DNA from: a virus
Lineage: Duplodnaviria > Heunggongvirae > Uroviricota > Caudoviricetes
Virus record (IMG/VR): IMGVR_UViG_2579778674_000002
Span: 1 to 7,629 of that record
Direction: 5' to 3' (one strand)
Length of the DNA: 7,629 nucleotides
Position numbers and translations under genes: made by a program. Of the stretch, positions 1 through 7,629 are shown piece after piece. The notes below the pieces were generated by a model. The model was not told where the DNA came from. It searched no databases and saw only the letters and a list, made by a program, of their open reading frames with translations. Positions within the stretch are counted from its first letter, which is position 1. Each line of letters begins with the position of its first letter.

Positions 1-657
1 TTTTTCCGTGAGAGCTATCCCTTCACCACGGAGAAAGTCTATCTCTCACAAATTCCGGGGCTGGTAAACATGGCGCTGTACGTTTCGCCGATTGTTTCCG
101 GTGAGGTTATCCGCTCCCGTGGCGGCTCCACCTCTGAATTTACACCGGGATATGTCAAGCCCAAGCATGAGGTGAATCCGCAGATGACCCTGCGTCGCCT
201 GCCGGATGAAGATCCACAGAATCTGGCGGACCCGGCTTACCGCCGCCGTCGCATCATCATGCAGAACATGCGAGACGAAGAGCTGGCCATTGCTCAGGTC
301 GAAGAGATGCAGGCAGTTTCTGCTGTGCTTAAGGGCAAATACACCATGACCGGTGAAGCCTTCGATCCGGTTGAGGTGGATATGGGCCGCAGTGCGGCGA
401 ACAACATCACACAGTCCGGTGGTACGGAGTGGAGCAAGCGTGACAAGTCCACGTATGACCCGACCGACGATATCGAAGCCTATGCGCTGAACGCCAGCGG
501 TGTGGTGAATATCATCGTGTTTGATCCGAAAGGCTGGGCGCTGTTCCGTTCCTTCAAAGCCGTCAGGGAGAAGCTGGATACCCGTCGGAGCTTGCCATTG
601 CTCAGGTCGAAGAGATGCAGGCCGTTTCTGCTGTGCTTAAGGGCAAATACACCATGA
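1..657 (+). CDS. E: Major capsid protein (lambda gpE-like), N-terminal part; 5' end lies upstream of the window; authentic frame ends at 587 where an internal duplication shifts the frame (ORF runs out of frame to the stop at 657)
   Basis: Frame 1 is open from position 1 (FFRESYPFTTEKVYLSQIPGLVN-MALYVSPIVSGEVIRSRGG...). The translation matches lambda major capsid protein E as I recall it. After 587 the frame reads a second copy of the same DNA out of frame (…DTRR-SLPLLRSKRCRP…) and terminates. Confidence 0.88.
   Translation, partial: FFRESYPFTTEKVYLSQIPGLVNMALYVSPIVSGEVIRSRGGSTSEFTPGYVKPKHEVNPQMTLRRLPDEDPQNLADPAYRRRRIIMQNMRDEELAIAQVEEMQAVSAVLKGKYTMTGEAFDPVEVDMGRSAANNITQSGGTEWSKRDKSTYDPTDDIEAYALNASGVVNIIVFDPKGWALFRSFKAVREKLDTRRSLPLLRSKRCRPFLLCLRANTP
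280..587 (+). repeat. Copy 1 of a 308-bp imperfect tandem direct repeat internal to gene E
   Basis: Base-by-base comparison with 588-895 at offset 308 gives 8 mismatches (copy-1 positions 285, 315, 395, 402, 423, 438, 441, 483), about 97.4% identity. Confidence 0.95.
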
Positions 658-895
658 CCGGTGAAGCCTTCGATCCGGTTGAGGTGGATATGGGCCGCAG
701 TGAGGCGAATAACATCACACAGTCCGGTGGCACGGAGTGGAGCAATCGCGACAAGTCCACGTATGACCCGACCGACGATATCGAAGCCTACGCGCTGAAC
801 GCCAGCGGTGTGGTGAATATCATCGTGTTTGATCCGAAAGGCTGGGCGCTGTTCCGTTCCTTCAAAGCCGTCAGGGAGAAGCTGGATACCCGTCG
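588..895 (+). repeat. Copy 2 of the 308-bp imperfect tandem direct repeat internal to gene E
   Basis: Same alignment as copy 1. The unit length of 308 is not a multiple of 3, so it produces a +2 frameshift in E. Confidence 0.95.
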
Positions 896-1256
896 CGGCT
901 CTCATTCCGAGCTGGAGACAGCGGTAAAAGACCTGGGTAAAGCGGTGTCCTATAAGGGGATGTATGGCGATGTGGCCATCGTCGTGTATTCCGGACAGTA
1001 CGTGGAAAACGGCGTCAAAAAGAACTTTCTGCCGGACAACACGATGGTACTGGGGAACACTCAGGCACGCGGTCTGCGCACCTATGGTTGTATTCAGGAT
1101 GCGGATGCATTGAGTGAGGGTATTAATGCGTCTCCTCGTTATCCGAAAAACTGGAAGACATCCGGCGATCCGGCGCGTGAGTTCACCATGATTCAGTCAG
1201 CACCGCTGATGCTGCTGGCTGATCCTGATGAGTTCGTGTCCGTACAACTGGCGTAA
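615..1256 (+). CDS. E: Major capsid protein (lambda gpE-like), C-terminal part in frame 3, restored by the second copy of the duplicated segment; TAA stop at 1254-1256
   Basis: ORF 615..1256 translates MQAVSAVLKGKYTMTGEAFDPVEVDMGRSEANN…GSHSELETAVKDLGKAVSYKGMYGDVAIVVYSGQYVENG…FVSVQLA, which continues the gpE sequence to its C-terminus. The first 43 aa repeat residues already encoded at 307-435 in frame 1. Confidence 0.88.
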   Translation: MQAVSAVLKGKYTMTGEAFDPVEVDMGRSEANNITQSGGTEWSNRDKSTYDPTDDIEAYALNASGVVNIIVFDPKGWALFRSFKAVREKLDTRRGSHSELETAVKDLGKAVSYKGMYGDVAIVVYSGQYVENGVKKNFLPDNTMVLGNTQARGLRTYGCIQDADALSEGINASPRYPKNWKTSGDPAREFTMIQSAPLMLLADPDEFVSVQLA

Positions 1257-1257
1257 T

Positions 1258-1285
1258 CGTGGCCCTTCGGGGCCATTGTTTCTCT
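1258..1285 (+). terminator. Stable hairpin (stem tggccc/gggcca with ttcg tetraloop, 1260-1275) followed by a T-rich tract, between the E stop and FI start; possible partial intrinsic terminator or mRNA-stabilising/translation-modulating structure
   Basis: Perfect 6-bp inverted repeat TGGCCC-TTCG-GGGCCA at 1260-1275, then TTGTTTCTCT. It begins 4 nt after the E TAA stop and ends about 22 nt before the FI ATG. Confidence 0.4.
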
Positions 1286-1297
1286 GTGGAGGAGTCC

Positions 1298-1693
1298 ATG
1301 ACGAAAGATGAACTGATTGCCCGTCTTCAGGTGCTGGGTGAGCAACTGAACCGTGATGTCAGCCTGACGGGGACGAAAGAAGAACTGGCACTCCGTGTGG
1401 CAGAGCTGGAAGAGGAGCTTGATGACACGGATGACGCTGCCGGTCAGGACACGTCTGTCAGCCCGGAAAATGCGCTGACCGGGCATGAAAATGAGGTGGT
1501 GTCAGCGCAGCCAGGGACCGTGACTGATACGGCTGCTCTGGTCACGGTTGTGGCACTGGTGACGCTGCATACCGATGCACTTCACGCCACGCGGGATGAA
1601 CCTGTGGCATTTGTGCTGCCGGGAACGGCGTTTCGTGTCTCTGCCGGTGTGGCAGCCGAAATGACAGAGCGCGGCCTGGCCAGAATGCAATAA
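1298..1693 (+). CDS. FI: Head assembly / DNA packaging protein (lambda gpFI-like)
   Basis: ATG at 1298 preceded by GGAGGAG (1289-1295). Translation MTKDELIARLQVLGEQLNRDVSLTGTKEELALRVAELEEELDD…ERGLARMQ matches lambda FI as recalled. The ORF-track start at 1259 (GTG) lies inside the hairpin and has no RBS. Confidence 0.9.
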   Translation: MTKDELIARLQVLGEQLNRDVSLTGTKEELALRVAELEEELDDTDDAAGQDTSVSPENALTGHENEVVSAQPGTVTDTAALVTVVALVTLHTDALHATRDEPVAFVLPGTAFRVSAGVAAEMTERGLARMQ

Positions 1694-1704
1694 CGGGAGG
1701 CGCT

Positions 1705-2058
1705 GTGGCTGATTTCGATAACCTGTTCGATGCTGCCATTGTCCGCGCCGATGAAACGATACGCGGGTACATGGGAACGTCAGCCACCATGACATCCGGT
1801 GAGCAGTCCGGCGCAGTAATACGTGGTGTTTTTGATGACCCTGAAAATATCAGCTATGCCGGACAGGGCGTGCGCGTTGAAGGCTCCAGCCCGTCCCTGT
1901 TTGTCCGGACTGATGATGTGCGGCAGCTGCGGCGTGGAGACACGCTGACCATCGGTGAGGAAAACTTCTGGATAGACCGGGTTTCGCCGGATGATGGTGG
2001 AAGCTGTCATCTCTGGCTTGGGCGGGGCGTACCGCCTGCCGTTAACCGTCGCCGCTGA
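1705..2058 (+). CDS. FII: Head-tail joining / head completion protein (lambda gpFII-like), GTG start
   Basis: GTG at 1705 preceded by GGGAGG (1695-1700). Translation (M)ADFDNLFDAAIVRADETIRGYMGTSATMTSGEQSG…LWLGRGVPPAVNRRR matches lambda FII. Confidence 0.9.
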   Translation: MADFDNLFDAAIVRADETIRGYMGTSATMTSGEQSGAVIRGVFDDPENISYAGQGVRVEGSSPSLFVRTDDVRQLRRGDTLTIGEENFWIDRVSPDDGGSCHLWLGRGVPPAVNRRR

Positions 2059-2069
2059 AAGGGGGATGT

Positions 2070-2648
2070 ATGGCCATACAGGGTCTTGAGCAGGCCATTG
2101 AAAACCTCAGCCGTATCAGCAAAACGGCGGTGCCTGGTGCCGCCGCAATGGCCATTAACCGCGTTGCTTCATCCGCGATATCGCAGTCGGCGTCACAGGT
2201 TGCCCGTGAGACAAAGGTACGCCGGAAACTGGTAAAGGAAAGGGCCAGGCTGAAAAGGGCCACGGTCAAAAATCCGCAGGCCAGAATCAAAGTTAACCGG
2301 GGGGATTTGCCCGTAATCAAGCTGGGTAATGCGCGGGTTGTCCTGTCCCGCCGCAGGCGTCGTAAAAAGGGGCAGCGTTCATCCCTGAAAGGTGGCGGCA
2401 GCGTGCTTGTGGTGGGTAACCGTCGTATTCCCGGCGCGTTTATTCAGCAACTGAAAAATGGCCGCTGGCATGTCATGCAGCGTGTGGCCGGGAAAAACCG
2501 TTACCCCATTGATGTGGTGAAAATCCCGATGGCGGTGCCGCTGACCACGGCGTTTAAACAGAATATTGAGCGGATACGGCGTGAACGTCTTCCGAAAGAG
2601 CTGGGCTATGCGCTGCAGCATCAACTGAGGATGGTAATAAAGCGATGA
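2070..2648 (+). CDS. Z: Tail completion protein (lambda gpZ-like)
   Basis: ATG at 2070 preceded by a G-rich RBS (GGGGGA 2061-2066). The 192-aa product MAIQGLEQAIENLSRISKTAVPGAAAMAINRV… matches lambda Z. The stop overlaps the U start (ATGA). Confidence 0.92.
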   Translation: MAIQGLEQAIENLSRISKTAVPGAAAMAINRVASSAISQSASQVARETKVRRKLVKERARLKRATVKNPQARIKVNRGDLPVIKLGNARVVLSRRRRRKKGQRSSLKGGGSVLVVGNRRIPGAFIQQLKNGRWHVMQRVAGKNRYPIDVVKIPMAVPLTTAFKQNIERIRRERLPKELGYALQHQLRMVIKR

Positions 2649-3040
2649 AACATACTGAACTCCGTGCAGCCGTACTGGATGCACTGGAGAAGCATGACAC
2701 CGGGGCGACGCTTTTTGATGGTCGCCCCGCTGTTTTTGATGAGGCGGATTTTCCGGCAATTGCCGTTTATCTCACCGGCGCTGAATACACGGGCGAAGAG
2801 CTGGACAGCGATACCTGGCAGGCGGAGTTGCATATTGAAGTTTTCCTGCCTGCTCAGGTGCCGGATTCAGAGCTGGATTCGTGGATGGAGTCCCGGATTT
2901 ATCCGGTGATGAGCGATGTCCCGGCACTGTCAGATTTGATCACCAGTATGGTGGCCAGTGGCTATGACTACCGGCGCGACGATGATGCGGGCCTGTGGAG
3001 TTCAGCCGATCTGACTTATGTCATTACCTATGAAATGTGA
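2645..3040 (+). CDS. U: Tail tube terminator protein (lambda gpU-like)
   Basis: The 131-aa product [48 protein letters not shown]…LTYVITYEM matches lambda U. The start overlaps the Z stop by 4 nt. Confidence 0.92.
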
Positions 3041-3047
3041 GGACGCT

Positions 3048-3788
3048 ATGCCTGTACCAAATCCTACAATGCCGGTGAAAGGTGCCGGGACCACCCTGTG
3101 GGTTTATAAGGGGAGCGGTAACCCTTATGCGAATCCGCTTTCAGACGTTGACTGGTTGCGTCTGGCAAAAGTTAAAGACCTGACGCCCGGCGAACTGACC
3201 GCTGAGTCCTGTGACGACAGTTATCTCGATGATGAAGATGCGGACTGGACCGCGACCGGGCAGGGTCAGAAATCCGCCGGAGATACCAGCTTCACGCTGG
3301 CGTGGATGCCCGGAGAGCAGGGGCAGCAGGCGCTGCTGGCGTGGTTTAATGAAGGTGATACCCGTGCCTATAAAATCCGCTTCCCGAACGGCGCGGTCGA
3401 TGTGTTCCGTGGCTGGGTCAGCAGTATCGGTAAGGCGGTGACGGCGAAGGAAGTGATCACCCGTACGGTGAAGGTCACCAATGTGGGACGCCCGTCGATG
3501 GCTGAAGATCGCAGTACGGTAACAGCGGCAACCGGCATGACCGTGACGCCTGCCAGCACCTCGGTGGTGAAAGGGCAGAGCACCACGCTGACCGTGGCAT
3601 TCCAGCCGGAGGGCGCAACCGACAAGAGCTTCCGTGCGGTGTCTGCGGATAAAACAAAAGCCACCGTGTCGGTCAGTGGTATGACCATCACCGTGAAAGG
3701 TGTTGCTGCAGGCAAGGTCAACATTCCGGTTGTATCCGGTAATGGTGAACTTGCTGCGGTTGCAGAAATCACCGTCACCGACAGTTAA
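3048..3788 (+). CDS. V: Major tail tube protein (lambda gpV-like) with C-terminal Ig-like (Big_2-type) domain
   Basis: ATG at 3048 preceded by GAGGA (3039-3043). The 246-aa product [24 protein letters not shown]…AEITVTDS matches lambda V. The C-terminal ~80 aa have the beta-rich T/V/S composition typical of the V Ig-like domain. The ORF-track start at 3018 overlaps U and has no RBS. Confidence 0.93.
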
Positions 3789-3803
3789 TCCGGAGAGTCA
3801 GCG

Positions 3804-4226
3804 ATGTTCCTGAAAACCGAATCATTTGAATATAACGGTGTGAGCGTCACGCTTTCTGAACTGTCAGCCCTGCAGCGTATTGAGCATCTCGCCCTGCTGA
3901 AACGACAGGCAGAACAGGCGGGAACCAGTGTCAATCGACAGGTGAGCGTGGAAGATCTCGTCAGAACCGGTGCTTTTCTGGTGGCGATGTCCCTGTGGCA
4001 TAACCATCCGCAGAAGACAAAGATGCCATCCATGAATGAAGCCGTTAAACAAATTGAGCAGGAAGTGCTTACCACCTGGCCTACAGAGGCAATTGCTCAG
4101 GCTGAAAATGTGGTAATGCGTCTGTCCGGTATGTCTGAGTTTGTTGTGAATGATGCACCTGAACAGGCAGATGACGCCGGGCCTGCAGAGCCTGTTTCTG
4201 CGGGAAAGTGTTCGACGGTGAGCTGA
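3804..4226 (+). CDS. G: Tail assembly chaperone (lambda gpG-like)
   Basis: ATG at 3804 preceded by GGAGAG (3792-3797). The 140-aa product MFLKTESFEYNGVSVTLSELSALQRIEHLALLKRQ…PVSAGKCSTVS matches lambda G. Confidence 0.92.
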   Translation: MFLKTESFEYNGVSVTLSELSALQRIEHLALLKRQAEQAGTSVNRQVSVEDLVRTGAFLVAMSLWHNHPQKTKMPSMNEAVKQIEQEVLTTWPTEAIAQAENVVMRLSGMSEFVVNDAPEQADDAGPAEPVSAGKCSTVS

Positions 4227-4642
4227 GTTTTGCCCTGAAACTGGCGCGTGAGATGGGGCGACCCGACTGGCGCGCCATGCTTGCCGGGATGTCATCCACG
4301 GAGTATGCCGACTGGCACCGCTTTTACAGTACCCATTATTTTCATGATGTTCTGCTGGATATGCACTTTTCCGGGCTGACGTACACCGTGCTCAGCCTGT
4401 TTTTCAGCGATCCGGATATGCATCCGCTGGATTTCAGTCTGCTGAACCGGCGTGAGGCTGACGAAGAGCCTGAAGATGATGTGCTGATGCAGAAAGCGGC
4501 AGGGCTTGCCGGAGGCGTCCGCTTTGACCCGGACGGGAATGAAGTTATCCCCGCTTCCCCGGATGTGGCGGGCATGACGGAGGATGACGTAATGCTGATG
4601 ACAGTATCAGAAGGGATCGCAGGAGGAGTCCGGTATGGCTGA
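3804..4642 (+). CDS. T: Tail assembly protein G-T, made by programmed -1 ribosomal frameshift at GGGAAAG (4202-4208): G frame 3804-4208, then T frame 4208-4642
   Basis: The slippery heptamer G GGA AAG sits in the G zero frame, five codons before the G stop. The -1 frame is open from 4208 to TGA at 4640-4642 and encodes VFDGELSFALKLAREMGRPDWRAMLAGMSSTEYADWHRFY…, the lambda T region. There is no RBS or ATG for an independent T start. Confidence 0.85.
4202..4208 (+). promoter_or_regulatory. -1 programmed ribosomal frameshift slippery heptamer (X XXY YYZ = G GGA AAG)
   Basis: Exact GGGAAAG in the correct phase relative to the G reading frame, with the T frame open in -1. Confidence 0.85.
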
Positions 4643-7067
4643 ACCGGTAGGCGATCTGGTCGTTGATTTAAGTCTGGATGCGGCCAGATTTGACGAGCAG
4701 ATGGCCAGAGTCAGGCGTCATTTTTCCGGTACGGAAAGTGATGCGAAAAAAACAGCGGCAGTCGTTGAACAGTCAATGAACCGGCAGGCGCTGGCTGCAC
4801 AGAAAGCGGGGATTTCCGTCGGACAGTATAAAGCCGCCATGCGTATGCTTCCTGCACAGTTCACCGACGTGGCCACGCAGCTTGCAGGCGGGCAGAGTCC
4901 GTGGCTGATCCTGCTGCAACAGGGTGGTCAGGTGAAGGACTCCTTCGGCGGTATGATCCCCATGTTCAGGGGACTTGCCGGTGCGATCACCCTGCCGATG
5001 GTCGGGGCCACCTCGCTGGCAGTGGCGACCGGTGCGCTGGCGTATGCCTGGTATCAGGGCAACTCAACCCTGTCCGATTTCAACAAAACGCTGGTCCTTT
5101 CCGGCAATCAGTCGGGTCTGACGGCAGATCGTATGCTGGTCCTGTCCAGAGCCGGGCAGGCGGCAGGGCTGACGTTTAACCAGACCAGCGAGTCACTCAG
5201 CGCACTGGTTAAGGCTGGGATAAGCGGTGAGGCTCAGATTGCGTCCATCAGCCAGAGTGTGGCGCGTTTCTCCTCTGCATCCGGCGTGGAGGTGGACAAG
5301 GTCGCTGAAGCCTTCGGGAAGCTGACCACTGACCCGACGTCGGGGCTGACAGCGATGGCACGCCAGTTCCATAACGTGACGGCGGAGCAGATTGCGTATG
5401 TTGCTCAGTTACAGCGTTCCGGCGATGAAGCCGGGGCATTGCAGGCGGCGAACGAGGCCGCAACGAAAGGGTTTGATGACCAGACCCGCCGCCTGAAAGA
5501 GAACATGGGCACGCTGGAGACCTGGGCAGACAGGACAGCGCGGGCATTCAAATCCATGTGGGATGCGGTGCTGGATATTGGTCGTCCTGATACCGCGCAG
5601 GAGATGCTGATTAAGGCAGAGGCTGCGTTTAAGAAAGCAGACGACATCTGGAATCTGCGCAAGGATGATTATTTTGTTAACGATGAAGCGCGGGCGCGTT
5701 ACTGGGATGATCGTGAAAAGGCCCGTCTAGCGCTTGAAGCCGCCCGAAAGAAGGCTGAGCAGCAGACTCAACAGGACAAAAATGCGCAGCAGCAGAGCGA
5801 TACCGAAGCGTCACGGCTGAAATATACCGAAGAGGCGCAGAAGGCTTACGAACGGCTGCAGACGCCGCTGGAGAAATATAGCGCCCGTCAGGAAGAACTG
5901 AACAAGGCACTGAAAGACGGGAAAATCCTGCAGGCGGATTACAACACGCTGATGGCGGCGGCGAAAAAGGATTATGAAGAGACGCTGAAAAAGCCGAAAC
6001 AGTCCGGCGTGAAGGTGTCTGCGGGCGATCGTCAGGAAGACAGTGCTCATGCTGCCCTGCTGACGCTTCAGGCAGAACTCCGGACGCTGGAGAAGCATGC
6101 CGGAGCGAATGAGAAAATCAGCCAGCAGCGCCGGGATTTGTGGAAGGCAGAAAGTCAGTTCGCGGTACTGGAGGAGGCGGCGCAACGTCGCCAGCTGTCT
6201 GCACAGGAGAAATCCCTGCTGGCGCATAAAGATGAGACGCTGGAGTACAAACGCCAGCTGGCTGCACTTGGCGACAAGGTTACGTATCAGGAGCGCCTGA
6301 ACGCGCTGGCGCAGCAGGCGGATAAATTCGCACAGCAGCAACGGGCAAAACGGGCCGCCATTGATGCGAAAAGCCGGGGGCTGACTGACCGGCAGGCAGC
6401 GCGGGAAGCCACGGAACAGCGCCTGAAGGAACAGTATGGCGATAATCCTCTGGCGCTGAATAACGTCATGTCAGAGCAGAAAAAGACCTGGGCGGCTGAA
6501 GACCAGCTTCGCGGGAGCTGGATGGCAGGCCTGAAGTCCGGCTGGAGTGAGTGGGAAGAGAGCGCCACGGACAGTATGTCGCAGGTAAAAAGTGCAGCCA
6601 CGCAGACCTTTGATGGTATTGCACAGAATATGGCGGCGATGCTGACCGGCAGTGAGCAGAACTGGCGCAGCTTCACCCGCTCCGTGCTGTCCATGATGAC
6701 AGAAATTCTGCTTAAGCAGGCAATGGTGGGGATTGTCGGGAGTATCGGCAGCGCCATTGGCGGGGCTGTTGGTGGCGGCGCATCCGCGTCAGGCGGTACA
6801 GCCATTCAGGCCGCTGCGGCGAAATTCCATTTTGCGACCGGGGGATTTACGGGAACCGGCGGAAAATATGAGCCAGCGGGGATTGTTCACCGTGGTGAGT
6901 TTGTCTTCACGAAGGAGGCAACCAGCCGGATTGGCGTGGGAAATCTCTACCGGCTGATGCGCGGCTATGCCACCGGCGGGTATGTCGGTGGCACCGGAAA
7001 CCGGCGGTTATGTCGGTACACCTGGCAGCATGGCGGACAGCCGCTCGCAGGCGTCCGGGACGTTTGA
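4635..7067 (+). CDS. H: Tail tape measure protein (lambda gpH-like); authentic frame runs 4635-6989, then a 28-bp insertion shifts the frame and the ORF ends prematurely at 7067
   Basis: ATG at 4635 overlaps the T stop (ATGGCTGA). Translation MAEPVGDLVVDLSLDAARFDEQMARVRRHFSG… with a hydrophobic segment, a long E/K/Q/A-rich coiled-coil region and a Gly-rich C-terminal region matches lambda H up to …LMRGYATGGYVG, after which the sequence is unrelated (GTGNRRLCRYTWQ…). Confidence 0.92.
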   Translation: MAEPVGDLVVDLSLDAARFDEQMARVRRHFSGTESDAKKTAAVVEQSMNRQALAAQKAGISVGQYKAAMRMLPAQFTDVATQLAGGQSPWLILLQQGGQVKDSFGGMIPMFRGLAGAITLPMVGATSLAVATGALAYAWYQGNSTLSDFNKTLVLSGNQSGLTADRMLVLSRAGQAAGLTFNQTSESLSALVKAGISGEAQIASISQSVARFSSASGVEVDKVAEAFGKLTTDPTSGLTAMARQFHNVTAEQIAYVAQLQRSGDEAGALQAANEAATKGFDDQTRRLKENMGTLETWADRTARAFKSMWDAVLDIGRPDTAQEMLIKAEAAFKKADDIWNLRKDDYFVNDEARARYWDDREKARLALEAARKKAEQQTQQDKNAQQQSDTEASRLKYTEEAQKAYERLQTPLEKYSARQEELNKALKDGKILQADYNTLMAAAKKDYEETLKKPKQSGVKVSAGDRQEDSAHAALLTLQAELRTLEKHAGANEKISQQRRDLWKAESQFAVLEEAAQRRQLSAQEKSLLAHKDETLEYKRQLAALGDKVTYQERLNALAQQADKFAQQQRAKRAAIDAKSRGLTDRQAAREATEQRLKEQYGDNPLALNNVMSEQKKTWAAEDQLRGSWMAGLKSGWSEWEESATDSMSQVKSAATQTFDGIAQNMAAMLTGSEQNWRSFTRSVLSMMTEILLKQAMVGIVGSIGSAIGGAVGGGASASGGTAIQAAAAKFHFATGGFTGTGGKYEPAGIVHRGEFVFTKEATSRIGVGNLYRLMRGYATGGYVGGTGNRRLCRYTWQHGGQPLAGVRDV

Positions 7068-7224
7068 GCAGAATAACCATGTGGTGATTAACAACGACGG
7101 CACGAACGGTCAGATAGGGCCACAGGCACTGAAGGCTGTTTATGACGTAGCCCGTAAGGCGGCAATGGATGTTGTGACCGGGCAGATGCGCGATGGTGGT
7201 CTGTTCTCCGGAGGTGGACGATGA
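6967..7224 (+). CDS. H: C-terminal portion of the tape measure protein H displaced into frame 1 by the 28-bp insertion (H-matching from about 7018); probably not independently expressed
   Basis: The frame-1 ORF encodes …GYVGTPGSMADSRSQASGTFEQNNHVVINNDGTNGQIGPQALKAVYDVARKAAMDVVTGQMRDGGLFSGGGR, the expected gpH C-terminus. Its stop overlaps the M start (ATGA at 7221-7224), as expected for H. Confidence 0.8.
   Translation: MPPAGMSVAPETGGYVGTPGSMADSRSQASGTFEQNNHVVINNDGTNGQIGPQALKAVYDVARKAAMDVVTGQMRDGGLFSGGGR
6990..7017 (+). repeat. 28-bp insertion in H that partly repeats the adjacent sequence (accggcggNtatgtcggt at 6972-6989 and 7000-7017)
   Basis: 18-bp direct repeat with one mismatch, 28 bp apart. 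Removing 6990-7017 restores a continuous H reading frame of 853 codons. Confidence 0.85.
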
Positions 7225-7550
7225 AAACCTTCCGCTGGAAAGTGAAACCCGGTATGGATGTGGCTTCGGCCCCTTCCGTCAGGAAGGTGCGCTTTGGTGA
7301 TGGCTATTCTCAGCGTGCGCCTGCCGGGCTGAACGCCGACCTGAAAACGTACAGCGTGACGCTTTCTGTTCCCCGCGAGGAGGCCACGGCACTGGAATCG
7401 TTTCTGGCAGAGCACGGGGGCTGGAAGGCCTTTCTGTGGACGCCGCCTTATGGCTACCGGCAGATAAAGGTGACCTGCGCAAAATGGTCGTCGCGGGTCA
7501 GTATGTTGCGTGTTGAGTTCAGCGCAGAGTTTGAACAGGTGGTGAACTGA
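7221..7550 (+). CDS. M: Minor tail protein (lambda gpM-like)
   Basis: The 109-aa product MKTFRWKVKPGMDVASAPSVRKVRFGDGYSQRAPAGLNADLKTYSVTLSVPREEATALESFLAEHGGWKAFLWTPPYGYRQIKVTCAKW… matches lambda M. The start overlaps the end of H. Confidence 0.9.
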   Translation: MKTFRWKVKPGMDVASAPSVRKVRFGDGYSQRAPAGLNADLKTYSVTLSVPREEATALESFLAEHGGWKAFLWTPPYGYRQIKVTCAKWSSRVSMLRVEFSAEFEQVVN

Positions 7551-7629
7551 TGCAGGATATCCGACAGGACACACTGAATGAATGCACCCGTGCGGAGCAG
7601 TCGGCCAGCGTGGTGCTCTGGGAAATCGA
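7550..7629 (+). CDS. L: Minor tail protein (lambda gpL-like), 5' part only; continues beyond the window
   Basis: ATG at 7550 overlaps the M TGA (TGATG). Translation MQDIRQDTLNECTRAEQSASVVLWEI matches the lambda L N-terminus. The frame is open to the window end. Confidence 0.8.
   Translation, partial: MQDIRQDTLNECTRAEQSASVVLWEI

What the first reader, a model, noticed from the sequence alone, without database searches (positions are those of the whole stretch)
280..895. 308-bp imperfect tandem duplication inside the major capsid gene E shifts its frame
Positions 280-587 and 588-895 are head-to-tail copies with 8 mismatches in 308 bp. Because 308 is not a multiple of 3, the E frame is broken after codon …KLDTRR at 587, reads the second copy out of frame and stops at 657. 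The true E continuation is only recovered in frame 3 (ORF 615..1256). As written, no intact major capsid protein is encoded, which for a lambda-type phage means no viable particles.
Basis: seen in the sequence. Interest (0 to 1): 0.7.

Follow-up and report, generated by a model that had tools for sequence, protein, structure and literature searches.

The report
False tandem duplication from misassembly
The 308-bp repeat that breaks the lambda-type capsid gene is really in this sequence, but it is almost certainly a short-read assembly error in a 2013 draft E. coli genome, where a piece of a second, related prophage's capsid gene was pasted in front of the true copy, so it says nothing about the phage's viability.

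Summary
In detail: 280-587 and 588-895 are head-to-tail copies with 8 mismatches in 308 nt, and the E frame breaks (stop at 655-657, E resumes in ORF 615-1256).

The biological reading is very probably wrong.
- The window is the whole 7,629-bp contig AYKD01000080.1 of the E. coli FCH1 draft, built from 90-bp Illumina reads with SOAPdenovo v1.05 and scaffolding.
- The copies are two different natural E alleles. Copy 2 belongs to the contig's own backbone. Copy 1 carries the RM10042-type state at every differing site, and that foreign patch starts at the duplication boundary (col 279).
- A second lesion has the same build. A 28-nt insert in tape-measure gene H (6972-6999) ends in 10 nt of a Nissle-type H allele, jumps back, and also shifts the frame.
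- Deleting 279-586 and 6972-6999 leaves 7,293 nt that match two independent natural prophages with 2-3 mismatches and no gaps. Both have an intact 341-aa E and 853-aa H.
- The junction and both truncated proteins occur nowhere else in the collections searched.

Verdict: a false "heterotype" duplication at assembly joins, confidence about 0.9. Low interest. Mapping reads or PCR across E would settle it.

The parts
1..278 (+). Major capsid gene E, codons 27-119, native backbone allele (P1). The first 26 codons lie off the contig.
   Evidence: Frame-1 translation FFRESYPF... is collinear with lambda and EC416 gpE from residue 27. This stretch is identical to L023 and L017 over these columns and EC416-type at informative columns 162 and 216.
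279..586 (+). It corresponds to columns 279-586 of E from a different, RM10042-type allele. This is the extra, false copy.
   Evidence: It differs from the native sequence at 9 sites (279, 285, 315, 395, 402, 423, 438, 441, 483), and every one carries the RM10042 state. The best natural matches are 99.7% identical, with 389 records at 99% or more.
586..587 (+). Novel junction: column 586 of the foreign chunk is abutted to column 279 of the native allele. There is 0-1 nt of microhomology.
   Evidence: Flanking bases do not extend the repeat. The 26-mer across the junction is absent from GTDB species representatives, IMG/VR and JGI metagenomes. No record among 5,426 complete E. coli genomes holds it in one piece.
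587..1256 (+). ORF 615..1256 is its in-frame remnant.
   Evidence: 588-1300 is 713/713 identical to L007. Joining 1-279 to 588-1256 gives an open frame whose product is 100% identical to EC416 gpE residues 27-341.
6972..6999 (+). Second lesion of the same kind: a 28-nt insert in tape-measure gene H. It consists of the shared 18-nt motif with one odd G at 6980, then GGCACCGGAA from a Nissle-type H allele, and is followed by a jump back to the motif. It shifts the frame (28 mod 3 = 1).
   Evidence: This is the only gap in the blastn alignment against EC416. The alignments with EC416 and Nissle 1917 show the structure. 6945-6999 matches the Nissle-type allele at 98.2%. No complete E. coli genome has the insert. 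Equivalent deletion phases start at 6972 to 6980.
4635..7224 (+). Tape-measure gene H. As written it is truncated to 810 aa with a stop at 7065-7067. With the 28 nt removed it is 853 aa and its stop overlaps the M start at 7221.
   Evidence: The exact 810-aa product is seen on this contig only.

Best explanation
The duplication is an assembly artefact: a false 'heterotype' duplication. Strain FCH1 most likely carries at least two lambda-like prophages with nearly identical head and tail genes. SOAPdenovo v1.05 broke the de Bruijn graph where the two copies differ. During scaffolding or gap filling it placed sequence built from reads of the second prophage (P2: RM10042-type E, Nissle-type H 3' end) in front of the contig of the first prophage (P1) that covers the same columns, instead of merging the two. 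This added 308 nt in E and 28 nt in H. The real P1 prophage has a single-copy, intact E and H. Shown here: the two-allele composition of both lesions; the exact coincidence of the foreign patch with the duplication boundary; restoration of a sequence 99.97% identical to natural intact prophages after deleting the two chunks; uniqueness of the junction and of both truncated products; and the assembly method. Inferred: that FCH1 holds a second lambdoid prophage, and which SOAPdenovo step made the joins.
For: (1) Source. The window is the whole contig AYKD01000080.1 of GCA_000511545.1, which is E. coli FCH1 (PMC6455142). It was sequenced with 90-bp paired-end reads and a 500-bp insert, and assembled and scaffolded with SOAPdenovo v1.05 into 162 scaffolds. 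The authors themselves report nearly identical multicopy genes assembling as mixtures (PMC4270446).

(2) Two alleles. Copy 2 differs from EC416 at 1 site and is 308/308 identical to L007 and L009. Copy 1 carries the RM10042 state at all differing sites. Seven of the 8 differences fall on codon position 3 (P = 0.0026 if positions were random) and 6 are synonymous. That is standing allelic variation, not decay of a broken gene.

(3) Boundary coincidence. The foreign patch starts at column 279, exactly at the duplication boundary. The columns flanking the junction (279 and 588) are both polymorphic among natural alleles, at a background density of 5.7% (joint P about 0.003).

(4) A second lesion with the same architecture lies in H: P1, then 28 nt ending in P2-type sequence, then a jump back to P1. 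Both lesions shift the frame, while every other gene on the contig is full length.

(5) Deleting 279-586 and 6972-6999 gives 7,293 nt with 2 mismatches and 0 gaps to metagenome scaffold L023, and 3 mismatches and 0 gaps to L017. Both encode a 341-aa E and an 853-aa H.

(6) Uniqueness. The junction is absent from 5,426 complete E. coli genomes, GTDB representatives, IMG/VR and JGI metagenomes. The exact 213-aa and 810-aa products each occur on one contig among about 15 billion proteins.

(7) The error class is documented: 'duplicated overlapping contigs' placed adjacently (PMC2864568), heterotype false duplications (PMC9516828), and SOAPdenovo1's improper handling of heterozygous contigs together with the old gap-closure module kept in v1.05, which could select wrongly between highly similar repeats (PMC3626529).
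Against: No reads were available, so the absence of read support across the junctions is not shown. There are no Ns at either junction, whereas false duplications on one scaffold are typically separated by gaps, so a gap-filling or abutting step has to be assumed. The paper does not say that gap filling was run. The second prophage of FCH1 was not observed directly, because other AYKD01 contigs could not be retrieved. The inserted E chunk matches no complete-genome allele at 100%: the best is 99.7%, with the mismatch at column 501. The G at 6980 is also unmatched. I could not derive both join coordinates from one simple k-mer rule.
Confidence: 0.9

Rival explanations
1. The feature is real: illegitimate recombination between two co-resident lambdoid prophages (or a prophage and an infecting phage) joined column 586 of one E allele to column 279 of the other. 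A second such event occurred in H. The result is a defective prophage with broken capsid and tape-measure genes.
For: The two copies do come from two different alleles, as inter-prophage recombination would give. Lambdoid prophages are mosaic and many E. coli genomes hold several copies of this region, up to 5 places per genome. The contig is continuous with no Ns.
Against: A single crossover would make everything left of the junction P2-type, yet 1-278 is identical to the P1 relatives L023 and L017. So a double event, or an exact coincidence of P2's divergence with the junction column, is needed. The same thing has to happen twice within 6.4 kb. There is 0-1 nt of microhomology. Neither lesion is seen in any other assembly. 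No other sign of gene decay appears on a backbone 99.97% identical to intact prophages.
Confidence: 0.06
2. The feature is real: an ordinary 308-bp tandem duplication arose within one E gene, for example by replication slippage or unequal sister exchange. One copy was later patched by gene conversion from another prophage's E allele.
For: Perfect head-to-tail register with no indels. The differences are confined to a 205-bp patch (279-483) of copy 1, the size of a conversion tract.
Against: The conversion tract would have to begin exactly at the duplication boundary. This does not explain the H insert, whose extra 10 nt are foreign-allele sequence rather than a copy of local sequence. No microhomology is present. 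The lesion is unique to this contig.
Confidence: 0.02
3. The feature is an artefact, but upstream of the assembler: chimeric library fragments or PCR jumping between the two prophage templates, or a mixed culture, produced real reads across the junctions, and the assembler followed them faithfully.
For: This explains the two-allele composition and the lack of Ns at the joins.
Against: Chimeric reads are rare and normally lose to the majority path at about 116x coverage. Two such events winning in one 7.6-kb contig is unlikely. It does not predict that the join lies at an inter-allele SNP.
Confidence: 0.02

Closest known systems
False 'heterotype' duplications / duplicated overlapping contigs in genome assemblies (Kelley & Salzberg 2010, PMC2864568; Ko et al. 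2022, PMC9516828)
   Same: Two slightly divergent versions of one locus are both kept and laid side by side, which mimics a recent tandem duplication. The copies differ at variant sites that already exist. Removing one copy restores collinearity and intact genes.
   Different: Here the two 'haplotypes' are paralogous prophages in a haploid bacterium, not the homologous chromosomes of a diploid. The copies are abutted without a gap. The scale is small, at 308 and 28 nt.
Bacteriophage lambda head-tail module, gene E (gpE, Pfam PF03864) through L
   Same: Gene order E-FI-FII-Z-U-V-G-T-H-M-L and gene sizes are identical to lambda. The window is 95.9% identical to lambda DNA over E. The G/T slippery heptamer GGGAAAG is conserved at 4202.
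   Different: As deposited, E and H are frameshifted. After removing the two inserts they are full length and essentially identical to the natural prophage alleles in EC416, L017 and L023.
Genuine E truncations in defective or hybrid lambdoid prophages (loci L020, L022, L025)
   Same: The same FI protein and tail module, with an incomplete E gene.
   Different: The real cases are clean 5' deletions or replacements. They leave a 254-aa remnant next to unrelated genes and are found in several independent assemblies. They are not a chimeric tandem insert unique to one contig.

Membership tests
Lambda gpE major capsid protein (PF03864 Phage_cap_E) | Significant match to the family profile | tested here: met
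   E-values 5.7e-32 (ORF 70-657) and 2.5e-43 (ORF 615-1256), covering profile positions 47-217 and 122-328 of 329.
Lambda gpE major capsid protein (PF03864 Phage_cap_E) | Single uninterrupted ORF of about 341 codons in the D-E-FI context | tested here: not met
   As written the frame breaks at 587/588 and stops at 657, and the first 26 codons are off the contig. After deleting one copy the frame is open and 100% identical to EC416 gpE residues 27-341. The FI..L context is as in lambda.
False heterotype duplication (assembly error) | The two copies differ at pre-existing allelic or paralogous variant sites, not at random new mutations | tested here: met
   All copy-1 states match the RM10042 allele and all copy-2 states match the EC416/L007 allele. 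Seven of 8 differences fall on codon position 3.
False heterotype duplication (assembly error) | Removing one copy restores collinearity with independent references | tested here: met
   The repaired 7,293 nt has 2-3 mismatches and 0 gaps to L023 and L017.
False heterotype duplication (assembly error) | The copies sit at a contig join or gap within a scaffold | tested here: inconclusive
   The assembly was scaffolded with SOAPdenovo v1.05, but the window has no Ns and the contig layout is not available. The boundaries do lie at inter-allele SNP columns.
False heterotype duplication (assembly error) | Reduced read depth, discordant read pairs and no reads spanning the junction | not testable with these tools
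False heterotype duplication (assembly error) | A second divergent copy of the locus exists in the same genome | not testable with these tools
   Other AYKD01 contigs could not be retrieved. Indirect support: the contig holds RM10042-type E and Nissle-type H sequence, and E. coli genomes hold up to 5 copies of this region.
Genuine tandem duplication (slippage or unequal exchange) | Copies are identical at birth and later differences are random with respect to codon position and known alleles | tested here: not met
   the differences reproduce a natural allele exactly and are biased to the third codon position.
Genuine tandem duplication (slippage or unequal exchange) | Found in independent isolates or assemblies of the lineage | tested here: not met
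   The junction is absent from every collection searched, and the truncated products occur on this contig only. The nearest relatives have a single copy.

The most novel reading that the evidence does not exclude
Both lesions are real. In strain FCH1, two co-resident lambdoid prophages exchanged short segments by non-homologous, out-of-register template switching. This created chimeric partial duplications that inactivate the capsid and tape-measure genes of an otherwise pristine prophage, which would be a very recent snapshot of prophage inactivation driven by inter-prophage recombination.
Probability: 0.07. Interest if true: 0.3.

Novelty: not a real feature. Interest (0 to 1): 0.08.

Why it matters
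The value is mainly quality control. If taken at face value, this contig would lead an annotator to call E and H pseudogenes and to score the prophage as defective. The evidence says the underlying prophage is intact and nearly identical to prophages in pig-associated E. coli. The case also gives a practical signature for spotting such errors from sequence alone in older short-read drafts. The signature is a tandem 'duplication' whose two copies carry different natural alleles, whose boundary sits on an inter-allele SNP, and whose removal restores a perfect match to relatives. If the structure were real, it would be a modest curiosity about prophage decay.

Tried and rejected
(1) Post-duplication divergence. 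Rejected: the differences reproduce existing alleles and are biased to the third codon position.

(2) Looking for the junction elsewhere. A 26-mer search of GTDB representatives, IMG/VR and JGI metagenomes, and an 80-nt junction query against complete E. coli genomes, found nothing in one piece.

(3) The idea that the 28-nt H insert is a natural in-frame length variant. Rejected: no complete genome has it, and its tail is the Nissle-type allele followed by a jump back.

(4) Deriving both join coordinates from one de Bruijn rule (contig ends at a branch point, k-mer overlap trimmed). This fits the E join, with a SNP at column 279 and the next polymorphic column at 588, but not the H join, which would need k = 19, outside the 21-63 range used. 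The exact SOAPdenovo step is therefore unresolved.

(5) Finding a genome announcement under AYKD00000000. None was found. The strain was identified through AYKD01 in PMC6455142, and the methods through the strain name in PMC4270446. S1 Table gives no k value.

(6) Retrieving other FCH1 contigs to see the second prophage directly. This is not possible with the look-up tools, which work by exact protein rather than by assembly.

(7) Programmed frameshifting or recoding as a rescue for E. Not pursued: a 308-nt out-of-register insert with a stop 70 nt downstream has no resemblance to a recoding site, and the artefact evidence makes the question moot.

(8) Loci L003-L005 never appeared on the scripting machine, so the alignment tool was used for them instead.

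Full report
OBSERVATION. Tandem Repeats Finder reports one array at 280-895 with period 308, 2.0 copies, 97% matches and no indels. The repeat finder gives the same pair. A base-by-base comparison finds exactly 8 mismatches, at 285, 315, 395, 402, 423, 438, 441 and 483 versus +308. The repeat cannot be extended on either side, so the junction has no microhomology in this phase. Because 308 mod 3 = 2, frame 1 (...FKAVREKLDTRR) runs out of frame into a TGA at 655-657, and the rest of E is in frame 3 as ORF 615..1256. Both halves match Pfam PF03864 Phage_cap_E.

WHAT THE WINDOW IS. An exact-protein look-up shows that the window is the complete 7,629-bp contig AYKD01000080.1 of draft assembly GCA_000511545.1. 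[quoted passage not shown] FCH1 is a CTX-M-1 isolate from a person on pig farm C in the Netherlands in 2011. It was sequenced with 90-bp paired-end Illumina reads (500-bp insert) and assembled and scaffolded with SOAPdenovo v1.05, with k chosen between 21 and 63 to minimise the scaffold count, giving 162 scaffolds at about 116x coverage (PMC4270446). Those authors note that nearly identical multicopy genes in their strains were assembled as mixtures. The contig carries the lambda head-tail module E-FI-FII-Z-U-V-G-T-H-M-L in lambda order.

THE TWO COPIES ARE TWO DIFFERENT ALLELES. About 3,300 of 5,426 complete E. coli genomes carry this region, and every listed hit spans 992 bp, which is a single copy. 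Against the closest complete genome (the EC416 prophage, 98.6% identical over the whole window), copy 2 differs at one site, while copy 1 carries all 8 inter-copy differences plus position 279. A five-way alignment shows that at every one of these sites copy 1 has the state of a different, widespread E allele, exemplified by strain RM10042. It also shows that the left flank 1-278 is again EC416-type at the informative columns 162 and 216.
- Seven of the 8 differences fall on codon position 3 (P = 0.0026 under random placement), and 6 are synonymous.
- This is standing variation between functional alleles. It is not decay after a duplication in a broken gene.
- The inserted chunk matches natural alleles at 99.7%, with 389 records at 99% or more.

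A SECOND LESION WITH THE SAME BUILD. The only other structural difference from EC416 is a 28-nt insertion at 6972-6999 inside tape-measure gene H. It truncates H from 853 to 810 aa. Alignment with EC416-type and Nissle-1917-type H alleles shows the following layout:
- The left flank is EC416-type at 15 of 16 sites that distinguish EC416 from Nissle.
- A 90-nt stretch shared by both allele types follows.
- The window then continues for 10 nt (GGCACCGGAA) along the Nissle-type branch.
- It then jumps back 28 nt and continues along the EC416-type branch.
No complete E. coli genome has this insert. So both lesions read as backbone, then a short chunk of a second allele homologous to what follows, then backbone. 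Both shift the frame. All other genes on the contig are full length.

REMOVING THE TWO CHUNKS RESTORES A NATURAL PROPHAGE. The exact FI protein of the window occurs on many contigs. Two of them are near-identical relatives. Deleting 279-586 and 6972-6999 leaves 7,293 nt with 2 mismatches and no gaps to metagenome scaffold L023 (ERZ28656631), and 3 mismatches and no gaps to L017 (GCA_018403555.1). Both relatives encode a 341-aa E and an 853-aa H.
- The repaired E product is 100% identical to EC416 gpE over residues 27-341.
- The repaired H is 853 aa, and its stop overlaps the M start.
- The E insert has one best phase, 279-586, so it begins exactly at the first base that distinguishes the foreign allele.
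- The columns flanking the junction (279 and 588) are both polymorphic among natural alleles, although only 5.7% of columns are (joint P about 0.003).

UNIQUENESS. The 26-mer across the junction is absent from GTDB species representatives, IMG/VR and JGI metagenomes. No complete E. coli genome holds the junction in one piece. The exact 213-aa E fragment and the exact 810-aa H each occur on one contig, this one, among about 15 billion proteins.

MECHANISM. The best explanation is a false heterotype duplication made during assembly. The error class is well described: divergent copies of one locus are assembled into overlapping contigs and laid side by side, which gives the illusion of a duplication (PMC2864568; PMC9516828). 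The SOAPdenovo developers state that the original program handled heterozygous contigs improperly. They also state that v1.05 lacked the new gap-closure module, and that the old one could choose wrongly between highly similar repeats (PMC3626529). In a haploid bacterium the two 'haplotypes' are two co-resident lambdoid prophages.
- Shown: the chimeric composition, the boundary coincidence, the restoration of a natural sequence, the uniqueness, and the assembly method.
- Inferred: that FCH1 has a second lambdoid prophage, and that the scaffolding or gap-filling step made the joins.
- Unresolved: I could not reproduce both join coordinates from one simple k-mer rule. The absence of Ns means an abutting or gap-filling step must be assumed.

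RIVALS. There are two real-biology rivals: illegitimate recombination between prophages, and a true duplication followed by gene conversion. Both need the foreign tract to start exactly at the junction. Both need the left flank to be backbone-type despite a crossover. Both need the same improbable event to occur twice in 6.4 kb, on a backbone with no other decay, and to be seen in no other assembly. I give them about 0.06 and 0.02. Genuine E truncations in related loci look different: they are clean 5' deletions next to unrelated genes, and they recur across assemblies. An artefact upstream of the assembler, such as chimeric library molecules, gets about 0.02.

VERDICT. This is not a real biological feature (confidence about 0.9) and interest is low. 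Mapping the reads of PRJNA224245 across 586/587 and 6999/7000, or a PCR across E, would settle it.

Noticed in passing
window 6972-6999 (gene H, 4635-7224): A 28-nt frameshifting insert in the tape-measure gene truncates H to 810 aa. It is a chimera of a Nissle-type H allele tail and a jump back into the backbone allele, the same build as the E duplication.
   Followed up: yes
window 1 and 7629: The window is an entire 7,629-bp draft contig (AYKD01000080.1, E. coli FCH1). It starts at codon 27 of E and ends 26 codons into L. This is typical of repeat-induced contig breaks in multi-prophage genomes.
   Followed up: yes
L020 1-8000, L022 1-8000, L025 1-8000: Three related loci have the same FI and lambda-type tail genes, but the lambda head genes are replaced. 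In their place are DUF4222, a D5_N/DUF5906 primase, SSB, a separate 346-aa Phage_cap_E capsid gene, an HDPD decoration gene, AlpA, in L022 and L025 a Nu1-like gene, and an unannotated or DUF2971 gene. A genuine 254-aa E remnant is left in L020 and L022, and none in L025. This looks like a satellite-like, capsid-encoding element fused to a lambdoid tail module.
   Followed up: no
window 1390-4082 versus 4083-7629: Substitutions relative to the EC416 prophage are strongly clustered, at 16-20 per kb across FI to G and 1-5 per kb elsewhere. Relatives L023 and L017 match throughout, so this is natural mosaicism of the head-tail joining and tail genes among lambdoid prophages.
   Followed up: partly
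window 4202-4208: The lambda G/GT programmed -1 frameshift heptamer GGGAAAG is conserved at the G-T overlap (G 3804-4226, T frame 4208-4642).
   Followed up: partly
window 1261-1274: A GGCCC-UUCG-GGGCC hairpin followed by a U-rich tract lies directly after the E stop codon (-13.5 kcal/mol, z = -2.5). It is conserved in lambda, EC416 and RM10042, and is terminator-like or an mRNA-stabilising element between E and FI.
   Followed up: partly
window 6980: A single G in the inserted H chunk matches neither the EC416-type nor the Nissle-type allele in any complete E. coli genome (best match 98.2%). It may be a read or consensus error inside the mis-filled stretch, or a private SNP of the second prophage.
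   Followed up: partly
window as a whole; L001, L023: The closest relatives of the backbone prophage include pig isolates: EC416, PEC41 and ETEC1721 are recorded from Sus scrofa. L023 is a metagenome scaffold whose sample label (XIAO16) may denote a pig-gut study; I did not check this. This fits FCH1's origin on a pig farm.
   Followed up: no

Follow-up and report, generated by a model that had tools for sequence, protein, structure and literature searches.

Two out-of-register inserts in a lambda-like prophage record of Escherichia coli FCH1, a probable false duplication of natural alleles made in assembly

False (heterotype) duplication is a documented product of genome assembly (Kelley & Salzberg 2010, PMC2864568; Ko et al. 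2022, PMC9516828). In the described cases both allelic versions of a region are retained and adjoin in one scaffold, and the copies differ by natural polymorphisms, mimic a recent duplication and break gene models. The locus described here, a tandem repeat in the capsid gene E of a lambda-like prophage, resembles these cases in all of these respects. The described duplications, however, stem from diploid haplotypes, whereas ours would involve paralogous prophages in a haploid bacterium, whose presence we infer. Half-depth coverage, discordant read pairs and a gap between the copies are diagnostic of the described duplications; the present record has no N gap between the copies. Our literature search returned this general class only and no account of such an artefact specific to SOAPdenovo. 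The closest described gene is E of phage lambda, with which the locus shares about 96% DNA identity and the lambda gene order from E to L, but the 308-nt out-of-frame repeat sets it apart from lambda E and is absent from 102 related loci and from complete E. coli genomes. Like other lambda-like phage mosaics, the E alleles compared here are patchworks of common polymorphisms; natural mosaics, however, are joined in register and keep the reading frame, whereas the join in this E gene lies 308 nt out of register.

The window, meaning the whole stretch of DNA that was analysed (positions 1–7629, + strand), is the entire record AYKD01000080.1 (7,629 nt) of the draft assembly GCA_000511545.1 of E. 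coli FCH1, a strain obtained from the faeces of a Dutch pig farmer (de Been et al. 2014). The strain was sequenced with paired 90-bp Illumina reads from 500-bp inserts and assembled with SOAPdenovo v1.05, with k picked from 21 to 63 and the fewest scaffolds wanted (de Been et al. 2014). The resulting draft has 162 scaffolds, the highest number among the farm-isolate rows in the accessible part of the S1 table, and the same study reported that near-identical blaTEM paralogues were mis-assembled in the data set to which FCH1 belongs (de Been et al. 2014). The FCH1 genome measures 5.06 Mb versus 4.73 Mb in the sister isolate FCP1. The genes of the window run in lambda order, E, FI, FII, Z, U, V, G, T, H, M and L, with E lacking its 5′ end and L its 3′ end, and the E/FI region is 95.9% identical to lambda E/FI at the DNA level. 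The record contains no run of N, and neither of the two junctions described below is marked as a scaffold join. We also noted that MW057783.1, named Campylobacter phage CJLB-4, matches the window E/FI region at 95.9% and at the same coordinates as lambda's own match; the entry appears to be lambda DNA deposited with Campylobacter as the named host.

The features of the E region are as follows.

1–278, + strand: 5′ part of E from codon 27, resident allele (P1); the record begins inside the gene, which is about 96% identical to lambda E
279–586, + strand: extra 308-nt unit of another allele (X; copy 1 when read as 280–587), whose deletion uniquely restores a natural sequence
279, 285, 315, 395, 402, 423, 438, 441 and 483, + strand: X-specific bases A, G, A, C, C, T, G, T and T, respectively
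587–894, + strand: 308 nt of the resident allele (copy 2 when read as 588–895), running on into the rest of E, with 0 mismatches to six independent loci
580–595, + strand: junction ...ACCCGTCG/GAGCTT... (586/587/588), where homology amounts to a single ambiguous G and nothing more
70–657, + strand: N-terminal E fragment, which shifts frame at the junction and stops at 657
615–1256, + strand: C-terminal E fragment of 213 aa with a precomputed Pfam match to Phage_cap_E (PF03864)

Positions 280–587 and 588–895 form a head-to-tail tandem repeat with a period of 308 nt and 8 differences (285/593, 315/623, 395/703, 402/710, 423/731, 438/746, 441/749 and 483/791), and similarity ends at once beyond both edges. 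A preliminary description of this DNA had counted 6 synonymous differences and 2 amino-acid changes when each copy is read in the gpE frame, a list that we reproduced exactly: CTG/CTT, GCA/GCC, AAC/AAT, GGT/GGC, CGT/CGC and TAT/TAC are silent, while GCG/GAG (A/E) and AAG/AAT (K/N) are not. It had also read this as the mark of purifying selection. Between the copies, dS is 0.092, dN 0.0085 and dN/dS 0.09 (69.2 synonymous and 236.8 non-synonymous sites). The probability of at least 6 of 8 changes being synonymous ranged from 0.002 to 0.01 for a transition bias (kappa) of 1 to 8, so the synonymous excess is beyond chance. Measured against the unduplicated natural prophage, the extra unit is uniquely 279–586, which adds a ninth difference (279 A versus 587 G) that is likewise synonymous and brings the synonymous share to 7 of 9. 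To the preliminary description we add that the unit breaks the E frame, because 308 is not a multiple of 3: as 308 = 3 x 102 + 2, read-through from copy 1 changes frame and stops at 657, and E falls into the open reading frames 70–657 and 615–1256. Neither copy lies within a functional gene as assembled. Membership of the gpE family is supported by the sequence match to PF03864, while the single frame of about 341 codons is missing from the assembled record; deleting 279–586 gives back an uninterrupted E frame.

We compared both copies with 102 related E loci drawn from IMG/VR, complete E. coli genomes, drafts, metagenomes and Logan assemblies, none of which had the two-unit arrangement. Copy 2 was identical to 6 independent natural loci. 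No exact match to copy 1 was found among the 102 loci, the nearest being L002 (strain RM10042), L019 and L060 with 1 mismatch each, at position 501; copy 1 agreed with the allele group of these three at all of the differing sites. In a neighbour-joining tree the two copies fell in separate clades, and 32 of the 102 natural alleles were nearer to copy 1 than copy 2 is. The median pairwise difference within the repeat stretch, taken over the first 82 alleles, was 8 sites and equals the distance between the copies, and at each of the 9 differing sites the same two bases occur as a natural polymorphism. These comparisons support the view that the copies represent two independently maintained natural E alleles, and they effectively exclude duplication in place followed by drift. 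The preliminary description had proposed two functional alleles in place of a decayed duplicate and suggested a phylogeny against known E alleles as a check; both the identity of copy 2 with natural loci and the placement of each copy in a different clade, copy 1 at a single mismatch from its own, are in agreement with that proposal.

The sequence to the left of the repeat limits how the two alleles can have been joined. Positions 1–278 had 0 mismatches to L094, L096, L097, L098, L100 and L102, with which they share the rare states 60G and 216A; the four alleles that resemble X all lack these states. The flank is therefore of the P1 type and the foreign bases form a patch inside P1, limited to positions 279–483, the first of them sitting exactly where the resident copy restarts. 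A plain illegitimate crossover would leave all sequence to the left of the junction foreign, so the resident flank argues for the assembler. The preliminary description had suggested a joining of E segments from two phages or prophages, by recombination or by an assembler; the assembler is favoured by our results, but a simple join of two segments does not hold, since 1–278 and copy 2 belong to the same allele. The X patch and P1 share some rare states, for example 324T and 411A. Two groups of candidate donors of copy 1 were set aside: five tail-only remnants with a 5′-cut E (L088, L090, L092, L099 and L104), of which L088 is P1-like and differs from the left path at 10 positions, against 13–14 for each of the others, and prophages of the L005 type, which carry the foreign H allele described below and whose E is too divergent to align to the window with default BLAST.

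A second, smaller insert was found in the tape-measure gene H.

4635–7224, + strand: gene H, split by the insert into 4635–7067 (810 aa) and 6967–7224 (85 aa)
6972–6999, + strand: 28-nt out-of-frame insert; starts from 6972 to 6980 are all equivalent

The insert consists of the corresponding stretch of another H allele (ACCGGCGGGTATGTCGGT followed by GGCACCGGAA), after which the resident version, ACCGGCGGTTATGTCGGT-ACACC, is written. Apart from one G-for-T base, the foreign text ACCGGCGGGTATGTCGGT-GGCACCGGAA fits a natural H allele that 9 of about 100 loci carry, and H measures 853 aa once the 28 nt are removed. One locus, L019, has both the X-type E patch and the foreign H allele, so a single second prophage could supply the E and the H pieces. 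If the inserts are artefactual, Y-type H (…TATGTCGGTGGCACCGGAAG…) would be expected on a second FCH1 contig together with X-type E.

With 279–586 and 6972–6999 taken out, the window becomes a sequence of 7,293 nt that aligns without gaps to independent assemblies. It differed by 1–3 mismatches over the full 7,293 nt from L094/L097 (GCA_053562755.1), L096 (an ENA metagenome), L098 and L102, by 1 mismatch in 6,885 nt from L100 (a Logan assembly) and by 3 in 6,973 nt from L103. The sole mismatch to L094/L097 over 7,293 nt is 1516 G/T, in FI. Five of the loci matching the restored sequence encode an intact E (341 aa) and an intact H (853 aa). L103 likewise has an intact E, and its gene table lists an intact H, of which the alignment covered only part. 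No other placement of the 308-nt deletion gives as good a match, and the extra unit begins exactly at the first SNP that separates the two alleles. By these alignments the window reads as a known natural prophage plus two short inserts of another allele's version. The best matches among complete genomes, EC416 and its relatives, were considered as nearest kin and rejected, as they reach only 98.6% and the draft and metagenome loci are much closer. Of the 66 mismatches to EC416, 51 fall within window positions 1500–3700 (FI to V) and the flanks are near-identical; mosaicism of this kind, produced by recombination, is ordinary among lambda-like prophages.

We searched for both junctions and for the broken proteins well beyond the comparison set. 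The E junction was contiguous in none of 5,426 complete E. coli genomes, among which lambda-like E regions occurred at 4,859 places in 3,300 genomes with a maximum of 5 per genome, and the exact junction string was absent from GTDB representative genomes, IMG/VR and JGI metagenomes. Similarly, the H insert was found in no complete E. coli genome, and its junction string was absent from GTDB representatives and IMG/VR. The broken E (213 aa) and H (810 aa) proteins were found on no contig other than AYKD01000080.1 among about 15 billion sequences. Recurrence of the junction in independent related sequences, which would speak for a genuine duplication, was not observed.

Overall, the tandem repeat is very probably a false heterotype duplication made in assembly and not a biological one, and between the two routes named in the preliminary description the assembler is much more likely than unequal recombination. 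Three features expected of such an artefact coincide here: the copies correspond to two distinct existing alleles, removing one copy restores a known sequence, and the 90-bp reads are shorter than the 308-nt unit. The FCH1 strain or its read set would contain a second lambda-like prophage whose E and H depart from P1 by scattered SNPs, and the two alleles would form bubbles in the de Bruijn graph with shared nodes between them. At the fork at E position 279, scaffolding or gap filling would have written the foreign branch (279–483) together with the shared node (484 to 586/587), and the P1 branch from 279 on would then have been written after the foreign one, with no single branch chosen. The insert in H would be a small-scale repeat of the same error, and no read would contain CCCGTCGGAGCTT or GGCACCGGAAACCGGCGG. 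E and H are most likely intact in the cell.

The ends of the record and the edges of the inserts can be compared with such a graph. The record starts 59 nt before a P1-type SNP at position 60 (G in 8 of 86 alleles) and ends 59 nt after a P1-type SNP at 7570 (C in 10 of 60), which suggests that it is bounded by de Bruijn forks at the odd value k = 59, within the range of k used by the authors; such forks would arise if a second allele were present in the reads, for which the record ends are indirect support. On its left, the 308-nt insert begins where a 62-nt stretch shared by the alleles, between the SNPs at 216 and 279, runs out, which also fits k = 59. A value of k = 59 accounts for the right edge at 586/587 only given a second-allele SNP at E position 588 (seen in 11 of 82 alleles), and it fails on the geometry of the 28-nt insert, for which a gap-filling step would be needed. 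Site 7630, just beyond the 3′ end of the record, is commonly polymorphic (C 39, T 21).

An alternative explanation is a real chimeric tandem duplication, in which co-resident lambda-like prophages, or a prophage and an infecting phage, recombined through a homologous join near E position 279 and an illegitimate join of 586 to 279, with an independent template switch writing 28 nt into H. We consider this unlikely. A real event would accommodate the fact that both copies are natural alleles, the frequent co-residence of lambda-like prophages, the known decay of prophages by frameshift and the lack of an N gap at either junction. However, it would need two rare events of like shape within 7.3 kb, each at or beside the first SNP that distinguishes the alleles, and the P1-type left flank would call for an extra crossover between 216 and 279. 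The junction, moreover, is without microhomology, the remainder of the window is 1–3 mismatches from intact prophages with no further signs of decay, the junctions and the broken proteins were found nowhere else searched, and the source is a scaffolded short-read assembly in which a 90-bp read cannot span the unit. That both inserts are real, so that the record would show a prophage just after two out-of-register template switches with a co-resident prophage that inactivated E and H at once, appears slightly more doubtful still; if true, the record would capture in nature how illegitimate exchange between prophages can lead to their domestication.

A version of the assembly artefact with a second strain, contaminating or mixed into the sequenced culture, and not a second FCH1 prophage as the source of the second allele fits the evidence at hand equally well. 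We nevertheless regard it as very improbable, because clean MLST agreement was reported for the strains of the study (de Been et al. 2014) and multi-prophage genomes are common enough without contamination. Least probable of all is a 308-nt duplication in place, after which the copies drifted or one of them underwent gene conversion with another prophage as donor: the head-to-tail layout is what it would produce, but copies in a broken frame would be unconstrained, yet 7 of the 9 differences are synonymous (P about 0.002–0.01 on the 8-site count), all 9 sites hold bases of existing natural alleles, copy 2 and its flanks have 0 mismatches so that all divergence would lie in one copy and recreate a known haplotype, and the gene-conversion version would still need a duplication seen in no other genome.

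Taken at face value, the record describes a defective prophage with broken capsid and tape-measure genes, and two unique “partial” proteins derived from it are now in protein databases. With an assembly artefact as the preferred explanation, FCH1 most likely carries an undamaged prophage, essentially the same as others in E. coli. The main value of the case is one of caution, as a worked example for recognising this type of artefact in bacterial drafts. For a suspected repeat, one can ask whether each copy matches a natural allele of its own, whether a SNP that distinguishes these alleles marks the start of the extra unit, whether deletion of that unit restores a known sequence and whether the record ends lie one k-mer from such SNPs.

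The tail-only loci L088, L090, L092, L099 and L104 showed an organisation of their own. Each of these E. coli loci holds a lambda-like remnant that runs from a 5′-cut E through the tail genes (e.g. L090, positions 1–9959), with E cut at a point corresponding to about window position 152–160 and called as an open reading frame of 254 aa. The remnant directly adjoins a satellite-like element with a D5_N primase, an SSB, its own Phage_cap_E gene of 346 aa, a head-decoration gene and AlpA, and a Nu1-like small terminase was found in two of these satellite-like elements (L090 and L092). In two genomes the remnant occurs alongside a complete prophage of the same type (L086 with L090; L092 with L093). 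The remnant and its neighbour may together represent a satellite that encodes a capsid and is linked to a tail module of lambda type.

Follow-up and report, generated by a model that had tools for sequence, protein, structure and literature searches.

Frame disruptions in the E and H genes of a lambda-like prophage contig from Escherichia coli FCH1 are very probably alleles of paralogous prophages assembled in series

Cryptic lambdoid prophages of E. coli (Rac, DLP12, and Qin in K-12 are examples) typically carry large deletions, IS insertions, and many lesions common to related strains, and lambdoid prophages that reside in the same cell exchange sequence. Genes can also appear falsely duplicated or broken through assembly. 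False duplications whose copies show allele-specific differences are a described class of artefact, defined on the haplotypes of diploid vertebrates, in which diverged versions of one locus become adjacent in a single scaffold (Ko et al. 2022, Genome Biol 23:205; PMC9516828). In the original SOAPdenovo scaffolding, "heterozygous contigs were improperly handled", and the old GapCloser could make wrong choices where repeats were highly similar (Luo et al. 2012, GigaScience 1:18; PMC3626529). The window analysed here, 7,629 bp long, is the entire WGS contig AYKD01000080.1 of E. coli FCH1 (GCA_000511545.1), in which the reading frames of two structural genes, E and H, are interrupted.

The window has the same genes in the same order as the E to L region of phage lambda (J02459), namely E-FI-FII-Z-U-V-G-T-H-M-L on one strand according to the annotated lambda alignment and Pfam (Table 1), with 95.9% nucleotide identity across the full window (100%) and a conserved G-T slippery site. 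The first-pass annotation, made from the letters and their reading frames, had described the genes other than E and H as complete, and this is correct, with FI, FII, Z, U, V, G, T, and M at full length, L represented by its start, and the GGGAAAG heptamer in phase, a simulated -1 shift at 4202 giving an uninterrupted G-T fusion that ends at 4642. Its description of the proteins as nearly identical to those of lambda is approximate, given the 95.9% nucleotide identity and the nonsynonymous codons found in G (20) and FI (14). The window differs from lambda in representing a wild prophage lineage, in having an FI gene shorter by one codon (a 3-nt deletion, the 131-aa form being found also in intact relatives), and in containing two extra segments. 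The 276 substitutions relative to lambda show a third-codon-position bias and cluster as a mosaic, which, together with a distance of 1-3 substitutions from wild prophages, rules out a noisy or artificially mutated sequence. An identical V protein occurs on 18 other contigs (24 contigs read), and an Rfam scan of the window returned no RNA family at gathering score.

Table 1. Features of the 7,629-bp window, with positions counted from its first base
Feature	Position	Strand	Basis or remark
E from codon 27 (contig opens mid-gene), backbone allele	1-278	+	Window 1 = lambda 6213 = E nt 79
Extra 308-nt E segment, RM10042-type allele, frame +2	279-586	+	Without counterpart in any relative
E resumed at backbone position 279, through to stop codon	587-1256	+	Alignment, frame
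FI (DNA packaging), 131 aa	1298-1693	+	Pfam Packaging_FI match on called gene
FII (head-tail joining), 117 aa	1705-2058	+	Lambda alignment, Pfam
Z (tail completion), 192 aa	2070-2648	+	Lambda alignment, Pfam
U (tail terminator), 131 aa	2645-3040	+	Lambda alignment, Pfam
V (major tail tube protein), 246 aa	3048-3788	+	Pfam, protein match
G (tail assembly chaperone), 140 aa	3804-4226	+	Called gene, Pfam
G-T programmed -1 frameshift heptamer GGGAAAG, intact, phase G GGA AAG	4202-4208	+	
T reading frame, expressed as G-T fusion	4208-4642	+	Called gene, Pfam
Tape-measure H, first 779 codons, backbone allele	4635-6971	+	Identical to comparison contig L006
Extra 28 nt in H, ACCGGCGGGTATGTCGGTGGCACCGGAA, Nissle-1917-type allele stretch, frame +1	6972-6999	+	
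H resumed 28 nt back, backbone allele, to natural stop	7000-7224	+	Identical to comparison contig L006
M (tail tip), 109 aa	7221-7550	+	Called gene, Pfam
L start, 26 codons, contig stops mid-gene	7550-7629	+	Lambda alignment, Pfam

Both frame disruptions pointed out in the first-pass annotation are present in the given sequence and correspond to insertions of 308 and 28 nt. Alignment to lambda and to closer relatives places the 308 extra bases of E between 279/280 and 586/587. TRF reports a repeat at 280-895 with a period of 308, 2.0 copies, 97% matches, and a score of 1176, in agreement with a repeat search, and such a 308-nt repeat is far beyond chance. Because 308 (3 x 102 + 2) is not a multiple of 3, E is thrown out of frame; the disrupted gene stops at 655-657, a 213-aa ORF at 615-1256 retains its C-terminal part, and the E frame is uninterrupted once 1-278 is joined directly to 587-1256. 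The extra copy differs from the backbone copy at nine sites (279, 285, 315, 395, 402, 423, 438, 441, and 483), and at all nine it has the state of the RM10042 prophage (L004), more specifically A279, G285, A315, C395, C402, T423, G438, T441, and T483. The extra segment begins exactly at the first allele-discriminating base, 279, and ends at 586, the next discriminating site lying at about 595 if the donor was RM10042-like. Complete E. coli genomes match it at up to 99.7% identity, and alleles of its family are common, 389 records reaching ≥99%. The flanking parts belong to the backbone allele, since 1-278 and 588-1300 each show 0 mismatches to the intact-prophage contigs L005, L006, L007, and L011, and the RM10042-type allele differs from 1-278 at 60, 162, and 216. 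One base, T at 501, inside the otherwise RM10042-type stretch, fits no allele in the complete-genome collection.

In H, alignment to relatives reveals 28 extra bases that no relative has, the first 18 of which repeat 7000-7017 with one mismatch. The 18-nt repeat by itself could be due to chance, but the alignment of the relatives shows a real 28-nt insertion. Here too the frame is shifted because the length (3 x 9 + 1) is not a multiple of 3, so that translation of H yields 810 aa and stops at 7067, compared to 853 aa with a stop at 7224, and joining 4635-6971 to 7000-7224 restores the 853-aa protein. According to the allele alignment, the 28 nt are another allele's version of the same stretch: positions 6945-6999 align in one piece (54/55) to H of Nissle 1917, ATCC 11775, and others, and the insert matches a Nissle-type H allele (L014) at 27 of 28 positions, including the allele-specific GGCACCGGAA, its last 10 nt being exactly those of the Nissle-type allele, which carries TATGTCGGTGGCACCGGAAG. 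The region 4635-6971 is not itself Nissle-type, because that allele differs at several upstream sites, and H restarts 18 nt ahead of the fork between the alleles. The G at 6980 fits no allele in the complete-genome collection. A variant of an in-frame H repeat that has lost 1-2 nt is ruled out, no insertion being present at this place in any H allele of 5,426 genomes.

When 279-586 and 6972-6999 are excised, the remaining 7,293 nt differ by 1, 2, 3, and 3 substitutions from the four independent contigs named above, all of which have intact E (341 aa) and intact H (853 aa), and wild E. coli prophage contigs match the backbone at >99.9%. The neighbouring genes show no other sign of decay, whether frameshifts, deletions, IS elements, or excess substitutions, and the rest is full length. 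The insertions in E and H are both absent from 5,426 complete E. coli genomes, the 24-26-mers spanning the junctions had 0 matches in the genome, metagenome, and viral contig collections scanned, and a search of about 15 billion proteins found the 810-aa H and the 213-aa E products on no other contig. The full-length matches, among those listed, all cover about 7,293 bp as two aligned pieces. In E. coli genomes with a match, the window is matched at a median of 2 places and at up to 10, and co-resident donor alleles are therefore to be expected.

The origin of the contig points in the same direction. FCH1, the assembly behind AYKD01 (PMC6455142), was isolated from the faeces of a pig farmer (PMC6455142, PMC4270446), sequenced on a HiSeq with 90-bp paired-end reads and a 500-bp insert (BioProject PRJNA224245; de Been et al. 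2014, PMC4270446) and assembled with SOAPdenovo v1.05, with k picked from 21-63 for the fewest scaffolds (PMC4270446). The authors of that data set reported that blaTEM, present in nearly identical multiple copies, was mis-assembled (PMC4270446). AYKD01000080.1 starts within E and ends within L, both conserved phage genes, and such ends inside genes are typical of a repeat-bounded contig.

Both frameshifts are very probably a false duplication of the heterotype kind, as judged from the sequence, in which paralogous prophage alleles were put in series by the assembler. This reading is based on the anatomy of the junctions, the foreign-allele inserts, the near-identical intact relatives, the origin of the assembly, and the fact that these junctions were found nowhere else. 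The differences between the copies fall on sites that distinguish two real gene versions (9/9 in E, 27/28 in H), removal of one copy restores the frames and leaves the sequence of independent assemblies to within 1-3 substitutions, and the duplicated arrangement is absent from other assemblies and genomes of the lineage. The likeness to the described artefact class lies in diverged versions of a locus standing adjacent in one scaffold and breaking genes (PMC9516828), each copy in the window being a distinct natural allele. The differences are that the class was defined on diploid vertebrate haplotypes (PMC9516828), whereas paralogous prophages of a haploid bacterium would be involved here, that the likeness is drawn from the sequence, the class being defined by read depth and k-mers, and that no N run is left between the copies in the window.

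We hypothesize that FCH1 most likely bears more than one lambda-like prophage, and that divergence between the co-resident prophages in E and H would have produced forks in the de Bruijn graph. The assembler, during SOAPdenovo v1.05 scaffolding or gap filling with 90-bp reads, may have kept both branches instead of one, so that part of the allele from the other prophage, 308 nt long in E and 28 nt long in H, would have been placed in series ahead of the backbone copy. The prophage in the FCH1 cell would have an intact E (341 aa) and an intact H (853 aa), like its intact relatives. We infer the exact assembler step, and also that other FCH1 contigs contain an RM10042-type E and a Nissle-type H. 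The assembler belongs to the generation, v1.05, whose errors have been described, but that description does not include this outcome, with both arms in tandem (PMC3626529); nothing specific to tandem-duplication artefacts of SOAPdenovo or GapCloser was found in the literature. Some observations count against an artefact. The geometry of the junctions, with overlaps of 308/309 nt in E and of 28 nt in H, where the fork is at +18, is not reducible to a simple k-1 overlap rule. The G at 6980 and the T at 501 match no allele in the complete-genome collection. AYKD01000080.1 is also listed with two samples, which, if the second is an independent read set, would require the artefact to be reproducible; the two could instead be a GenBank/RefSeq pair, and the 810-aa H product is counted on one contig only.

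The first-pass annotation had listed a recently inactivated (cryptic) prophage, an assembly chimera from a genome that harbours several lambdoid prophages, and an engineered lambda derivative as candidates, and had chosen none. Of these, the assembly chimera is favoured, as the inserts are other natural alleles placed ahead of the backbone allele, the remainder lies within 1-3 substitutions of intact prophages, and the contig is a short, repeat-bounded SOAPdenovo v1.05 scaffold built from 90-bp reads. We give only a small chance to real lesions, that is, to a very recently inactivated cryptic lambda-like prophage in which patches from two other resident lambdoid prophages, inserted beside the homologous positions, for instance when repair or replication switched template, broke E and H. 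Such a history would fit the presence of both insertions in the deposited sequence, the frequent co-residence of lambdoid prophages, and the frequency of frameshifted structural genes in defective E. coli prophages (the EC416 prophage, for instance, has genes annotated as frameshifted or partial). Nevertheless, it requires two independent non-homologous insertions within 6.4 kb, each of which must bring exactly the other-allele copy of the adjacent stretch, from a different donor each time, with one tract of just 28 nt and neither junction showing homology of more than 1 nt, and all this without other decay in a sequence 1-3 substitutions from intact prophages. Although its structural genes look interrupted, as in Rac, DLP12, and Qin, the window outside the inserts is essentially that of intact prophages, and its lesions, instead of being shared with related strains or prophages, are found on one contig only and in no other genome or collection, in an assembly made by a method prone to exactly such an error. 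A cryptic prophage is unlikely for these reasons, and the earlier wording of lesions and damage is not supported either. It is very unlikely that the insertions are genuine in FCH1 DNA as a snapshot of ectopic template switching, with 28- and 308-nt tracts coming from two other co-resident lambdoid prophages; if true, template switching would have instantly inactivated an otherwise pristine prophage.

The head-to-tail layout and the 97% identity of the E copies would also suit a tandem duplication within one prophage, by slippage or unequal exchange, whose copies later diverged by point mutation. This is ruled out as extremely improbable by the identity of the differences with pre-existing alleles: all nine E differences correspond to an allele of hundreds of genomes, which random mutation would not produce, and the last 10 nt of the H insert are exactly Nissle-type. 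Moreover, there would have been no time for a copy divergence of about 3% in E or about 17% in H, because the flanking 7.3 kb are 1-3 substitutions from relatives. An engineered or laboratory lambda derivative, present as a vector or contamination and changed deliberately or accidentally, would share the lambda gene order, and laboratory derivatives are indeed among the matches, but the identity to lambda, DE3, and imm21 derivatives is only 95.9%, the 276 substitutions are biased to third positions, the match to wild prophage contigs exceeds 99.9%, and the source is faecal material from a pig farmer, so that this candidate is effectively excluded. Functional recoding by programmed frameshifts in E and H is likewise effectively excluded. 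Lambda-like tails do use one programmed frameshift, that of G-T, which is intact here, but the insertions occur on this contig alone without conservation, neither junction has a slippery heptamer, and E and H are single-frame in all relatives.

Taken at face value, AYKD01000080.1 has a major capsid gene split in two and a truncated tape-measure gene; the damage is probably not real and the window probably offers nothing new, and the absence of a novel functional system had been correctly stated from the start. The biological weight of the finding is small, as the element concerned is a lambda-like prophage of an ordinary kind, of which intact copies circulate in E. coli. In practice, it provides an example of how short-read scaffolds of genomes with several prophages can yield false pseudogenes, and the 810-aa "H" and 213-aa "E" products are already present as singletons in the public protein collection. 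An extra copy that corresponds to another natural allele and adjoins a backbone with the sequence of intact relatives offers a reusable diagnostic of assembly error that does not depend on reads. Prophage-completeness calls, counts of pseudogenes, and protein databases would all be skewed by errors of this type.

The structural region of lambda that runs from E into the beginning of L (6213-13508) aligns to the whole window with 95.9% identity. The substitutions relative to lambda fall mainly at third codon positions and show mosaic clustering, which marks the window, on these sequence grounds, as naturally diverged lambdoid DNA and neither noise nor laboratory lambda. A look-up by exact protein identifies the window as the complete WGS contig AYKD01000080.1 (7,629 bp) of assembly GCA_000511545.1, which belongs to E. 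coli FCH1 (PMC6455142). The left end of the contig lies inside E and its right end inside L. FCH1 is a CTX-M-1 isolate from pig farmer faeces, collected in 2011 (PMC4270446). As the first-pass annotation had described, the genes FI, FII, Z, U, V, G, T, and M have their full length, and L is represented by its beginning. The shorter FI reflects, judging from the 131-aa length common to intact relatives, allelic variation rather than a lesion.

The two frame disruptions previously noticed in E and H are present in the sequence of the contig: aligning the window with lambda and with closer relatives reveals exactly two insertions, of 308 nt in the capsid gene E and 28 nt in the tape-measure gene H. 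Since 308 is 3n+2, E loses its frame past the first copy and reaches a stop codon; since 28 is 3n+1, H is called as a protein of 810 aa.

Coordinates of the insertions and other features in the window
Feature	Position	Remarks
Insertion in E	279/280-586/587	308 nt
Tandem repeat	280-895	308-nt unit, 2.0 copies, 97% matches (TRF; a second repeat search agrees)
Stop codon in E	655-657
ORF with C-terminal part of E	615-1256	213 aa
Substitution in FI	1516	G in the window, T in L005, L006, L007, and L011; third codon position; sole substitution setting the repaired window apart from all four of these nearest intact relatives
Deletion in FI	1524-1526	3 nt, relative to lambda only; FI is 131 aa, 132 aa in lambda
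Inverted repeat, V/L	3576-3594 / 7602-7620	19 nt, 95% complementary; Big_2 part of V and start of L; also in lambda; probably chance or a sequence relic, no function suggested
G-T slippery heptamer	4202	GGGAAAG, in phase
Insertion in H	6972-6999	28 nt
End of H as called	7067
End of natural H C-terminus	7224	in another frame

Judged by the alleles they match, the extra segments are not duplicates of the sequence beside them, and this is the key result. The sequence of intact prophages of this lineage, hereafter termed the backbone, shows zero mismatches to positions 1-278 and 588-1300 and nine to 279-586 (279, 285, 315, 395, 402, 423, 438, 441, and 483). All nine sites carry the state of the E allele of the RM10042 prophage, which itself differs from the window at 60, 162, and 216 within 1-278 and belongs to a common allele family (389 records at ≥99% identity). 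The foreign stretch starts exactly at the first allele-discriminating base, and after 308 nt the contig returns to backbone position 279. The best match of the extra piece in complete E. coli genomes is 307/308, where the T at 501 fits no allele. The backbone also has T at 501, so the extra piece may itself revert to the backbone somewhere from 484 to 501.

In H, the contig follows the backbone without a mismatch up to 6971 and is not Nissle-type there. The 28-nt insert, ACCGGCGGGTATGTCGGTGGCACCGGAA, is the homologous part of another tape-measure allele, present in Nissle 1917, ATCC 11775, and many further strains. With its upstream context, the insert matches the Nissle-type allele as one piece (54/55), and alone it matches a contig carrying that allele at 27/28, including the allele-specific GGCACCGGAA. 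After the insert, the contig steps back 28 nt and proceeds in the backbone allele. Within this 28-mer, the G at 6980 fits no allele in complete E. coli genomes; strain-specific variation, additional chimerism in the graph, or error may account for this base and for the T at 501.

Both lesions thus follow one pattern, a piece of another allele and then a backbone restart at the homologous position, and the junctions share one base of homology at most. A match to 80% or more of the window occurs in 3,132 of 5,426 complete E. coli genomes; all full-length matches listed span ~7,293 bp in two pieces and thus lack the insertions, and the 28-nt insert is in none of the H-site matches listed. Among ~15 billion proteins, the 810-aa H and 213-aa E products were found on no contig but this one, unlike the V protein, which is on many, and junction-spanning 24-26-mers had no exact match in genome, metagenome, or viral contig collections. 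The protein look-up counts two samples with this contig, and the cluster look-up one contig for the 810-aa product; the two-sample count may be a GenBank/RefSeq pair. If the second sample instead represents a related isolate that was assembled independently (e.g. FCP1, sampled on the same farm), one and the same pipeline would generate the artefact reproducibly.

A genuine, very recent inactivation of the prophage, one of the explanations first proposed, seems improbable, as two non-homologous insertions would have to arise independently within 6.4 kb, each supplying precisely the neighbouring stretch in another allele's version; the donor allele differs between the two, and the recipient prophage otherwise shows no decay. 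In-situ duplication followed by divergence of the copies is contradicted by the allele matches of the extra segments, and the backbone had no time to diverge. The suggestion of an engineered lambda derivative is likewise contradicted, by 276 substitutions relative to lambda and by the faecal provenance of FCH1, and programmed recoding in E and H by a complete absence of conservation.

Of the candidates initially put forward, the one supported is an assembly chimera in a multi-prophage genome, given that the inserts are other natural alleles and the remainder is nearly identical to intact prophages. The pattern of both lesions most likely reflects an assembly artefact and not biology, so that the feature would not be real. 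E. coli genomes matching the window have a median of two matching places and a maximum of ten, indicating that co-resident lambdoid prophages are the rule. The FCH1 reads (HiSeq 2000, 90-bp paired-end, 500-bp insert) were assembled with SOAPdenovo v1.05, with k of 21-63 picked for fewest scaffolds, and nearly identical multi-copy blaTEM genes were mis-assembled in the same data set (PMC4270446). With 90-bp reads, the near-identical structural genes of co-resident prophages would give chained forks and bubbles in the de Bruijn graph, and a 7.6-kb contig from inside E to inside L would be the expected product of such repeats. Two paralogous alleles would then act like a heterozygous pair, and placing both arms in series would give exactly the observed structure. 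The lesions would fall into the general class of "heterotype false duplication" (PMC9516828). The SOAPdenovo2 authors name two weaknesses of the first SOAPdenovo that are relevant here: its scaffolding did not treat heterozygous contigs properly, and wrong selections were possible in the earlier GapCloser owing to high similarity between repeats (PMC3626529). The junction geometry does not fit a simple k-1 overlap, and we infer that scaffolding or gap filling was the faulty module. This explanation predicts that the junctions lack read support in FCH1 and that the donor alleles are present elsewhere in its genome.

In two relatives fetched through the exact V protein, L008 (1-7300; GCA_027555945.1, DALXZB010000041.1) and L013 (1-2000; Logan SRR14866862_355), a different block lies left of about E codon 77 and takes the place of the head genes, and the window aligns from position 152 onward only. 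The block encodes DUF4222, a D5_N/DUF5906 primase, SSB, AlpA, a second Phage_cap_E capsid protein (346 aa) accompanied by a separate decoration gene, and, on the opposite strand, Abi_C; it resembles a mobile element, satellite-like or of another kind, adjoining a truncated E. The EC416 prophage, the closest complete-genome relative, adjoins prfC. Downstream of its tail-fibre genes (28100-30200 of L002), a frameshifted recombinase, a TIR-domain protein, and a truncated reverse-transcriptase gene form what looks like a defence-type cargo region.

Independent contigs of the same prophage lineage, retrieved through the exact V protein, carry E and H uninterrupted, at 341 and 853 aa. Excision of 279-586 and 6972-6999 leaves 7,293 nt, which are 1, 2, 3, and 3 substitutions away from four of these contigs (L006, L005, L007, and L011, respectively). 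Both reading frames are then open, with E continuing to its stop codon and H reaching 853 aa. The underlying element is most likely an ordinary, intact lambda-like prophage.

Follow-up and report, generated by a model that had tools for sequence, protein, structure and literature searches.

The tape measure gene H of a lambda-like prophage fragment in Escherichia coli FCH1 reads, as deposited, as if 28 extra bases had put it out of frame near its 3' end. Does this lesion belong to the phage, or was it made when the genome was assembled? The window, i.e. the whole stretch of DNA that was analysed (7,629 bases), is the entire contig AYKD01000080.1 (7,629 bp) of the draft assembly GCA_000511545.1 of E. 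coli FCH1. No genome announcement for AYKD01 or FCH1 was found in the literature. Phage genes are interrupted at both contig ends, and the genes are arranged in a lambda-like head and tail row in the order E (5' end missing)-FI-FII-Z-U-V-G-T-H-M-start of L. The H product matches the Pfam families TMP_2 and Tape_meas_lam_C (precomputed matches to the 810-aa form), and its relatives are annotated as phage tail tape measure proteins. The gene sits between the G/T chaperone genes and M-L, the position of H in lambda-like tail gene rows.

Two further features of the row were observed upstream of H. The sequence GGGAAAG at 4203-4209 is the programmed -1 frameshift site of lambda G/GT; it falls where G (3804-4226) overlaps T (4208-4642), in keeping with what a lambda-like pair of tail assembly chaperones should show. 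The start of V is ambiguous, since the mechanical open reading frame begins at the ATG at 3018 (3018-3788, 256 aa) while the relatives and the gene caller place the start at 3048 (246 aa, the length of lambda gpV).

The tape measure gene as deposited

The 18-mer ACCGGCGGNTATGTCGGT was found twice in the window, as ACCGGCGGGTATGTCGGT at 6972-6989 (N=G) and as ACCGGCGGTTATGTCGGT at 7000-7017 (N=T), with GGCACCGGAA between the two copies and no third copy. In dinucleotide-preserving shuffles of the window, 0 of 200 contained such an 18-mer match. The repeat was thus confirmed as the first-pass annotation had reported it, and so was the net insertion, as alignments to the closest relatives show exactly 28 extra bases. 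The start of the insertion can be placed equally well anywhere from 6972 to 6980, because the two copies agree over their first 8 bases and do not differ before 6980/7008.

The consequences for the reading frame were mostly as previously described. The ORF list and translation bear out a +1 shift after ...GYATGGYVG and a stop of H at 7067, giving 810 aa in place of 853, with a product that ends ...GYATGGYVG GTGNRRLCRYTWQHGGQPLAGVRDV*. By translation, the native C-terminus lies in the ORF at 6967-7224, which reads ...TGGYVGTPGSMADSRSQ...GGGR, i.e. TPGSMADSRSQ...LFSGGGR. Two counts had to be revised: 68 native residues are displaced after GGYVG (7018-7221) and not about 78, and the frame runs on for 25 codons and a stop and not for 26 unrelated codons. 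The +1 shift after residue 785 thus leaves the C-terminal 68 residues out of the 810-aa product. A continuous H of about 853 codons, including the C-terminal helix that docks at the tail tip, is not encoded by the deposited sequence and is recovered once the 28 bases are removed. The 810-aa form was found on AYKD01000080.1 only, by exact look-up and in a 90% cluster of 26,172 members. The coordinates of all features are given in Table 1.

Table 1 Features of the window that bear on the two duplicated blocks.
Feature	Coordinates	Strand	Description and basis
Foreign-allele copy of E segment, 308 bases	279..587	+	RM10042 type at 9/9 informative sites (279-483); BLAST split, site comparison
Own copy of E segment	588..895	+	No mismatches to intact L005-L008, L011
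H as deposited	4635..7067	+	810 codons: native to residue 785, then 25 out-of-frame codons and stop; ORF list, translation
28 extra bases	6972..6999	+	18-mer copy (G at 6980) and 10 bases of foreign allele; alignments to EC416, RM10042, Nissle
Spacer GGCACCGGAA	6990..6999	+	Identical, in register, to first 10 bases of Nissle-type H C-terminal module
Own lambda/EC416-type 18-mer and native H C-terminus	7000..7224	+	+1 frame; native tail 7018-7221, stop 7222-7224; translation
Contig end	7629..7629		One base before C/T site separating backbone from RM10042 and Nissle alleles (L007 10555)

In lambda, residues 818-842 of gpH make up a three-helix coiled coil that rests on the gpI trimer within the lumen of the tail tip (PMC10721106). 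The counterpart of this coiled coil is lost from the deposited product, so the tail would plausibly be inactivated if the insertion were real. This part of the earlier proposal of an inactivating truncation stands. The other part, that the truncation is biological, is probably wrong, and an assembly artefact is most likely, for reasons given below.

One reading accepts the frameshift as real and lets the ribosome bypass it, by a +1 shift at the rare tandem codons AAC-CGG-CGG; the product would then be a full-length H carrying 9 inserted residues. Indeed, the ribosome would return to the native C-terminal frame after a +1 shift at any point of 6990-7064, a stretch that includes two rare CGG codons. 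However, 6990-7064 contains no recognised +1 signal of the prfB-like type (CUU-UGA with an upstream Shine-Dalgarno), the two-frame arrangement occurs in no relative, the sequence was found nowhere else, and a parallel lesion in E has no such rescue. We regard such a bypass as extremely improbable. A programmed ribosomal frameshift was rejected, as neither a conserved slippery or stall site nor a conserved two-frame arrangement was found.

Allele origin of the 28 bases

The H region was aligned to that of EC416 (L001), the closest complete-genome relative, and to that of Nissle 1917 (L003), which represents the second common allele. The alignments reveal that all H alleles have ...GGCTATGCC ACCGGCGGTTATGTCGGT in common and diverge thereafter into alternative C-terminal modules, with the lambda-type and Nissle-type modules parting exactly after TATGTCGGT. 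The lambda/EC416-type module continues ACACCTGGCAGC... (TPGSMADS...), whereas the Nissle-type module, with the sequence GGCACCGGAAGTCCGGCGCAAATG..., continues GGCACCGGAAGTCCGGCG... (GTGSPAQMRR...). The Nissle-type module is common: at least 80% of a 58-base query was covered in 1,109 of 5,426 complete genomes.

The insertion combines these two alleles. Where the local sequence would continue ACACCTGGCA, the bases at 6990-6999 differ from it and equal the Nissle-type allele; by chance, 10/10 bases would match at a fixed position with a probability of about 1e-6. The backbone allele is present on both sides of the insertion, with 0-1 mismatches to L007, an intact relative used for comparison along the contig. 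The layout at H is therefore backbone, a 10-base foreign excursion, and a restart in the backbone 18 bases upstream.

These alignments do not support the first-pass view of a repeat-associated insertion in a Gly-rich expansion hotspot, because 10 of the 28 bases form the beginning of another H C-terminal module. A local tandem duplication would have arisen by replication slippage between short direct repeats in such a hotspot. An 18-base direct repeat with copies 28 bases apart is a classic slippage footprint, and the motif ATGG(F/Y)xG is native twice in the C-terminal region of H. Slippage copies local sequence, however, and 10 of the 28 bases (GGCACCGGAA) are not local in insertion-free relatives but match a different allele. 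In E, too, the copies of a duplicated block differ at 9 sites that match another allele, and the inserted unit is thus not a copy of the adjacent local sequence. The relatives have a single copy of the 18-mer, so an unduplicated ancestor would have offered no pre-existing direct repeat at the unit ends on which to slip. In-frame 27- or 30-bp versions, which the annotation had suggested looking for in related prophages, were present in no collection searched; more broadly, no junction version of 27, 28, 29, 30 or 31 bases was seen in the collections scanned and none in thousands of H genes. We consider slippage very improbable.

The point at which the frame breaks is also a natural module boundary of H. 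This boundary follows ...GYA(T/D/E/S)GG(Y/L)VG, as seen in window 6955-7060 and in the proteins P0001, P0002, and P0007. At least three C-terminal continuations follow it in E. coli H, namely TPGSMADS, GTGSPAQMRR, and GSGSQAQMRR.

One base of the insertion is not accounted for by either allele. The G at 6980, which is the third base of a Gly codon in the first copy of the 18-mer, was found with these flanks in 0 of 5,426 complete E. coli genomes. Nor did these genomes contain a natural Nissle-type allele with this G, either as an exact 28-mer or as a match of at least 99%. Either an unseen second prophage has this G as a private variant, or the base is an error made at what was once a contig end.

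The capsid gene and the remainder of the contig

We found a second block of the same design, unmentioned in the first-pass annotation, in the capsid gene E. The window contains a tandem repeat at 280-895 with a period of 308 bases and copies that are 97% alike. The best complete-genome match spans 7,293 bases for the 7,629-base window, and in the BLAST comparison window 1-587 and 587-7629 map onto overlapping parts of the reference. Informative sites distinguish the segments. Window 1-278 carries the backbone allele at 3/3 informative sites, the first copy then differs at 1 position from the RM10042 allele and at 9 from EC416, and the backbone resumes from 588, at E coordinate 279/280, with 0-1 differences between the second copy and the backbone. 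As 308 is not a multiple of 3, E is frameshifted, and it is split into ORFs at 70-657 and 615-1256 in place of a single 341-codon gene. Among complete genomes, the best match to the mosaic of window 1-587 (backbone to 278, RM10042 type from 279) is 99.3%, and none is exact. This tandem block is the strongest clue that the contig is chimeric.

Closer relatives were gathered via the exact gpV protein. Both E (341 aa) and H (853 aa) are intact in five of them (L005-L008 and L011), which were taken from independent assemblies (NCBI, ENA, and Logan). Once the two extra blocks are taken out, about 7.3 kb of the window align to L007 with 1 mismatch and no indels, and 7000-7629 has 0 mismatches to L005-L007. 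The 28 extra bases are missing in all of L005-L013. Removing either copy of each block restores the open frames, and 13 other contigs encode exactly the repaired 853-aa H, which equals annotated E. coli tape-measure proteins in sequence. A second allele-mixed duplication in E, together with the identity of the rest to intact prophages, makes it most likely that the lesion in H is an assembly artefact.

Two of the relatives differ at the other end of the row. In L009 (1-4250) and L013 (1-2736), the 5' part of E is replaced up to about window coordinate 160, and AlpA-like and Abi_C-domain proteins are encoded instead. Upstream of this segment, L009 carries a different capsid gene and a decoration gene. 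The AlpA/Abi_C segment in L009 and L013 may be a satellite, or an island, fused to the prophage.

Breakpoints, junctions, and comparison with known systems

Both blocks have breakpoints at sites where natural alleles differ. The foreign E block starts at informative site 279, which is the coordinate at which the second copy restarts, and one of the possible placements of the H insertion begins at the G/T site at 6980. The contig itself ends next to an allelic site (Table 1), which suggests that contigs were cut by the assembler at the very positions where repeat copies differ. With the start of the E block and the contig end at such sites, the breakpoints fall at points of allele divergence. 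Other drafts break in H or at its end (L010-L013), and the proteins P0001-P0011 come from contigs of 200-300 bp that hold only the same part of H. Such frequent breaks mark the region as a common branch point in assembly graphs, and they fit the behaviour of assembly graphs for a genome with several nearly identical prophages.

Neither junction could be found elsewhere. The H junction was present in 0 of 5,426 complete E. coli genomes, in which every full-length match spans 273 bases and not 301, and none of the 28-mers across 6960-6999 occurs in these genomes. The E junction is likewise not present in one piece in any of the 5,426 genomes. The H insertion was not found in 50,697 phage records, and the pattern TATGTCGGTGGCACCGG N{0,4} ACCGGCGG, in which 0-4 bases are allowed at the join so that 27- to 31-base variants can be detected, had no match in IMG/VR, GTDB representative genomes, or JGI metagenomes. 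When the out-of-frame tail was sought among proteins with the last 57 residues, only ordinary or fragmentary tape-measure pieces were recovered and none covered the tail, a weak negative given that 18 candidates were gathered. A duplication made during assembly should be missing from independent assemblies of the same element, and this is what we observed.

Taken together, the 28 bases are most likely a false allelic duplication from the assembly of at least two co-resident lambdoid prophages, and not a phage mutation. The copies in each tandem block represent two different natural alleles, RM10042 versus backbone in E and a stub of Nissle type beside backbone in H, and the breakpoints and contig end lie where repeat copies differ, as this explanation predicts. 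FCH1 would carry at least two lambda-like prophages with near-identical head and tail genes, scattered differences, and different H C-terminal modules. The assembly graph would branch wherever the prophage copies differ, and the contig would contain two branches placed in series, with neither dropped, at a scaffolding, gap-closing, or consensus step. In E, 308 bases of the other prophage's allele would have been put directly ahead of the contig's own version. In H, a stub would reach 10 bases into the other prophage's C-terminal module, after which the contig would resume its own allele 18 bases further upstream. Both joins would happen to shift the frame, so that the capsid gene looks broken and the tape-measure gene truncated. 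We infer both the second prophage in FCH1 and the making of the joins by software; the real prophage most likely has an intact 853-codon H.

Some details stand against an artefact. A simple k-1 overlap does not account for the join between GGAA and ACCGG, the G at 6980 corresponds to no allele in complete genomes, and the 1-587 mosaic has no exact counterpart there. A duplication by simple k-1 overlap was itself rejected, as the two 28-base copies differ at 9 of their last 10 bases.

If the sequence were real, two chimeric insertions from a second co-resident prophage would have inactivated E and H and left a freshly defective prophage. The routes to be considered are illegitimate recombination, template switching, or misaligned gene conversion. 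The deposited sequence reads this way. Cells often harbour several lambdoid prophages, with as many as 10 matching places in one genome, and the insertion point coincides exactly with the position at which these mosaics switch H C-terminal modules. The foreign origin of one copy in each duplication would fit a second-prophage donor equally well. Yet two rare events, independent of each other but of the same odd design, would have to have struck within 7.6 kb of a prophage that is otherwise a single mismatch away from intact relatives and whose H protein, apart from the insertion, is identical to intact ones. The join in H offers no useful microhomology for template switching, the 3' end ...CCGGAA being unpaired with ...CCGGCG. 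Breakpoints and a contig end on allelic sites are expected of graph-based assembly and not of recombination, and neither junction occurs in the other genomes and metagenomes searched. We therefore judge a real pair of insertions unlikely. Its more specific form, in which both lesions are scars of misaligned exchange between co-resident lambdoid prophages, with out-of-register patches knocking out E and H, seems quite unlikely.

If the truncation were real, the prophage would have been inactivated very recently, and the break in E alone would also abolish capsid formation. Scars of misaligned exchange, if that is what they were, would offer a snapshot of recombination-driven prophage decay before other mutations accumulated. 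With the false duplication that we favour, the locus indicates that in small draft contigs of multi-prophage E. coli, tandem blocks of two alleles can mimic frameshift mutations and pseudogenes. Copies that match different natural alleles, together with breakpoints at allelic sites, can be used as a flag for such errors, and flagging them would keep them out of statistics on pseudogenes and prophage decay.

The gene is probably an ordinary gpH gene with an assembly artefact. It resembles lambda gpH (853 aa; TMP_2 PF06791 and Tape_meas_lam_C PF09718) in the gene order E-FI-FII-Z-U-V-G-T-H-M-L and in the Pfam families, and the repaired product has the same length of 853 aa and the C-terminus ...GGLFSGGGR. 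Unlike lambda gpH, the deposited frame breaks after residue 785, with 68 residues, including the counterpart of 818-842, in another frame. With the mosaic exchange of lambdoid tail genes the locus shares a genuine module boundary after ...GYATGGYVG. Natural switches at this boundary are in register and in frame, whereas here the foreign module lasts for 10 bases only and is followed by a restart 18 bases upstream.

False ('heterotype') duplications are familiar from genome assemblies, in which a locus with two diverged copies or haplotypes ends up as a tandem, with the copies neither merged nor separated. The diverged copies here would differ from that case in being paralogous prophages in a haploid bacterium and not haplotypes. 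The likeness lies in independent assemblies of the same prophage that are free of both duplications, a small draft contig bounded by repeats, units made of two alleles, and breakpoints at the points where these alleles diverge.
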